A stretch of 64,000 nt of DNA, from positions 9,021 through 73,020 of the forward strand of contig JBHLOC010000015.1 of the NCBI GenBank assembly GCA_048940925.1. The letters run 5' to 3'. This DNA comes from Promethearchaeota archaeon. Its GTDB lineage: Archaea; Asgardarchaeota; Lokiarchaeia; Sigyniarchaeales; SOKP01. Both the position numbers and the translations under genes were made by a program. Positions 1 to 64,000 of the stretch are shown one piece after another; positions within the stretch are counted from its first letter, which is position 1; every line of letters begins with the position of its first letter. The notes below the pieces were generated by a model. That model was not told where the DNA came from. It saw only the letters and a list, made by a program, of their open reading frames with translations, and made no database searches.

Positions 1-89
1 TTATCTATCACCTAAAAAATATAAAACCACCATAATTTATAAACCTTATAAAAGAAAGGATTTATTAATTTATTAATTTACGATTTTTA

Positions 90-461
90 TTAATTTCTTC
101 TTAAATATCTTTCAAAAAAGTCTTCAAGAGAGTGGGTCATAAGGAATTCCCTTATTCTAGCTGGAGTGTTAAAATCTTCAACAAACCATTCCCTAAAATG
201 ATATTCAAGGGACAAGATTGGATCTCTAAACCTCCCTTCCTCTCTTTCATGTGGTTTTTGAGCAACCCTTTGAAAGAACTCCATATGGTCTACAATCCAT
301 TCATCAGAAAAGCCACGTTTGTAATAATCCAACATGATAGTTGCTATTAAATCGCGTTTTGCATTTTTAAAAGAACCCCAGAATCCTTCATGTTGATAAT
401 CCCCAATCATTCTGATTAAAGTCTTGTAAGAGTATTCAGTGATCATCCCTTCATCAATCAT
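90..461 (-). CDS. Hypothetical protein, probably a 5'-truncated gene remnant
   Basis: 123-aa ORF. The frame stays open about 50 codons upstream of the ATG (to about 620) with no in-frame ATG/GTG/TTG, so the original 5' end may be lost. No recognisable motif. Confidence 0.4.
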   Translation of the reverse strand: MIDEGMITEYSYKTLIRMIGDYQHEGFWGSFKNAKRDLIATIMLDYYKRGFSDEWIVDHMEFFQRVAQKPHEREEGRFRDPILSLEYHFREWFVEDFNTPARIREFLMTHSLEDFFERYLRRN

Positions 462-893
462 CTCATGTGGAGTGTAACCTTTAATGATATAAATACTAAT
501 ACGCCGTTTCCAATATTCCTCTAATGAATGACCACCTGTTTCTTCATAAGCTTGGAGATCTAAATGAGCAAGGGCATAATTTGTTGTATATCGTCCAAAT
601 TTAGTAATAGCACCCGCCCCATTTTACCACACAGGTATTAATAAAAAGCAAAAATCTATTGGTCTTATCTTTAGAATAGAAAAGAATAACAAAACATTAA
701 GATTTGGGATAGCGAGTGACCTTGAAGGAAAAAAAACATATATGGATTATTACAAAAAAATATTTAATAATATATATTTCCTTATTGAATATCTCGATTT
801 GATCTTCATATATATAATATGATTGAATCTGGTTTTGGAGTAGAATAAGAGTCGAAAATAGTTTAATTTATTGATATATTAAATTACTTAATA

Positions 894-1514
894 ATGAAGA
901 TAATAGATGTTTTAAGAAGTAAAATTGTTATTTTTATTATTCAAATAATAATTTTTAGTATGTTAATATACATATTTAATTATAGATATGTTTTAAATCT
1001 TCAATTATATCCCCCTACTCCCGATACTACAGAAGATCAAATCAAAGTTATTGAGTTTTTAGGAACCTATTTAATGTATGAAGACTTAAATGATGCTATT
1101 TTTATATATTTATGTTGGTCTTTAATTTCAATAATTCCTGTACTTATTTATTATGATTATGTTAAAGCGTTTAAGATGAATTTTGCTACATTTCTGATTT
1201 TTAATTTCTTTTTTTATGTCTTCTTATATAGACATCTAAATTACTATTTTAAAGAAAATTTTATAATTATATTTACAAAAACTTATCTTACAGCAATATT
1301 AATTACAGTTTTATCTATTGAGACTTCATTAATCTTAAATAAATTCAGAAAACATAAAATTGAGGAAGAATTAGAAGATCTACAGATTATTGTAAGAAGA
1401 ATAATTACTAAATGTCCAAAATGTGGAGCTGAATTCAATTCGGTTCCTCAATTTTGCTATAATTGCAATACCAGAATTATTAAAGATAGAGAAAAAAATG
1501 GTGGAATCGAATAG
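894..1514 (+). CDS. Membrane protein with C-terminal zinc ribbon
   Basis: About 4 hydrophobic segments followed by CPKCG-x9-CYNC. Confidence 0.7.
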   Translation: MKIIDVLRSKIVIFIIQIIIFSMLIYIFNYRYVLNLQLYPPTPDTTEDQIKVIEFLGTYLMYEDLNDAIFIYLCWSLISIIPVLIYYDYVKAFKMNFATFLIFNFFFYVFLYRHLNYYFKENFIIIFTKTYLTAILITVLSIETSLILNKFRKHKIEEELEDLQIIVRRIITKCPKCGAEFNSVPQFCYNCNTRIIKDREKNGGIE

Positions 1515-2970
1515 TAATAAGCAATCTTTAGAATTGTTGTTTAAACCCCGAAATGTTGTAATTTATAGAGTGAGTAAAACAGTTGATTTTTTCGTAAAAG
1601 GATTTAAAAGACAAGGATTTGATTTAGAAAATCTATATTTAATTTCCCCGAAAGAAGATTCATTTCTGGGTCTTAAATGTTATAAAACCATTGAAGAAAT
1701 TCCAATAGATAAGATAGACCTTCTTATATTATCTATTAGGAGAGACTTGCTTATTCAGACTCTTCAAAAGATTCTTACAATAAAGAAGGTGCATTTTATA
1801 CATATTTTTACAGCTGGTACAGGGGAATTTGATGATATTGGTGTGGAAATTGAACGCAATATAAAAAAGATATTAGAAGATTATAATAATACACGAAGTA
1901 TAGGCCCCAATTGTATGGGAATTTATAGCCCAATAGGTAAAACCGCCTATTATTCTTCTTTTCCAGTAGAACCTGGAAATATTGGTTTAATCTTTCAATC
2001 TGGAGATTTACATTCAAAGATGATTAAGTTTGGCTCTCGGAGATATAATCTACGGTTTTCAATAGGTGTAAGTATTGGTAATTGTGTAGATATCCAAATT
2101 TCTGAAATTTTGAATTACTTGAATCAAGATGATAATACCGATGTAATTTGTGTTTACTTTGAAGGAATTTCTCCTTTTCATAAAAATGAAGGAAAGATTT
2201 TATTTAATGTTTTAAAAAGTATGAAGAAACCAGTTTTATTTATGAAAGGTGGTAAAACAGAAAGGGGTCAAATTGCAGTTTTATCTCATACGGGATCTTT
2301 GGCAACAAAAAAGGACATATGGAACGCTTTATATAAACAAACACCCATTATAGAAGTTCCATCTTCATTAAACCAATTAATTGATTATGTATATTTATTC
2401 TCTAATTATTTCAATCGCTTTAGGAAATTAAAAAAGAAAATTGTATACCCTAAGAATAAGCGGTCGTTAATTATACTTTGGTCAGGTGGTTTTGGGATAT
2501 TAGCTACTGATATACTTATAGAATTAGGTTTAGAAGTACCTCATTTTGAAGGTGAAACTCTGAAAAAACTAAATGAAATTTATCCAATTCGGGTAGGTAG
2601 TTTATCTAATCCTTTAGATCTACCTTTTATAACACACCAGAAAGAACTTGTAGAAGTAGCAAAAGCTGCTGTTGATGAAAACATTAGTTTGGTATTACTA
2701 GAGACAGATGCATGGAAAGATATAGAAGGTAAGCCTTTTAAAGGATATTACAACAATCTTTTAGAAATAAGAGATTATGTTGAAAGTCAAAACAAAATTT
2801 TTATTATTATTTTACATCAATATCCTAGCGAATCTCGAAAAATATTCAGTGACATGCTTTTCAAGGATGAATTTCTTGTTTATCCCTCTCTGGAAGCTGC
2901 GGCTAAATCATTTTTAAAATTATATGAATTTGGTAAGAAATTAGAAAGATTAAATAAAGAAGATAACTAA
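1498..2970 (+). CDS. NDP-forming acyl-CoA synthetase alpha-subunit-like (CoA-binding) protein
   Basis: LFKPRNVV N-terminus, IGPNCMG, QSG, GVSIGN, SHTGSLA phospho-His motif and NPLDL. The ATG at 1498 is preferred over the ORF-track start at 1423 because it reduces overlap with the upstream gene. Confidence 0.85.
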   Translation: MVESNSNKQSLELLFKPRNVVIYRVSKTVDFFVKGFKRQGFDLENLYLISPKEDSFLGLKCYKTIEEIPIDKIDLLILSIRRDLLIQTLQKILTIKKVHFIHIFTAGTGEFDDIGVEIERNIKKILEDYNNTRSIGPNCMGIYSPIGKTAYYSSFPVEPGNIGLIFQSGDLHSKMIKFGSRRYNLRFSIGVSIGNCVDIQISEILNYLNQDDNTDVICVYFEGISPFHKNEGKILFNVLKSMKKPVLFMKGGKTERGQIAVLSHTGSLATKKDIWNALYKQTPIIEVPSSLNQLIDYVYLFSNYFNRFRKLKKKIVYPKNKRSLIILWSGGFGILATDILIELGLEVPHFEGETLKKLNEIYPIRVGSLSNPLDLPFITHQKELVEVAKAAVDENISLVLLETDAWKDIEGKPFKGYYNNLLEIRDYVESQNKIFIIILHQYPSESRKIFSDMLFKDEFLVYPSLEAAAKSFLKLYEFGKKLERLNKEDN

Positions 2971-3047
2971 TAATTTCTTAAATAATTTTTACATTTATGA
3001 TTCACAGAATCCAAAACAATTTATCTATTTTTTAATTCAAATATGTA

Positions 3048-4025
3048 ATGTTAGGAGAAATTTTCGCTATTTTTGCTGTGCTCACCTTTGTTGCATCTAA
3101 TGTCATATTTCGTAAAACTGAGAAGGAAGCTAGTCCAACTTTTATAAACTTTCTTCGAACAGGGATAGGTACTTTAACATTTTTTCTTATAATTATATTT
3201 TTAAACCGATTAAATCTCATTTTCATAATTTCATGGCAATTGTGGATTTTATTAATCTTGAGTTTCATATTTGGTCAAGTTATAGGAGATACAGCTTATT
3301 TCACTGCTCAAAAAGAGCTAGGAACTACTATAACTCTCGCTATTTCCATGACATTTCCCCTTTTTACCTTCATATTATCTTTAATTTTTCTTAAAAAGCC
3401 ATTTAAGCTTAATTTGATTTTATCACTAATTTTGATTGGATCTGGAATAACTATTATTGGAAACTCCAAAAAAAAAACTGAAAATTCAAACCAGGAAAAG
3501 AGTCCTCTATTAAATGATACTCTTAAGGAGAAATTTCAAGACCTTTCTAGAAAAGATGTAATCAAAGCAATAGGTTTTTGTTTTATAGCATCTCTTGGGT
3601 GGGCAGTTGGGGCTGTTATTATTGAATTTGCAATGATTCAAATAGATCAGATTATTCATATTGAAGAATTAAGTTCTATTGTAGGAAATGTAATTAGATT
3701 TCCATTCGCATTTTTAATCTTAGGTTCAATGGTGTTGAGAGAAAAGTTTTGTAAAAAAAACAATGATAACTTACTTAATAAAAAGAAATCTCTTCGTACT
3801 TGGATTTTTTTGATAGTTGCCTCAATTATTGGAACCTCTTTGGGAGCATATCTATATACTGAATCAGTACATGTAGCAGGAGCAAATATTGTATCATTGA
3901 TAGCAACAGCAAGCCCTTTATTTGCACTCCCGTTAACATACTTAATTAATAAGGAGAAAATTTCTAGGTTTGGGTTTATTGGTGTACTTTTAACTATTAT
4001 AGGGGTAATTATTATCTTGATATAA
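3048..4025 (+). CDS. EamA/DMT-family transporter
   Basis: Two 5-TM repeats, with PLFT/PLFA motifs and a KEKIS...GVLLTIIGV ending. Confidence 0.85.
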   Translation: MLGEIFAIFAVLTFVASNVIFRKTEKEASPTFINFLRTGIGTLTFFLIIIFLNRLNLIFIISWQLWILLILSFIFGQVIGDTAYFTAQKELGTTITLAISMTFPLFTFILSLIFLKKPFKLNLILSLILIGSGITIIGNSKKKTENSNQEKSPLLNDTLKEKFQDLSRKDVIKAIGFCFIASLGWAVGAVIIEFAMIQIDQIIHIEELSSIVGNVIRFPFAFLILGSMVLREKFCKKNNDNLLNKKKSLRTWIFLIVASIIGTSLGAYLYTESVHVAGANIVSLIATASPLFALPLTYLINKEKISRFGFIGVLLTIIGVIIILI

Positions 4026-4030
4026 ACTTT

Positions 4031-5110
4031 TTATTCATAATAATTTTCAAAGAGTTTTAGTTCTTGTTCTATATCTTTAAACTTCTCTATTTCGTCTTTA
4101 GAAGGGGGCTCTTGCTCATAAATATCAAATACCTTTAAATTCAAATTCTTTCTGACTAATTTTTCTATTTTATTAATCTTTTGTTTAGTAGCAAAAAATT
4201 TAATCATTTTAAATTTCAGTTTTGTTATCATTTTTTCCCATTCTTTTGTGAACTCTCCATTTTGAATATCTTTTAAAATGGATTCCATCACTGGTTTTAC
4301 AAACAGTTTTCTAAATTTGATTCCTCTGCTCATTGCTCCATATTGACTTGTTTGTGAATGGTAATCGACTTGTTTGATTAATCCAACATCAGCCATTTTT
4401 TTATACGTATAGGACATTTCATTACTCATATACATCTCAACCAATACTGCTTCAGGAGGATATCCCGCATCTATAAGTGTATAAATAGCTGATAAGAGTA
4501 CTCGACCAAATGCAGGTCCAAAGCCTTGTTCATTAAACAAATCTAATTCTGCTTCTTGTCTAAAAGTTATTTCTATCGCACCTTTTCTCAAAGTACCAAT
4601 CCCTTTTGCTAATGCAAGTAAAATTTCCAAAGCACTTCCAGAGGCATCTTGTTCAATAGCAACAAAACTGAAAAAACCTTTTTTATTTAAAAAGTTTTCT
4701 CTAACACCCACTCCAATCATTCTGGGGGCTATTAACAAGAGATCTACGTCATTAGGTGTTTTAATTAGCTCGAATCCTATATTATATCCACTAGCAAAAA
4801 CTAATGCACTCTGAGATTTCAAGTTTGGTCTAATTTGGGTTTTAAATATATTGTTCATAATTTCATCAGGAATAAGAATAAAAGAAACGTCGCTTCTTTT
4901 CACAGCCTCCTCAATTGAGAAAGTAATAAAACCATCGTTATTAGCAATTTCTCTAAAATTATCTAATCTGTTGCCGATTATTACATTTAAACCTGAATCT
5001 CTTAAATTGAGTGCTTGAGCTCTTCCTTGGTTGCCATAACCTATTATAGCAATTGTCTTATCTTTTAAAAGAGAAAGATCACCATCATTCTCATGATATA
5101 TATTTACCAT
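4031..5110 (-). CDS. ilvC: Ketol-acid reductoisomerase
   Basis: IAIIGYGNQGRAQALNLRDSG, LIPDE, DLFNEQ and SQTSQYG motifs. Confidence 0.93.
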   Translation of the reverse strand: MVNIYHENDGDLSLLKDKTIAIIGYGNQGRAQALNLRDSGLNVIIGNRLDNFREIANNDGFITFSIEEAVKRSDVSFILIPDEIMNNIFKTQIRPNLKSQSALVFASGYNIGFELIKTPNDVDLLLIAPRMIGVGVRENFLNKKGFFSFVAIEQDASGSALEILLALAKGIGTLRKGAIEITFRQEAELDLFNEQGFGPAFGRVLLSAIYTLIDAGYPPEAVLVEMYMSNEMSYTYKKMADVGLIKQVDYHSQTSQYGAMSRGIKFRKLFVKPVMESILKDIQNGEFTKEWEKMITKLKFKMIKFFATKQKINKIEKLVRKNLNLKVFDIYEQEPPSKDEIEKFKDIEQELKLFENYYE

Positions 5111-5177
5111 TTATTTAAACCTCTAATATAAAGAGTATTGTGTAAAAAATATTCGAAAAAAAACTTGATTAAAGAAT

Positions 5178-5786
5178 CTACAAAATTTTATTGTAATCTA
5201 AGTTATTTTTTTCTAAAATCTTGATTACTAACTGCTTAAAAATAAGATCGATATTGTAATTCTCCTTTGAAGATGTCTTATAAAAATCTATTTCGTTATG
5301 GCGCTTCATAAATCGATTTACAACTAAGTCATCTACTCTTGCTTTCTCATCTGTAATTTTGACAAGATCAAATTTTGTGCCAATACACATCCTTGGTGTC
5401 TCTTCTTGATTATATTCACCTAATTTTTCATACCACCAATCCAATCTTAAGAGAGTTTGAAGATCTACTAAATCAAAAACCATAAAAATTCCATTTGCTC
5501 CATTAATGTAATAGGGAAACAATTTTTTGAACTGTTCTCGTCCACCAAAATCCCATATACTAATCCGTACATAAGTTTTATCACCATTTACTGATATTGG
5601 CAGATCATATGTATAAAACTCTATTCCTAATGTTTCTTTTGTATTGACATCAAAGGTATCAAAACATAATCTTTGTGCAATACACGTTTTCCCCACTCTC
5701 TCTTGCCCCAAAATACAGATTTTAAAAATATAGATTGGCTTTTCACTATTTTTCATCTTAGAGAGAGGATCTTTTGCTGCTGTCAT
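5178..5786 (-). CDS. Rab-like small GTPase (Ras superfamily)
   Basis: G1 GQERVGKT, G2 TLGIEF, G3 WDFGG, G4 TKFD, G5 TSSK. Confidence 0.9.
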   Translation of the reverse strand: MTAAKDPLSKMKNSEKPIYIFKICILGQERVGKTCIAQRLCFDTFDVNTKETLGIEFYTYDLPISVNGDKTYVRISIWDFGGREQFKKLFPYYINGANGIFMVFDLVDLQTLLRLDWWYEKLGEYNQEETPRMCIGTKFDLVKITDEKARVDDLVVNRFMKRHNEIDFYKTSSKENYNIDLIFKQLVIKILEKNNLDYNKIL

Positions 5787-5979
5787 AAAAAAATTTTATG
5801 CAATGTTAATAATTTATTTTTAAACTTTATAATAAAAAAACAATAAGAGATTTATAAATTTTTAACATTCTAATTTAAATTATAATTTTTTGGCTAAATT
5901 TTTAAATCTTTAAATAATCATTTTAGACTATATCTATAATTTAGTTTTTAATAAAATTTTCTAAAACCAATAATTCTAA

Positions 5980-6756
5980 GTGATAAATTTGAAAAATAAA
6001 GATGTACTCAATTTTTTCATTTCTGAAGCTGAACACCCGTTTTCAGGGTGGGATTTTTCATATATTAATGACAGAGTTGTAAATTCACCTTTAACATGGA
6101 GTTATACTAGCATTATATTACCAGAATTAAGGAAGGCAGAATCCCTTTTAGATATAGGAACAGGAGGTGGAGAATATTTGTCTTCACTTGTACCTTTACC
6201 ACATCATACATGTGCAACTGAAGGATACAAACCTAATATGCCTATAGCAAGAAATCAATTAGAGCCACTAGGAGTGAAAATAGTGTATTGCAAAGATGAA
6301 GAGATGCTTCCATTTGCTGATGAGAAATTTGATTTAGTTATTAATCGCCATGAATCTTATTCTCCCAGGGAAGTTTATAGAATTCTTAAACCTGAAGGAG
6401 TATTTATTACCCAACAAGTCGGAGATAAAAATGATTCAAAACTTAGACTTGTTTTAACCGGTAAAGAGGAATTAGAAGATTTTGTTGAATGGAATTTGGA
6501 GATTGCATCAAATGAATTAGAAGCAAATGGTTTTCAAATTATTGAAGGTTATGAAGATATAACATCGACGCGTATATTTGATGTTGGAGCCATTATCTTT
6601 TATTTTAAAGCTATACCTTGGGAATTGCCGGGTTTTTCTATAAAGAAATATTATAATAAATTGGTTGAAGTTAACGATTACATTGCTGATAAAGGATATT
6701 TAGATTTAGACAATAACAATCATAGATTTTTAATAAAGGTGAAAAAGGCTAAATAA
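5980..6756 (+). CDS. Class I SAM-dependent methyltransferase
   Basis: FSGWDFS, LLDIGTGGGE, LPFADEKFDLVINRH and RILKPEG motifs. Confidence 0.88.
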   Translation: MINLKNKDVLNFFISEAEHPFSGWDFSYINDRVVNSPLTWSYTSIILPELRKAESLLDIGTGGGEYLSSLVPLPHHTCATEGYKPNMPIARNQLEPLGVKIVYCKDEEMLPFADEKFDLVINRHESYSPREVYRILKPEGVFITQQVGDKNDSKLRLVLTGKEELEDFVEWNLEIASNELEANGFQIIEGYEDITSTRIFDVGAIIFYFKAIPWELPGFSIKKYYNKLVEVNDYIADKGYLDLDNNNHRFLIKVKKAK

Positions 6757-6770
6757 AAATGGTGGCCTAA

Positions 6771-7823
6771 TTACGAGGTTTCTAAAGATTTTAAATTAAT
6801 TTTTCCCTTGGAGAGAATTTCTACATAAGAAGGTTGCATATGCTGCCAAGCTCCATCATTTATTATTTCGATTTGTCGATTATGTATGGTGATATTTGAT
6901 ATTCCCTTAAGATGGGAATGCCCATATATAACATGATTTACTTTTGAAAAATCATATTCTTCATCCATCAAGAATTGTGTTATTTCATTAATGTAATAAT
7001 CAGGTTTGCTTGCTCGTTCCCATTTTTTCAATATTCGCATGTTAGCTTTAATTAAATTAAACTCTATGATACTTAATTCTGAAAATAGAGTATCTATTGA
7101 ATCTAAAGACATATTTTTTAGTTTTGCTAAATCTTCTTTCATTTCTTCGAATCTAATAGGTTTTATTTTTCTCCCATTCTTAATTACTTCGTTCCAGAAA
7201 TAATCATAAGTCTCTTTTACTTCAAACTTATTATTAGAAATTAATGATTTCCATATTTGTCCTACAAAAAATCGGTATATACTACTATCAAACTGGTAAC
7301 CATGCGTCATTAAACATTTGAAATCTTGGTTTAAATCTAAATCCTCAACTTTTACAACTTTAAGGGGCTTACTCTCAATTTGCTCTCGCGAATTATACAT
7401 TAAGAGCATATCTTCATTATTCCATTTTGTTAATAATATGTATTGATAGTATAATTCACCATTAAACAATTCATTAAAATTGCTGTGCTTAAATTTATTT
7501 AAAAACTTTCTCTTTCGACGCTCAAACTTCTCATCATAGTCTCCAATAACAGGAATTTCATGATTTCCAAGAACAAAAATTAAATTCATATTATTCTTAA
7601 TTTTAAGTAGTAGAGTGAAAATATCTTGAACTTTTTCCCTTTTTAAAAGAGCAATAGGAGTATCAGTGCATAAATCAATGAAATCCCCTAAAATTATAAG
7701 AGCTTGTAAATCATTACCGAATTCTCCATTAATTATACTTCTTAAAAATTGAATAAATAAATCTCTTTCACAATCCAAAGAACCTAAATGAATGTCTGAG
7801 GCAATTAGTATTTTTGGATTCAT
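6771..7823 (-). CDS. Calcineurin-like metallophosphoesterase
   Basis: SDIHLG, LGDFID, GNHE, THG and GHSH metal-binding motifs. Confidence 0.88.
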   Translation of the reverse strand: MNPKILIASDIHLGSLDCERDLFIQFLRSIINGEFGNDLQALIILGDFIDLCTDTPIALLKREKVQDIFTLLLKIKNNMNLIFVLGNHEIPVIGDYDEKFERRKRKFLNKFKHSNFNELFNGELYYQYILLTKWNNEDMLLMYNSREQIESKPLKVVKVEDLDLNQDFKCLMTHGYQFDSSIYRFFVGQIWKSLISNNKFEVKETYDYFWNEVIKNGRKIKPIRFEEMKEDLAKLKNMSLDSIDTLFSELSIIEFNLIKANMRILKKWERASKPDYYINEITQFLMDEEYDFSKVNHVIYGHSHLKGISNITIHNRQIEIINDGAWQHMQPSYVEILSKGKINLKSLETS

Positions 7824-8312
7824 TTCACTTATTTTTTAATATTTGACTTTCACTTTAAACATATAAAATTAAAAGTTTATCGAATTATTAAGAAGTTTGC
7901 CTAACTTTTAAATTAGTGTAAATAATAATTAAATACTAAAAATCAGGATTTAAAAATATTCTATTTAATAGTTCAAAAATGTTTATTTGTAGATTTTTAA
8001 AATGATAACTCATTCAATCTTTTATATCCAATTATATTATTAATGAAAAAGTCAATATACTTTACCATATCATATAGTTTTATTATTTTATTAAATTAAA
8101 ACATGCTCATCTGATATCAAAAATTGATCAGTTTCAATCATCTGAATTCACTAGTAAAAAATTTGTTAATTATTTTCATCATTTTTTTTTGTCAACCAAG
8201 TTTGAGAGATCATATCGGTCGAATTAATCAAAACGACCAACACATTTAAATATAAGAAATAACAATTTAAATTTAAATATATTAAATTTAATCAAAAATA
8301 TAAAATTAAGAA

Positions 8313-8342
8313 GCCTTACTCCTTTCATAAAAAAGGTTAAGG
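8313..8342 (+). promoter_or_regulatory. Imperfect hairpin in the putative 5' leader of the histone gene
   Basis: CCTTA-CT-CCTTT-loop-AAAGG-T-TAAGG, about 45 nt upstream of the ATG. A GGAGG Shine-Dalgarno is at about 8370. Confidence 0.3.
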
Positions 8343-8388
8343 AAATTAACAAAAATTAAAAAAATTCGTGGAGGATTGAAAAAATATT

Positions 8389-8595
8389 ATGGCAGCATTC
8401 GCATGGTCTCCTTTGCGCGCTTTAATGAAAAAAGCAGGAGCTGAAATTGTAAGTCGCGCAGCGGTTGACAAATTAATGGATTACTTAGAAGAGTACGCAA
8501 AAAGTCTTACAGGTTGCGCACTCGATATTGCTAAGCACTCTGGAAGAAAGAAAGTTACCGCAGCGGATATGAAAATCGCTATTGGTTTAGTGTAA
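8389..8595 (+). CDS. Archaeal histone (HMf/HMt family)
   Basis: 68 aa with LRALMKKAGAEIVS, AKHSGRKKV and D histone-fold signatures. GGAGG SD upstream and a T-rich tract downstream. Confidence 0.95.
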   Translation: MAAFAWSPLRALMKKAGAEIVSRAAVDKLMDYLEEYAKSLTGCALDIAKHSGRKKVTAADMKIAIGLV

Positions 8596-8644
8596 AATGA
8601 TTTTCTGCCATCCTTTCGAGGCGCTTAACTCAAAAAATTAATTA

Positions 8645-8670
8645 TTTCCTTTTTTTTTCTTTCTCTATTC
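8645..8670 (+). terminator. T-rich archaeal-type terminator after the histone gene
   Basis: tttcctttttttttctttct tract about 50 nt after the stop codon. Confidence 0.45.
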
Positions 8671-8723
8671 TTGATATATAAAAATCTTTATTTTCGTTAA
8701 AATCTTTTAAAAAAATCTTCATA

Positions 8724-9614
8724 TCATGGTTTTCGAGATCTATCCGCATTTTTTCTGATAGCATTAACGATTGTAGGCCATGTTTCTGGGGGTAAACTGT
8801 GCCCCATTCCATTAATAATCAACAACTCTGCTCCAGGGATAGAATCAGCTGTGTCCTTTCCTCCCGTAACTGGGACGAGGGGATCATCTCCACCATGAAT
8901 GACTATAGTCGGGGCATTAATTGATGATAATCTCGGTTTGCGGTTTCCATGAGCCATTGAAGCCATCATCTGGCGTACTGTTCCCTGAGGGTAAAATGAT
9001 CTATCAAATACTCTTCCCATCATATCACGTCCAAATTTCTCATCATATGGGATTCCTTTTCCATAGGTAGTTTTAGCGATTTTCACTCTATAATCGATAT
9101 AAGCTTCACGCTCAGTTGGGGCGCGAGTAATGAGCATGTTTGCTATTTCTGGTTTAGGACGTGGTAGATCTGGATTTCCAGTTGATCCCATGATTGGTGC
9201 TAAGCTAAGTACGCGATCAGGATGTCTGTATCCTATGGTTTGCGTTATTGCTGCACCCATAGAAGCACCGCATATATGTGCTTTTTCTATCCCTAACGCG
9301 TCTAATAATCCTATAGCATCATCTGCCATATCATCGGTAGTATAATCATATGTGATTTTTTCTCCTCTTTGAACAGCTTCTCTTGCCTCTCTGAATTTCG
9401 GAATTCCCAAGTGGTCAAATTTCGTTGATAATCCAACATCTCTATTATCAAACCTGATTACAAAAAAACCTTTTTCGACAAGCATTTCACAAAATTCTTC
9501 AGGCCATTGAATCATTTGTGCGCCCAGTCCCATAATTAGGAGTAAAGGTTCTAAAGTACGATCTCCAAATGTATCATATTCTAGTTCTATATTGTTTGCT
9601 TTTACCTTTGGCAT
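8724..9614 (-). CDS. Alpha/beta-hydrolase (esterase-like)
   Basis: FDNRDVGLS, nucleophile elbow GASMG, HGGDDPLVP and GMGH catalytic-triad motifs. Confidence 0.9.
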   Translation of the reverse strand: MPKVKANNIELEYDTFGDRTLEPLLLIMGLGAQMIQWPEEFCEMLVEKGFFVIRFDNRDVGLSTKFDHLGIPKFREAREAVQRGEKITYDYTTDDMADDAIGLLDALGIEKAHICGASMGAAITQTIGYRHPDRVLSLAPIMGSTGNPDLPRPKPEIANMLITRAPTEREAYIDYRVKIAKTTYGKGIPYDEKFGRDMMGRVFDRSFYPQGTVRQMMASMAHGNRKPRLSSINAPTIVIHGGDDPLVPVTGGKDTADSIPGAELLIINGMGHSLPPETWPTIVNAIRKNADRSRKP

Positions 9615-9897
9615 ATTTTATATCACTTTAGTATATATTTTTGTATTTAATACTTAGTAATTAATAAATTTATTATTTTTTCCCATAGGTAACTTTAAAA
9701 TCGTTTAGCTTTGACTTTGTTTTCAGAGATAAAGTCTGAGATATATTTATAACCATTTAGATTAAAATATAATTGAATAGAACTTACATCTAAATCTTTT
9801 ATTAGTTGCTTTTCCATACTATTAGAGTTTATAAAAATTTTTTGCACCGATAGCAAAGATCATTAAAGAATAAATGATTAAGTAAATTTGATCAAAT

Positions 9898-11067
9898 ATG
9901 TCAGTAAGTAATGTAAGAAATTTAGAACAAAAATTTATTAAAGCAGCGGAAATCATAACTAGAGCTAAAGAAGGTACAGAAATTCCAGAAGAAACGGTGG
10001 GAATAATAAAAATTGCTGTTGGAAAAGATAATGTTGATTTTATAAGAGCATTTGAGGAAAAAAGCTCATTAACCATGGAAGAACTGAAAGAAAGCTTAAA
10101 AAACATTGGTTTTGAATTAACTGATAAAGAAATTATAGCTAAAGTTGATGCTCTTGCTAAGAATGGTGTAATGATGGATCAACCTGCGAGCAATGGTGTA
10201 ATGATTTACCGAATCCTTCCTTTTGGTAGAATATTTGATTACATTTTTATGAGAGATATTGATATAGAGGATAAAGACATAAAAGAAATCGCGAGATTAC
10301 AGCATATTCGCCATGAGAAAAGGAGAGAAGATGTTCAAAAAAATTATGGTACTTATAAGGCTTCAATTGAAAAAGTAATTCCTTTTGGTAGAACTATAAT
10401 TAGTAGTTCCATAAATCAATCAACTGGTGAGGATATCCAAATTCTTATCGATGAGACAATTGATACACCTCAAGATTTGATATTACCAACTCAAACAGTT
10501 CAAGAGATTGTAGAGAAATATGATGATATAGCTGTAGGTAATTGTTATTGTCGAAACCATGCAAAAGTGCTTGGAAATCCATGTAAACAAACTAATATCA
10601 AAGAAAGTTGCTTTACTTTCGGCAAGAGTGCACGACATACAGCAAAGCATGGTTTTGCAAGGTTAATATCAAAAGAAGAAGCATTAGACCTGTTAGAAAA
10701 GATACGTGATGATGGATTAGTGCATAGAGTTATGCATCTTAGAGCAAATCCGGAACTCCGTGAAGATGCAATCTGTAATTGTTGCAGTGATTGTTGTCCC
10801 TCAGGTGGTGGATTTTTGATGTCGCCATCTGCTACTTATACAAATTATTTAGCACAGATAGATCCAGAATTGTGTGTTGGGTGTGGTACATGTGTAGAAA
10901 AATGCAATCAATTGATAATTGAACTTAATGATGATGGTATCGCAGAAAGAGATGAAGAAAGGTGCATAGGATGTGGCGTGTGTGCATATTTCTGTCCGGA
11001 AAATGCCATTTCTATGGTTAAAACACAATTAAGAATTGTGAGAATAATGCCCCCTCGTCTAAATTAA
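9898..11067 (+). CDS. Multi-Fe-S protein with C-terminal 2x[4Fe-4S] ferredoxin domain
   Basis: CYCR, ICNCCSDCC, and two CxxCxxCxxxC motifs (CVGCGTCVEKC, CIGCGVCAYFCP). Confidence 0.85.
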   Translation: MSVSNVRNLEQKFIKAAEIITRAKEGTEIPEETVGIIKIAVGKDNVDFIRAFEEKSSLTMEELKESLKNIGFELTDKEIIAKVDALAKNGVMMDQPASNGVMIYRILPFGRIFDYIFMRDIDIEDKDIKEIARLQHIRHEKRREDVQKNYGTYKASIEKVIPFGRTIISSSINQSTGEDIQILIDETIDTPQDLILPTQTVQEIVEKYDDIAVGNCYCRNHAKVLGNPCKQTNIKESCFTFGKSARHTAKHGFARLISKEEALDLLEKIRDDGLVHRVMHLRANPELREDAICNCCSDCCPSGGGFLMSPSATYTNYLAQIDPELCVGCGTCVEKCNQLIIELNDDGIAERDEERCIGCGVCAYFCPENAISMVKTQLRIVRIMPPRLN

Positions 11068-11304
11068 ACAAGTAAAGTAATATAGACTTATCAACTCTGA
11101 ATCTCTAACAATAGTAAGAATGTTTAACTTTTTCTTCTTAAAATAGCGTTATATAAAAATTTAGAATGATAATAATACCTGAGTTTTATTTCATAAACTT
11201 TTAATACTCCTTTGGCAGCAAATTTTAATGGGAATTATACAATTTTAGGATCATCAGATCTATAATCTAGTCATTTGAATTCAATATTTGTTCAGATCTT
11301 ACCA

Positions 11305-11502
11305 ATGGAATTTACTAATAATAAAACATTACGTACTTTAATGAAGAAAGGAGGAGCTGAAATAGTAGGTCGAGCCACATATGATAAACTAATTGATTAT
11401 TTAAAAGAATATGCCAATAGCTTAACTGGCTTCACTCTTGATATTGCTTTAAGTTTGATTACATTTGTAAATGATTTTGTTTCTTCTGACCCTATTCTAT
11501 GA
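11305..11502 (+). CDS. Divergent histone paralog with internal deletion (variant or pseudogene)
   Basis: From the ATG at 11305, LRTLMKKGGAEIVGRATYDKLIDYLKEYANSLTGFTLDIA aligns in register with the histone at 8389. The segment KHSGRKKVTAADMKIA is missing. Confidence 0.65.
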   Translation: MEFTNNKTLRTLMKKGGAEIVGRATYDKLIDYLKEYANSLTGFTLDIALSLITFVNDFVSSDPIL

Positions 11503-11618
11503 TTTTTCTAATTGTTATTAGAATTTTAAATGGAAACGATTTTAATACACAAGAATAATAATCACTTATAACATTAAAATCAATGAAGTAATAAAAAATA
11601 CAATTTAGAGGAATTAAA

Positions 11619-13067
11619 GTGGAAGATGGGAAAGATGTTGCAGATTTCGCGATTGATTTTGGTATTTCTCAAGGTGCTAGCTATGTGGAGGCTCGTTTTA
11701 TTGATTCATGGGAAGAGTCTTTTACATTAAGAAATGGAAAATTCATTGGAATTGTTGAAAATTCTGATAAAGGCATAGGAATAAGAGTTCTTGCAAATGG
11801 GGGTATGGGATTTGGATCAACAGAACAATTATCTAAAAATTCAATTCAAAGTTTAATTAAAACAATAATAAGAATGACAAAAGCAGGTAAAAGAAAGAAT
11901 CCAATTGTTTTTTCAGAAGAAAAAATAGAGGTTGATAACTGGAAAACAGAAACTAAAGAAAATTTTAAGGATATTTCAAAAGAGGAAAAGCAAAAATATA
12001 TACAAAATTTAGATAAAGAGTTAAAAACTCGAACTAAAAAGAAATTAAAAGACAGATTTTCACTTATGGAACTTACTATTCAAAATAAGTACATCATTAC
12101 AAGTGAAGGAGCGAAAATAGATTCTCAAAAATCCTTAATTTCTGTTATGTTATTGAACACTGCGAAAGGGAAACTAGGAACAGAACAGAGAGTATTTAGT
12201 TTAGGGGGATCAGCAGGATGGGAGTGGTTAAAAGATACTAATTTTAATGAGTTAGTAATTCAAGATGGTGTATCATTAGTAAAAACAGCTGAGAATGCTA
12301 GAAACATCAAATTTAACAAACCTATTGATGTCATTGTTAATGGGGAAGTTTCTGGAATAATGGCACATGAAAATGTTGGGCATCCAAGCGAGGCCGATCG
12401 AATTATAGGTAGGGAAGGAGCACAGGCAGGAGAATCTTTCTATGGAGATCTCCTTAGAGAAGGAAAACTTGGAGAAATAAAATTAGGAAATGAAATTGTA
12501 TCTATTATTGATGATCCTACAATTCCTGGAACTACTGGTTTCTATCTTTATGACGATGAATGTATTAAAGCAAGACCACGTTACCTAATAAAAAATGGCA
12601 TGTTAAATGAGCTTTTTCTTAATCGAGAATATGCAATGAGATTCAATACAAAATCGAATGCTGCGGCAAGAGCAACTACCTATGCCCGAGAGCCAATTTC
12701 CCGCATGGCAAATACATTTTTTGAGCCCGGTGATTATACTAAAGAAGAATTAATTGAAGATGTAAAGGAAGGAATTCTAATGAATAGTTTTACAGAGTGG
12801 AATATTGATGATCGAAGATTTCAAAGTAAATATGTTGGTCATGAGGTCTTCTTAATAAAAAATGGTGAAATTACAGATACAATGGTTCGCAGACCTATTC
12901 TTGAATTAACTACATACGGAATTTTAGGTAATATTGATGCTATTGCTAAAGATATGTTTAGACCAATCGGTACATGTGGTAAGGGGGATCCTTTACAAGG
13001 TATACCAGTTTCAATGGGAGGACCTCATATGCGATTAAGAGATATCACAGTAATGGGGAGTGTCTAA
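11619..13067 (+). CDS. tldD: TldD-family metalloprotease
   Basis: HENVGHPSEAD (HExxGH), DDPT, SRMANT and CGKG motifs. Confidence 0.92.
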   Translation: MEDGKDVADFAIDFGISQGASYVEARFIDSWEESFTLRNGKFIGIVENSDKGIGIRVLANGGMGFGSTEQLSKNSIQSLIKTIIRMTKAGKRKNPIVFSEEKIEVDNWKTETKENFKDISKEEKQKYIQNLDKELKTRTKKKLKDRFSLMELTIQNKYIITSEGAKIDSQKSLISVMLLNTAKGKLGTEQRVFSLGGSAGWEWLKDTNFNELVIQDGVSLVKTAENARNIKFNKPIDVIVNGEVSGIMAHENVGHPSEADRIIGREGAQAGESFYGDLLREGKLGEIKLGNEIVSIIDDPTIPGTTGFYLYDDECIKARPRYLIKNGMLNELFLNREYAMRFNTKSNAAARATTYAREPISRMANTFFEPGDYTKEELIEDVKEGILMNSFTEWNIDDRRFQSKYVGHEVFLIKNGEITDTMVRRPILELTTYGILGNIDAIAKDMFRPIGTCGKGDPLQGIPVSMGGPHMRLRDITVMGSV

Positions 13068-14486
13068 ATGTCAGAAGAAAAAGAATTACTTGAAAAATCA
13101 GTCGAAATTGCTAGAAAAAAAGGTGCAAAAGAGGTAGTTGTGAAATTAATAAGGAAAAAAGAATATCAAATTCGGTTTTCTAATTCTGCTATAGATATTT
13201 CTAAACAGTGGACCACTAATTTATTAGAAGTTTTTCTATCAATAGGGAGAAAAACTTCATTTATTAAGATTCAAAATCCTTCAATTGATTTGATTAATGA
13301 AAAAATATCTCACGAAATTCTATCTTTACGAAAGTTACCAAAGAGTCTTTTATATTGGGGAATAGACAAAAGTCAATATGAATATAGATTTATTGAAGGG
13401 CTCCATGATTCCAGAATTGAAAAATTCTCTGATAAGGCTCCAGATTTTGTTAATATGGCTATAAATTCCTCATTAGAATCAGGAGCTAAAAAAGTAGCTG
13501 GTGTTCTTTATTTTGGAAATATATCCACCGGAGTTTCAACAAGTTATAATAATGGGGGCATTTATAATTCTTCCTATTATCGCATGACAGTAAGAGCATT
13601 TGTAGATGCTGAAAGTAGTGGACAAGACATCATAGTCGGAAGAAATCTAGAAGATATTGAGAATAAATTTACTGAAGCTGGTAAAAGAGCAGGTGAATTA
13701 GCAAAAATGGCAGTAGGTGGGGAACAAGGAAAACCAGGAAAATATGATCTCATTATGAGCCCTACTGTCGCCGCGAACGTATTTAATCATATTTATGTAG
13801 GAGCAAATCCGCTTCAAATCATTTTAAAAATGAGCTGTCTAAGTAAAATAAAAATTGGGCAACAAGTTGCACCTGAATATCTGACTATTTCTGATAATGC
13901 TTTAATCCCTGAAGGATTAAATAGTAGACCATTCGATATTGAGGGAACACCTTCTCAAAGTACTCCAATCATAAAAGATGGTAAATTTGCTGGATTAATT
14001 CATAATACCTCTAGTGCTAAGCTTTGGAGATTAATGAATTTAATAAAGATGAAATGGATTAAAAGTAAAACTACCGCAAATTCATACTTAGGAAGTGTTT
14101 TAGATGAAGAAATTGGCCCAAAATTACTTGCGCCTCTACCATCTAATTTTGTGTATGAGAAAGGAGATTATTCGTTAAACGAAATAATTTCAGAATCAAA
14201 AAATCCTACTATTTACCTTACTTCTAATTGGTATACCCGGTTTACAAATTATTTGGAGGGAAAATTTTCAACAATCCCTCGTGATGGAATATTCCTTATT
14301 GAGAACGGAGAAATTAGAAAGCCAATAAGAAAATTACGATTGACAGAAACGTTATTAGGTATGCTAAGTCGTATTAAGGCAATTGGTAAAGATATCAAGC
14401 AGATTAAATGGTGGGAAGTTGAAACACCAACGTTTATTCCTACTATTAAGGTAGGAGAATGCAATTTCACAGCAGCTACAGAATAG
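13068..14486 (+). CDS. tldE: TldE/PmbA-family protein
   Basis: Abuts tldD. Has PGKYDLIMSP and RPFDIEGTP and lacks HExxH. Confidence 0.88.
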   Translation: MSEEKELLEKSVEIARKKGAKEVVVKLIRKKEYQIRFSNSAIDISKQWTTNLLEVFLSIGRKTSFIKIQNPSIDLINEKISHEILSLRKLPKSLLYWGIDKSQYEYRFIEGLHDSRIEKFSDKAPDFVNMAINSSLESGAKKVAGVLYFGNISTGVSTSYNNGGIYNSSYYRMTVRAFVDAESSGQDIIVGRNLEDIENKFTEAGKRAGELAKMAVGGEQGKPGKYDLIMSPTVAANVFNHIYVGANPLQIILKMSCLSKIKIGQQVAPEYLTISDNALIPEGLNSRPFDIEGTPSQSTPIIKDGKFAGLIHNTSSAKLWRLMNLIKMKWIKSKTTANSYLGSVLDEEIGPKLLAPLPSNFVYEKGDYSLNEIISESKNPTIYLTSNWYTRFTNYLEGKFSTIPRDGIFLIENGEIRKPIRKLRLTETLLGMLSRIKAIGKDIKQIKWWEVETPTFIPTIKVGECNFTAATE

Positions 14487-14522
14487 ATATTTAATTAAAA
14501 ATATCTAATTATCTTTTTTTCC

Positions 14523-14714
14523 AATGGAAAAATAAAAGATAATTTACTATGTATATGGTAGAGCTGTTAACCATTTATTTCTGATAAATTAAAGCAAGCA
14601 TTCATCCCTCATTTAGTTCGTGAAAACACCATCGGCAGTTATCCCTATTACAAGGTAAAAAGAATATTGTATTGTAAATATATCTCCCTTGATATCGATT
14701 CTCATGGGAATTGA
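14523..14714 (+). pseudogene. Decayed fragment resembling an MGE-type archaeo-eukaryotic primase N-terminus
   Basis: Frame reads W*SC*PFISDKLKQAFIPHLVRENTIGSYPYYKVKRILYCKYISLDIDSHGN*, matching the HLxxxxxIGxYP...C...DxD pattern. Two internal stops and no start. Confidence 0.45.
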
Positions 14715-14956
14715 AATGATTCTAAAAAACACTCTTTATAATAGCATACATAAGGTGTTTGGCTGTGTATTATATAGTATAACCGAATTGCAAGATTTTT
14801 GCTCGGGAGAGTTTGACATTTCCGATTTAAAATATATTTCTTAAATAAAAACAACCAAAGATATTTTGTGTATTAACACATTAAATTTACCTGGAGATTC
14901 ACCCAAATGAGACCATTTTTGAATAGGTTTTTAAAGGAAATCAACTTCATTAGAGA

Positions 14957-16750
14957 ATGATTCACATGACAAAAGAAAAAAAATCAAGACATAATTGTAA
15001 AAAGATAACCTATAGAATTGTCCTATTTATTGTCTTTTTGGTATTAATTTTCGGTTTGAAAACCCTATCAATTATCAAAACTAATAATGAAGTCACATAT
15101 AATGAAAAACAAAATCAATCCCGTTTAAATTCCAGTGGTTCTTGGAATCTTCCACCACAATTTATAGATGGTTCTGCTACGGGAGTCGGGGCTTATAATT
15201 GGACGTGGGTTAAAGCACAACCATGGTTCGGAGGTGGAAATGGGAGTTGGGGCAATCCTTATATTATTGAAAATATTACGATTGATGCTTCCTATTCAAC
15301 TGATTGTTTTAAGATTGTTAATACAGACCAATATTTCATACTCAAAAATTGTAAATTTACTTGTTCAAGCTCGGACATAAGCGCAGGTCTCAAGATGACC
15401 AATGTTAATAATTCGCTAATTATAAACAACGACCTATCCTCTAATGAAGGGCATGGTATTTATTTAACTTCATGTAATAATAACACAATCTTTAATAATA
15501 GTGTTGATGCAAATGGAAGGTACTCCCAGTATCCACAGCATGGAATCCATATAACAAATAGTCATTTTAACAACATATCCAATAATTCAATTAAAAGCAA
15601 TAAAAATATAGGAATACGAATGAATCATTGTAATCATAATAAAATTATAAATAACAATTTAGGAGGAAATGGAGAATACGGAATCTGGGGTTATTCTTGT
15701 GAAAACTGTATATTCTTGCATAATTCTTTTGATAGAAATGGAGACTATATAACCGGAGGAGGGTTTAGTTTAGCTGATTGCTCACATACTGTCTTTTCAA
15801 ATAATACATTTAGTGAAAATTATGGACGTGGGGCTGATATTCAAGGTTGTGAGAATTTAACTCTCTCGAACAATCTAATTATAGGATCCTCGCAAATTGG
15901 ATTATATTTGTCCGATGTGTATGAGAGTTTTTTCTTTAATAACACAATGGATTATAATAACGGTTATGGATTATTCCTTAGTTACGGAGATAATAACGAG
16001 ATTAATAATAACTCAATTAATTATAACCTTTACGACGGCATGTTTTTTTATTTTTTTAATAATAATTCAATCGAGAATAACAGCATAACCCAAAATGACC
16101 AAAATGGAATTGAATTTTATACTGATTGCAATATGAACAACTTAACGGGAAATTCTATAAATAATAACCATCAATACGGCTTATTCCTGAGTAATAGCGA
16201 TAATAACCGCATTATCATGAACATTTTAATCGATAACCAGGATTCTATTCATGAAACTGATTGCGTTGGTAATTTCTTCTTAGATAATATATGTAGTCAA
16301 ACCAAAAAGCTTTTTATAGAACTAGTGGAACAAATATATACAAGTGAAAAATTCAATATTTCGCTCCTCATTAACGACGAATTTAATTCTGGTATATCTG
16401 TTGACTTGATTCAGATGTGGTGGAACGGAACTGATGTTTCGTCCGATGTTAAAAACCTTGGTGAGGGCAATTATTTCGTTTCATTGGATCCCATCACTGT
16501 AACACCGGGAGATGCACCGATTCTTTTAAATATGACTGCAAAAGCGGAAGGATTCGAGGAAAAATATTTCGAAACATTTTTAGCGGTTGACCCGAAAACC
16601 CTAGAGAAGGGTACTCCACAAGAACCGGAAGAACCAGAGGAACCTGAACCTTCATCTTCGCCATCAAGTATTCCTGGATATAATCTCTATCTATTTTTGG
16701 TTATTATTTCACTTGTAAGTGTGACTATAATCAAAAAAAAAATTAAGTAA
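14957..16750 (+). CDS. Cell-surface right-handed parallel beta-helix (NosD/CASH-repeat) protein with C-terminal IPGY-TM-basic sorting signal
   Basis: N-terminal signal/TM, many N-x-I-x-N-N...GI repeats, EPE linker, then IPGY + hydrophobic helix + KKKIK. Confidence 0.85.
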   Translation: MIHMTKEKKSRHNCKKITYRIVLFIVFLVLIFGLKTLSIIKTNNEVTYNEKQNQSRLNSSGSWNLPPQFIDGSATGVGAYNWTWVKAQPWFGGGNGSWGNPYIIENITIDASYSTDCFKIVNTDQYFILKNCKFTCSSSDISAGLKMTNVNNSLIINNDLSSNEGHGIYLTSCNNNTIFNNSVDANGRYSQYPQHGIHITNSHFNNISNNSIKSNKNIGIRMNHCNHNKIINNNLGGNGEYGIWGYSCENCIFLHNSFDRNGDYITGGGFSLADCSHTVFSNNTFSENYGRGADIQGCENLTLSNNLIIGSSQIGLYLSDVYESFFFNNTMDYNNGYGLFLSYGDNNEINNNSINYNLYDGMFFYFFNNNSIENNSITQNDQNGIEFYTDCNMNNLTGNSINNNHQYGLFLSNSDNNRIIMNILIDNQDSIHETDCVGNFFLDNICSQTKKLFIELVEQIYTSEKFNISLLINDEFNSGISVDLIQMWWNGTDVSSDVKNLGEGNYFVSLDPITVTPGDAPILLNMTAKAEGFEEKYFETFLAVDPKTLEKGTPQEPEEPEEPEPSSSPSSIPGYNLYLFLVIISLVSVTIIKKKIK

Positions 16751-16766
16751 ATTTTTTTACTAAAAT

Positions 16767-17426
16767 TTATTTTTTATTTTTTCCAATAGGACAAGATTCT
16801 ATACATCTATTGCACCAAATAACTGTATAGTCCGAAAGTTCTTTCCAATTAGCATAATTATATTTAAGACATAAGTCTTTGTTATAATTTCCATTAGGAA
16901 ATGCTTTTGCTGGACAAGAATCAATACAAATATTACATTCTTTACAATAATCACTCTTATATATAGATTTTCCACAAGTTAAAGGTGCGGATGTTGCTAT
17001 TGCCCTTAATCTCACTTGGGAACCATATTTTTTAGTAATTAGTAGGTTATTTTTACCAATCGGTCCTATTCCCGCTAATGCAGCACAATCTTTTAAATAT
17101 AACCCAGGGCTATAGGGAATGATTCTAGATTCATATCCTTGTTTATCGAGAAACTTACTAATTGAATGACAAAAATTTACTATAATTGAATCGGCAAAAT
17201 GGAAATCTTTTCCATTCTCCTCATTCTTACTCCAAGCATCTAAAGTTAGATCGTACAAATGGATTCCTATTACTATTACTGTCTTTGTTTCTGGTAAGAA
17301 TGCAAATGGTTGATTTTTTTCAAGAAATCGGTCAAACAAATTTGGATCTGCGAATCCTATGATATCTATACCTATCTTATTGCTATACTCAATTAATTTA
17401 TCAGTTAAGTCTTTAAATCGTTCCAT
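16767..17426 (-). CDS. Epoxyqueuosine reductase (QueG)/reductive-dehalogenase-like Fe-S protein
   Basis: AALAGIGPIGKNNLLI..YGSQVRL, CKECNICIDSCP and CNRCIESCP. Confidence 0.82.
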   Translation of the reverse strand: MERFKDLTDKLIEYSNKIGIDIIGFADPNLFDRFLEKNQPFAFLPETKTVIVIGIHLYDLTLDAWSKNEENGKDFHFADSIIVNFCHSISKFLDKQGYESRIIPYSPGLYLKDCAALAGIGPIGKNNLLITKKYGSQVRLRAIATSAPLTCGKSIYKSDYCKECNICIDSCPAKAFPNGNYNKDLCLKYNYANWKELSDYTVIWCNRCIESCPIGKNKK

Positions 17427-17476
17427 TGAGGTTTTATAAAGGTTGATTAATTTGAAAAAAAAAATATTTTATACTT

Positions 17477-19126
17477 TTATTTCTTTTTCTTTTTCATTCT
17501 CTTCTTTAAAGCATTCGATGATATTCTTGCTCTTTGCTGTCCCTTTGCTGCCCAATAACTCTTTGCTGGAGCTTGTGAGACTTCTTTTTCTTCAATTTCG
17601 ATCTCTTCTAATTCATCATCTAAATATGATAATCCTTCTGTAAAATCTTGTTCAGCAAAAGACATATTTACTGATCGTAAGCGATTCAACTCGTTCAGCA
17701 TTTCTTTTTTCAAACCTGTTAACCTTTTTTTCGATTCAGTCGCTTTTCCTGCATAATATCCCTTTCCAGCAGCTTGAATGTTCATCATTACATTAAGTTT
17801 TTGGTCATATTCTGCTTTAAATTCATCCTCATCCTTCGTGACCTTTACTTTATCGTTTATAACTCTCATTCTTTTTTGACCTTCAGTATCCAGATAATCT
17901 ATTTGGAATTGAACTGGGATCTCTTCCTGATCATTTAATTCCTTAGTTGAATCGAGTTCTACAAATAATTCTCTATCTTCTGTAATTGCTCCTAAGTTAA
18001 TTTCTGAACCCTCAATAGCACCCTTCGAGCTATAGGCTCCTGTAATGCTTTTAATCAATATTTTGGGTGGAGTGATAATTTTTATTTTAACATCTTTACC
18101 TATATATTTCATTTGTCTTAATTCTGAAAAAATAGCTTCCATTTCTGAGCTTGAGATTAAATATAACATTCCACCTGTTTTATCTGTTAGTTTCCCTAGA
18201 GTTTCAAGACCCAATTCATTATTATCTCCTGAAATGGAGACCCCTACCACATCCACAATAATTTTGTATTGATTACATAAATCAGCCATATCTTCATAAA
18301 ATCTTTCTGCTCCAAGGCTAGTTCCTGAAAGATTACCTATTCCCTGGTTGGCAAGACCATCAGTTAACAATGTTATTCTTCCAGTATATTTAAAAAATTC
18401 AAAAGAGACAATAGCAAAATATAATGCGGGTCCTAATGCGGTCATATCCATGGATCTAAGGTCTTCAACTTTTTTAATCCAACCATCAGCAAATTCGCCA
18501 ATAGATCCTAAAAACCTATCTTTCTTTATAGACTTTTTCAACTGAGTTTTCATACCTTCTAAAGAAAATAGTAAATCACCACTAAAATTTAATGAATCCT
18601 TATCATATCTTAAATAATAATAAACTGAACTCTCAAATGCGATTAAAATGTATTTTGTTGAAGGTGAATTAATCTTAAAATCTTTTAGAGTTTGGACTAG
18701 AGATTTTTTTACAGCTTCAATTTTAGCACCACTCATACTTCCCGATATATCAATTACAGAAATATAAAGATCTCCCTCCGTAACCCCCATTTTTGTTATG
18801 TTTTCTTCTTCTTTTGATCCTTTTGTTAAAGCTTCTATTAGTATAAAATCTATATCATTTGGTAACTTCTCCTTTACTTTAGATCTATCTACTGTGTTAA
18901 TTGTCCCACAAAATTCACAGACATAGTAGGATCCTTTTTGGGAATCTACTTGAATTAAATCAATATCAGTAAAAATCGCTCCACAGGAATCACATTTAAT
19001 GGGATCATTATTTGTCTCATTCTTTGGCTTTCCAAGTTCTTTAAAGGCAATGGAATATAAATAGGGATACAATTCTTTTTTAGATGGCTTTTTTGTAAGA
19101 AATTTTTTAAATGCTCTATTAAACAT
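17477..19126 (-). CDS. Sec23/Sec24-like Zn finger + vWA domain protein
   Basis: PIKCDSCGA...YVCEFCGTIN Zn finger, vWA with DISGSM MIDAS, TALGPAL and LTDGLAN, then beta-sandwich and helical region. Start could be the ATG at 19126 or the GTG at 19135. Confidence 0.78.
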   Translation of the reverse strand: MFNRAFKKFLTKKPSKKELYPYLYSIAFKELGKPKNETNNDPIKCDSCGAIFTDIDLIQVDSQKGSYYVCEFCGTINTVDRSKVKEKLPNDIDFILIEALTKGSKEEENITKMGVTEGDLYISVIDISGSMSGAKIEAVKKSLVQTLKDFKINSPSTKYILIAFESSVYYYLRYDKDSLNFSGDLLFSLEGMKTQLKKSIKKDRFLGSIGEFADGWIKKVEDLRSMDMTALGPALYFAIVSFEFFKYTGRITLLTDGLANQGIGNLSGTSLGAERFYEDMADLCNQYKIIVDVVGVSISGDNNELGLETLGKLTDKTGGMLYLISSSEMEAIFSELRQMKYIGKDVKIKIITPPKILIKSITGAYSSKGAIEGSEINLGAITEDRELFVELDSTKELNDQEEIPVQFQIDYLDTEGQKRMRVINDKVKVTKDEDEFKAEYDQKLNVMMNIQAAGKGYYAGKATESKKRLTGLKKEMLNELNRLRSVNMSFAEQDFTEGLSYLDDELEEIEIEEKEVSQAPAKSYWAAKGQQRARISSNALKKRMKKKKK

Positions 19127-19211
19127 AAATTTCACGTATTTAGAAGTTTAAAATGTAAATAAAAAATGGATAATAAATAATTATGTAAAGTTTACAGAAA
19201 AAGGAATTATA

Positions 19212-19243
19212 ATCCCAAAACCTTTGCAAGGCAGTCATCGGAT
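19212..19243 (-). promoter_or_regulatory. Candidate SECIS-like stem-loop in the 3' UTR of the peroxiredoxin-like gene
   Basis: Minus strand ATCC-G-ATGA-CT-GCCTT-GCA-AAGGT-TTTG-GGAT. GC-rich island in an AT-rich spacer with AUGA...GA and paired ends. The fold is not fully canonical. Confidence 0.4.
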
Positions 19244-19265
19244 GTCTCATTTTTTTACATACGAA

Positions 19266-19796
19266 TCATTCTTCTTTGGGATTAATAATATATCTATCAA
19301 TAATTTTTGTCATCATATCTATTGTTGGTCTATCTGTCTTATCTTTACCCACATACTTCCATAAAATAATACTTTCTTTATTAATTAGGAATTTACTAGG
19401 CACAGCTTGTTTAATTTTATAATCCTTACCCCCACCAGAGGCAAACCAGTATACATCATATAGTTTAGCAATTTTAGCGCCACGATCGGAAATAATATCG
19501 ACTTTAAAGTTGTTCTCTTCTTTGAATTTTTTTAAGAGTCTAACACTATCACTTGCTATAGATATCAGCTTAATATTTCGCTTTTCAAATTCAGAAATAT
19601 GTTCTGTCAATAATTTTAAATGAGTTTTACAATGACTTCACCAATTTCCTCTAAAAAAGTCGATCAACACACCATTGAATTTTTTGAGAAGGTCATTTAG
19701 ATTTATGAGGTTATCGTATATATCTACAGTATCAATCAAGGGAGCTTTAGTCATTATATTTAATCCTTCTGGTCTTGGAGGTTCTTCGACGGTCAT
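19266..19796 (-). CDS. Peroxiredoxin-like (AhpC/TSA, thioredoxin fold) selenoprotein, Sec at codon 53
   Basis: One continuous frame from the ATG at 19796 reads ...VLIDFFRGNW-TGA(19640-19638)-SHCKTHL... and joins the ORF-track 114-aa ORF. The TGA occupies the first Cys of the FxRGxWCxxC motif. Confidence 0.88.
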
Positions 19797-19912
19797 TTTT
19801 ATCATCCATCTCAATTATAGTCCAAATTTGATTGATATGCTATGCACATACAATATAAAAATTTAAAGTTACTCCCTTAATAATATTAGTTTTCTTATAG
19901 TTCTATGTAATT

Positions 19913-20284
19913 CTAAGCAAACAATTCAAGAAATTGGCTTGTAATTCCAAAAAAATCTAAATCTACAAGTTTTTCAATATCACCCTTTAAGTATAACAGA
20001 GTTTCTCCTGTAGAATTAAGAATTATTCCTTTATCTTTTCTAAATTCAAAAACAACATTATCATCATATGAAGAAAAAATCTTATTTTCTTTGAAATATC
20101 CCTGCGTTTCACCTTCACTCCAAGTTATATCACCATTTTCTTTCAGAATTAGAAGTGTAGTTCCAGATTTATCTTTATACTTGTTTTTCTTCAAGTAACC
20201 TACCATTTTCTTTTTCTTATTTAAATACTTAGTACCATCAACAAAACTTATTAATTTATCCTTATTATTATAAGCTTCAATCAT
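19913..20284 (-). CDS. Hypothetical protein (predicted beta-rich)
   Basis: ORF with GGGTG SD 6 nt before the ATG at 20284. No family recognised. Confidence 0.6.
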   Translation of the reverse strand: MIEAYNNKDKLISFVDGTKYLNKKKKMVGYLKKNKYKDKSGTTLLILKENGDITWSEGETQGYFKENKIFSSYDDNVVFEFRKDKGIILNSTGETLLYLKGDIEKLVDLDFFGITSQFLELFA

Positions 20285-20382
20285 TAAATACACCCAAAAT
20301 ATATGTATTTAGAAAGTAATATAAATTTCAATTTAAATTATAGTTAAGAATAATCAATTGAACTAAAAAATTAAATCTTCTT

Positions 20383-20916
20383 TTATTTAGAGTACTTTTC
20401 AAAAAGAAAATTTGTCATTTCATGAAAAGCTTTCTCCACATTTTCTCCCGTTTTTGAGGATAGTTCAATAAAAGATGCCAGATTGTACTTTTTGGTTGCC
20501 AATATTCCATTTTGTCTTGTTACTGCTCTAAATTCATCTAAATCTGACTTTGAACCAATTAGCATAATTGGGATATCACCTGCATTCTCTCTAACAATTT
20601 GTGTCCAATCAGGAAGGTGATCTAATGAAATTTGATTAGTAATATCATATAGGAAGAAAGCTCCATTTGCTCCTTTACAATACTGTGATAACAAAAAGCG
20701 AAATCGTTCTTCACCGCCAAAATCCCAGATCTGTAATTTAACTTTTTTTCCTACGAAATCTATTGTCTTACTATAGAAATCAACTCCTATAGTTAGCTTA
20801 AGATCTTCCATAAAAAACCCCGAAATATATCTAAGGGTAAGGGACGTTTTCCCGACAGATGCATCCCCTAACATCAATAGTTTGTAAGTATAATCGTACC
20901 TGGTCATTTTTTTCAA
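20383..20916 (-). CDS. Rab-like small GTPase
   Basis: YTYKLLMLGDASVGKTS, TIGVDF, KLQIWDFGGEERF, SKSD and ELSSK. Rab-family motifs IGVDF and KLQIW present. Confidence 0.93.
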   Translation of the reverse strand: MKKMTRYDYTYKLLMLGDASVGKTSLTLRYISGFFMEDLKLTIGVDFYSKTIDFVGKKVKLQIWDFGGEERFRFLLSQYCKGANGAFFLYDITNQISLDHLPDWTQIVRENAGDIPIMLIGSKSDLDEFRAVTRQNGILATKKYNLASFIELSSKTGENVEKAFHEMTNFLFEKYSK

Positions 20917-21059
20917 TGAATAGGCAACTGAATTTTTATTTTTACTAGATTTAATTTAAAATTATAGTAAAATTCACTTTAAAAATATAATATTAATAAA
21001 ACCTTATTATAATTAATTTTTGTTAAATTTAAATTTATTATTTTCAAACAAAGCAGATA

Positions 21060-21701
21060 TCATAGGATTAAAATGAGGATATTAAAACAAGAGTGTGCTA
21101 ATGAACATGGGATTAACGAATAATCAAAATAAATAAAAATTGCAGATAATAGAATACCAAATGAAAAATAGTAACCAAAATAAGTTATGATGGTTGTTAG
21201 GGGTACTAAAAATAGAGGAACATGATATAAAGAAAATAGAATTGCAGAAATAGCGACTGAAGTGTAAATTTTTATTTTTTGATTTAATTTCTTAATTAAA
21301 AAGCCTCTAAAAAAAGCTTCTTCACAGGGACCGATTATAATTAACTCTAGAATTATTAAAATTGTTACTTGAATTATATTGGGGCGTATAGGAACTGTAT
21401 TTATTGCACCTTCTTGCCCCTCTTGTACAAACTGAGTACTAAAGATATTTTCAACAACAATATTTCTAAAAAAAAACATAATATAACCTGAACAAAAAAA
21501 AAATAAAATTGCAAATCCTAAACCAGCAATTACCTTTATTAAAATATCTTTATTCCTTTGAAATCCCATCTCAACAATAACATCTTTAAAACTTTTTTTT
21601 TCAATTTTACTTGATATAAAAGCAGGTATAATAACAAATAGAATCTCAAGACATGTTAAGACGATTAAAATCCATGGGTTTTCTCCTAAATTAATGGCCA
21701 T
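21060..21701 (-). CDS. CPBP (CAAX protease/Rce1-like) intramembrane protease
   Basis: EEAFFRG, FSLYH and AHSCFN motifs in a multi-TM protein. Confidence 0.88.
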   Translation of the reverse strand: MAINLGENPWILIVLTCLEILFVIIPAFISSKIEKKSFKDVIVEMGFQRNKDILIKVIAGLGFAILFFFCSGYIMFFFRNIVVENIFSTQFVQEGQEGAINTVPIRPNIIQVTILIILELIIIGPCEEAFFRGFLIKKLNQKIKIYTSVAISAILFSLYHVPLFLVPLTTIITYFGYYFSFGILLSAIFIYFDYSLIPCSLAHSCFNILILIL

Positions 21702-21793
21702 AATAGTCTGATATTTTCTCTTTTAACTTCAAAAAATCAAAAAATTGAATATCTCATTATTATTATTTTTATCTCTAATTTTTTGTTTTTTTA

Positions 21794-23074
21794 ATGACTA
21801 TACGAAATAATTTTATTAACATTAAAGATAAAGGTTTGAATTTTCTTTCAAAAGAAAAAAAAGTAAATGATAATTTTGGGTTTACGAAAGAACAACTTTT
21901 ACTCAATAATTTAAAAGCTCTAGCAGAGAGATTTAAAGAGCTTGAAAAATTGAAAGATGATTTTTCTAAAACAATTTTAAAAAATTTAATGAATTTGGAT
22001 TTTTCGAGATTAATAGAATATCCAAGGTTTTATATTAAAGAGAAATTTCTAAAAAAAACTATTACTGGTTCTAACATCACAGGATTAAATGTTATTAGTG
22101 TTGATGGAAGTTTTGTCTCGAAAAAGTATATGAATGTAGATTTCTCATTTTTAAAAGCTATTGCTGTTAAGTATATTTTCAAGAAAAATACAATAGCTAA
22201 TATCAAATATTATCCTGACATAAATGGTTTTAATAACTATTATGTTCAAGGAAATTTCTTTAATCGAGATGAAAATGCGGTAGATACTAAGATCTCAATG
22301 GACATGAGACATATGGAAATTAATTTGTTAAATAATCTAATTGAAAGATCTTCTGATATAGATGTAGTTATTATTGATGGATCAATTGTAATTACTCCGA
22401 TTAATTTATTATTTTCAAAAGATCCTGAAATTTCTAAAAGATATGATAATCTATTAAAAGAATATCATACATTATATTCATCATGTAAGGATGAGGGAAT
22501 AATTTTAATTGGTTCTATTAAAGATACGAGAACATCAGCTTTAACAAATCTTTTAACTGAAGCAATTCAATTATTAAAACCTAATCATTCCAATTTAGCA
22601 GATTTCACTAAAATTAATTATCGTGATACAATCGAATTTTTTTCAGATATTGATTTATTTAATCGATTATTAGAAAAAAACGAAAGAAGTTGCATTTTTA
22701 AATGTAAAAATGAAATTGATAAGATCAGAGATACAGGGATTAAAAAAGAAATACCCTATTATTTTCCACTCTCTTTTTATGCATTTTATTTGAAAACCGC
22801 AAGATACGATACTCCATGCAGAATAGAATATTTTATGGATGAAAATCACTCAATTAAAAAAGCATCTGAAAAAGCTGACTTGATTACTTCAATATTACTT
22901 CCAATATCAAGTTTAAATGAGCATTATGGTTTACCAATTCCCCAAATTGAGGCTCATAAGCGCGCTGTATTTAAAACAAATGAGGTAGGGTTTTTGTTTA
23001 ATAATTTGATTAGAACTTTGCACAAGTATGGTATTACATTATTAGAAAAAAGAAGAAATAGACGCCCATTTTAA
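21794..23074 (+). CDS. nurA: NurA-family nuclease
   Basis: SVDGS, IIDGS, GSIKD and YGLPIPQIEAH motifs. Confidence 0.85.
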   Translation: MTIRNNFINIKDKGLNFLSKEKKVNDNFGFTKEQLLLNNLKALAERFKELEKLKDDFSKTILKNLMNLDFSRLIEYPRFYIKEKFLKKTITGSNITGLNVISVDGSFVSKKYMNVDFSFLKAIAVKYIFKKNTIANIKYYPDINGFNNYYVQGNFFNRDENAVDTKISMDMRHMEINLLNNLIERSSDIDVVIIDGSIVITPINLLFSKDPEISKRYDNLLKEYHTLYSSCKDEGIILIGSIKDTRTSALTNLLTEAIQLLKPNHSNLADFTKINYRDTIEFFSDIDLFNRLLEKNERSCIFKCKNEIDKIRDTGIKKEIPYYFPLSFYAFYLKTARYDTPCRIEYFMDENHSIKKASEKADLITSILLPISSLNEHYGLPIPQIEAHKRAVFKTNEVGFLFNNLIRTLHKYGITLLEKRRNRRPF

Positions 23075-23766
23075 TATTTAAGATATTTTAATCTATGTAA
23101 AAAAATATCTTCAAAGAAATAATGTTTTTTTTCTAATATTTCGTTATGATATCCTAGATCTATAATTTTTTTTATTAAGTTATCAATTATAATTCTACTA
23201 GAGCTTAAGCAATATATAAAATGGTCTTTCCCTAAATTTAAAAAATCTTTTGCTTCTTTAAGGAATTGTAACAATATTTCAAACCCGGTTAATCCACCAT
23301 CCCAACTATAATCAATAAGTTGTTTATTTTTGTTTTTTTCAATATATTCTGAGGAGGGTAAATATGGTGGATTAAAAATAATTATATTAAAAGATGATTT
23401 TAGTTCATCAGGAAAAGATTTAAATAAATCTGAATGCAAGAATGTTATTCGATTGTTGATACTATTTAGTATTTCATTTTGTTTAGCACATATTAATGCT
23501 TCCTCTAAAATATCAGAAGCAAATATCCTAGGATTAAAATTTTGATTTTGAGATTTTATCAATTGAAGAAAAATAGCAATAATTCCGGTTCCAGTACCCA
23601 AATCTAAAATATTCTCGATTTCACTTAATTTGATTCCATCAAAATAATTCTCATTAATATTCTTTTTAAAATAATCAATTATTAGAAAGGAATCTTGTGA
23701 AGGATAATATATCTTATCATGATTACATTCGATTAAAGGGTCCACTGTAAAATTAATAGAGATCAC
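23071..23766 (-). CDS. HemK/Mtq2-like N5-glutamine methyltransferase
   Basis: YYPSQDSFL, LDLGTGTG, FNPPY and WDGG. Last gene of the conserved ksgA operon. Confidence 0.88.
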   Translation of the reverse strand: MISINFTVDPLIECNHDKIYYPSQDSFLIIDYFKKNINENYFDGIKLSEIENILDLGTGTGIIAIFLQLIKSQNQNFNPRIFASDILEEALICAKQNEILNSINNRITFLHSDLFKSFPDELKSSFNIIIFNPPYLPSSEYIEKNKNKQLIDYSWDGGLTGFEILLQFLKEAKDFLNLGKDHFIYCLSSSRIIIDNLIKKIIDLGYHNEILEKKHYFFEDIFLHRLKYLKY

Positions 23767-24620
23767 CTATTTTTAATAATTTTTCCAGTATAAAAAAGAA
23801 TACATATATTGATTAAATCTTCTATTGAATAAGTGAAAATCCTATCATTTCCATAGTTTTTTTCATATAATAAACTTGAAATTCTTTCTTTATTATAATT
23901 ATTATTTTTATTAGCTTTAAAAAACATAGTCAATGCATTCACAAGTTTTTTATTTTTGTAAGGCATAATTCCCGATATAAATTTTAAGAAAAAAGAAGCT
24001 CTTTCTTTCTTTAGTAAAAATGGATTTAAATTTTCCTTTGGAACCAATTTAATAAGATTAAGATCAATTTTCGGAGAAGGGTAAAAGCTATTTTTGGAGA
24101 TATCAATCTTTAATATTGGCGTTAAGAAGGTATTCACACCTACAGTAATTCTAGAAAACATTTTATAATTTCCAGTTAAAAAGATTCGATTTGCGATACT
24201 CTTTTCAATCACTAATATTCCTTGAGGGGGATCTTGTTTGAAAAATACTTTTTCAAAGATAGGACCTGTAATCGTTAATGGAATATTTGATATTACTTTG
24301 TTATGGGGAGGTATATCAATTTTTAAGATATCACTGTTAATAACTTCACAGTTGTTATATACAGAGAATTTTTCCGAGAGATATGCCGAAAGAATGGAGT
24401 TAATTTCAATAGCATACACTTTTTTAGCATTTTTAATCAATGGTTCAGTTAAAGTGCCTAAACCAGGTCCAATTTCTAAAACAATATCATCTTTTGATAC
24501 TTCAGATAAGAACAGTATTTTTTTTAATAAGTTGTCATCAATTAAAAAATTCTGACCCAAATGTTTTTTTGGTCGTAAATTTAATTTGCTAAGAATTAGA
24601 TTTACTTCTTTATAATTCAT
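23763..24620 (-). CDS. ksgA: 16S rRNA m6,2A dimethyltransferase
   Basis: KKHLGQNFL, VLEIGPGLGTLT, ISNIP and FYPSPKID. Confidence 0.93.
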   Translation of the reverse strand: MNYKEVNLILSKLNLRPKKHLGQNFLIDDNLLKKILFLSEVSKDDIVLEIGPGLGTLTEPLIKNAKKVYAIEINSILSAYLSEKFSVYNNCEVINSDILKIDIPPHNKVISNIPLTITGPIFEKVFFKQDPPQGILVIEKSIANRIFLTGNYKMFSRITVGVNTFLTPILKIDISKNSFYPSPKIDLNLIKLVPKENLNPFLLKKERASFFLKFISGIMPYKNKKLVNALTMFFKANKNNNYNKERISSLLYEKNYGNDRIFTYSIEDLINICILFYTGKIIKNR

Positions 24621-24625
24621 TTTTA

Positions 24626-25267
24626 TTATTCATATTTCTGAGTTTTACTGAAAAGGTAATATTTTACATCTCTTGAAAGCTCTTTGATAATTCTTTGAGC
24701 GATAAGTTTAGCAGGGTGAGAAATACTTGTTCTATCAGCTATATCTTGAAAGGTACCAAATTTTTGCCTCTCTCTCGCCTCAAGTAGTTCCCACATATGC
24801 TTTTGCCCTATACCAGGCAATAATTTTAAAGCGTGCATTCGAGGTGTAATAGAGGTGGAATTATTAAAAAAATTAATGAACTCTTCTTCATATTTTATAA
24901 CTTCTTTTTCTAAAACTGGTTGAATCAATGCCTTTGAAGTAGTAGTTAAATCATCGTAATTAATTTTTTTTAGAACATCTCGCAATTTATCTTCATTTAA
25001 AAATTCTTCATAAGTTTTTTGCTCTTGTACTTGAATATCAGAATTTTTATTTACCTTAACTTCGTATAGAACAAAATCCGGAAAAGTAAGAACTTGAGCT
25101 ATTGGAGTTTTTGCCCAACTAGGCTTATCCTCTTCGGGATGACCATGAATTAATATATCTAATATCACGATATCTCGAAATTTCTTTATAAATTGTTTTT
25201 TCCTCTTTGGACCTCCTCGATAAGGTTTTTTTCGGGGAGGACCTCTGTATCGCTCTCTTTTTTCCAT
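24626..25267 (-). CDS. DUF655 family putative RNA-binding protein
   Basis: FFNNSTSITPRMHALKLLPGIG helix-hairpin-helix motif. Conserved position between rpoF and ksgA. Confidence 0.88.
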   Translation of the reverse strand: MEKRERYRGPPRKKPYRGGPKRKKQFIKKFRDIVILDILIHGHPEEDKPSWAKTPIAQVLTFPDFVLYEVKVNKNSDIQVQEQKTYEEFLNEDKLRDVLKKINYDDLTTTSKALIQPVLEKEVIKYEEEFINFFNNSTSITPRMHALKLLPGIGQKHMWELLEARERQKFGTFQDIADRTSISHPAKLIAQRIIKELSRDVKYYLFSKTQKYE

Positions 25268-25412
25268 CTTTACTGTTAATCTTCCTTTCTACTTTTCCAA
25301 TAACCATTTCAAAATTTTAATTTTTAGAAATTACTCTATGAGTAAGGATAACTCATTGAATTTAAAACAATTTAGACTTATTAATTTTACTATAAAGAAA
25401 TTATAATGATTG

Positions 25413-25778
25413 TTAAGATGTTTTTATATCTTCTATATTCTCTAATATCACTTCTAATTGTTCATCATCTAAGGTTTTACCCACAAAAGATTTCTCCAAT
25501 ATCATCCGAATTTCAGGCACAGATTGTGGATCTATGTTTACAATGTTAATTGCATAGATCTCCTCAATTTCATATGTATCCATCAAAAATTTTATGATTT
25601 TTTTTGCTGTTCGAGCATCAATCTTTGCAAACTTGTTTACATAATTATATGTAATTTCTTGAAAGTGCGACATTCCCTCCTCAGAATCAATTTCTAACAT
25701 TTTTTCTTTAACATATTCCATAATCTCCTTTACTTCTGGAATTGAAACTGTTCTTTCATCTTTTTTTCTTCCTGACAT
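25413..25778 (-). CDS. rpoF: RNA polymerase subunit Rpo4 (RpoF)
   Basis: VSIPEVKEI, Y...FAK and IVNIDPQSVPEIRMIL. Operon context fits. Confidence 0.9.
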   Translation of the reverse strand: MSGRKKDERTVSIPEVKEIMEYVKEKMLEIDSEEGMSHFQEITYNYVNKFAKIDARTAKKIIKFLMDTYEIEEIYAINIVNIDPQSVPEIRMILEKSFVGKTLDDEQLEVILENIEDIKTS

Positions 25779-25799
25779 AATTATGATACCTTTTGAAGT

Positions 25800-26111
25800 T
25801 TATTCTTTAATTACAGAAATAGGATTTAATCTTAAATGCTCTTTCCCAATTATTAAAGTTTTTTTTGATTTCCCCAATTTAAGCTCTACTAAATAACAGC
25901 GACCTCTTTGGCCTATGATTGTTCCTGTGCGACCATGGTACCGGGAATGAGGCATTCCACGCTTATGCACAGAAGGATCAGTAATGATATCTACTTTATC
26001 ATTGATTTTGTATTCTATAAGATATTTTTCAACTGAACCTAGCCCCCTATTGCGAATATTTTTCCTGTGTTTATGTCTAGTCTTTGTTCTATATCCTTTA
26101 TGGACAGTAAT
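25800..26111 (-). CDS. rpl21e: 50S ribosomal protein L21e (missed by ORF track; ATT start)
   Basis: Manual translation gives TVHKGYRTKTRHKHRKNIRNRG...DPSVHKRGMPHSRYHGRTGTI...KEHLR. No in-frame ATG/GTG/TTG precedes the conserved N-terminus. ATT lies 7 nt after GGTG. Confidence 0.95.
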   Translation of the reverse strand: MTVHKGYRTKTRHKHRKNIRNRGLGSVEKYLIEYKINDKVDIITDPSVHKRGMPHSRYHGRTGTIIGQRGRCYLVELKLGKSKKTLIIGKEHLRLNPISVIKE

Positions 26112-26202
26112 AATAATACACCAAATATTTAGTTTAGTAGAAGTATGAACAATAATTTATTTATTTTTTGATTTTATATCTATATAAACATAAAGAAAGA
26201 AC

Positions 26203-27567
26203 TTAAAGAATAATTTTTAATACATCTAATTCTTTACATAGTAAATCTGATTTAAAGATTTCAGAAAATGATGGAGATGTGCGTCCTCCATCACCATTAA
26301 TGAGTTCTTTAATATAAGTACCCCCTTGAGTTTCGATTGTAAATTCAAATAGATTCGACCTAAGATATTTTCCTTCAATTTTAAAGATAAATTTTTCTCT
26401 AATTCTATCACTACGACGATGAGACACACGATAAGGTGTTCTTTGTTTAATTTCTTGGTTTTCAAAAATACGTTTCAGTTCAGTTACTTTTTCTCCAAAA
26501 ATCTCCTTAGGTAACCTATTTTCAGTTTTTACTAATGCCCTATAAACTTTTCTCATATTTTTTGATTCTGTTTTAAGTAAGATTACTTCCTTTTTATCAG
26601 TATATCTTAAATCATGAACTCTTATTTTTCTTTTATCTTTCTTATTAGTCTTTTTTTCAATTTTATCTAAATCAAGATTTCTAACTTTAGGATTTTTTAA
26701 TTCTAAAATAAAGGGTCTACCTGTACCCAACATTCTAACATCTATATCTTCTCTTCCGGCACCATGAAATTTAGAACCTGTTGCTTTTGAATCTTTAAGA
26801 AATTCAGGGTTTAATAATTCCTCTACACTCGTTAAGTATTGTTTCCCTGTATAATTACATAGCTTACATCCATTTCCCATACAATTTTTGCAAAACCAAT
26901 GGGTTTGGGGTATTCCTCGAATAAATTTATTATATTTTCCAAATATGAAAAGGGATTTTAATGTTAATTCTATTTCAAATGAATCAAAACTCAAAGAAAA
27001 GATAACTAAAATATCTGGATTCTTAAATTCAGGAGGCTTTTCAAGTGAAATCATCAATTTCTTTCCTAGAACACGGTTAAAATGACTCTTAAAAGATTCA
27101 GCTGCTAAGATATTGAATTCTGTTTTAAAGTTATCTTCTTGATTTATTATTTGAGCTATAGGCCTTGTACCAACCAAAAAGTTATTAAAATCAAAATCTT
27201 TAAGCTTGAGTTTTGCTCTTTCAACATATTTATCGATATGGGAGAAAATATCATGACATAAATAACAAATATGATTTAAACCATTCTTTTCATATTCAAA
27301 TCCTTCGTTTTGTAAAACTTTTTGAGCAGGTAAAAAATTAGCATTTTCTGCTAATAATTTTAAACATTCTAATGCTTTTTTTTGCTCTTTTTTGTCATTA
27401 GATAAGAAATTTCTATGGTTTTCCATGGTTAGTGAGAGTAATAGTGAGTTCCCTCTTTCATAATTCGTAGTATGGGACCCTAAAAGGGAAAACATTCTAC
27501 CTAAGCATGAAATACATATATAGTATTTTTTGTAGATCTCTAAAACTTTGTTAAAAATCATGTGCAC
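26203..27567 (-). CDS. pus10: tRNA pseudouridine 54/55 synthase Pus10
   Basis: CxxCLGR N-terminal Zn site, IPQTHW, FHGAGREDIDVRMLG and GTYIKE. Confidence 0.95.
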   Translation of the reverse strand: MHMIFNKVLEIYKKYYICISCLGRMFSLLGSHTTNYERGNSLLLSLTMENHRNFLSNDKKEQKKALECLKLLAENANFLPAQKVLQNEGFEYEKNGLNHICYLCHDIFSHIDKYVERAKLKLKDFDFNNFLVGTRPIAQIINQEDNFKTEFNILAAESFKSHFNRVLGKKLMISLEKPPEFKNPDILVIFSLSFDSFEIELTLKSLFIFGKYNKFIRGIPQTHWFCKNCMGNGCKLCNYTGKQYLTSVEELLNPEFLKDSKATGSKFHGAGREDIDVRMLGTGRPFILELKNPKVRNLDLDKIEKKTNKKDKRKIRVHDLRYTDKKEVILLKTESKNMRKVYRALVKTENRLPKEIFGEKVTELKRIFENQEIKQRTPYRVSHRRSDRIREKFIFKIEGKYLRSNLFEFTIETQGGTYIKELINGDGGRTSPSFSEIFKSDLLCKELDVLKIIL

Positions 27568-27751
27568 ATAAAATGAGTTAATTATTCTTTATTGATTTTA
27601 TCTAATTTAAGAGAAAAGGTGTTTTAAAAAAATTTTAAAATAAAAATTTATTTTTCTAAATAATTTTAATTTATAATACCTATAGAAAATAAATTATTAG
27701 TATCTACGATTGATATTTACTAATTAAATAATCAATTTTAGGGAATATTAA

Positions 27752-27985
27752 ATGTCTAAAAGGATGAGAGGCTTTGTTAAGTGGTTTGCCGCAAAAAAAG
27801 GTTATGGGTTCATAACTGTAGAGGGAAAAGAAGACATTTTCGTACACTTTTCTAATATCGATATGGACGGTTTTAAAAAACTTGATATAGGAGATGAAGT
27901 CGAATTTGAAATCAACGATTCTAAAGAAGGAAAAGGACCTGAGGCATTAAAAGTTAAAATAGTATCAAAAGACAGAAGATATTAA
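27752..27985 (+). CDS. cspA: Cold-shock domain protein
   Basis: GFVKWF, KGYGFI (RNP1) and DIFVHFS (RNP2). Confidence 0.93.
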
Positions 27986-28069
27986 TATTTCACTTGTTAA
28001 TTATCAGTCTCTCAGTTTTTAATCTTTTATTTTATTCGATTTAAATTATAAAAAAAAAATTTATTTAAT

Positions 28070-29452
28070 TTATTTAGTCATTCGCTCCTTATTCTCCCAA
28101 TCAAAATCTAATGTGACATATTTCTTCGTATAAAAGTAAGAGACAAGTAGAATAACAGATACTATTGGTCCAAAAATAATTAATCCTAATGTATAGGAAA
28201 AATCTCCTGTAGGAGAAATATCTGGTAAGGAAAAAATTGTCCCAATGAAAAAAGCTCCTGCAGCCTGGAAAATGTTAAGGATTATGGAAGGAAATCCCGT
28301 ATATATTCCTGCTTTCAATTCTCCAGTAATTTTTTCATCATCTTCGGCTATATCGGCATAAACTATATATGGAAACAAAAACCAACCACCTAAACTCGTC
28401 GCGACTACAATTATAAAAATTATACCAATTATTAAATAAGAATCTAAAGGGATTAATCCAAGTAAAGTGATTGGAAGGGAAAAAACTGCTAAAAGAAAAA
28501 CATATAATAAGGTCTTTTTTTTACCTATTTTCTCTATTGCTCTTCTCCATAGATATAAAAATGCAAAAATCGTGACCAATAAAAATACTGCTGCAATCGC
28601 ATAATCCAAAAATCCTAGATTTAATGCATCAACAAGATATTTCAGCATCCCTGTAGATAGCATAGACCACCCTAATCCAGCGATACCAACCATTAAAATA
28701 ATAAGCATGAAATTTTTATTTTTTACAATAATCTTCAAACTTTTTATTAAATGTGTGTCAATAATATAGTGTGGTTCTGTTGGGATTTTAAACGCAAGAT
28801 AATAAAATAATATAATTATTAAAGCTCCGAAGATAATTATTGGTATTAAAAAATCAAGAGGAACATCAATATTCACCCCACCTTCTTCTATAGCATCTAT
28901 ATAGCTAGTTAAAATAATCAATGAAAAAACCGCCATGATACCATTTCCGATCCAATTATAATAATTCTGATATTGAGATACTTTTGGCCGTTCATCTACA
29001 GGAAATACTTCCGCCATCCATGCTTGGTATGGTGTAGTTACAGCATAGCTCATCCGAAATAAAATCTCCCATATTAACATCCAGAGGAATAATGTCTTTT
29101 TATCTTCCAGATTGATAACTAACGCAGGTACTAGTAAGAAAATAATAGATATTGCTAATATTGGAGCAAAAATAATCATATATGGTTTTCTTCTTCCCCA
29201 TCGTGTATATTTTGCATCACTTAGCCAACCAAGTAAAAATTGGGAGAGCGCGATGGTTAAATACCCCATTGATATAGCAAATCCTGCGAGAAAAGGATGT
29301 AACCCATATCCACTTGTATACAATGTTAGTAATGCCCATCCCTCAATACCAAGTACTATTGAAGTGCTCAACCGAGGGGAGCCAAATAACATTTTTTTGA
29401 AATTGCTTGTGGGTGTTCGTTTGATTTCTGCTGTTTCATTCATAATATTCAC
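28070..29452 (-). CDS. MFS/GPH-family sugar:cation symporter-like transporter
   Basis: 12-TM pattern with GWLSD...RWGRRKPY, PYQAWMAE and ADIAEDDE...G.Y.G. Confidence 0.87.
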   Translation of the reverse strand: MNIMNETAEIKRTPTSNFKKMLFGSPRLSTSIVLGIEGWALLTLYTSGYGLHPFLAGFAISMGYLTIALSQFLLGWLSDAKYTRWGRRKPYMIIFAPILAISIIFLLVPALVINLEDKKTLFLWMLIWEILFRMSYAVTTPYQAWMAEVFPVDERPKVSQYQNYYNWIGNGIMAVFSLIILTSYIDAIEEGGVNIDVPLDFLIPIIIFGALIIILFYYLAFKIPTEPHYIIDTHLIKSLKIIVKNKNFMLIILMVGIAGLGWSMLSTGMLKYLVDALNLGFLDYAIAAVFLLVTIFAFLYLWRRAIEKIGKKKTLLYVFLLAVFSLPITLLGLIPLDSYLIIGIIFIIVVATSLGGWFLFPYIVYADIAEDDEKITGELKAGIYTGFPSIILNIFQAAGAFFIGTIFSLPDISPTGDFSYTLGLIIFGPIVSVILLVSYFYTKKYVTLDFDWENKERMTK

Positions 29453-29603
29453 AAAATGGTGTTAGATTTTTTTTTAATTTTTGAGAATTAAATTATGGTT
29501 AAATATAGATCAGAGAATAATATATTTAAAAATTTTTTCAAATTGATGAAGTATGAATATAATTCGCTTACTTAAAGAAGGGAAAGGCAAATAAAATTAG
29601 GTA

Positions 29604-30599
29604 TTAATCTTCTTCTTCATCCCAGCCCAGATCTTTTAACACAGAACCTAACGCTTCAGATTCTTCTTCTAAAACAAATTCAGTATCATATTCAGATGCT
29701 GAAAATTCAGCATCAAAATCTGGTAAGGGTAACTCGTCTAAAGAAGGTAGGGGTGTTCCTGAGGGAGTAGGTTCTTCAATTGTGGGACGAAATTCTTCAG
29801 TAACGGTAGGTTGTTCAGAAACTGGTTTTTCTTCAATTTCCATTGGTGTATAATCATCAAGGGGAATTGGGGGCACTTCATCCCCATATACTTTAAAGGC
29901 GACTTGAGTTTCTTTAATTGAGCTTTCAGAAACATATGGTGTTTCAGGTATCACTGTAGCCTTTATTTCTTTATCTAACCCTAGCCCTATAGATTTAGGA
30001 ATTGAAACAATACCACTTTCATTTGTAGCTTCAAGATCTTCGAAATCAACTCCCTCTTTCTCCCAATCATCTAAAAAACCTAACAAATCATCTAAGGCTG
30101 CCTTATCTTGTTCAACTGATGGTTTTACTATAACTTTGGTTTCCTCCAATTCTTTTTGCTCTTGAATTTTCTCTAAATCTTCTGTTTCTAATGAGAGCAT
30201 CATTTCTGTTTCTTTATCTCCAGAAATTAAACGATTTAATTTTCTTACTAATTCTCTCAAATATCCTAGATAATAACCAATCCTATAAATAGCTCTTAAT
30301 CCGCCAAAAACTATATATTCATCGTTTATCGCCATTAATATACTATATCCTGAAGTATTGTGTAAAATAATTTCTGTGAGCGCTCCATGGTCAGTAGCTT
30401 GGTTTAATCGTAACCCTAGGTCAATTAATGCAGTACTAGAAGCAGAATTCGCATCAGCATCTTCTTCAGAAGAGATAGAACTAGCTATTTTAGTTCCTAT
30501 TCTTGATAAAACAGCTAAATTTTCCAGATCTGTTTTATCTTCTTCTTCTTTTAAGGCATACATCATTTTCTGTCGTATATCACTTGGAATTGACGACAT
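29604..30599 (-). CDS. Roadblock/LC7-domain protein with long acidic Pro-rich tail
   Basis: N-terminal about 125 aa with LAVLSRIGTKIAS, EIILHNTSGYSILMAINDEYIV and a closing helix (Roadblock fold pattern). The rest is E/D/P-rich low complexity. Confidence 0.75.
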   Translation of the reverse strand: MSSIPSDIRQKMMYALKEEEDKTDLENLAVLSRIGTKIASSISSEEDADANSASSTALIDLGLRLNQATDHGALTEIILHNTSGYSILMAINDEYIVFGGLRAIYRIGYYLGYLRELVRKLNRLISGDKETEMMLSLETEDLEKIQEQKELEETKVIVKPSVEQDKAALDDLLGFLDDWEKEGVDFEDLEATNESGIVSIPKSIGLGLDKEIKATVIPETPYVSESSIKETQVAFKVYGDEVPPIPLDDYTPMEIEEKPVSEQPTVTEEFRPTIEEPTPSGTPLPSLDELPLPDFDAEFSASEYDTEFVLEEESEALGSVLKDLGWDEEED

Positions 30600-30697
30600 T
30601 TTTGATACCTCTATATTGCATAATAAAATTGAACAAGATCATTCGTAAAGATTTATGTATTAATAGAATGTCTGTTTTAATATATTTTATTATTATT

Positions 30698-31414
30698 TCA
30701 TTTTAGGAACTTTATCAAGTTCATTTGAGTAGTTGAAGGCTGTTTTATTTTTTCAAAAGTGTATCCCGATAAATCGGTAAGAATTTTCTTAACTTTATTA
30801 ACTATATCATCTGGAGTTAAATCATTAGTGTTTATTGTAAACACATTTTTTCGAGTTGAAAAGAATTGTTCATAAAACGAGAGAATTTTTATTAAATAAT
30901 TTTTATCATCTTCATTCCATTCTCTTCTGATTTGCTCTAAAGATCCTCTTTGAATTATTCTTTTTAATATTGTATCGGGTTCAGCAGTTAAAAAAATTAT
31001 ATAATCTTCTTTCCAGATAATAGAGTTATAAGTATCTAAAATGAGATTAAAATCTTTCTCCTTTAAATACAAGCTTTTTGAATATATAAGTACACATATA
31101 GGTGTTCTGTCTAAGATAATGATTCTTCCATTATATCTATTATCGAAGTTCACTATATTTTGATTTCTCTTAATAAATTGTTGAAGAAAATGAAGCTCAC
31201 TTCTAAAACCAATCTGTTTATTAGGTGAACCAAAAGGAAAAGGAGGTTTTTTTACATATCTTTCAGGAAAGAATTTAAATTTATTATTATCTTTTATCAT
31301 CTTGGAATTTCTGAGAAGATTGAATATTGTTGTTTTTCCTACTCCATGCGCACCAGCGAGGGAAACTACAAGATTGTCTTTACTTCCCCTGTTTCTATAA
31401 AACGTTTTGCTCAA
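30698..31414 (-). CDS. Deoxynucleoside/thymidylate kinase-like P-loop protein
   Basis: GAHGVGKTT P-loop, ILDRT and KRIIQRG lid. Confidence 0.78.
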   Translation of the reverse strand: MSKTFYRNRGSKDNLVVSLAGAHGVGKTTIFNLLRNSKMIKDNNKFKFFPERYVKKPPFPFGSPNKQIGFRSELHFLQQFIKRNQNIVNFDNRYNGRIIILDRTPICVLIYSKSLYLKEKDFNLILDTYNSIIWKEDYIIFLTAEPDTILKRIIQRGSLEQIRREWNEDDKNYLIKILSFYEQFFSTRKNVFTINTNDLTPDDIVNKVKKILTDLSGYTFEKIKQPSTTQMNLIKFLK

Positions 31415-31544
31415 TCCTATATACTCCTAATCGATGAAACAATATCGTGTAAAACAATCATTAGTATTTAATAATAATTCTAGAGAGATAATTGGTTTTC
31501 TTATTATTAAAATTTTATAGTTAAGGGTTAATCAAAAGCTAAAA

Positions 31545-32618
31545 TCATAGATAAATAACTATTATCAAAATAATATTATATGCAATATTTGCTATGATAG
31601 TGCTAAAAATATTTCTATTCGTTAACTCATAGATTATACCTAATACTATAAATGCAAAGAAGTTTAACAGGAAAAAACTCGGATAATAGAATAATAACAT
31701 TAATGCAGAATACGCTAATGCTACTATAAGAATCACATATATGTCTTTATTAAACTTTTGTTTCAGTGTATTATGTAATACCCCTCTAAATACAATTTCA
31801 GTAGATGCTGCCCCAATACAGAGCAGAACTACCAGAAGTAATACCCATAAAAAGTTAGCTCCTCTAATAACTTGATTCTGTTCAGTTAGATTTGCTTCAA
31901 TGTTAAAAAAATCTAATCCTATGTCAGAAAAGAAGTTAATTATAGAATTAGAAAAAAGGTCAACTAATACTAAGAGAGCTGCTCCTAATATACCAAATAT
32001 AACAGCAAAAATAATTTTTTTTGAGGCAAATACAAATCCTATTTTTTTAAAACTGTGTTTTTTAGAATATATATACCAGATTGGATAGATAGCAAATAAT
32101 AATTCTGGAAGTTGACTTAATAGGAACATCTGAATTGTTAGTTGTACTGAAGTTGAACCAGTTTGAAACGTCAAAATTGTAAAAAGTAAGAAAAAAACAA
32201 TCAAATATACATAAATACATGTTCCAAAAACATTTAGACCTTCTTTCAGATTCCATGTGTCTTTTTTTAATATAAATTTACTTTCTAGTTCAAGTTTTTT
32301 ATTGGTAAATATTAAACCTGGCTTTTTTTGAATTGATATTTTTCTATCTTCAGGTATCTTTTCTAAAACGGTATTACATATTGGACATTGGTTTAAAATC
32401 GTAGATGTAATAATTGACCCGCAACCAGGACATTTTCGAGAGATTGTTAGTTTTTCTGGTAGGACTACTTCCGGTTTCGCCGGTAATGGAATTGATTCTT
32501 CGCTTGGCTGCAATTTAATTATTAATTTACCGCAATTAGGGCAATATATTTCATTTTTAGGAACTCTCGATCCACAGTATACACAATACTTAATTTTTCC
32601 TTCGTTTTCTTTAGACAT
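31545..32618 (-). CDS. Double zinc ribbon + CPBP-family membrane protease-like protein
   Basis: Four CxxC pairs at the N-terminus, then a multi-TM region with TEIVFRG. The His motifs are degenerate. Confidence 0.78.
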   Translation of the reverse strand: MSKENEGKIKYCVYCGSRVPKNEIYCPNCGKLIIKLQPSEESIPLPAKPEVVLPEKLTISRKCPGCGSIITSTILNQCPICNTVLEKIPEDRKISIQKKPGLIFTNKKLELESKFILKKDTWNLKEGLNVFGTCIYVYLIVFFLLFTILTFQTGSTSVQLTIQMFLLSQLPELLFAIYPIWYIYSKKHSFKKIGFVFASKKIIFAVIFGILGAALLVLVDLFSNSIINFFSDIGLDFFNIEANLTEQNQVIRGANFLWVLLLVVLLCIGAASTEIVFRGVLHNTLKQKFNKDIYVILIVALAYSALMLLFYYPSFFLLNFFAFIVLGIIYELTNRNIFSTIIANIAYNIILIIVIYL

Positions 32619-32772
32619 TTTTTAGAAAATTGTGTTAAAAATCTGATCTAAACTAGAAATTTGTAATATGCTTTTTAATTTTATAATTTTGATTAATATA
32701 TTATCAAGGGGTTAAATAATTTTTGTTTATATTTTTATCATTAATTAATAATCAAATTCAATTAGACTTTTA

Positions 32773-32925
32773 ATGAACAATAAGAAAAGAATAAGAAAGG
32801 TATTTCATTTCGAAAAACCTGATCATATCCCTTTATCATTCATGAATTTGAGCACTGATTTTTTCCCAATCACACAATTTCAACCACAATAATAGCAACC
32901 TTGATATTTTCCACCACTAATTTCA
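32773..32925 (+). pseudogene. Decayed N-terminal fragment of a uroporphyrinogen decarboxylase/MtaA-like protein
   Basis: ATG 32773 reads MNNKKRIRKVFHFEKPDHIP...QPQ**QP*YFPP, resembling the MxxxERxxxxxxxxxPDRVP start of that family. Three nearby stops. Confidence 0.45.
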
Positions 32926-33084
32926 GTGAATTCAACTAAAAGAATATTATTTATTTCCAGAAGAAGCTACTCTTAAATTTGGAAAATACAACAATAAGGG
33001 TTTAATTGAATGGTTAACTTAAAATAGGAAAATCTGATTTGGTTGGTTTATCTATGATTTTTTAATGAGTGAAATAACTATAAA

Positions 33085-34356
33085 TCAAATCTTTTTATTC
33101 AAATTAAATTCTCTTAATTTTTTCTTTGTGATATTATATAATTCCATAAGTAAAAGTCCGTGATAATAAGAAATTGAATCAAAATATCCTTCTCCTAAAT
33201 CTGATTTACCAGCATGGACTAATGTCATTTGAGCATTAAGTGCAGCTCTCATTAATAATTCTATTCCCTTATAAATGAGGTTTGGACTCCATATACCACT
33301 TCGGGGATTTGACCACCACACTGGGCAAGAATAAATACCTCGATCATAAAAATATCTAGCTGTCATATAATAGTTTTCTACTTCCCAATCTAATGTTGGA
33401 TCGATATTATCTGCTAAATTCATTAAATTATTTAGACTTTTCATAAGCTTCCAATAATATTTATGAATATCATTATCTGGGTGTTTCCATAAGGGATAGG
33501 GAATCCCAGCTTGAATATCTTCATAAGTGGTACTCCAACTTGATTCCCGCGGTATAATTTTTTTTTTACTTATTGGAAAAAATTGATCTAATTCTGATAT
33601 AAATAGTTGTTCAATTTTTTCTTCATCATAAATGAGATCTAACACTTTCTTTAGAAATGTTCTTTCATAATTTTTAATATGATGACCGAAAGTTTCGGCA
33701 TCTAGAGCAGAAATGATGTAAGTGTTGTTCTTATTTTTTTCCTTATCATTTTTGTACATCTCTCTTAAAGCTTTTACGAATTCTTTTGGTTTTATACTCT
33801 TAAAAGCGATCTTATTACTGAGAATGTCATCTCGAAAAAATAACTGAAGTCCATTAGGAGAGGTATAAATTTTATCGTAAACCCATTCTTCGGGACACGC
33901 TATTCCACTCATTATCACCCACTTGTATCCTAACTTCTTAATATATTTAGCAACAGCCCCTGAAATTGCTAATTCTGGTGGAAAAAATCCTCTTCGTTCC
34001 CAACGACCAAATTCTCTTCTATTTATCTCTTCATTCATTTGAATTTGATGTTGAGCTTCTTTCTCTGGAATTAATGGAAGGATTGGATGATATTTTGCAG
34101 TTCCAACAATTTCAACTTTATTCTCAGAAACTAAGTTCTTCAACAAATCCATTGTATCTGATAATCCGAATTTATAAAATAATTCAATAAGAACACCATT
34201 GATATTTAAGCAAAATTTAGGATTCTCGTAATCCTCCATTAAGGAAAATAATGGTTTGTAACATTCCTTATCAATTTCTTTCAATATTTTAGGGTCTTGA
34301 GTCGGGGGTTGATAGGCATGTAATAAGGGAGCCCAATAAGTAACCAATTCATTCAC
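33085..34356 (-). CDS. Glycoside hydrolase family 57 protein
   Basis: HAYQP, YHPILPL, FFPPEL, DAETFGHH and SSWS motifs. Confidence 0.9.
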   Translation of the reverse strand: MNELVTYWAPLLHAYQPPTQDPKILKEIDKECYKPLFSLMEDYENPKFCLNINGVLIELFYKFGLSDTMDLLKNLVSENKVEIVGTAKYHPILPLIPEKEAQHQIQMNEEINRREFGRWERRGFFPPELAISGAVAKYIKKLGYKWVIMSGIACPEEWVYDKIYTSPNGLQLFFRDDILSNKIAFKSIKPKEFVKALREMYKNDKEKNKNNTYIISALDAETFGHHIKNYERTFLKKVLDLIYDEEKIEQLFISELDQFFPISKKKIIPRESSWSTTYEDIQAGIPYPLWKHPDNDIHKYYWKLMKSLNNLMNLADNIDPTLDWEVENYYMTARYFYDRGIYSCPVWWSNPRSGIWSPNLIYKGIELLMRAALNAQMTLVHAGKSDLGEGYFDSISYYHGLLLMELYNITKKKLREFNLNKKI

Positions 34357-34372
34357 TTTCGATTTTTGTTAT

Positions 34373-35488
34373 TTATTTTTCTATTATTGTTTCTTTTATT
34401 GCTGTACCAAAATGAGTTGCCCCTGGGCCGAGGTGTACTAAAACCTCATCTCCAATCTTAATATCGACAACAGACTTGGCTTTACCATCTACACCCACTA
34501 AACAGATAGTTTCTGCATTTTGACAAATACAACTTATTGGAATAATTTTATCTCCTTTTAAAGCTTCTAATTCAAATCTCAACATAGGTCGAGTTTCAAT
34601 TTTCACTCTTCCAATTGATACTATTCTAGATTCACCCTTGTTATTAACTGCTAAAACTTGATCTCCTCCTTTCAATTCACTAAGATACTTAGTACGGTAT
34701 AATTTTACAGGATCATTATCAGGTACCAATATATAAGCTGAAACGTCTCCTGCATTAACCCTAAATGGTCTGGATGATACGAATTGGGTTTCGAATGTTT
34801 CAGAATGAATTAAACAAAACCCTGTAGCCGTTGATCCTACTAATAATCCCTCTCCAATATGTAAAAGTGAAGCTGTGTCAACACAAACTCTTTCTGCTTC
34901 AGATATAGTCTGAATGTTAAGTACTTTTGCTTTTGTAAGTTCAATATGAAATGTAGCTTGGATTAGATTTTTTAACGATAAAATTTCATTCACATCTTTA
35001 GGTGCAAAAAGAATTCCATCTACTCCAGATTCTAGAATTTTCAACATTAATTCAGCTTCTTTAATACTATTTACTACAGCTATTAATTCAGTATCATTTT
35101 CATGCATTTCTGCTATTAAATTTTCAAAAGGGATTATTTTCCAATTATTCGCAGAGACAATAATAAAATCCACTTGTCTAGTTTTAGAAAGTTCAATAAT
35201 CTCTGTCTCATCGTCTTTTGAATCTAGTTTTTTATAATATCCGATAATATTTTCTGAATATTTTTTATTAGATAATAATTCTTTTAACTTATCTTTACTC
35301 TCAGTAATAAGATTATTAGCTGGAATATCCAAATATTTAGTAAAAAGATTAATACGCTCAATATGTTCAAACTCAGTATAAGTATCCATTGAAACTAGGA
35401 AATTTAGGATATCTTTATTGAATGCTTCTTGAACTAATTCTTTAAAATTCTTTAATTTCGCTTGAAAGTCTAATATTATTTTTTTCAT
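34373..35488 (-). CDS. 3-dehydroquinate synthase II (archaeal type)
   Basis: WKIIPFENLIA, RVCVDT, GEGLLVGS, RPFRVNAG, QNAETI and HFG...E.I.EK. Confidence 0.93.
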   Translation of the reverse strand: MKKIILDFQAKLKNFKELVQEAFNKDILNFLVSMDTYTEFEHIERINLFTKYLDIPANNLITESKDKLKELLSNKKYSENIIGYYKKLDSKDDETEIIELSKTRQVDFIIVSANNWKIIPFENLIAEMHENDTELIAVVNSIKEAELMLKILESGVDGILFAPKDVNEILSLKNLIQATFHIELTKAKVLNIQTISEAERVCVDTASLLHIGEGLLVGSTATGFCLIHSETFETQFVSSRPFRVNAGDVSAYILVPDNDPVKLYRTKYLSELKGGDQVLAVNNKGESRIVSIGRVKIETRPMLRFELEALKGDKIIPISCICQNAETICLVGVDGKAKSVVDIKIGDEVLVHLGPGATHFGTAIKETIIEK

Positions 35489-35641
35489 AATAATTCAAAG
35501 TTTGGTCTATGAAAACTTTTTTGATGAGATTTATTTTATTATATTATGTCAAATAATATTAAATTTTTAAGTTAGAAAAATCATATAATTCATAAATCAG
35601 ATATTAATTAAATTAATATTGGAGTTGAAACGCTTATCGGG

Positions 35642-36283
35642 TTGAAGAAAAAGCTTTTTCCAAGAAAAGGTAAAGAAAAAGATGATCTTGTAGCGCGAGC
35701 TAAAAGTCATATTCACAGATTAAATGTAATTAATAGAAACTATAGTAAACGTGCCGAAATAAGTCGTAAAAATGCAAAAATTGCTTTAAAACGGGGTGAA
35801 AAAGATCGAGCTAAGAATTATCTTATTCAATATAAGTCATACAACGCTAAAATAGATCGATCTAATAATATAAGGGCAAAAATAGAACGTCAGATTCAAG
35901 CAATTGAAGAAGGACAGTTAATTAGTTCTACAGGAGATATTTTCAGTGGGATACGAGATGAATTAGAATACATCGCAACTAAAGCATCTCCCGCAAGAGT
36001 AGCTGAAATTGCAGAAGATTCTGAAGCATATGTTGCTGAAATTGAAGAGGCTGCAGATATTTTAGCAGGAGATCCCGAAATTGATCTTGCAATTGATGTT
36101 ACAGATGAATTAAATCAATTAGAAACAGAAATGCTTCTTGATCAAGGAGGTGCAATGCCTGAGGTTCCTTCAGATGATTTGCAATACATACCTGAATATG
36201 AAATTGAAGAGGAACCTGAAGTTAAATCAAAAGAAAAAATACAGGATGAAATCGAAAAACTTCGCAAAGAACTCGAAGGGTAA
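35642..36283 (+). CDS. ESCRT-III Snf7-family protein (Vps20/32/60-like)
   Basis: Basic N-terminal helical hairpin (AKIALKRGEKDRAKNYL), acidic C-terminal half with DELNQLE and MPEVPS, and a terminal IEKLRKELEG helix. Confidence 0.85.
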   Translation: MKKKLFPRKGKEKDDLVARAKSHIHRLNVINRNYSKRAEISRKNAKIALKRGEKDRAKNYLIQYKSYNAKIDRSNNIRAKIERQIQAIEEGQLISSTGDIFSGIRDELEYIATKASPARVAEIAEDSEAYVAEIEEAADILAGDPEIDLAIDVTDELNQLETEMLLDQGGAMPEVPSDDLQYIPEYEIEEEPEVKSKEKIQDEIEKLRKELEG

Positions 36284-36346
36284 GCCTTTCCAGTTAATTA
36301 ATTTTTCTTTTAAGTTTAAATAATTTTAAGCTATTTATTTTAATTA

Positions 36347-37360
36347 TTATTTTAATTCATTTAGAGCTTGAACCATATTTTTTACTTTTTTAATAGCTAT
36401 CTTATAACTAATTTTCTCACCAAAAGAATCTTTTAAGGCTAGGAAACCACAATCGGGTTTGATAAACAAATTTTCCTTTCCATATTGTTCTATTGCTTTT
36501 GTTATATATTTTTTAAGAAAATCAACTTTTTCGATATATTCATTAATTTTCCTTCCATTTACACGCGCAAATTTAGACTTTACAGTTCCAAGAGCTAAAA
36601 TTTTGTTATTATCCTCAAGATGTTTTTTAGAAAAAATATTAAAATTATCTTTATTTGTTGCAAATTCATGATCCATTATTTTTACATTTGTTTGTAGAAG
36701 TATATCACGACATTTAGGGCTTATCCTCCCACACACATGAATAGAGGAAATTGATTTTATTTCAGATAAAGATTTATTTAGAATTTCTAAAATAAAATCT
36801 TCAGTGTGAAAAAGCACTTTTCTTCCTATAAACACTCCCAAAAGAGGTTCATCCATAGAAATTATGTCTATACCCATATTATAATATGCTTTTCCTAACT
36901 TTTTCATAATTTCAGCTAATTTTTCTACAATCCAATCTATCATTACTGCTCTAGGTTCTGTAAAGATCCGAGGTTTGATACCCTTAGCAAGTTTACTTTT
37001 TAATATTATTTCAGATGCTAATGTAAATGGTCCTGTCAAACATGCTTTTGTTCCTCTGATCTGTTCTGAAAGCTGTGGTCTTTGTTTAAAGAAATTTTTG
37101 ATGAAATATCCGTATTCTAAAGCTATTGGATCTTTTGGAATTTTAAAATCATCTAAAAGATAAAATTTATCATCAATTTCTTCTAATTGAATAATTTCTT
37201 TTGCTAATGGGGATAAAAATTGAGAAATCATTGAAATTAATTGTGGATAACATGGATAATCAATTCCTATTTGTATTAATTCATTAAATATTTTTATCAT
37301 ATTTTCTTCATTATTAGTTAAAGGCCAACTTCCAACTACTGTAGTAAATGGATTATCCAT
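36347..37360 (-). CDS. Short (catalytic-domain-only) cobalamin-independent methionine synthase-family protein
   Basis: TTVVGSWP, KACLTGPFTL, MDEP and Zn ligands HVC...E...PDCG. The ATG at 37360 is preferred as start. Confidence 0.85.
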   Translation of the reverse strand: MDNPFTTVVGSWPLTNNEENMIKIFNELIQIGIDYPCYPQLISMISQFLSPLAKEIIQLEEIDDKFYLLDDFKIPKDPIALEYGYFIKNFFKQRPQLSEQIRGTKACLTGPFTLASEIILKSKLAKGIKPRIFTEPRAVMIDWIVEKLAEIMKKLGKAYYNMGIDIISMDEPLLGVFIGRKVLFHTEDFILEILNKSLSEIKSISSIHVCGRISPKCRDILLQTNVKIMDHEFATNKDNFNIFSKKHLEDNNKILALGTVKSKFARVNGRKINEYIEKVDFLKKYITKAIEQYGKENLFIKPDCGFLALKDSFGEKISYKIAIKKVKNMVQALNELK

Positions 37361-37443
37361 AAGTATTATATAAATATAATAGAATATAAAAATAGATAAC
37401 ATAAAATATGCTGACTCAGCATAAAATATACTAGGATATAAAT

Positions 37444-39456
37444 CTAAGTATAAAATCTTTTATTATTAAAGTGCTGATTATTTTGTTTAATAGATTCTAA
37501 TTCATCTAAATTATGTTGTAAAGTTTGAATCTTCTTATCTATAAGATAAATTTCCTTGTTCAAATTTCTAAAAGTTCGAAAATAATCACTTTCAGATATC
37601 AAACCTTGGTCAAACTTCTTTTCGAGTTTTTTCAATGTTGTTTTAAGACCATAACGTTCTTTTTCAAATTCACTCATTTTTTTATGATTTTCTTTATCTA
37701 GCTTATAGAGCTTTCTTTTATTCCTAAATGATTTACTTGTTAAGATATCATCGGAATTGAAAAAAGAAGATAAGTGGTTTCTGTTAAATTCTTGGAATTG
37801 AGATTCCTCATTTGGTACCATAGGCTCTTCATTTAAATCTTGTATTTTCTCTAACTTTCTCATAATATTGTGTCGATTATTAATAACATTAAATTGGGTA
37901 TTATATCGATTATTAGGTTGAGGATTATAATTCTGAAATCTGGTTGGGTTGTAAAGATTTTGTATAAAAAATTTGCTCTGATGTTGGTTTTGGGGAATAT
38001 TTTGATTAAAATGATTTCGATAGTTATATAAAGACTCAGGAGATTGAATTATTTCTGGATAACTATATATATTTTCAGGAATAAATTGGTCATTTGGATA
38101 TGAAATCATAGGATTATATAGAATAGGTTGCCTAAAATTTTGGTTATATTGTGAAGTTATTTGAGGATTTATTTGAGGAGTAATATTTTGGCTTTGATTA
38201 GGTTGAAAATTAATACTTTGAGAAATAGGTTTTGTATAATTTTGAAGATTTCCATATCCTTTATTATATTGGCATTTTAAACTGAAAAAAGAATTAATAC
38301 TTTCTTCAATGAAATCTATCAATGTATTTAATTCGAGATCGATTTCCTGAAGATCTTTTGCAGATTTTTTATCATATATAGCAGTTTCATCAAAAGTTCT
38401 TGCCAAAAGAATATATTCAATTACTCTTTTAATTGCTTTTGGAGGGAGTGTAAATTCATATTTCCCATATTCAAACTCAATATACAATTTTTTGAATAGT
38501 TTGCCTTTTTCTTTAATCCGTATTAAATCTTTCACGGGGGCTTTAAAGCTTAATTCTACTTTATTTTTAATTAAACCAAATTCATGAACAAAAGATAAAT
38601 CGAAATTAGTAATAAATAAGATACCTTTTTCTTTCCTATATCTTTCTTCATTATTTAAACCATTAGCTAATCTAGCATGAATGGCATAAACAGGCTTTTC
38701 TTTCTCTGCTAAATTTAGATGTTTTTTAAATTGGTTAAAATAATATCCTATTTTATCAATGAATTTTAAATTTTTTTCAAATGATTCTGTAGTTTCATTA
38801 AAAATTTTAACATTATTTAATACAAAATCATTAATTGAATTATAGCTACGAAGAAGATTTTCAAAAATACCTTCAATAATAGTAATATTCGTGTTAGGTT
38901 GGGCATATATATCAAAGTAATATTCTTTATAAAGGACCAATTGATGAAAATGAGCACTTATTTTGTCGTATAAAGTATTCTGCACATATTGAAAGAGTTT
39001 AAATAGAGCTAATAGTTCTGATTCCATTTTTGGAAAATGATAATATTTAATGGGAGGTGCTCTTGCTTTTTGTATTTTTTGTTGATAATTATACAATGTA
39101 TTAAGAACTTCTCTTAATGGATTAACAAATAAACGTGAATTCTTAATTAATTCTAAAAAAGCTTTTTCTAGTTCTTCTTTTTTCTCATATATATTAATAA
39201 TTTTATGTGAGCCACATTTTGGGCATGATTTTAAAAGTTGGTGATCTTTAACAATATCTTCATTTCCGCAATCCTTACAAATTCTTGTTTTATCAGAATC
39301 AGCAACTTTGATATTTTTTGAATTACACTCTTGACAGCTATAAATTTCAACCTTTTTTTCATGTAGACAATCAGAGCAGCAGCTGGTTCCACATTCTTCA
39401 CAATAGTAAGCTAACTTCACATATCGTTGACAAAAACGACAAATTTGCTCTGACAT
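37444..39456 (-). CDS. Multidomain protein: Cys-rich Zn fingers + coiled region + PH-like domain + N/Q/P-rich linker + steadiness-box-like C-terminus
   Basis: Six CxxC pairs including CEECGTSCCSDC. EKEKPV...KGILFITNFDLSFV PH/GRAM-like pattern. Low-complexity linker. C-terminal LEKKFDQGLISESDYFRTFRNLNKEIY. Confidence 0.7.
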   Translation of the reverse strand: MSEQICRFCQRYVKLAYYCEECGTSCCSDCLHEKKVEIYSCQECNSKNIKVADSDKTRICKDCGNEDIVKDHQLLKSCPKCGSHKIINIYEKKEELEKAFLELIKNSRLFVNPLREVLNTLYNYQQKIQKARAPPIKYYHFPKMESELLALFKLFQYVQNTLYDKISAHFHQLVLYKEYYFDIYAQPNTNITIIEGIFENLLRSYNSINDFVLNNVKIFNETTESFEKNLKFIDKIGYYFNQFKKHLNLAEKEKPVYAIHARLANGLNNEERYRKEKGILFITNFDLSFVHEFGLIKNKVELSFKAPVKDLIRIKEKGKLFKKLYIEFEYGKYEFTLPPKAIKRVIEYILLARTFDETAIYDKKSAKDLQEIDLELNTLIDFIEESINSFFSLKCQYNKGYGNLQNYTKPISQSINFQPNQSQNITPQINPQITSQYNQNFRQPILYNPMISYPNDQFIPENIYSYPEIIQSPESLYNYRNHFNQNIPQNQHQSKFFIQNLYNPTRFQNYNPQPNNRYNTQFNVINNRHNIMRKLEKIQDLNEEPMVPNEESQFQEFNRNHLSSFFNSDDILTSKSFRNKRKLYKLDKENHKKMSEFEKERYGLKTTLKKLEKKFDQGLISESDYFRTFRNLNKEIYLIDKKIQTLQHNLDELESIKQNNQHFNNKRFYT

Positions 39457-39615
39457 TATTTTAATTTAAACCCAACCTAAGAAGATAAAAATTCGTTTAA
39501 AATCGCGTTATCAGAAGAATAAGAAATACTAAGACATAAAAAAAGTTATATTATTCTCGTATCATGTAATATCCAGATATGGTGAGAGAGAAAAATAGAT
39601 TTGATTCTTAAAAAG

Positions 39616-39909
39616 TTATTTTATTATTTTTACTTTTTTCCCTAAAGCTTGACCAGGAACTCCTGCTTTTTTAAAATGAGCTCTTACCGCACCATTATTT
39701 CCGTGGGAACGTGTAATTACACCTTTTAATTCCTTACCTGAAGGTGTATTCCAAACAACAGTCCTTCCAATAAGTCTATTTGCCTCTTTTCTAGTTTTTA
39801 TATTTTGAAAGACTAAAATACAGTGTTTTGGATGTAGTGTATGACGCCCCCGTTTATAATTTGAAATAACACCCTCCATACCCAGAATATCTAACTTATT
39901 AAACGACAT
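39616..39909 (-). CDS. rpl35ae: 50S ribosomal protein L35Ae
   Basis: YKRGRHT, GVITRSHGNNGAVRAHF and PGQALG. Confidence 0.95.
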   Translation of the reverse strand: MSFNKLDILGMEGVISNYKRGRHTLHPKHCILVFQNIKTRKEANRLIGRTVVWNTPSGKELKGVITRSHGNNGAVRAHFKKAGVPGQALGKKVKIIK

Positions 39910-40081
39910 AGATGAATAACCTGCATATTTTCCAGTTTACAGAATTAATAGGAAAAATACTCCAAAATTATTAAGTTTTTTCGATTATATTGCTACTTAT
40001 ATATAAATTGGTTTAAAATTAATATTTCTCTAACATCTTAATAAAAAACTTTTTTGACCTTATCAAGTTTAATATAAATTA

Positions 40082-41485
40082 ATGAGAGTAGCTTTTAGTA
40101 AAATTAAACTTACGCCTAAAAATTACGTTGGAATGCCATTAGCAGGTTATACAAGGAAAGATCCTTGTTTAGGAAAATTAGATGATATCTATGCTTATGC
40201 GGTCTTGATTGATCAATCATCAAAATCTAATAAAAATAATATATTATTATTAATTTCAATAGATACTTTAAAGATACCCTTGTCGATTGCGAAATATGTT
40301 AAAGCAAAAATCTGTTCTAACCATTCTAGATTAGATTCTGAGCATATTTTAATACACGCTACTCATACTCATGCCTCTTTCGATCTAACTGGTGAGTTTT
40401 TTTGGCCAGGAGGTACTTTTAATGTGATGAAAGGTATAATGTTTGGGGCAAATAGGAATGAGAGATATATAGTATGGTTTGCTAGAAAGATTACTAAAAT
40501 GGTCGATGAATTATTTAATAAGCTAAATCCATGCATTATTGCTTCGAAGAAGGAAGAATTTAATCCAGATATTGTAATAAATAGGAGACATCCCATAAGC
40601 CATCCAAGACCTCACTTAGGTGTTATAACATTCAGAAGTTTAGATACAAAAGAATTGATTGGTATTATCATTAATTATGCTTGTCATCCTACAACTCTAT
40701 CCTATAAAAATAACAAATTATCAGCGGATTATCCTGGACAAATAATTCATAAAATAGATGAATTAACGAATCGTAGAATTAATACTATTTATTTTAATGG
40801 ACCATCGGGAGATTTAAATCCTATAACTACATGTGGGATAGATTATCCAAAATTAGAAGTTGATAAATCTCTTATATACAATCAACTTGGGACTTATGAA
40901 GATACAATTAGAATAGGAAATTCTATAGCAGAAGCTGCCTTAAAATTAGCTAATAATATTCCAGAAGAAGATTATTTTGATAGTATTGAAATTCAACCCT
41001 ATACAAACTATATCTGGATTCCAATGAAAGATTATAAATATTTTTCGAAAATATGGTTAAAAAACAAGCTAATTTATGTGCTCAAGAAATATTTCTTATT
41101 ATTGGTTGCCAGAGTTAATATACTCAATTCAAATTTCCCAATCTTTATTTTAAATAAGAAGCACTTTGGGATAAAATGTAAAACTCTGATTCAATATATA
41201 AAAATTAAAATAAACAATAAATCCAAATCTAAATATTTTAGTATAATGACCATTCCAGGGGAACTATTTGAAGATATAGGTAAGTTTTTATATAAATATT
41301 CAATTACAGGAAAAAACAATACATACATTTTTCAAAATACTCAGGATTGGATTGCATATTTTTTTCCATTAAAAGAGTATGTCAATGAGGGGGGTTATGA
41401 ACCAATACCGAGTTTTAGCCCAATTTGTGGGCATTATATAAGAAATGAAATGAAAAACCTCATAGATAATATAAAAAATATATAA
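40082..41485 (+). CDS. Neutral/alkaline ceramidase-like amidohydrolase
   Basis: ATHTHAS, NYACHPT, SADYPG, GPSGD, PGELF and EGGYE motifs. Confidence 0.82.
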   Translation: MRVAFSKIKLTPKNYVGMPLAGYTRKDPCLGKLDDIYAYAVLIDQSSKSNKNNILLLISIDTLKIPLSIAKYVKAKICSNHSRLDSEHILIHATHTHASFDLTGEFFWPGGTFNVMKGIMFGANRNERYIVWFARKITKMVDELFNKLNPCIIASKKEEFNPDIVINRRHPISHPRPHLGVITFRSLDTKELIGIIINYACHPTTLSYKNNKLSADYPGQIIHKIDELTNRRINTIYFNGPSGDLNPITTCGIDYPKLEVDKSLIYNQLGTYEDTIRIGNSIAEAALKLANNIPEEDYFDSIEIQPYTNYIWIPMKDYKYFSKIWLKNKLIYVLKKYFLLLVARVNILNSNFPIFILNKKHFGIKCKTLIQYIKIKINNKSKSKYFSIMTIPGELFEDIGKFLYKYSITGKNNTYIFQNTQDWIAYFFPLKEYVNEGGYEPIPSFSPICGHYIRNEMKNLIDNIKNI

Positions 41486-41493
41486 TTTTTAAA

Positions 41494-42660
41494 CTATTGA
41501 ATAATATCTTCAGCTTCCTTCCAAGCCTTTTGATTAATCTTATGTAATTTAGTGATAACGTCTTTTTCGTTAAAATTAGATTCTTGATGTATTATTCTCT
41601 CTACTTTAGATATTAACTCAGATTCTAACCTTCTTATGTTAGGGATGTTTTTACTTGATTTTGATTTATAATGCTTATACCAAAGCCATTCTGGATCAAT
41701 ATTGCCATATGGACCTGGTTTATTATACTTCTGTCCTTCTACGGGAAAAATGTAAGGTTTGTAGATGCTAAGACATGGTAATGTGGTTCCAGTAAACCAA
41801 TGTATTGATTGTTTTTCTTTCCTTAGATGGGAAACTTGAGAACCTGTGGATTCAAATCCTCCATGCATACAAATTCCTGCATCATGTTCTCTAAGAAAAT
41901 TCATCATCATTTCTGGAGTTATGTTTCCTTCATTTTCATTCAAGAGTAGCATACTTTTGCCACCTCGAGATAATGGAGTTGATCTGTCAGGGATATAAGA
42001 TCCTGAAAAAGATACTGCGAAATCAAAATCATTATCATCTTTACAATAACCTTTTTCTATGGCATATTGGATAATCCCCTTTCTACGCATGTCGCCTATT
42101 CCTCTGATTGTAATTCTATTTGATATAGACCTTACATTTTTTACTTTTTCAGTAATCCACCACACGTCGGCAGCTTCTAATACATAGGCTTCTTCTGGAT
42201 CTGCAATTAAAAATGAATTATGATACATCCAACTTGGATCGTCATATGCACACCCTCCACCTTGTCCAAATTTTTCTAATAAATCGATAATTATCTCCAT
42301 CGCTTCTCTTGCAGTTCTACCTCTCTCAAGACCTAACCTTACTAAATCCATTCCTAATAATCCAATATTTCTTAAAGGTTCATATGTATAAACTGCTTCA
42401 TTTCCAATTACAACACCATGTTCATTAGCACCCATTTCTGCGCCCCACATCCACCATGGTTGACTAATTAAGACTGCAGCAGTTTCAGATACTTGAGGAA
42501 TTAATATATATGTGCATTTTACTTCTTCTTTTACTGAATGCTTAGTTCTTGGGGCATAGGTTATCAATTGAACTTCATTTGAAGGGCGATCTGAATTTTT
42601 ACCAAAAACTACACTTCCATCCTTAGTTGAATTTCCAAACGCAACGAGAGTGTCACACAT
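41494..42660 (-). CDS. Peptidase C69/secernin-like Ntn-hydrolase
   Basis: N-terminal MCDT nucleophile, FGKNSDR, WMWGAEMGANE and LLGMDLVRLGLER. Confidence 0.9.
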   Translation of the reverse strand: MCDTLVAFGNSTKDGSVVFGKNSDRPSNEVQLITYAPRTKHSVKEEVKCTYILIPQVSETAAVLISQPWWMWGAEMGANEHGVVIGNEAVYTYEPLRNIGLLGMDLVRLGLERGRTAREAMEIIIDLLEKFGQGGGCAYDDPSWMYHNSFLIADPEEAYVLEAADVWWITEKVKNVRSISNRITIRGIGDMRRKGIIQYAIEKGYCKDDNDFDFAVSFSGSYIPDRSTPLSRGGKSMLLLNENEGNITPEMMMNFLREHDAGICMHGGFESTGSQVSHLRKEKQSIHWFTGTTLPCLSIYKPYIFPVEGQKYNKPGPYGNIDPEWLWYKHYKSKSSKNIPNIRRLESELISKVERIIHQESNFNEKDVITKLHKINQKAWKEAEDIIQ

Positions 42661-43866
42661 TTATTTGATTAATTCCTCTGCTTTATTCCATCCATAATCA
42701 TTAACCATTCTAATAAATTTATTGAATTCATTTTCTGAGATACTATCTTCCTTATTAATTATATCATCTACACGTCTTAATAATTCATTCTCTACACTTC
42801 TTAACTTACTATAATAATTATTCCTCTCAGGAATATCTTTTTTAGGTCGTTTTTTTAAGATATTAATATATTCAAAGTGCTTTATCCAAAACCAATCCGG
42901 ATCTTTAGATAAATAAGGCCCAGAGTCCATAATATATTGTTCTTCTACTGGAAAAGCATAGGGTTTATAAATACTTAGGCATGGAATGGTACTACCTGTA
43001 AACCAATGTATAGATTTCTTATCGTTTTTTCTCAAAAGAGAAACTTGAGATCCTACTGATTGATCTTTTCGAGTATGTCTGCATATTCCAACTTCATGAT
43101 CTCTTAAAAACTCCATCATCATACCTACTGTAATTTTTCCTTTATTAGATGATAATTGATGCAATGAACAACCATCTCTATCAGTTATAGGGAAAGTCTC
43201 TGGAAGAGGAGAAGGAGAAAAGATCATTTTAAAGTCAAAATCATTTTCATCCTTACAATATCCCTTTTCAACGGCATGTTGGATAATTCCTTCTCTTCTC
43301 TCATCTCCTTTACCTCTTATGGATATATGATTCGATATAGAACGATATTCATTGACTAATTCCATAATCCACCAATCTCCTGCGGTTTCTAGCACATAAG
43401 CTTCTGTTGGATCTGCTATAATATATGAATTATGGTAATTCCACTGATCCAAGCTATGAAAACCACCTTGCCCATATTTTTCTATCAAATCAGTTATTAC
43501 ATTTAAAGCTTCTTTTGCGGTTTTACTTCTTTCTAATCCTAGTCTAAGAAGATCCATACCAATGAGGCCTATTTCTTTCAAAGGTTCTTTTGTTTGTACT
43601 GATTCGTTGCCTATAGCAACATTATACTCATTGACACCCATTTCTGCACCCCACATCCAATAAGGTTGACTTAAAATAATAGCGGTAGTCTCGGTTTCTT
43701 GAGGAATAGTAATATGAGTACACTTTACCTCTTCCCCTAGGGCAAATGTTCTTCGGGGAACATATGTCAATAATTGGATCTCTGATTCAGGACGATCACT
43801 ATTTTTACCAAAAATTACATTTCCACCTTTAGACCAATTTCCTAAACTAACGTAAGTGTCACACAT
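42661..43866 (-). CDS. Peptidase C69/secernin-like Ntn-hydrolase (tandem paralog)
   Basis: MCDT, FGKNSDR, WMWGAEMGVNE and GMDLLRLGLER. Its stop abuts the next ATG. Confidence 0.9.
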   Translation of the reverse strand: MCDTYVSLGNWSKGGNVIFGKNSDRPESEIQLLTYVPRRTFALGEEVKCTHITIPQETETTAIILSQPYWMWGAEMGVNEYNVAIGNESVQTKEPLKEIGLIGMDLLRLGLERSKTAKEALNVITDLIEKYGQGGFHSLDQWNYHNSYIIADPTEAYVLETAGDWWIMELVNEYRSISNHISIRGKGDERREGIIQHAVEKGYCKDENDFDFKMIFSPSPLPETFPITDRDGCSLHQLSSNKGKITVGMMMEFLRDHEVGICRHTRKDQSVGSQVSLLRKNDKKSIHWFTGSTIPCLSIYKPYAFPVEEQYIMDSGPYLSKDPDWFWIKHFEYINILKKRPKKDIPERNNYYSKLRSVENELLRRVDDIINKEDSISENEFNKFIRMVNDYGWNKAEELIK

Positions 43867-44218
43867 GTTTTCTAATTAATTTTTTATGAATAAAGTTAAA
43901 ATAAAATCATATTTATAACTTTTTTTTAAGTAAGATATAGTATTTTTAAATTTAGCAATTTATATAATTAAAGGATAAAATTTTAAATAATTTTTAATAA
44001 GAAAACTAAGTTAAAATAATTTTAAGTTAACTTAAATTAAATAATAGTAAAAGTATGTAACATCAAATCTTTTTGTCGTATTTGATTCATACAAATTCGT
44101 TTTTAATTAAGTTTTAATAAAATTCTTATTTAAAAGAATTAGATTAAATTGTACTATGATCTTTGATATATGATTTTTTATCTGCTGAATAGAGTCATTT
44201 TAAAATAATTGAATTAAA

Positions 44219-46030
44219 TTGGTGGAGATTATAGACAATATTTGGATATTTACATTTGAATATGCGGGAATTGCAAAAGTGGGGGGTCTTGGAGAAGTTC
44301 CTGCAAATCAAGCAAAACAGCTTGCTAGTGATTTAAATATCACTGTATTTATTCCTTCTCATGGACAAATTGATCGGTTAAGAAAAAAATACAACCTTGA
44401 AAAATTACCCTTCAATTGTGTTGGACAAATTAACCCTTTAATTTTTGGCATTAATGAACCAGAAGAAAATTACAATATATCATTTTTTAAATTAAGAATA
44501 AATAAGATTAACATCATTTTATTATCTGGTGATAACATATTTACACGTAGATTTTTAGATGACACTATTGTTTACAACCCAGACACGCTTGATGGGAAGA
44601 TTTGTCTTTTCAGTATTGGAATGTGTTGTTTCATTGATTATCTTATTGATTCTCATAAATCTGATTTACCAAATATAATACATTTGCATGATTATCATAC
44701 TGTTATACCATTCATTGGATTAAAGCAAAGATTAATTAAAAATGGTCTAGATGTAGCTTCAATTATTACAATTCATTTATTAACTTGGCCAAGATATAAT
44801 ATTGATTTTTATTATGCTTGTGGAATTGATCAAACTCCAATAACTATTCTTTTAATAGAAGGAATAAAATCCTTAACTTTAAATGAAATTTTCATAATTC
44901 ATCAAAATTTAAATCTTTACAATGATGCGTATCAAAATCCTACAGTTGAACAAATTGGTACAATTGTTTGTGATTTAGTCACTACAGTAAGCCAATCCTA
45001 TTTAATCTCCCATATTATTCCTAACTGCGGAAAGAATTTAATTGAATTTAAATCTGATTTTGTTTGGGATGGTTGTGATTGGGATTTTGAAGAAATGTAT
45101 CAAAATGTTAACCAAGTTATGGGATATGAAATACGGGATGTGTTAAAGCTCCCATCTCAACAAATTCTTTCTAGATCTAATTTAAAAGAATATTTACTTA
45201 CCTATAAAATTAGTAATTTAAGCCAAAGTCCATTAATTAACTCAGCTAAAGTATTAGCGACTATTAATGAAATTTCAAATGGAAATCCTTTCATAAAAAA
45301 TGGAATAGTAAAACCCTTTTCTGATTCAGGACCATTAGTTATTACTACAGGAAGAATATCTCCTCAAAAGGGTTTTGATATTGTGTTTAAAGCTGTCCCA
45401 AAGATTTTGGAGGTTGTACCTAATGCGAAATTTCTTTTTCTAATATTACCTACTGAATATAGCTTGAAGGAAATTAGAGAGTTTTCTTATTACGTAAAAA
45501 AATATCCTAACAATATTAGAATTATTTTTGGGGTTGCTTCTGAAATCTTTAACTTAGCACATTTAGCTGCAGATGTCTACTGTGCATTATCAAGATGGGA
45601 ACCTTTTGGTATTATGGCCCTAGAAGCTATGGCGTCAAAACTTCCAATAATTGCGACTAAGGTTGGAGGACTCCAAGAAACTATAATTGATATGAGGATC
45701 TATCCTGAAATTGGAACGGGTATTTTAATAGATAAAGATAATGTTTTACAATTTTCTGATGCATTAATTTCACTTTTTAAAGCATTAGAAGTTGCTGATA
45801 GAGTAGAAACTTCTGAGATTCATACGGTTTATGATGCTGAAACTTTAAAAATTGTAAATCAAATTCCAGATGATATTATTAAATCTCGTGTTTTGATTGA
45901 TGCTAACTATTTTTATAAGATAAGAGAAAATTGTATCAAAAGAGTAAAAAATAATTTCACATGGAAAAACGTTTCAAAAAAATTAATTGAGCTATATTCC
46001 AAAATACAGAAGATTCATAATCTCGCATAA
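44219..46030 (+). CDS. glgA: Glycogen synthase-like glycosyltransferase (GT5)
   Basis: KVGGLG nucleotide-sugar motif, HLHDYH, TIH, GRISPQKG, SRWEPFG and VGGLQET. Confidence 0.88.
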   Translation: MVEIIDNIWIFTFEYAGIAKVGGLGEVPANQAKQLASDLNITVFIPSHGQIDRLRKKYNLEKLPFNCVGQINPLIFGINEPEENYNISFFKLRINKINIILLSGDNIFTRRFLDDTIVYNPDTLDGKICLFSIGMCCFIDYLIDSHKSDLPNIIHLHDYHTVIPFIGLKQRLIKNGLDVASIITIHLLTWPRYNIDFYYACGIDQTPITILLIEGIKSLTLNEIFIIHQNLNLYNDAYQNPTVEQIGTIVCDLVTTVSQSYLISHIIPNCGKNLIEFKSDFVWDGCDWDFEEMYQNVNQVMGYEIRDVLKLPSQQILSRSNLKEYLLTYKISNLSQSPLINSAKVLATINEISNGNPFIKNGIVKPFSDSGPLVITTGRISPQKGFDIVFKAVPKILEVVPNAKFLFLILPTEYSLKEIREFSYYVKKYPNNIRIIFGVASEIFNLAHLAADVYCALSRWEPFGIMALEAMASKLPIIATKVGGLQETIIDMRIYPEIGTGILIDKDNVLQFSDALISLFKALEVADRVETSEIHTVYDAETLKIVNQIPDDIIKSRVLIDANYFYKIRENCIKRVKNNFTWKNVSKKLIELYSKIQKIHNLA

Positions 46031-46044
46031 ATCGAGGGAAATTC

Positions 46045-47238
46045 TTGATTCTGGCAAAAAAATCAGTAGTTCTTATTTTAATTTCTGTTCTTACTTATGG
46101 TACTGCTGCTATGGCTATGGTGTATTATCTTCCTAAATATCTTTTAAATCTTGGATTTAGCATTCCCATAGTACAACTTGTAATTACAATTTACCCACTC
46201 AGTATGATCTTTTTACCTCAACTTTTAGGAAAATATTCTGATAAAATACAAAAGAGATATATTTTTTTTGTAAGTGGTTCTATTGGTTTGAGCTTATTTT
46301 ATTTATCTTTAATGTTTACAGAAAACTTAATTTTAATAACAATTATCTTAGTTTTCTATGGCATGTGCGGTGCGTCTTATAGATTAAACTTCACATTGTA
46401 CCAAGAATTGACATTAAATAATCCTAAATATGTTACTTATTACAATGCGATAACTGTAGCAGGTTGGTTTCTTGGGTCTCAATTTGGAGGAATATTTATC
46501 GATATATATGGTGTGTCACATATTTTTAAATTTCTTCTTAGCATTTCATTAATTAATCTCCTAATAACTGTTTTTATTAGAGATAATCGAGATATTATAT
46601 TGAAGCATTATAATAATGAAGTAATCAAAGATTTAATTGTTAATGAAACATATAATATTGAAAAAGAAAACTCTATTTCAAAATCTATTTATTTTGCTCT
46701 TTTTTTTCGGCATTTTGGTGTGAGACCAATTATTATAATATTAGCAGTTCTAATGGCTTTTCATATAAGCAGTGATACAGAGATTGGATTCTTATTGGGT
46801 TTTAATCCTTTGCTTCAATTTTTTCTTATGCTTTTAACAGGGAAAATTATTACAAATAAAAATCAGAAATATATCATGATGACTGGATTTGTTTTAAGTA
46901 CTTTAGCTTTATTTGTCTATACACTAGCTAGTGATTTTTTGGGTTTTTTCATAGGACAAATTCTAATATCATGTTCATATGCTTTTTTTTGGAATGCTAT
47001 ACAAATTTACATTGCCAGAAGAACTAATCCAACGAATAAGGGTAAATATGTGGGATATGCAAATTCTAGTTTTTTCTCAGGAGGATTTTTAGGAGGATTA
47101 TTTTTCAGCTTTTTATTATTTATCAATCCTAATTATTATGCTTTTATATGGATAATGATGATTTTTCCATTATTATCTGCTCTAAGTATCTTTACAAAAT
47201 TTAAAAGTGAAGAGTCTGTTGAACTTAGAATAGTTTAA
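46045..47238 (+). CDS. MFS transporter
   Basis: 12-TM pattern with GKYSDKIQKR motif A. Confidence 0.85.
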   Translation: MILAKKSVVLILISVLTYGTAAMAMVYYLPKYLLNLGFSIPIVQLVITIYPLSMIFLPQLLGKYSDKIQKRYIFFVSGSIGLSLFYLSLMFTENLILITIILVFYGMCGASYRLNFTLYQELTLNNPKYVTYYNAITVAGWFLGSQFGGIFIDIYGVSHIFKFLLSISLINLLITVFIRDNRDIILKHYNNEVIKDLIVNETYNIEKENSISKSIYFALFFRHFGVRPIIIILAVLMAFHISSDTEIGFLLGFNPLLQFFLMLLTGKIITNKNQKYIMMTGFVLSTLALFVYTLASDFLGFFIGQILISCSYAFFWNAIQIYIARRTNPTNKGKYVGYANSSFFSGGFLGGLFFSFLLFINPNYYAFIWIMMIFPLLSALSIFTKFKSEESVELRIV

Positions 47239-47357
47239 TATGTTAAAAAGTTCCATTGATCATAATTGAACTCCTTTTTTAAGAGAAAAAATAATTAAGT
47301 ATTTAAATATTTTAGATGATATTTTAAAAAAACTATATTGAATTTCGGTTTTTAGAA

Positions 47358-48569
47358 TTGATTTTATCTAAAAGATCTGTTATCCTAATTTTATTATCGG
47401 CTTTATTTACTAATTCTTCTAGTATGATAATGGTAAGCTATGTGCCACCATTTTTTTTAAACTTAGGAATCAAGGCAGCAATAATTCAGTTAATAATAAC
47501 TGCCTTTTTTTCAACTATGTTTATTTTTCCCCCATTATTCGGAAAGATATCAGATAGGTTTCAAAAGAGGTTTATATTTATTTTAATAGGAACAATTGGT
47601 ATAATCTTTACATTGTTTTTAATGACCATTTCAAATAATTTAATATTTCTCATAATTGTTCTATTTTTTTATGGCATATTTGGTTCGACATTATCTATTA
47701 TTTCCACTTTATATGCTGAGTTAGTTGAGAATGATACTAAGTATATATCTTATCTTAATGCTGTAAATGTAGGGGGATTTTTCGTTGGAGGTTTATTCGG
47801 GGGAATGTTCATTGACATTTATGGAATTGAGAAGCTCTTCCTGTTTTCTTTTATTATTTCTTTAATTGGAGCAATTTTCATAGTTTTTATAAAAGAAAAC
47901 AGATCGATCATATTAGAAAGATATAATTTGAAAACTGAATTAAATAATAAGAGGATTTTAGAAACCAATGTTGAAATGGAAAATTGTATACCTAAAAGTA
48001 TCTATTATAGTTTATTTTTTAGGAATTTTGGCATTAAGCCCATTTTATTTACACTTGCGATCATAATGAGTTTTCATTTAAATAATAACACTCTAATAGG
48101 ATTTTTATTAGGTATAAACTTCTTTTTTCAAATTTTTCAAATGGTTTATATTGGAAGAATTTTAACTAAAAAAAACTATAAACTTTTTATTTTATTAGGA
48201 TATAGTTTTAGCACAATTGTTATTTTTATATACATTATTTCTATAGATTTTTGGGGTTTTTTATTATGTCAAATATTAGTTTCTTTTAGTTTTTCATTAC
48301 ATTGGATAACTATTATTACATATATTGCTCAAAATTCAACTCCTGAAAACAAAGGAAAATTAATAAGTTATGCTAGTTCAAGTTCCTTTGCAGGTAATGT
48401 TTTTGGAGGGCTATTGTTTAGCTTATTGCTATTCATCTTCAATTCAGATTATTATAGTGCAATGTATTTTATGATAATATTTCCTGCAATCTCTATAATA
48501 ATAATTTTGTTAAAATTTGAACCAAAACAAAGAATTCTCATGAATTCCAAAAATGATTTAGATTCTTAA
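47358..48569 (+). CDS. MFS transporter (tandem paralog)
   Basis: 12-TM pattern with GKISDRFQKR. Colinear with the upstream MFS gene. Confidence 0.85.
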   Translation: MILSKRSVILILLSALFTNSSSMIMVSYVPPFFLNLGIKAAIIQLIITAFFSTMFIFPPLFGKISDRFQKRFIFILIGTIGIIFTLFLMTISNNLIFLIIVLFFYGIFGSTLSIISTLYAELVENDTKYISYLNAVNVGGFFVGGLFGGMFIDIYGIEKLFLFSFIISLIGAIFIVFIKENRSIILERYNLKTELNNKRILETNVEMENCIPKSIYYSLFFRNFGIKPILFTLAIIMSFHLNNNTLIGFLLGINFFFQIFQMVYIGRILTKKNYKLFILLGYSFSTIVIFIYIISIDFWGFLLCQILVSFSFSLHWITIITYIAQNSTPENKGKLISYASSSSFAGNVFGGLLFSLLLFIFNSDYYSAMYFMIIFPAISIIIILLKFEPKQRILMNSKNDLDS

Positions 48570-50502
48570 ATATCGCATTCGGAATATCAGGGATTATTTC
48601 TAATTCTTTTCGTATCCACTTTGATATCCATTTCATTTTTGCTTTAAATCTACTGTCCATAAAAATTATTGCTCCTTTGTCATTTATCTTTCGAATTGGT
48701 CTTCCAGAAGCTTGGTTCGCTCTCTGAATTGCAGGATATAAATATGCAAAATTCCAACCTTGCCTATTAAATACTTTGTTATAATATTTTATTTTTGCCT
48801 CGACTCTAGGAGTTGGGAGATGATAAGGGAAACCTCCAATAATAACAGAATTCATAAAATCTCCTGGATAATCTTCTCCTTCTGAATTTCTCCCCCCGCA
48901 CACTCCTAATAAAACAGCTCCTCCATTAGATGCCATTTTTTTGAAATTATCAACTAATAAAGCATTTTCAGTGGCTGAAAAACCAGATTCTTCAACATAT
49001 ATTTTCTTTTTATTATTTTCTATTACAGTTTCTATACCATTCTTTAAAAGTCCTCTTAGAATTTGGTAAGAGGCACAAAAAATTCCAATATTTCCAGGTG
49101 TAATATTTAAAACTTCATTAATTTTATCAACCATTTTACAATACATATGAGGTGTTCTATTATCTCTTTTAGTATTTACACCTTCAGTTATAATAGCTTT
49201 AATATTTTTCTTGCTAAATGGCGATTCGGTTATGATTCCCTTGTAACTCTTACCACATTCATTTAATCCCATTAAATTATTATATACATATGGATTCACT
49301 GTTCCAGAGAGATGTAAACATGTATATCCCTTTCTCAAGATAGGAATTGTAATTTCTCTAGGATCTAAAGCTACTATTTCAAGTGAGATCGCTTTTTTCC
49401 CTTTGATTTCTTTACTATTGACACAGAAAAAATAATTTTCTGATAAATAAGTCTTCAACCATTTTAACCAAAATTCTGCAAGAGATCCTAAAAAATCTCT
49501 CGAGAAATTACCGCTTGCAAGTTTTTCCTCATGAATAGAGGTACTAAAAGAATGAAGATCGTCAATAAAATTCTTAAACTCGTTAAGATCATGAAATCCT
49601 AGCTTTCTAAAAATCGTTTTTAAAAATTTATCAGGCTTTATAGGTTTTTCTTGAGAAGTTAGAGTATCTTTTTTCTCATTTAAATAGTTTAATAATATTT
49701 TAACAAAACTTTGCATCGTTATAGGTGATCTATACATTTCTAGATCTTTCAAACATAATCTTAATAGATATGGAGTAATTTTTTTCGAATTTACTTCTGT
49801 TGCAACATCTATTACATTATGACATTCATCAATTACTAAAATACAGCTTTCTAATTCTTTACCAATAAATTCTAAAAAGGAATCACGAATAAATGGATTA
49901 AAAATCCATTGATAATTACAAATTATAACTCGCATTTTCTCAAGTAAGAATTTACTTAAAAAATAAGGACAAAATTTTTTTTCTTTACAGAAAATTATAA
50001 GTTCTTCAGCATCTATTGGTTTATTAAACAATTCTGGTGCAATTAATAAAGGATTTTCTATTTGTCCTTTTTTTTTTAACAAGTTTAAAAAATATATGCA
50101 ATTCTTATTTTTTCTTAAGTCTCTACAAATTGACATTGATTCTCTAGGAGTTGCTTTGAGAGATAGTAAAGTCTCATTTAGACACATTTCATTTCTACCT
50201 CTTATCGAAAGTCCATTAAGCCTAATCCCAAGATTTTCATCATTAATTTTTTTTGAGATTTTTATTAATTCTTTGATTATCCGCCGATTTTGAGAATGTG
50301 TTCGGCACATATATACAATTTTTAGATCTTTCTCAAAAGCTAATGGTAAAAGTCCACAAAGAGCAATAATTGTTTTTCCTGTTCCATTGGGAGCTGAAAG
50401 TAAAGTGATTTTCTTTGATCTTGAACTCAATTCAATCTGTTTAATAATCTCCTCTTGGTTTTCTCTGAATTGTCTATATGGAAAAATGGATAAATAATCT
50501 AT
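48538..50502 (-). CDS. xpd: XPD/Rad3-family Fe-S DNA helicase (probable ATA start)
   Basis: APNGTGKT, Fe-S cysteines, IDECH, SGT, SEGED and QASGRPIR. The Q-motif FPYRQFRENQ lies upstream of the ORF-track TTG, implying a start at ATA 50502. Confidence 0.9.
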   Translation of the reverse strand: MDYLSIFPYRQFRENQEEIIKQIELSSRSKKITLLSAPNGTGKTIIALCGLLPLAFEKDLKIVYMCRTHSQNRRIIKELIKISKKINDENLGIRLNGLSIRGRNEMCLNETLLSLKATPRESMSICRDLRKNKNCIYFLNLLKKKGQIENPLLIAPELFNKPIDAEELIIFCKEKKFCPYFLSKFLLEKMRVIICNYQWIFNPFIRDSFLEFIGKELESCILVIDECHNVIDVATEVNSKKITPYLLRLCLKDLEMYRSPITMQSFVKILLNYLNEKKDTLTSQEKPIKPDKFLKTIFRKLGFHDLNEFKNFIDDLHSFSTSIHEEKLASGNFSRDFLGSLAEFWLKWLKTYLSENYFFCVNSKEIKGKKAISLEIVALDPREITIPILRKGYTCLHLSGTVNPYVYNNLMGLNECGKSYKGIITESPFSKKNIKAIITEGVNTKRDNRTPHMYCKMVDKINEVLNITPGNIGIFCASYQILRGLLKNGIETVIENNKKKIYVEESGFSATENALLVDNFKKMASNGGAVLLGVCGGRNSEGEDYPGDFMNSVIIGGFPYHLPTPRVEAKIKYYNKVFNRQGWNFAYLYPAIQRANQASGRPIRKINDKGAIIFMDSRFKAKMKWISKWIRKELEIIPDIPNAIFKNLNHFWNS

Positions 50503-50600
50503 AGTTGTACACCAGTTTCTTATCTATAGAGTAGATACTATTTTAAGTTTTATATTTCCATAGACTATAAAAATTTATTTATTAAGTGTTGTTACCTAAA

Positions 50601-52037
50601 TTAGTCATGTAAAATTGGTTTTCTAGCAGCAAGAACAGCATTTAAACGTTTAACAGGCATATTATGGGGTGCATTTTTTAAAAGTTCTGGATTGTTTTTT
50701 GCCTCTTCTTTTATTTTTTTCATAACATCAATAAAAAAATCTAGTGAGGTCTTTGACTCGGTCTCAGTAGGTTCAATCATTAAAGCTCCTTGGATCATTA
50801 ATGGAAAATAAATTGTTGGAGCATATATCCCATAATCTAAAATACGTTTAGCTATATCTTCTGTAGTGATATTATTTGGCATATTTTTATCTGATAATAT
50901 AAACTCATGTTGACAAATTCGGTTGTATGGAAGATAATAATTTTGTTGTAGCAAAACTCTTAAATAATTTGCATTTAAAACAGCAATCTGACCAACTTTT
51001 TTCAATCCCTTAGCTCCAAGAGATAAAATGTATGCATAGGCTCGTATAGTTACTCCAAAGTTGCCCCAAAATGCTCTAATTCTTCCAACTGATTTATCGC
51101 TACTTTTTCGACATATTAACCCTTCTTCTGTTGAAATAAAACAAGGTTCAGGAAGAAAATCGATTAACTTATTTACGACACCAATAGGTCCAGAACCTGG
51201 TCCTCCACCTCCATGTGGAGTAGAAAAAGTTTTATGTAGATTTAGATGAACAATATCAAATCCCATATCCTTTGGGCGACATATTCCTAACATTGGATTT
51301 AGATTTGCCCCGTCATAATAACATAATCCTCCATTATCATGTACAATTCTAGTAATCTCCTTTATTTGTCTATCAAAAACTCCTAAAGTATTAGGATTAG
51401 TAAGCATAATTCCTGCAACATTGCCTTCTTGCATAGCAAATTCCAATTGATCTAATGGAACCTCTCCATTTTCATTTGACTTTAATTCTATAATTGAAAA
51501 TCCTGCCATTTTTGCTGATGCTGGATTAGTGCCATGTGCAGAATCAGGAATAATTATTTTATCTTTTTTTAGATTTTTAATCTCAAAATATTTTTTTATA
51601 ATTAATAATCCTACTAATTCTCCATGAGCTCCTGCTGCCGGTTGTAAAGTGAAACCATCCATTCCTGTTATTTCTGCTAACATTACTGATAAACTATACA
51701 TTATTTCCAAGGCACCTTGATTACTTTCTTGTAAGGGATGGATTTGGGAAAACCCTGGTAAACGGGCAACAATTTCGTTAATTTTAGGATTATATTTCAT
51801 AGTACATGATCCTAAGGGATAAATTCCTGTATCAATACCATAATTTTTTTGGCTTAATTTGATGAAATGACGAACAATTTCAACTTCTGGAACATTAGGA
51901 ATAGGAATTTCTTTCCGTTGAAGTGTTTTTGGAATAATTTCTTCAAGTTTAACGGTTTTAACATCCATATGGGGTATAAAATTGCTATGTTCACTCTCAT
52001 TTCCTTTTTCAAAAATTGATGATGGTTGTGTCTTTAT
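50601..52037 (-). CDS. gcvPB: Glycine dehydrogenase (decarboxylating) subunit 2 (probable ATA start)
   Basis: YPLGSCTMKYNPK, AHGTNPASA and NLHKTFSTPHGGGGPG. An N-terminal IFEK motif lies upstream of the ORF-track ATG at 51968. Confidence 0.95.
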   Translation of the reverse strand: MKTQPSSIFEKGNESEHSNFIPHMDVKTVKLEEIIPKTLQRKEIPIPNVPEVEIVRHFIKLSQKNYGIDTGIYPLGSCTMKYNPKINEIVARLPGFSQIHPLQESNQGALEIMYSLSVMLAEITGMDGFTLQPAAGAHGELVGLLIIKKYFEIKNLKKDKIIIPDSAHGTNPASAKMAGFSIIELKSNENGEVPLDQLEFAMQEGNVAGIMLTNPNTLGVFDRQIKEITRIVHDNGGLCYYDGANLNPMLGICRPKDMGFDIVHLNLHKTFSTPHGGGGPGSGPIGVVNKLIDFLPEPCFISTEEGLICRKSSDKSVGRIRAFWGNFGVTIRAYAYILSLGAKGLKKVGQIAVLNANYLRVLLQQNYYLPYNRICQHEFILSDKNMPNNITTEDIAKRILDYGIYAPTIYFPLMIQGALMIEPTETESKTSLDFFIDVMKKIKEEAKNNPELLKNAPHNMPVKRLNAVLAARKPILHD

Positions 52038-53380
52038 AATTTTTCACCTTCCACATTATTATTTAAAGCTATTTTAGCTGCTTTTAAGAAATTATCTATA
52101 GATTCTTTTGAATTCATTTCAGTGACACAAACTAATGCAACATTTTTCATCTCAGGGTAATATGTTGTTATTTTCAGAGGAGGAAGTAAATTCATCTCAA
52201 TACAATTCTTTATTAACGCATCTATATTAGGACTGCGGACAATAAATTCGTTATATGTGGGTTTGATATTTAAAATTTCATAACCTGAAATTTTGTTAAG
52301 TTCCTTTTTAATATAATTTGATTTTTGAATATTTTGAATTGCGATTTTTTGAAGCCCGGTTCTACCTAATGCAATAAGGTATGTTAATGCTGCTAATGAA
52401 CATAAAGCTTGATTAGTGCAGATGTTTGAAGATGCTTTCTCTCGTCGAATGTGTTGTTCACGAGCTTGTAATGTTAAAATAAATCCTTCTTTTTCTCCAT
52501 TAATTTCTTTAGTTTTTCCTATCAGCCTTCCAGGTATTTTTCTTAAAAACTTCTGCCTTGTAGTGAAGATCCCTAAACTTGGGCCACCAAAAGAGCGATT
52601 TAATCCAAAGGATTGCCCTTCTGCTACAAAAATATCTACATTTGTCTCACCTGGAGGTTTTAAAATTCCTAGACATGTAGGATCAGTCATAACTTGAATT
52701 AACAAACAATTAGGAAATTTTTGTTTTACGTTATTAGCGAACTGAGAAATATCATTTATATCTCCAAAAAAACTAGGATTTTGAAATAAAACTGCTGCAT
52801 CATCATTATCTAATTTATTTAATAGATTATCTTCTGTTGCTGTTTTTATTAAAATATCTTGACCCCAACAATAAGTTCTTACAACTTCTAAATACTCTGG
52901 ATGAATTCCTTCAAGTACAACTATAGATTTTTTATTAGTAATGATTGTAGCCATGATTGCTGCTTCAGCAAGAGCTGTAGATCCATCATACATGCTAGCA
53001 TTAACTACATCCATTTGAGTGAGTCGTGAAATTATTGTTTGATATTCATAAATAGCTTGTAAATATCCTTGACTCGCTTCAGCCTGATATGGTGTATATG
53101 AGGTATAAAATTCAGATCTAGAAATAACAAAATCTACTAATGAAGGAATATAATGATAATAACATCCTGCTCCTAAAAAAGAACTTGAATATAATTTATT
53201 TTCACTCGAAATTTCTTCTAATTTACGTAGAAGATCTGGCTCTGAAAGAGGCGAAGGTAAACTTAATTTATTTAAATGCAAATCTTTTGGAATATCATGA
53301 AATAAATCTTCTATACTACTGACACCTATAGTTTTTAACATCTTTTGTATACTAATTTCATCATGAGGCACAAAATCCAT
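52034..53380 (-). CDS. gcvPA: Glycine dehydrogenase (decarboxylating) subunit 1
   Basis: FLGAGCY, YTPYQAEASQG, NASMYDG and REQHIRREKASSNICTNQ. Confidence 0.95.
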   Translation of the reverse strand: MDFVPHDEISIQKMLKTIGVSSIEDLFHDIPKDLHLNKLSLPSPLSEPDLLRKLEEISSENKLYSSSFLGAGCYYHYIPSLVDFVISRSEFYTSYTPYQAEASQGYLQAIYEYQTIISRLTQMDVVNASMYDGSTALAEAAIMATIITNKKSIVVLEGIHPEYLEVVRTYCWGQDILIKTATEDNLLNKLDNDDAAVLFQNPSFFGDINDISQFANNVKQKFPNCLLIQVMTDPTCLGILKPPGETNVDIFVAEGQSFGLNRSFGGPSLGIFTTRQKFLRKIPGRLIGKTKEINGEKEGFILTLQAREQHIRREKASSNICTNQALCSLAALTYLIALGRTGLQKIAIQNIQKSNYIKKELNKISGYEILNIKPTYNEFIVRSPNIDALIKNCIEMNLLPPLKITTYYPEMKNVALVCVTEMNSKESIDNFLKAAKIALNNNVEGEKL

Positions 53381-53440
53381 TCAAGACACCTCAATTTCTA
53401 AGAATATAAGTAGTTGTTTTAAAAATTAAGAAAAAAAACA

Positions 53441-53836
53441 TTACTGATCCTCTTTTTCGATCAATTCTTTATATTGCTCGAATGTTAGAAGATCTCCTTT
53501 CTCATCATTATGATTAATTTTTATTTTTATTATCCATCCATCTTTATATGGAGATTTATTTATTAATTCTGGACCATTGGTAAGGTTCTCATTGGTTTCA
53601 ATAATTTCTCCTGATAAAGGCATTAAAACATCACCTACAGCTTTTACAGACTCAATTTCTGCAACATTACTTCCCTTTTCAAACACCATGCCAACATCAG
53701 GGAGCTCAATGAAAACTATATCTCCTAGTTGGTGTTGTGCATAATCTGTAATTCCTACTGTGCCAAAGTTATTTTCGATTTTAATCCATTCGTGAGTAGA
53801 TGTATAATTAAAATCATTAGGAAGTTTATAATCCAT
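53441..53836 (-). CDS. gcvH: Glycine cleavage system H protein
   Basis: HEW, VGITDYAQ..LGD and lipoyl-Lys motif ESVKA. ATG 6 nt after GGTG. Confidence 0.95.
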   Translation of the reverse strand: MDYKLPNDFNYTSTHEWIKIENNFGTVGITDYAQHQLGDIVFIELPDVGMVFEKGSNVAEIESVKAVGDVLMPLSGEIIETNENLTNGPELINKSPYKDGWIIKIKINHNDEKGDLLTFEQYKELIEKEDQ

Positions 53837-53874
53837 AATTTTCACCTATTGTCTAAAACTTTAATTATTTATCA

Positions 53875-54972
53875 TTACACATTTCTATAAAAGGGTGTTT
53901 GTACAACAACTCCTCTTAAAAATTTGTTTCTAATTTCAACTTCTAATTTTGTACCAACTTCATTATATTGAGATTTTACAAGACCTAAACCAATTGTCTT
54001 TTTTAAGGTCGGTGAGTAGCCACCAGAAGTTATATACCCTATTTCGTTTCCATCTTTGAAAATTTTATAATTTTCTCTCATTATACCTTTATCTAGTAAG
54101 TTTAGCCCAACTAATGTTCTTTCTGTGCCTTCTGATTTCTGTGTCAATAAAACATCTTTTCCCATATAATCCAATCCTTCTTTTGGTTTTACTAACCAGT
54201 TAAGTCCGGCTTCAATAGGAGTAATTGAATCACTAATCTCATGACCATATAATGAATAACATGCCTCTAACCTTAATGAATCTCTAGCTCCTAACCCCGC
54301 AGGAGTTGCACTAATTTCTACCAACATATTCCAGATTTTTTTAGCATATTTATTTTCAAATGAAAGCTCAAAACCACGCTCTCCTGTATATCCTGTTCTA
54401 GCAATAAAAATAGGAATATCTTTCAACTTACAATGTGTAAAATAGAATCTATCTATCTTTGCTAAATCAACATCTACTAATGGTTGTAAGAGAGAATCGG
54501 TTTTTGGACCTTGAAAGGCTAATCTAGATCGTTCATTTGAAAGGTTTGATATCTTAACATCTTGATTTTTAATATGTGTATTTAACCATTTCAGATCTTT
54601 TTCAATATTAGCAGCGTTCACAATCATTCTAAAAAGATCTTCATTTTCCTCATAATAAACTAAATCATCAACAACTGTACCGTTCTCATAGCACATGCAA
54701 GAATATTGTCCTTTTAATAGCTCTAATAAATTCAAATCATTTATCATCATATATTGAAGGAAAGGGATTACATCATTTCCTTTCAAAATGAATTCTCCCA
54801 TATGGGAAATATCAAACACTCCAGCGTTAGTTCTAACTGCGTTATGCTCCTTAACGATACTCTCATATTGTACAGGCATATAAAAATTAGCAAACTCAAC
54901 CATCCTTGCGCCAAGTTTTACATGCTCCTCGTAAAATTGAGTTTTTTTTAAAATTTTGTGTTCACTGTTCAT
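53875..54972 (-). CDS. gcvT: Glycine cleavage system aminomethyltransferase T
   Basis: FDISHMG, RTGYTGE.GFE and GLGARDSLRLEA. Confidence 0.95.
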   Translation of the reverse strand: MNSEHKILKKTQFYEEHVKLGARMVEFANFYMPVQYESIVKEHNAVRTNAGVFDISHMGEFILKGNDVIPFLQYMMINDLNLLELLKGQYSCMCYENGTVVDDLVYYEENEDLFRMIVNAANIEKDLKWLNTHIKNQDVKISNLSNERSRLAFQGPKTDSLLQPLVDVDLAKIDRFYFTHCKLKDIPIFIARTGYTGERGFELSFENKYAKKIWNMLVEISATPAGLGARDSLRLEACYSLYGHEISDSITPIEAGLNWLVKPKEGLDYMGKDVLLTQKSEGTERTLVGLNLLDKGIMRENYKIFKDGNEIGYITSGGYSPTLKKTIGLGLVKSQYNEVGTKLEVEIRNKFLRGVVVQTPFYRNV

Positions 54973-55006
54973 TTTTACAACACTCTTTTAATAGTATTGA
55001 AGTGTA

Positions 55007-55030
55007 AATCATTAAAGTAAATTAATGATT
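55007..55030. promoter_or_regulatory. Inverted repeat upstream of the gcv operon (candidate operator)
   Basis: AATCATTAA-N6-TTAATGATT with perfect 9-bp arms, 35 nt upstream of the gcvT ATG. Confidence 0.35.
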
Positions 55031-55140
55031 AATTTAAATTTTTAGGATTAAAAGATATACCTCTTTATTTAAAATTAATAATGAACATTCAAAATCTATA
55101 ATCATAAAAGTTTAATTATTAAGCTTATTTTATAAAAAAA

Positions 55141-56046
55141 ATGAATGATGATAAAAATAATGAGAATTATTACTTATCTTTTATAGATATAATAAATGAG
55201 AGTCTAATACGTGACCTTATCTTATTTAGTTTTCTTTTCATTTTAATCCTTACTCAAATATGGGATAATATCTTTTTATTGTTATTTCCTTTAATTACAT
55301 TTTCATTTTCCTTATTTTTTAGAATAATTAACACAAATAAATGGAGAACTGAACTTGATGATAGCCCTATTATTTTTAATCCTTTAGGATTAGAAAAAAA
55401 ACATGCTAACCGATTATTCTTTTCAGCTTTAATTCAATTGCTCTTAGTTTTTTGGATAGGGAATGAATCCTTATATCAATCACATTTGATAATGGAATAC
55501 ATTCCTTACTTTACTATATTGTTCATTTTCTCATATACTTTCGGATTTTTTTGGATTTTTCTTGACTTTTGGAAATATTCTAAAATAGAAATAATTACTA
55601 GATCAAATATTCTTAAACCTTCTCAAGATATTGATAAAGGATTATCTCTTGATTTAAACGAAGTTATATCTTTCTTAAAATTAAAACAGTTCATCCTTAT
55701 TTCTATAGTTAATTTTTCATTATTTATTGTTTTAAATCTTATAAATTTGATATCTATGATCCTTATATTAAATGATTTCCCGATGAGATTAGAGCTTAAT
55801 TTACCAGGAACAAGAAGTCAAGGTTCAAATCCATTACCCTTACCCTTGAGTTTTTACGGTTTCCTTACGATTCCACCTATCGTAACAATAATTTTTATGT
55901 TTTTTAATTATAATTTTATTATAAATATTAATATAAAAAAATTAAAAGAGATTCTTGAGCCCCTACCAAAAACAATTCAAATAAAAGTTATTGAAAACCT
56001 TAAAAACCTAAATAAAAAAATAGAAGAACAGTTGAAAATTGAATAA
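55141..56046 (+). CDS. Hypothetical multi-pass membrane protein
   Basis: About 6 hydrophobic segments. Co-oriented directly upstream of a Rab-like GTPase. Confidence 0.65.
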   Translation: MNDDKNNENYYLSFIDIINESLIRDLILFSFLFILILTQIWDNIFLLLFPLITFSFSLFFRIINTNKWRTELDDSPIIFNPLGLEKKHANRLFFSALIQLLLVFWIGNESLYQSHLIMEYIPYFTILFIFSYTFGFFWIFLDFWKYSKIEIITRSNILKPSQDIDKGLSLDLNEVISFLKLKQFILISIVNFSLFIVLNLINLISMILILNDFPMRLELNLPGTRSQGSNPLPLPLSFYGFLTIPPIVTIIFMFFNYNFIININIKKLKEILEPLPKTIQIKVIENLKNLNKKIEEQLKIE

Positions 56047-56110
56047 AATTTAATTAAATCAAGGTCAATATTTATATTGATAGCATTTAGAATAAATTAG
56101 GATCTAGATT

Positions 56111-56644
56111 ATGGCTCAGCGCAAATTTTTATTCAAAGTTGTTGTTGTAGGCGATGGAGGAGTTGGTAAAAGCACTATGGTTCAAAGATTAACAACAGGT
56201 CAATTTATTCCACAAAAAATTACAATAGGTACAGATTTGGCTGTTGAGGAAATTCAAATTAATGATAAAATTACAGCACGGCTTCAAATATGGGATTTTG
56301 CGGGAGAACGACGTTTTAGATTATTTTTACCTAATTATTCTAGAGGCGCTACTGGTTGTCTATTATGTTATGATATAACCAGAAGAAATAGCTTTGAGAA
56401 CCTAATTGAATGGTACGATATTGTTAAAAATAATGCTGATAATCCTGTAATTATTTTAGTTGGAGAGAAACTTGATTTAGCAGATGTCAGAAGGACTGTT
56501 GATCATCACCAAGCCGAAGAGTTCAAAGAAACATATAATCTAGATTATTTTTTTGAAACATCTTCTAAAAGTGGTGAAAATAATAATACAATTTTTAAAA
56601 CGTTGACAAGCTCTATTTTGAGAAAAAGAGGATATTTAGATTGA
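56111..56644 (+). CDS. Rab-like small GTPase
   Basis: FKVVVVGDGGVGKS, TIGTD, RLQIWDFAGERRF, EKLD and ETSSK. Confidence 0.93.
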   Translation: MAQRKFLFKVVVVGDGGVGKSTMVQRLTTGQFIPQKITIGTDLAVEEIQINDKITARLQIWDFAGERRFRLFLPNYSRGATGCLLCYDITRRNSFENLIEWYDIVKNNADNPVIILVGEKLDLADVRRTVDHHQAEEFKETYNLDYFFETSSKSGENNNTIFKTLTSSILRKRGYLD

Positions 56645-56710
56645 TTTGAGATAGAAATTAATAGATTTAATTAAAAAAAATAATAATAAAAATATTACAT
56701 CTTATTTCAT

Positions 56711-57655
56711 TTACTCTTCAAGTAAATCCTTTAATTCATCAACGTTAAGATTAAGATACTTCGCTGTTACTAAATCTTTCCCAAGAAGAGTTATGAAATT
56801 TTTCTTTCTCTTTTTATTTAGAAATTTTTTCATTTCAGATAAATCAGGATTTGGATTAGTAATTTCAAGCAATTTCTTTTTTACTGCAGTATCAACAACT
56901 TTTTGCCCTACCTCTGTTCTAATTATAAGAAAGGCTTCTCCAGATCCCTTAGGAGTTCCCCATGGAGAATAAGAAATATCTGAAAATTCTCCAGAAAAGT
57001 CAGTACAGTACTTACATCCTGTCATACCACCTGAAGAACAGGCAAAGGCGATCTTAAGGCTTGTTCGCTCAGCACCAGTGTTAAAATCTGAAGTAAGAAT
57101 TTTAGCAAGACCCTGTAGATGACAAGGATTACCTATAATTCCAATATCACGTTTATAATCTTTATAAGCCTGTCCTATACCAGTAATTAATGGTCCTGCA
57201 TTATCCATTGTCTTCTTTGGTATGTATTTTTTGGCATCTTTAACATTATCAACTACGACTGGGAAAGCAACTGGAGGTTTTTTGCTTTGAGGTTCACTTA
57301 AAACCATATGCTTTACAATACCAGCATCAAAAGCAGCAACTACAAGATTATATAAAATATGATCTTTATTTTTTGATTTAACTTGAATTATATCATTGTA
57401 AACACCAACAGCTAAATCAACACGCATTTTACCGAATAATTTTTGTTCAATTTCAGATACATGTAAAAAGCTCCTTGGACAAGCATTATAACACAAACCT
57501 ACCGTTTCAGCACATTCATCTACAACATAAGCTTCTCCTGTTTCTCGGTTAAAATCCATATGTGGACAAAATGCATTGCAACTTCCACAATGAATACAAA
57601 GTCCTGCATATATTACCTCATTTTCGAGATCTTGACTTGATTTTTCAACTTTCAT
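56711..57655 (-). CDS. Coenzyme F420 hydrogenase/dehydrogenase beta-subunit (FrhB-like) with N-terminal ferredoxin
   Basis: CIHCGSCNAFCP, CYNACPR, GNPCH and GCKYCTDF..EFSDIS. Confidence 0.8.
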   Translation of the reverse strand: MKVEKSSQDLENEVIYAGLCIHCGSCNAFCPHMDFNRETGEAYVVDECAETVGLCYNACPRSFLHVSEIEQKLFGKMRVDLAVGVYNDIIQVKSKNKDHILYNLVVAAFDAGIVKHMVLSEPQSKKPPVAFPVVVDNVKDAKKYIPKKTMDNAGPLITGIGQAYKDYKRDIGIIGNPCHLQGLAKILTSDFNTGAERTSLKIAFACSSGGMTGCKYCTDFSGEFSDISYSPWGTPKGSGEAFLIIRTEVGQKVVDTAVKKKLLEITNPNPDLSEMKKFLNKKRKKNFITLLGKDLVTAKYLNLNVDELKDLLEE

Positions 57656-57688
57656 TTAGTTATAACACATACTTCATTATTTTTATGT

Positions 57689-57704
57689 GTGTGAAACTTC
57701 ACAC
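57689..57704. promoter_or_regulatory. Palindrome upstream of the FrhB-like gene (candidate operator)
   Basis: GTGTGAA-AC-TTCACAC with perfect 7-bp arms, 34 nt upstream of the ATG. Confidence 0.4.
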
Positions 57705-57816
57705 TATAATAGAAATAATTGAGCAGAAAATATAAAGTTTAAACTTTCCGTTTAATAGGCTAAAAATATAAGATAATTGCTTTTTTCATTTTAGTCAAAA
57801 AAATAAAAAATATATT

Positions 57817-57978
57817 ATAAAGTCAAAAAAGAATTATGAAATAGAGGATGTTTATGTTCTAGCTTCAAAGAAGTATGAAAATCTTAAGGTTAATACAGAA
57901 AAAATATAGGAGCAGCTAAAAGAAATTCCAATCTCAATTCATACTTTGTAGGGTGATGATGAAAAAATATTCCAGTAG
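57817..57978 (+). pseudogene. Decayed N-terminal fragment of L-rhamnose isomerase
   Basis: Reads IEDVYVLASKKYENLKVNTEKI*EQLKEIPISIHTL*GDDEKIFQ*, colinear with the RhaA N-terminus (YxLAKxxYxxxGVDxE...LxxIPISxHCWQGDD). Confidence 0.65.
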
Positions 57979-58049
57979 GATAATCTTTGATTAATGAAAT
58001 TGAGAAATATTAAATGAAGTATTAAAAAAGAGAAGTTTATCTTAAGAAG

Positions 58050-58340
58050 TTAACATTCCTCATCGGAATCCTCCAAAAAACGAGAGCAGGTATCATCTAG
58101 TTTTTTAATTAAGTGGTCCCGATCTTTCCATGATATCCAAGTATTTCCTGATTTTTCAAAATTAAATCCTTCATATTCATCATATATCTTAGCTAGAGTT
58201 TTTTTAATAAAACTCCAAGAGAAACCTGTGTCTTCCACAATTTTTGCTATGGCAATAGGATGATTAATTTCAAGATGATTATTAAAGTAATCAATGATTT
58301 TTTCAAATCCAGATTTAGGAGATGTATTTGTTTCAGACAT
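58050..58340 (-). CDS. Small winged-helix/HTH-like protein
   Basis: IAIAKIVEDTGFSWSFIKKTL HTH-like pattern followed by a beta-hairpin-like segment. Confidence 0.55.
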   Translation of the reverse strand: MSETNTSPKSGFEKIIDYFNNHLEINHPIAIAKIVEDTGFSWSFIKKTLAKIYDEYEGFNFEKSGNTWISWKDRDHLIKKLDDTCSRFLEDSDEEC

Positions 58341-58430
58341 CTTAATTAGATATTAATAAGTATTCAAATAATTAAATTCCTTGTATTTTCAAAAATATGA
58401 TAAAAAAAGTATTAGTGTAGAAATATAGTT

Positions 58431-59429
58431 CTATTTTTTCCCTTCTTTATGAAAAAAAATAGCATAGAGCCCAAATAGTAATGTACAAATTAAAAATATA
58501 CCTAATAACCAAAGATGTAGGTTTATAATAAAGTCAGTAGGAGGAGGAGATCCTGTAATAATGGGTATGATTTTTGTTAATTGAGCATATAATTTCATTA
58601 TTATAACAAATAATGATATTGTATCAGCTCTAAAAATCTTTAGCTTACTCTTTAAATAATCTACTTTATCAAATATGGAGCCAACAATAAAGAGAAAAAG
58701 GAAAAGATCAATTAAAAATGAAAACCAAACATATGTTGGAGTAATTGGAAATGTAAGTTCCGCCATAGTGTCAATAATTATGAAAAGGATATATAAAAAG
58801 GTTAAGATAAAAAATAAGGGGATAAAAGCTGCTAACTTTTGAACAAACAGAAGTCTTATAATAACAAAAGCCATTAAAATTAAATCCACCCAAAACACAA
58901 TACGAAATACATCTCCACTTGATGGGAGAATAGTTTGAAAATATAACCAAGCTATTCTATAAATCCACCATGTTAGAAAACCAAAAACTACAAATTCTAA
59001 TGTTCGTGTAATTTTTCTTGATTTTTTTTTTTTATACAAATAATCATCAATTTTAGTAGAAGAATCAATACACAATTTGAATGCAAAAAAAGAAGTCAAT
59101 ATCTGATTTGATATAATAAAAACACTCCAAAAAATAGGACGTTTCATTATATTTTCGAATACGAAAATTATTGTTAATGATAATAAAAATAAAATAAGAA
59201 TTATCGTAAAACCTAATTTATCAATAGGTCTTATGAATGAAACTATTAATAATAGTAAAGCAAAAAATCCTAAAACTCCAATAAATTGTAAAATAAAGGA
59301 GTTATATCCATAAGAAGGAATATAGGCATATCCAATTAATAGCAGAAACCAAGCTATAATGAATAGTATTATTATTATAGCAAAAATGGGTTTTTTAAAT
59401 AAATTTTTCAAGCCAGAAATGAATGACAT
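58431..59429 (-). CDS. Hypothetical polytopic membrane protein
   Basis: About 10 hydrophobic segments. No motif recognised. Confidence 0.65.
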   Translation of the reverse strand: MSFISGLKNLFKKPIFAIIIILFIIAWFLLLIGYAYIPSYGYNSFILQFIGVLGFFALLLLIVSFIRPIDKLGFTIILILFLLSLTIIFVFENIMKRPIFWSVFIISNQILTSFFAFKLCIDSSTKIDDYLYKKKKSRKITRTLEFVVFGFLTWWIYRIAWLYFQTILPSSGDVFRIVFWVDLILMAFVIIRLLFVQKLAAFIPLFFILTFLYILFIIIDTMAELTFPITPTYVWFSFLIDLFLFLFIVGSIFDKVDYLKSKLKIFRADTISLFVIIMKLYAQLTKIIPIITGSPPPTDFIINLHLWLLGIFLICTLLFGLYAIFFHKEGKK

Positions 59430-59578
59430 TTTATAAATCTCATATCGATGATTTTAAAATGTGTATATTAACTACAATTTAAGTTTTTTGATAAACGCTT
59501 ATTCATGGATAAGTCTGACAAAGAGTTAAAAATTCGATAATTTAATTCCTATTACAACTAGATTAATTTAGTAACTTA

Positions 59579-60772
59579 TTATCTCATTTTAATGAAATCA
59601 CCAGATTTCATTAAATTACAAGGTTTCAAATAGTTAATACCTGATTTTTGAGTAAACTCTTCTAATAACTTGCTCCATTTTTTATAATTTCTTTTCCCTG
59701 CTCCAAATGGTCCAGGCATATCCATCCCAGCTATCATAGTATCATCTATCATCTTATAATTTCTAACAATACCTTCTTCTAAAAGTTTACAACCTTCATT
59801 TAATTGAATTGCATAGTATAATTCTAAATTGAATATATTTGCTTTTTCATTATTAGTAATTATGTGTTTACCTTCCTTCCACTCGTATAGTCCTTTTCCT
59901 GTCTTTTTTCCTAATTTTTCCTCTTTTAGTAAAGTTTTCAGAGTTTTTCCTGGAGCAAATTGAGGAGATAATTCTTTAGCAAAATAATTGAGAGTATCAC
60001 ATATTACATCAATACCAAAATAATCCCATTTTGCAAATGGTCCTATAGCGGGATAAGAAACAACGTCATTATCAATAGTCTCTATTGGAATGCCTTTTTC
60101 CATAGCCATATCAAGAAGCCAATTTAGATATAAACTAGACCCTATAGTTAATCTATTAACAATAAATCCAGGACTTTCTTTTTCAAGTTTTGCAATGTAT
60201 CTTTTACCTTTTAACGCGGGAAATTTCTCACCAATTGCAACACTAATATCAAATGTCTCTTGGGATGTATTAGCCCCCTTAGTAACTTCAATTAACCTAA
60301 GAACTACAATAGGAGTAAAAAAATGCATACCAATAACCTTATCTGCTCGTCCAGAAGATTTTGCTATCTTAGTTATACTCATTGTTGATGTATTTGTTGC
60401 TAGAATAGCATGCTTTGGAGAAAAGTTCCCTAATTTTTTAAAAATTTCTTGTTTGAGATCCATATTTTCTGGTACAGATTCAATCACAAAATCAACGTTC
60501 TCAACAGTTTCTTCTATATCTCTATTCAAGATGAGATTTTTCATTAATAACTCTGGAGTAACTTCCTCATCAAGAAGATCTTTTGATTTAAGTTTATTTA
60601 AACCATTTTTAATAAAATTTTCTGCTTTTGTAATGGTTTCTATCGATCTACTATATAAAAAGATCTTTTCAAAACCTGCCATAAGTGCAACTTGAGCAAT
60701 TTCGCGTCCCATTGTTCCAGCACCTACTACAGCAATTTTTTTGATATTACTAATTTTAACCACAAAAATCAA
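59579..60772 (-). CDS. 3-hydroxyacyl-CoA dehydrogenase-family protein
   Basis: VVGAGTMG, IESVPE, LATNTS, GMHFF, PGFIVNR and LGKKTGKG. The C-terminal domain is duplicated. Confidence 0.92.
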   Translation of the reverse strand: MIFVVKISNIKKIAVVGAGTMGREIAQVALMAGFEKIFLYSRSIETITKAENFIKNGLNKLKSKDLLDEEVTPELLMKNLILNRDIEETVENVDFVIESVPENMDLKQEIFKKLGNFSPKHAILATNTSTMSITKIAKSSGRADKVIGMHFFTPIVVLRLIEVTKGANTSQETFDISVAIGEKFPALKGKRYIAKLEKESPGFIVNRLTIGSSLYLNWLLDMAMEKGIPIETIDNDVVSYPAIGPFAKWDYFGIDVICDTLNYFAKELSPQFAPGKTLKTLLKEEKLGKKTGKGLYEWKEGKHIITNNEKANIFNLELYYAIQLNEGCKLLEEGIVRNYKMIDDTMIAGMDMPGPFGAGKRNYKKWSKLLEEFTQKSGINYLKPCNLMKSGDFIKMR

Positions 60773-60851
60773 CTATTTTTCTTATTTATACTATTTTTAT
60801 TAGCTTATTATTTAATAAAATAAATATCAATTAAATTATAAAGCTTTAAAT

Positions 60852-61892
60852 TCAAAATATTGAGAATAAATACCAAGATAATAACATCGTTCCAATACCA
60901 AGAAAGATTGAAATAGGTAAACCAGGCAATATTTTATTACGTTTCAATCCTGTAATCGTTATTCCTGTCCCAATAATAATAGCAATTGAAGTTAAAACCA
61001 TAACAAATATATTATTTGTCTGAACTAGTGCACTTGAAGTAAGCATGCTATAAAAAGCCAAATCACCAATCCCTATTTCTAATTTAGAGGTATCATAGGC
61101 ATATTCACCACTTTTAATTTTTACCTTTATTTCTTCTCCGGATAATACCTCTTCATCATTTGGTTGCGACGCTATATCAATTAACTGCTTAATTGGTCCA
61201 TGTTTATAGAAAACGGCAAAAATATCCCAACATGAAATCCCTATTAAGATGGCCAATGTAGTCCAGAGTGGCATTAAAACGCCCATAGACGCTCCAATTA
61301 ATAAACCTATATATAAAACGATAAAATTTTTAGTGCTAATTGATTTTGAAGTAAAATACCTATAAATCATGAAAATTGTGAAAACTGCAGTAAAGAAAAT
61401 TAATTCAACATCGAGAAGATAAAACAAATTAGCATTATTATAAAAAATTAAATATAATATAATTTCACCAAAAAACCAAGTTTGGAAAAAAGAAATTAAA
61501 CCAAAACCTATCCCAAAAATGTACATTAAGATACCTATTCCTTTTCTCTTAATTAAAAAAATTATGATGAATGCTGTAAATGCTGCTAGTGTTGTATAAA
61601 TTAGACCATTTAGAAGCCCACCAATTGCACCAAATTTACTTTCAGAAAAATATCCACCATCAATTTGGACTCCTGCTTCTACATAAGTCAAATACGATAA
61701 AATACCCGCTATTACCACAACAATTAATATAGGAAATGGATATAATTTTCTTTTAGTTCTATAAGTTGGAAAGAAATGAGGAATAAAATCTTTTTGAACC
61801 GTTTTATCATCTTTTTCATTTTCTTCAGAAGAATTTTTAACTAATTGCCTCTTTACTGCTATATCTTCCGAACTATCTGAATTCTCTGCCAT
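60852..61892 (-). CDS. Presenilin-family intramembrane aspartyl protease
   Basis: About 9 TM. WDIFAV..GP (first catalytic Asp), IGIGDLAFYS (GxGD) and LPGLPISI (PAL-like). Confidence 0.9.
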   Translation of the reverse strand: MAENSDSSEDIAVKRQLVKNSSEENEKDDKTVQKDFIPHFFPTYRTKRKLYPFPILIVVVIAGILSYLTYVEAGVQIDGGYFSESKFGAIGGLLNGLIYTTLAAFTAFIIIFLIKRKGIGILMYIFGIGFGLISFFQTWFFGEIILYLIFYNNANLFYLLDVELIFFTAVFTIFMIYRYFTSKSISTKNFIVLYIGLLIGASMGVLMPLWTTLAILIGISCWDIFAVFYKHGPIKQLIDIASQPNDEEVLSGEEIKVKIKSGEYAYDTSKLEIGIGDLAFYSMLTSSALVQTNNIFVMVLTSIAIIIGTGITITGLKRNKILPGLPISIFLGIGTMLLSWYLFSIF

Positions 61893-62041
61893 ATTCTTGA
61901 ATTTAATTTAATATGTATAAAAATTAATTTACTTTATAATATTATTACTGATTTAAATACCTAATATTTATGAATTTAAATATTTCATGATAGTCTCATA
62001 ATTAGTAAAATAGAATAAATTAAAATCCAAATATTCTGATA

Positions 62042-62815
62042 ATGAAGAAATTTCGGAAATATGAAAAAAAAATATCTAACTACATTCAAAAATTATCAAA
62101 ATTAAGAGTTAAAGAAAAATTAAGACAACTAGTTTATAAAATAGGAATATATCACATCTCTGATTTTGAGTTAATTAAAGAAACTCCAAGTCAGAAAATA
62201 TTTCCTTGTCAGGTAGGTATTTTATTTACGGGGGATTTTAATAATAAACTTTTTGATAAAATTAAAGTGAATTTAGAGCAAATTTTTAATTCTTTCTTCT
62301 ATAATATTAGAAATTTAGGTGAGTATACCTTCTCCAAAGTGCTTTTTCTGAAAGGTACAAAAAAGGAATTTAAAGAAAAAAGAAAAAGTAATAAAAAATT
62401 AAAATTACATCCCACAAATAAATTTTATAAGATTCTCATAGATAAGAAAAAGGAAGAGAATCTTGATATTATATGTGTTATTACTGAGCTTCCGATATTT
62501 TCAAGTAAAGATGATAATATTATTTTTTTATTTGGGGAAGCTCAACTCCAACATCAGTGTTGTATAGTATCAACATTAACACTAAATGAAACTTTCTATA
62601 ATAGGAATGAAGACCAAAATTTATTTGAACATAGAATAATAAAAGAATTTATTCATGAAATTGGACATTTGATATTAGGACCTGGACATTGTCAAAATAA
62701 TTCTTGTGTTATGAGATTTTCCAAAGATGTCGAAGAAATTGATCAAAAATCCTTTAAGTTGTGTGAAAATTGTAGAAGTAATCTAAATGACATTAGAGAA
62801 CGATTTAATTTCTAA
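62042..62815 (+). CDS. Archaemetzincin-family Zn metalloprotease
   Basis: KEFIHEIGHLILGPGHCQNNSCVMRFS...D.K...LCENC (metzincin motif plus Cys4 Zn site). Confidence 0.88.
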   Translation: MKKFRKYEKKISNYIQKLSKLRVKEKLRQLVYKIGIYHISDFELIKETPSQKIFPCQVGILFTGDFNNKLFDKIKVNLEQIFNSFFYNIRNLGEYTFSKVLFLKGTKKEFKEKRKSNKKLKLHPTNKFYKILIDKKKEENLDIICVITELPIFSSKDDNIIFLFGEAQLQHQCCIVSTLTLNETFYNRNEDQNLFEHRIIKEFIHEIGHLILGPGHCQNNSCVMRFSKDVEEIDQKSFKLCENCRSNLNDIRERFNF

Positions 62816-62833
62816 TAAAACTCAACACCAAAA

Positions 62834-64000
62834 TTAAAAACTGACAATAGGTAACTTTTGGATGAATTCTTTAACCAAATTTACCCGTTCTTTCCTTTCT
62901 TTTTTGTAATATCTTAGCGGGTAAAGCTCATTAATCAGAAATTTATAGATTTTTATCCAAATTTTAGCAATATTACTTATTCTATAGTTCTCAGCCATTT
63001 TTTGCGCATTCTTTCCCATTTCCCTTCGAAGATCATCATCTTTAAAAAGTGTTACTGTGTTTTCTTCAAATTCATCCAAATTATTTGCTAAATAGCCAGT
63101 TTTTCCATGTTTAATTACATCTGAAATGCCACAACTATTTGCTCCCACACATGGAGTGCCTTGTGCCATACTCTCTAAAAGCACTAATCCCTCAGCTTCT
63201 ATCCAAGACCAAAGACAAGAGATATCTGCGGTATTATATAATTTTAGCAAATCAGTAAAAGGAACTCTACCCAAGTATGAAACATAATCTCTATATTGCT
63301 TCTTGTTAATTAATTTTAGGATATGTGATGAAGATGGTCCATCACTTCCGACAAGAACTAAATGTGAGTCAGGTACTTCTCTATGAATTTTCTTGAAAGT
63401 TTTTATAATGCTTAATTGATGCTTTTCGGGAGAGAGTCTTGAAGCGTAAAGCATAATTTTATTACTATCTAAGTTGTACTTATCTCTTATGCCATTTTCT
63501 TTAACATCAGTATAATATAAATCGGATATCCCATTGGACAAACAAATAATGGGTTCTTTGAATCTCTGCTTTCTTAATAAATCTTTTTTTGACATAGTTG
63601 GAACTGAAACAAGATCATATTTGTCTAAAACATGTCTTTCATATCGCCATACCCAATCCATCCGCGACAACAGTTTCCCTACAATAGGAATATATTGGGA
63701 AGTATAATATGAGAGTGGTGAATTATGTGTACCACACATTGGAATTCCAATATATTTTGCCCAATTTATCGCCATTGATCCAAAACTAGCATGTGTATGA
63801 ATATGGGCGATATCCAAATAATCGTGCTGACAAAAGAAGTATTTATGTAATGGGAAGCTTAGTACAAAACCAGTTTTAGGAGATATTTTTGCTCCAAAAA
63901 AATTATGAAGACAAAGATTTTTAGGGCTATTTTTTGGTTTTTGAATTCCTGGAGCATATATATGCACAGTATGATCAGTATATTTTACGATTGCTTCTGC
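62834..64000 (-). CDS. GT4-family glycosyltransferase (5' end outside the window)
   Basis: HIHT, SNGI, SRLSPEK and EAEGLVLLESMAQGTP. The frame is open to the window edge. Confidence 0.88.
   Translation of the reverse strand, partial: AEAIVKYTDHTVHIYAPGIQKPKNSPKNLCLHNFFGAKISPKTGFVLSFPLHKYFFCQHDYLDIAHIHTHASFGSMAINWAKYIGIPMCGTHNSPLSYYTSQYIPIVGKLLSRMDWVWRYERHVLDKYDLVSVPTMSKKDLLRKQRFKEPIICLSNGISDLYYTDVKENGIRDKYNLDSNKIMLYASRLSPEKHQLSIIKTFKKIHREVPDSHLVLVGSDGPSSSHILKLINKKQYRDYVSYLGRVPFTDLLKLYNTADISCLWSWIEAEGLVLLESMAQGTPCVGANSCGISDVIKHGKTGYLANNLDEFEENTVTLFKDDDLRREMGKNAQKMAENYRISNIAKIWIKIYKFLINELYPLRYYKKERKERVNLVKEFIQKLPIVSF

Follow-up and report, generated by a model that had tools for sequence, protein, structure and literature searches.

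The minus strand of the window, by which we mean the whole 64,000-nucleotide stretch of Promethearchaeota archaeon DNA analysed here, carries a PrxL gene that is very probably functional and decoded with selenocysteine (Sec). The gene is intact, its internal TGA codon is conserved among relatives, a SECIS element is present at its 3′ end, and the genome encodes the Sec machinery. These observations point to insertion of Sec at UGA-53. The product would be a 176-residue cytoplasmic thioredoxin-fold oxidoreductase, the Lokiarchaeal PrxL with a single Sec in a U-x-x-C box (PrxL.2-like). Coordinates of the gene and of its RNA elements are collected in Table 1.

Table 1. Features of the PrxL gene and its 3′ RNA element (positions of the window)
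Feature	Position	Strand	Evidence
PrxL-type selenoprotein CDS	19266..19796	-	sequence, domain match, AF2 model
UGA codon 53, presumably read as Sec	19638..19640	-	TGA in 27/27 relatives; Cys in homologs
TGT codon 56, putative resolving Cys of redox box, protein's only Cys	19629..19631	-	sequence, relatives, alignment
lokiSECIS core	19234..19271	-	covariance model 53.9 bits; compensatory stem changes
G(-1b)	19271	-	lokiSECIS core part
AUGA, holding stop UGA 19268-19266	19269-19266	-	lokiSECIS core part
9-nt SECIS arm, 5′	19265-19257	-	lokiSECIS core part
11-nt SECIS loop, seven A then UGAG	19256-19246	-	lokiSECIS core part
9-nt SECIS arm, 3′	19245-19237	-	lokiSECIS core part
GAC	19236-19234	-	lokiSECIS core part
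Basal helix 5′ strand UAAUCCCAAA, in last codons I-N-P-K (19284-19275 paired with 19219-19210)	19275..19284	-	MFE + centroid fold
Side hairpin GCCUU-GCA-AAGGU, between GAC and basal helix 3′ strand	19220..19232	-	folds; 88% of cells paired
Basal helix 3′ strand UUUGGGAUUA	19210..19219	-	folds
T5 run just 3′ of RNA element, likely transcription stop signal	19198..19202	-	seen in sequence

Direct translation of the minus strand, with TGA shown as U, gave a frame running from the ATG at 19796 to the TGA at 19268-19266, 176 codons followed by the UGA stop. The sole internal TGA (19640-19638) is codon 53, within FFRGNW-U-SHC, and opens the U-S-H-C redox box. When open reading frames were listed with translation table 11, the same frame appeared as a 58-aa N-terminal piece (19638-19814) and a 114-aa C-terminal piece with a TTG start (19266-19610). 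The preliminary description had reported an open reading frame track giving only the C-terminal 114 aa, and a frame from ATG 19796 through a single TGA with no other lesion in 176 codons; the listing and the translation bear out both statements. Its reading of the gene as an intact Sec-containing thiol oxidoreductase truncated by gene callers is supported by the Sec machinery, the TGA of relatives and the SECIS element described below. The Pfam AhpC-TSA domain matched across the TGA (residues 16-145, E = 3.9e-21), as did the Redoxin domain (2e-13). At the genome's 29.6% G+C, the chance of finding 52 stop-free codons upstream of the TGA is ~0.013. An alternative in-frame ATG is present at 19805, three codons upstream (MIKMTVEE), and the ATG at 19796 aligned with the Met of 13 relatives. 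Two separate small genes are ruled out, as the TGA falls within both the fold and the redox box.

To compare the gene among relatives we used 27 genomic loci from Promethearchaeota or Hermodarchaeota MAGs, with 71-85% identity. Codon 53 was TGA and codon 56 was TGT or TGC in every one of the 27. Pairwise differences at first, second and third codon positions were 0.277/0.162/0.558 upstream of the TGA (residues 17-46) and 0.164/0.076/0.462 downstream of it (residues 57-107). The third-position excess on both sides of the TGA indicates selection for coding in this frame both before and after it. We also searched 201 evenly sampled genomes of the phylum, with a match threshold of E <= 1e-20. Matches were confined to the GTDB family to which the window belongs, where 21 of 40 genomes had one, against 0 of 160 genomes in 26 other families, and each of the sampled-genome matches covering codon 53 had one or two in-frame TGA codons. 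The window's genome holds just one close PrxL copy, of the UxxC form. Six of the relatives (L022, L025, L026, L035, L036 and L037) carry a tandem UxxU PrxL paralog with two TGA codons and its own lokiSECIS, about 700 nt directly downstream of the UxxC gene; no such paralog was detected in the genome of the window. A Lokiarchaeal PrxL gene of the usual kind, with its SECIS, also occurs on an 8-kb contig (locus L041, DATKTW010000172.1) of a MAG labelled 'Candidatus Nanopelagicaceae bacterium', a contig which is probably mis-binned.

Protein searches returned two classes of homologs. The first comprises full-length proteins of 170-195 aa and 52-81% identity, with 'W' at position 53 and in some cases also at 56. 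This 'W' is a table-4 reading of TGA, as is shown indirectly by the 27 loci and by one database protein (P0033) that is the exact table-4 translation of the gene in locus L025, where both W codons are TGA. Three of the full-length proteins read with table 4 continue past the terminal ...KEW. The second class consists of more than 80 fragments of 102-120 aa that start after the TGA and are annotated as 'peroxiredoxin' or 'redoxin domain-containing protein' in Lokiarchaeota, Promethearchaeota and Thorarchaeota MAGs. The practical value of the PrxL result is one of annotation: gene callers reduce the protein to a 114-aa piece without the active site, and the public databases hold such fragments in number alongside proteins mistranslated with Trp.

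In an exhaustive HMMER search the PrxL clade was nested in a large F-[YF]-R-G-x-W-C-x-x-C family. At position 53 of the resulting 71-sequence alignment, 50 homologs have C, 19 have W (TGA) and one has S; R49, D104 and P133 are invariant. A CxxC motif is found in 50 of 70 distant homologs, and one gammaproteobacterial homolog, from a Panacagrimonas genome, has FFRGNWCPLC. Homologs of the read-through product had been predicted to carry Cys or TGA at codon 53 and to be conserved to either side of it, and this is what the relatives (TGA) and the distant homologs (Cys) displayed.

These comparisons bear directly on whether the TGA arose by nonsense mutation or by sequencing error, in a pseudogene or a misassembled gene that would yield a truncated protein or none. 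The truncation of the gene by standard gene calling and the abundance of C-terminal fragments in the databases are what such an origin would produce. The same TGA, however, recurs in all 27 independent assemblies and in each sampled match covering codon 53, the upstream 52 codons are under purifying selection, and a conserved SECIS is present. Moreover, neither the redox box nor strands 1-3 of the fold would be present in the 114-aa piece. A pseudogene or sequencing error is essentially refuted by the shared TGA, the upstream coding selection and the SECIS, and we give it almost no credence.

The lokiSECIS has been described as AUGA, a 9-bp stem, an 11-nt apical loop with adenines first and AG last, and GA, located directly 3′ of the coding sequence (PMC4989117). 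The 3′ regions of the 27 relatives aligned almost without gaps. In the SECIS stem 7 of 9 pairs showed compensatory changes and 88% of cells were paired, and the structure outscored all slid registers and 500 shuffles. A covariance model (R1) was built from the cores of 26 relatives, with the window left out of training. Its top match in the whole 4.8-Mb genome was C62:28254-28291(-), which is window 19234-19271(-), with 53.9 bits and E = 7e-8. With filters off this was the sole significant R1 match in the window, the runner-up scoring 12.6 bits. The upper stem of the window's element has 2 of 9 positions non-canonical (U.C internal, U.U beside the core), and is weaker than most relatives' stems. 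T-rich runs were found 3′ of the SECIS element in nearly all relatives, and the T5 run at this place in the window is likely to be an archaeal transcription stop signal, a terminator role that we read from the sequence. The expectation, drawn from published work on Lokiarchaeota, of a 3′-UTR SECIS resembling the eukaryotic ones was borne out by the R1 match and the covariation behind the PrxL gene.

The next R1 matches in the genome lay directly behind two HdrA-VhuD pairs, each with several in-frame TGA codons, and a further match lay behind a small membrane ORF with a C-K-R-U motif. As the matches stand behind selenoprotein genes, the motif marks selenoprotein genes in this genome. The small membrane ORF is single-helix (locus L055, SECIS at C63:88549-88586 (+), 33 bits), and its frame appears to pass through the SECIS to the UGA of the 3′ GA motif. 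A second thioredoxin-fold ORF, C12:8258-8647 (-) (locus L058), is 27% identical to PrxL and has one in-frame TGA, in H-U-P-Y-C; no type-I lokiSECIS was found behind it with R1 (10 bits only). Searches of Rfam with the eukaryotic, archaeal and bacterial SECIS models gave no family match to the window's element at E <= 10, and PMC4989117 likewise records none for the lokiSECIS. Over window 19211-19283 (-) Rfam returned sub-threshold C/D-box snoRNA matches, the best being snoR21 (25 bits against a cut-off of 45, E = 0.2), which probably reflect shared kink-turn sequence or chance.

The window is part of contig C62 of a 4.8-Mb assembly in 90 contigs, and this assembly was searched for the Sec pathway. 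A tRNA-Sec was found at C3:50049-50137, with 63.7 bits and thus over the Rfam cut-off, and was reported by ARAGORN as tRNA-SeC with anticodon TCA. SepSecS (E = 2.6e-115) lies 0.6 kb from it, and a SelB-like GTPase, scoring 240 bits against 242 for the bacterial model, is encoded on the same contig. A PSTK-like gene scored 139 bits, under the strict equivalog cut-off, and two adjacent selD genes each have one in-frame TGA. All five components that the preliminary description had named (tRNA-Sec, SelD, PSTK, SepSecS and SelB) were found, PSTK and SelB as "-like" proteins, which confirms that a complete Sec system, with SECIS elements of the eukaryote-like type, operates in this genome. Within 6.5 kb (C3:45426-51927) the genes for the SelB-like GTPase, tRNA-Sec and SepSecS are clustered.

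In principle Cys or Trp could be inserted at UGA-53, through near-cognate decoding or genome-wide reassignment of TGA, and some public gene calls do give W via table 4. In other selenoprotein systems, a shortage of selenium is known to lead to misinsertion of Cys at UGA. In this genome, however, TGA is a normal stop codon: it terminates 236 of 1797 ORFs of >=300 aa (13%), about as many as TAG (252), and it terminates PrxL itself. Genome-wide reassignment of TGA is ruled out by these counts. A complete Sec pathway and a SECIS are present, and the residue aligned in homologs is Cys, never Trp. We therefore consider Cys or Trp read-through very improbable, and continue with Sec as the residue encoded by UGA-53.

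AlphaFold2, run with the 71-sequence alignment, predicted a thioredoxin/BCP fold with a pLDDT of 94 and a pTM of 0.90, in which U53 is located at the N-terminus of helix 54-65. The top structural match was the BCP/PrxQ peroxiredoxin Bcp4 (3hjp), with TM 0.81/0.90; ResA came lower in the list. When the protein sequence was aligned to Aeropyrum pernix BCP (2cx3), C56 took the place of the peroxidatic Cys and U53 that of the Ser in PxxxS/TxxC, and the Pro and the catalytic Arg were matched by R49 and Q130, respectively. In the alignment to ResA, U53 and C56 coincided with the two Cys residues of WCxxC. Three of the four catalytic residues of canonical peroxiredoxins (PxxxT/SxxC and Arg) are thus missing, and position 130 is never Arg in the 71 homologs. 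The protein combines a BCP scaffold with a thioredoxin/ResA-type redox box. The TGA had been placed at the redox Cys of AhpC/Prx-like proteins. This holds in the sense that U53 is the counterpart of the leading Cys in the CxxC 'Prx-like' subfamily, and fails for the catalytic Cys, because the peroxidatic Cys aligns with C56. The loss of the three residues, together with the thioredoxin-type box, matches the definition of 'Prx-like' given by Mariotti et al. (PMC4989117). Best matches in NCBIfam include the SelL-related redox protein and ResA, and the cut-off for NF040769 (SelL-related) was not reached (49.3 bits against 120). By inspection, no hydrophobic segment is visible in residues 1-25.

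As to the reaction catalysed, Sec53 at the N-terminus of helix 1 would be the attacking nucleophile and Cys56 would resolve it to give a Sec53-Cys56 selenenylsulfide as the oxidised state, which a thioredoxin-type reductant would then reduce. This catalytic role is read from alignment, and a hydroperoxide or an oxidised thiol is our best guess at the substrate. The protein may instead be a genuine selenoprotein of another kind, a TlpA/ResA-type protein-disulfide reductase or isomerase that acts on specific clients rather than on peroxides. The coincidence of W-U-x-x-C with the WCxxC of ResA, the replacement of the peroxiredoxin Pro, Thr and Arg by R49, U53 and Q130, and the NCBIfam matches all argue for such an enzyme. 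The whole-chain fold, however, is nearest to BCP/PrxQ, and unlike ResA/TlpA the protein has no signal peptide or membrane anchor visible by inspection. Furthermore, a selenolate does not need the peroxiredoxin triad to reduce peroxides, glutathione peroxidases being an example. A disulfide reductase is a serious possibility, to which we give somewhat less than an even chance.

UGA-53 lies 371 nt upstream of the SECIS core, and the stop UGA of PrxL is itself the UGA of the AUGA in that core. Among the PrxL relatives, the stop is the core UGA in the window, L021 and L023 only. Most relatives have a UAA stop just after the 5′ strand of the basal helix (...NPK*), and L038-L045 have a UAG or UAA before this helix. 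In the decoding that we propose, tRNA-Sec, brought by archaeal SelB/EFSec, would read UGA-53 under the direction of the eukaryote-like kink-turn lokiSECIS ~370 nt downstream. The ribosome would already have melted the basal helix and the core by the time it arrives at codon 177, so that the UGA there would terminate translation. This logic of termination at the core UGA follows an argument of Mariotti et al. (PMC4989117), according to whom a UGA so near the SECIS cannot be recoded, since the ribosome has unfolded the element. They make the point in their Discussion for VhuU.1 of Lokiarchaeum, in which the AUGA of the SECIS doubles as the stop codon, and it amounts to a minimal-distance rule as in eukaryotes.

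Folding of single sequences placed the SECIS hairpin within a three-way junction, together with a basal helix and a side hairpin (Table 1). The fold energy for the window was -16.5 kcal/mol (z = -2.3), equalled by 3 of 200 shuffles. The basal helix was present in 26 of 27 single-sequence folds and showed some covariation, with CCCGUAA/UUACGGG in L038 and CCCUA/UAGGG in L037. In the alignment its pairing was 78%, an underestimate, as MAFFT mis-registers the helix in the L038-L045 subclade. The invariant G 19271 and C 19234 are candidates for the closing pair of a classical kink-turn, in which, judging from the base order, a three-base bulge (AAU) would precede the tandem G.A/A.G pairs. Inspection by eye showed the same layout 3′ of the HdrA-VhuD genes and of the small membrane gene, and in the computed folds all three arms were recovered for the C64 element and the window only. 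We suggest, tentatively and with rather more doubt than confidence, that the PrxL lokiSECIS is a k-junction-like three-way junction, whose basal helix and side hairpin are both needed for Sec insertion. Such a junction may, for example, be the docking site of an archaeal SECIS-binding factor. If this reading is true, the stop codon would be free to drift along the RNA, as it does across the relatives. The passages of PMC4989117 and PMC11227280 consulted on the element describe its core, stem and loop and mention lower stems, but no side hairpin or junction.

The genes flanking PrxL are of eukaryotic-signature type and are typical Asgard content. Downstream lies a Sec23/Sec24-like trunk/beta-sandwich protein with an N-terminal zinc-ribbon-like CxxC...CxxC (window 17477-19135 (-)), and upstream are a 5-fold beta-flower protein (window 19913-20293 (-)) and a Ras-family small GTPase (window 20383-20916 (-)). 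Further neighbours are an Rce1-like protease and NurA. No operon link to PrxL is evident among the neighbour genes.

The gene conforms to the published PrxL family in its AhpC/TSA domain, its UxxC box with no Cys elsewhere, its lokiSECIS and the archaeal/eukaryotic Sec pathway of its genome. The family, the UxxC box, the SECIS type, UGA stops and the overlap of AUGA with the stop codon were all published in 2016, and the present find adds a well-supported copy. Of specialist interest are the junction context of the SECIS, the overlap of the RNA with the last codons and the stop, and the missing peroxiredoxin Pro, Thr and Arg. The closest known system is PrxL.2, a Prx-like selenoprotein of Lokiarchaeota with one Sec in the redox box (Mariotti et al. 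2016, PMC4989117). The two have in common the U-x-x-C box with Sec first and no Cys outside it, the type of lokiSECIS directly behind the coding sequence, and the lineage (Lokiarchaeia/Promethearchaeota). Compared by published description rather than residue by residue, they show no difference in kind, and the window's gene is another genome's copy. A 'Prx-like protein' occurs in 43.2% of Sec-using Asgard genomes (Huang et al. 2024, PMC11227280), and PrxL was 'never experimentally characterized' according to Mariotti et al. (PMC4989117).

PrxL.1, with U-x-x-U and a putative diselenide (PMC4989117), is paralogous, with ~60% identity and the same SECIS type, whereas codon 56 in the window is TGT and not TGA. 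The protein shares with VhuU.1 a stop UGA that is also the UGA of the AUGA kink-turn, but belongs to a different protein family. With BCP/PrxQ (Sulfolobus solfataricus Bcp4 3hjp, A. pernix 2cx3) it shares the overall fold, and C56 stands on the peroxidatic Cys; the catalytic Pro, Thr/Ser and Arg of these enzymes are replaced in PrxL by R49, U53 and Q130. ResA/TlpA and the SelL-related Prx-like proteins of eukaryotes and bacteria (NF040769) have in common with it the W-C/U-x-x-C box at the N-terminus of helix 1, and ResA/TlpA differ in being membrane-anchored and extracytoplasmic.

Follow-up and report, generated by a model that had tools for sequence, protein, structure and literature searches.

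In eukaryotes, the modules that are united in the Asgard archaeal protein family Znr_CC_PH_SB are divided among ESCRT-0, ESCRT-I and ESCRT-II, and Asgard ESCRT-I-like proteins bear on the origin of the eukaryotic ubiquitin-ESCRT sorting pathway. The family (also named Znr_PH_CC_SB) is asCOG cog.011556 (Makarova et al. 2024, mBio, PMC10936438), with a published domain order of three Zn ribbons, a helical or coiled-coil region, a PH domain and a steadiness box (SB) (PMC10936438). In Lokiarchaeum GC14_75, its gene, listed at 1953 nt, occupies the neighbourhood PepD-L35Ae-gene-MetE-Vps20 (Table S2, PMC10936438). A literature search on the family name returned only Makarova et al. 2024 and its preprint, and no experiment on any Znr_CC_PH_SB member was found in the literature searched. 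The architecture and likely role of the family are already in the literature; the window analysed here (the whole stretch of DNA, 64,000 nucleotides) adds three things only: one more orthologue, a passing in-silico contact between SB and a Vps28-like protein, and a quantified, phylum-deep linkage to one ESCRT-III paralogue.

Family membership and gene neighbourhood

The 670-residue protein encoded in the window (Table 1) is a member of the Asgard-specific Znr_CC_PH_SB family (asCOG cog.011556) and has 261 full-length Asgard homologues (50-85% identity). Its orthologue P0079 from the Loki's Castle sediment metagenome (650 aa, 59% identity over the full length), which bears the UniRef name 'SB domain-containing protein', agrees in length with the 1953-nt cog.011556 gene (Table S2, PMC10936438). 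The listed gene lies between L35Ae and MetE/Vps20, and the arrangement in the window is the same. The present analysis establishes the family membership of the protein, its domain architecture and the homology of its SB to Vps23/Tsg101-type steadiness boxes, and Znr_CC_PH_SB is likely an ESCRT-I-type adaptor. The original prediction, made from the sequence alone, had read the domains largely correctly, yet the novelty that it implied does not hold, because the family, the domain order and the ESCRT-I assignment have been in print since 2024; its idea that one polypeptide combines membrane-targeting and ESCRT-I assembly modules agrees with the published proposal of a union of membrane or cargo modules with an ESCRT-I assembly module (PMC10936438).

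Table 1. Features of the Znr_CC_PH_SB gene and its ESCRT-III neighbour (positions in the window).
Feature	Residues	Positions	Strand	Basis
ESCRT-III (Snf7-family) paralogue, convergent neighbour		35642..36283	+	Pfam Snf7, E 3.8e-10
MetE-like gene between Snf7 and the 670-aa gene		36347-37402		
Whole gene, Znr_CC_PH_SB family protein (P0001)		37444..39456	-	Intact ORF, 670 aa + stop
Zinc module, six CxxC pairs, three predicted Zn sites	1-88	39193..39456	-	Invariant cysteines, AF2 beta-hairpins
Three long helices ('CC' of the published family name)	89-247	38716..39192	-	AF2
PH/GRAM/GLUE-type domain	248-355	38392..38715	-	AF2 fold, VIA-align
Conserved helices packed after the PH domain	356-400	38257..38391	-	AF2 helices 357-400
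N/Q/P/Y-rich linker, variable length, conserved islands	401-571	37744..38256	-	Composition, alignment
Basic helix, SB hairpin, conserved tail NFDxKRFYT	572-670	37447..37743	-	Profile searches
SB core	591-639	37540-37686	-	Pfam Vps23_core, sub-threshold

The stop codons of the gene and of the Snf7-family paralogue are 1161 nt apart with the MetE-like gene between them, matching the originally noted distance of about 1.2 kb with one intervening gene, and the Lokiarchaeum counterpart of this paralogue is annotated as Vps20-type (Table S2, PMC10936438). Linkage to an ESCRT gene, which the original prediction put forward for checking, is conserved: of the 68 Lokiarchaeia loci that could be tested, 67 have the Snf7 paralogue within 2.6 kb of the family gene, an orthologue of the same paralogue adjoins the family gene in three distant lineages too, and in Jordarchaeia the adjacency persists although all other neighbours are different. 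No Snf7 gene is near the gene of the distant family member P0168, and the other ESCRT-III paralogue stays with Vps4 and Vps25. An unrelated L35Ae gene on the opposite side is nearly as conserved (71 of 76 loci), so part of the synteny may have no functional meaning and simply reflect an inherited order of genes; the Snf7 gene and the 670-aa gene are convergent and therefore not co-transcribed. That the family gene is paired convergently with one and the same ESCRT-III paralogue from Lokiarchaeia to Jordarchaeia is a modest addition of the present work, and the quantification of this linkage could guide interaction experiments.

This pairing, together with the retention of the other paralogue beside Vps4 and Vps25, would suit a direct route in which the protein recruits or nucleates the adjacent Vps20-type ESCRT-III paralogue itself, in a Bro1/ALIX-like bypass, instead of acting via Vps28 and ESCRT-II. 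The convergent gene orientation weighs against such a route, as does the modelled contact of SB with the Vps28-like protein described below, which points to a classical ESCRT-I contact, and direct recruitment is considered improbable.

The zinc module, helical bundle, PH domain and linker

The protein begins, as predicted, with six CxxC pairs (at residues 6, 19, 27, 41, 60 and 78), in which all 12 cysteines are invariant among 25 homologues; the pairs are kept also in distant relatives of 21-30% identity, and are enough for three four-cysteine sites. AF2 models the module as beta-hairpins (pLDDT 70-87). Modelled alone (pLDDT 71), it gave no significant fold match with Foldseek against pdb or with VIA wide: all matches were weak (Foldseek E at least 0.19; VIA Z at most 4.5) and of zinc-ribbon type, with B-box/RING rows only marginal (Z about 2). 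The Pfam matches of the module (Zn_Ribbon_TF, DUF5817 and zf-B_box) were likewise sub-threshold.

The FYVE fold consists of a cross-braced two-zinc site and a C-terminal helix, and its PI3P pocket is formed by the motifs WxxD, R(R/K)HHCR and RVC. The N-terminus had been labelled FYVE-like, with a FYVE/RING-like fold match expected, and the CxxC-G-x3-C-xx-C spacing of residues 19-30 (in the segment YYCEECGTSCCSDC, residues 17-30) is also seen in FYVE fingers, while eight cysteines could in principle make a cross-braced two-zinc site. Nevertheless, a FYVE-type finger with an ESCRT-0-like (Hrs/Vps27) action by PI3P binding is very unlikely, being contradicted at the level of motifs: WxxD, R(R/K)HH and RVC are all missing from the 670-aa sequence, among them the basic motif whose absence had been noted originally. 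Pfam FYVE (PF01363) does not match the protein at E ≤ 1, no FYVE domain is among the fold matches listed for the isolated module (Foldseek pdb, VIA wide), which weakly resembles zinc-ribbon-like modules only, and 7 of 59 scanned distant matches of the family's C-terminal profile (see below) carry zf-B_box instead. The FYVE-like label is not supported.

The AF2 model of residues 1-405 (pLDDT 83, pTM 0.73) comprises the Zn hairpins, three long helices (89-132, 144-181 and 191-247, with pLDDT mostly above 80) and a PH fold of seven strands (255-336) followed by a helix (342-353); in the region that follows (356-400), the block IEExINSFFSxKCxYN is invariant in the alignment. A PH/GRAM-like segment had been placed at 38400-38705 (residues about 251-352), and both AF2 and VIA-align bear out a PH fold there, with matches of Z 11.6-13.4 and rmsd 2.2-3.5 A overall. 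The best is 4tyz_A (Z 13.4); named PH/GRAM domains include the PH-GRAM domain of MTMR2 (1lw3, Z 12.9, rmsd 2.2 A, 102 residues aligned) and Lam6 (5yqr, Z 12.8). The GLUE domain of Vps36/EAP45 (2hth_B) scores Z 11.6, a value that other PH/GRAM domains equal or exceed, so that a relationship to GLUE in particular is not shown. Pfam bPH_3 or GRAM is matched by distant members of the family. Five lysines of the PH domain (K275, K297, K299, K322 and K323) are conserved, a pattern that is compatible with the binding of an acidic ligand and is not evidence for it.

The top Foldseek matches of residues 1-405 are the RhoGEFs Vav1, Tiam1 and Dbs (E about 1e-5), which would suit a reading of the helical bundle and PH domain as a DH-PH-type guanine-nucleotide exchange module. 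TM-scores are just 0.2-0.3, however, three long helices do not look like a DH fold, and Pfam RhoGEF is not matched. Since the rmsd is 8-20 A where alignments span the helices, and a good superposition is confined to the PH part, the matches are put down to a likeness of architecture, and an exchange module is extremely improbable.

The predicted N/Q/P-rich linker is evident from composition, N, Q, P and Y together making up 48.5% of residues 401-571 versus 19.5% of residues 1-400 and 19.2% of residues 572-670. The linker is indel-rich in the alignment of homologues, with conserved islands FFxQN...NPNRxQNY (about 496-510) and NHLSxLF (560-566).

The C-terminal steadiness box and its predicted partner

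Scanned over its whole length, the protein had no more than sub-threshold matches in Pfam and NCBIfam. Vps23_core (PF09454) matched with E 0.096 and 13.1 bits in the scan of the protein and with E 0.02 and 17.4 bits in the scan of the whole genome, of which the SB of the 670-aa protein is the best match, and the gathering cut-off of 26.8 bits was not reached in either. The full-length family profile found yeast Vps23 as its top match among PDB sequences at only E 0.22, and the homology had to be traced transitively, starting from a sub-profile of the C-terminus. The C-terminal profile matched 104 proteins among 1.8 billion representatives; 59 of these, of about 150 aa or longer, were scanned with Pfam, yielding Vps23_core in 28, UEV/UQ_con in 8-9, SHOCT in two and CdvA-like domains in two. 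One match, P0200 (E 1.7e-5), carries UQ_con/UEV and a Vps23_core above the cut-off (28.6 bits), and its own best match in this genome is the SB of the 670-aa protein (E 8.8e-6). The SB of the family aligns with that of Asgard UEV-Vps23 in hhalign (98.6%, E 1.3e-15), and the UEV-Vps23 SB profile in turn reaches yeast Vps23 (2caz_A, 1.1e-4), TSG101 (6vme_B, 5e-3) and VPS37B (0.034) in the PDB. No second SB protein was found in this genome by the C-terminal profile at E ≤ 1.

These profile searches argue that the C-terminal hairpin is a genuine steadiness box, not merely a generic coiled coil or SHOCT. They uphold the original alignment by eye of a C-terminal peptide (residues about 603-644) with the Tsg101/Vps23 steadiness box; a match to SHOCT or coiled coils alone, named at the outset as an outcome that would count against it, is not what was obtained, Vps23_core (below threshold) and the SB of UEV-Vps23 both being matched. 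The contrary reading, that the hairpin is generic and SHOCT-like or coiled-coil, the protein unrelated to ESCRT and the Snf7 neighbour mere inherited gene order, draws on the sub-threshold Vps23_core score, the two SHOCT and two CdvA-like proteins among the profile matches, the conservation of L35Ae beside the gene and the convergent orientation of Snf7. It is nonetheless unlikely, given the significant profile-profile link to UEV-bearing Vps23 and via this to yeast Vps23 and TSG101, the agreement of the reciprocal best match of P0200, the lack of any Pfam SHOCT match to the 670-aa protein at E ≤ 1 whereas Vps23_core is matched, and the adjacency of the same Snf7 paralogue in Jordarchaeia despite otherwise different neighbours.

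The genome also encodes a Vps28-like protein, P0227, on contig 3 of the assembly, as well as EAP30/Vps22-like, Vps25-like and Vps4 proteins and a second Snf7. The 670-aa protein has no Pfam match to UEV or UQ_con; when the genome was searched with Pfam UEV there was likewise no match, but the control genomes of the family gave none either, hence absence is not demonstrated. The UEV half of P0200 gave only weak matches in the genome, to short E2-like ORFs. Complex modelling with the Vps28-like protein of the genome, also proposed originally, predicted a contact between residues 1-105 of that protein and the SB region (572-670) with ipSAE 0.70, compared with 0.02 for the best control; among reference cases, 58 of 80 solved complexes attain the pass mark, as do 2 of 110 mismatched pairs. 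The runs agree in at least 91% of contacts, the pLDDT of the partner is at least 81, and the predicted interface on SB is residues 622-641. The pass may reflect solved ESCRT-I headpieces (2F66, 2CAZ, 2P22 and 6VME) that the model has memorised, and it speaks of likeness, not of binding.

Proposed role and comparison with known ESCRT systems

Taken as a whole, the evidence is best explained, with good confidence, by a Znr_CC_PH_SB member whose architecture is as described above and whose role would be that of an ESCRT-I-like adaptor. According to the complex model, SB would dock on the N-terminal helices of the Vps28-like protein, giving an ESCRT-I-like headpiece, and contacts to membrane and/or cargo, possibly ubiquitin, would come from the PH domain and the zinc ribbons. 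Znr_CC_PH_SB would then stand in for the UEV-bearing Vps23 subunit and act as the upstream adaptor that feeds ESCRT-II/III, with the convergent ESCRT-III paralogue next door as a candidate downstream partner. A more far-reaching and rather doubtful proposal is that Znr_CC_PH_SB and the convergent Vps20-type paralogue form an ancient two-gene module, extending from Lokiarchaeia to Jordarchaeia and separate from the Vps22/Vps25/Vps4 cluster, in which one polypeptide that both recognises membrane or cargo and bears an element of the ESCRT-I headpiece directly seeds its own ESCRT-III filament, and serves as the main Vps23-type subunit where, as here, no UEV-Vps23 fusion is detected.

Compared with the published Znr_CC_PH_SB, the domain order, the Asgard taxon and the neighbourhood in Lokiarchaeum GC14_75 are all the same, and there is no substantive difference, the copy in the window being 670 aa long with a somewhat different linker. 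Like Hrs/Vps27 of ESCRT-0 with its FYVE domain, the protein starts an upstream ESCRT adaptor with a cysteine-rich CxxCGxxxCxxC module, but it is without the PI3P-binding motifs, a Pfam FYVE match, or VHS or UIM domains. It resembles Vps36/EAP45 of ESCRT-II as an ESCRT protein in which a PH-type fold and zinc fingers occur together, but it has no winged-helix domains, and its zinc modules are N-terminal, not inserted in the PH domain. From Vps23/Tsg101 of ESCRT-I, including Asgard UEV-Vps23, it differs in its N-terminus, where zinc ribbons are followed by a helical bundle and a PH domain and there is no UEV, and in having a low-complexity linker where Vps23/Tsg101 has a proline-rich region and a long stalk; it shares with them the homologous C-terminal SB hairpin, whose modelled contact with the N-terminus of the Vps28-like protein resembles the ESCRT-I headpiece of Vps23/Tsg101.

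Gene, neighbours and relatives

The Znr_CC_PH_SB gene (SB, steadiness box) lies in AT-rich sequence (window GC ~27-32%) and is an intact open reading frame. All of the sequence features of the original prediction are present: six CxxC pairs (residues 6, 19, 27, 41, 60 and 78; YYCEECGTSCCSDC, residues 17-30, is within this region), an N/Q/P-rich linker (N+Q+P+Y make up 48.5% of residues 401-571 versus ~19% of the rest of the protein), the quoted C-terminal peptide, and a Snf7 neighbour.

Features of the Znr_CC_PH_SB locus in the window
Feature	Position	Strand	Remarks
Snf7-family gene	35642-36283	plus	Pfam Snf7 E 3.8e-10
MetE-like gene	36347-37402	minus	neighbour of Znr_CC_PH_SB gene
Znr_CC_PH_SB gene	37444-39456	minus	670 residues
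Conserved tail NFDxKRFYT	37447-37480		residues 660-670
Linker islands FFxQN..NPNRxQNY and NHLSxLF	~37756-37971		residues 496-510 and 560-566
Ribosomal L35Ae gene	39616-39909		other flank of Znr_CC_PH_SB gene from Snf7
467-aa open reading frame	40082-41485	plus	between L35Ae and C69 peptidases
Tandem pair of paralogous C69-type (PepD-like) peptidase genes	41494-43866	minus	388 and 401 aa; same flank as L35Ae

The 467-aa open reading frame keeps its position in many Lokiarchaeia loci, and its orthologue in locus L012 has a faint match to neutral/alkaline ceramidase (PF04734).

Searching 5.8 billion proteins gave 261 homologues; every one of the 120 matches listed comes from an Asgard MAG, nearly always at full length, with 50-85% identity to the target. 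NCBI names some of them 'B-box zinc finger protein', and a 650-aa orthologue from the Loki's Castle sediment metagenome (P0079) is an 'SB domain-containing protein' in UniRef. In a 25-sequence alignment, the 12 cysteines of the CxxC pairs are all invariant, and long invariant blocks also fall within residues 88-400 and 599-637. The linker, otherwise variable and of low complexity, contains conserved islands, and the protein ends in a conserved tail; judged by sequence, islands and tail may be short linear binding motifs. Distant relatives retrieved with a C-terminal profile (476-836 aa, 21-30% identity, one from Jordarchaeia) have exactly six N-terminal CxxC pairs, as the target does. Two shorter proteins, P0164 (222 aa) and P0187 (235 aa), have no parts beyond a PH (bPH_3/GRAM) domain and a C-terminal stretch that matches the SB profile (P0164 also has a Pfam Vps23_core match, P0187 does not); without zinc ribbons and helical bundle, they therefore represent the family in a minimal form, PH plus SB.

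Zinc module, PH domain and steadiness box

The PI3P pocket of FYVE domains is formed by the motifs WxxD, R(R/K)HHCR and RVC, none of which was found in the target sequence, and Pfam FYVE gave no match to it at E <= 1. The zinc region instead matches Zn_Ribbon_TF, DUF5817 and zf-B_box of Pfam and an FmdB-type ribbon of NCBIfam, all weakly; zf-B_box also occurs in seven of 59 C-terminal-profile matches scanned. Modelled alone (pLDDT 71), the module has weak fold matches only (Foldseek E >= 0.19, VIA Z <= 4.5), and these are of zinc-ribbon type (ribbons of Rpb2, TFIIE-alpha and Rpb12, tRNA-synthetase zinc inserts and ribosomal ribbons). The proposed FYVE-like finger was rejected on these grounds, although the first eight cysteines may pair either sequentially or in a cross-brace.

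An AF2 model of residues 1-405, built with an alignment (pLDDT 83, pTM 0.73), consists of short beta-hairpins to residue 88, three long helices (89-132, 144-181 and 191-247), a seven-stranded sandwich (255-336) with a helix cap (342-353), and more helices to residue 400. The predicted PH fold, located where the original prediction had placed it, is well supported because residues ~238-355 superpose in VIA-align on PH-type domains: PH-GRAM of MTMR2 (1lw3, Z 12.9, rmsd 2.2 A, 102 residues), the PH-like domain of Lam6 (5yqr, Z 12.8), and the GLUE domain of EAP45/Vps36 (2hth_B, Z 11.6). The top Foldseek matches were DH-PH RhoGEFs, at an rmsd of 8-20 A and TM-scores of 0.2-0.3; the fit is confined to the PH part, and a DH-PH assignment was rejected. 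We read this ranking as probably reflecting a PH domain preceded by long helices, not a DH domain.

At the C-terminus, Pfam Vps23_core matches residues 591-639 (13.1 bits, E 0.096), which is weak taken alone; in a whole-genome scan this match is the genome's best (17.4 bits). The full-length family profile placed yeast Vps23 on top in the PDB, but at E 0.22. A profile of the family's last 99 residues (A2), searched against 1.84 billion representatives at E <= 1e-3, matched 104 proteins, and the 59 of ~150 aa or longer were scanned with Pfam: 28 contain Vps23_core, 17 bPH_3, nine GRAM, nine UQ_con, eight UEV, two SHOCT and two CdvA. One match (E 1.7e-5), the UEV-Vps23 protein P0200 of a Lokiarchaeota MAG, combines UQ_con/UEV with an above-cut-off Vps23_core (28.6 bits), and its best match in the source genome is the target hairpin (E 8.8e-6). 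The SB regions of nine short matches to A2 (221-264 aa, most with UQ_con/UEV and/or Vps23_core) form a second profile, A7, to which A2 aligns with 98.6% probability (E 1.3e-15) and which in turn matches yeast Vps23 (2caz_A, 1.1e-4; 2p22_A, 2.1e-4), human TSG101 (6vme_B, 5e-3) and VPS37B (0.034). Because this chain leads to Vps23 and TSG101, not to SHOCT or coiled coil alone, the hairpin is, on profile evidence, a true steadiness box, as had been proposed by eye.

Linkage to ESCRT-III and predicted contact with Vps28

The proposed ESCRT linkage holds across and beyond the class. Among 80 Lokiarchaeia loci from species-representative genomes, which are not independent observations because all come from one class, 68 extend at least 2.6 kb downstream of the gene, and 67 of these have Snf7 within 2.6 kb, always convergent. 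It is directly adjacent in 30 loci (23-166 nt between gene ends) and separated by a MetE-like gene in 37; of the 76 loci testable for L35Ae, 71 have it upstream. The distant members carry more weight than this single-class set: in Jordarchaeia (P0214, 21% identity) a convergent Snf7 again comes next and every other neighbour is different, and two others have L35Ae, the family gene and then a convergent Snf7 with a 4-nt overlap. In these lineages the Snf7 beside the family gene is orthologous to that of the window (28-41% identity), and the Snf7 paralogues of the Vps4 cluster form an orthologous pair of their own.

This neighbouring paralogue (L099:7555-8190, L101:8493-9134 and L102:7908-8540 in the distant loci) keeps a C-terminal (M/L)PEVP-like segment and a terminal ELxKLRKEL helix; the other remains with Vps4 and Vps25. 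Next to the distant member P0168 (555 aa; L100, contig JAHPZH010000002.1, ~6001-7668) lie a ribophorin-I-like gene and a Roadblock-Arf/Ras-type GTPase fusion, and no Snf7 is nearby; P0168 is possibly a paralogue that belongs to another trafficking context.

The source assembly (4.8 Mb, 90 contigs; tool-reported completeness 100%, contamination 8.4%) encodes the core ESCRT cluster (EAP30/Vps22-like, Vps25-like, Vps4 and a second Snf7) on another contig and a Vps28-like protein on a third. No UEV-SB fusion was detected in the genome, by a search unable to demonstrate absence. An 801-aa frame with a Vps28 C-terminal-type match (G000:C86:28508-28777, L001, 24.7 bits) may belong to the multidomain Vps28_C fusions that have been reported from Lokiarchaeia.

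Residues 1-105 of the Vps28-like protein and SB residues 572-670, both given as alignments, were modelled in three runs with three controls. The complex reached an ipSAE of 0.70 in the three runs versus 0.02 for the best control (of 80 solved complexes, 58 reached the mark, as did two of 110 mismatched pairs), with at least 91% of contacts in common and partner pLDDT of at least 81. Residues 12-28 and 37-45 of the Vps28-like protein face the second SB helix (622-641), which includes conserved F626, N631 and Y637. The predicted contact shows likeness to the ESCRT-I headpiece, not binding, because ESCRT-I headpieces have already been solved.

Comparison with the published family

In the literature searched, no other paper naming the family was found, and experimental papers on Asgard ESCRT-I cover UEV-Vps23, Vps28 and free-standing SB proteins, not Znr_CC_PH_SB. 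Makarova et al. (PMC10936438) described Znr_CC_PH_SB as 'a likely ESCRT-I component' whose PH domain 'is expected to be membrane associated'. In the paper's supplementary table, the cog.011556 gene of Lokiarchaeum GC14_75 is 1953 nt long and lies between L35Ae and MetE, flanked by a C69 dipeptidase (PepD) on one side and a Vps20-type ESCRT-III gene on the other, an order that the window shares. The PH domain, steadiness box and ESCRT linkage of the original interpretation stand, but its FYVE domain does not, and the whole finding is a re-derivation of a published family. As far as we have seen, what goes beyond that description, modestly and in silico, is a quantified, phylum-deep pairing with one ESCRT-III paralogue and a passing SB-Vps28 contact model.
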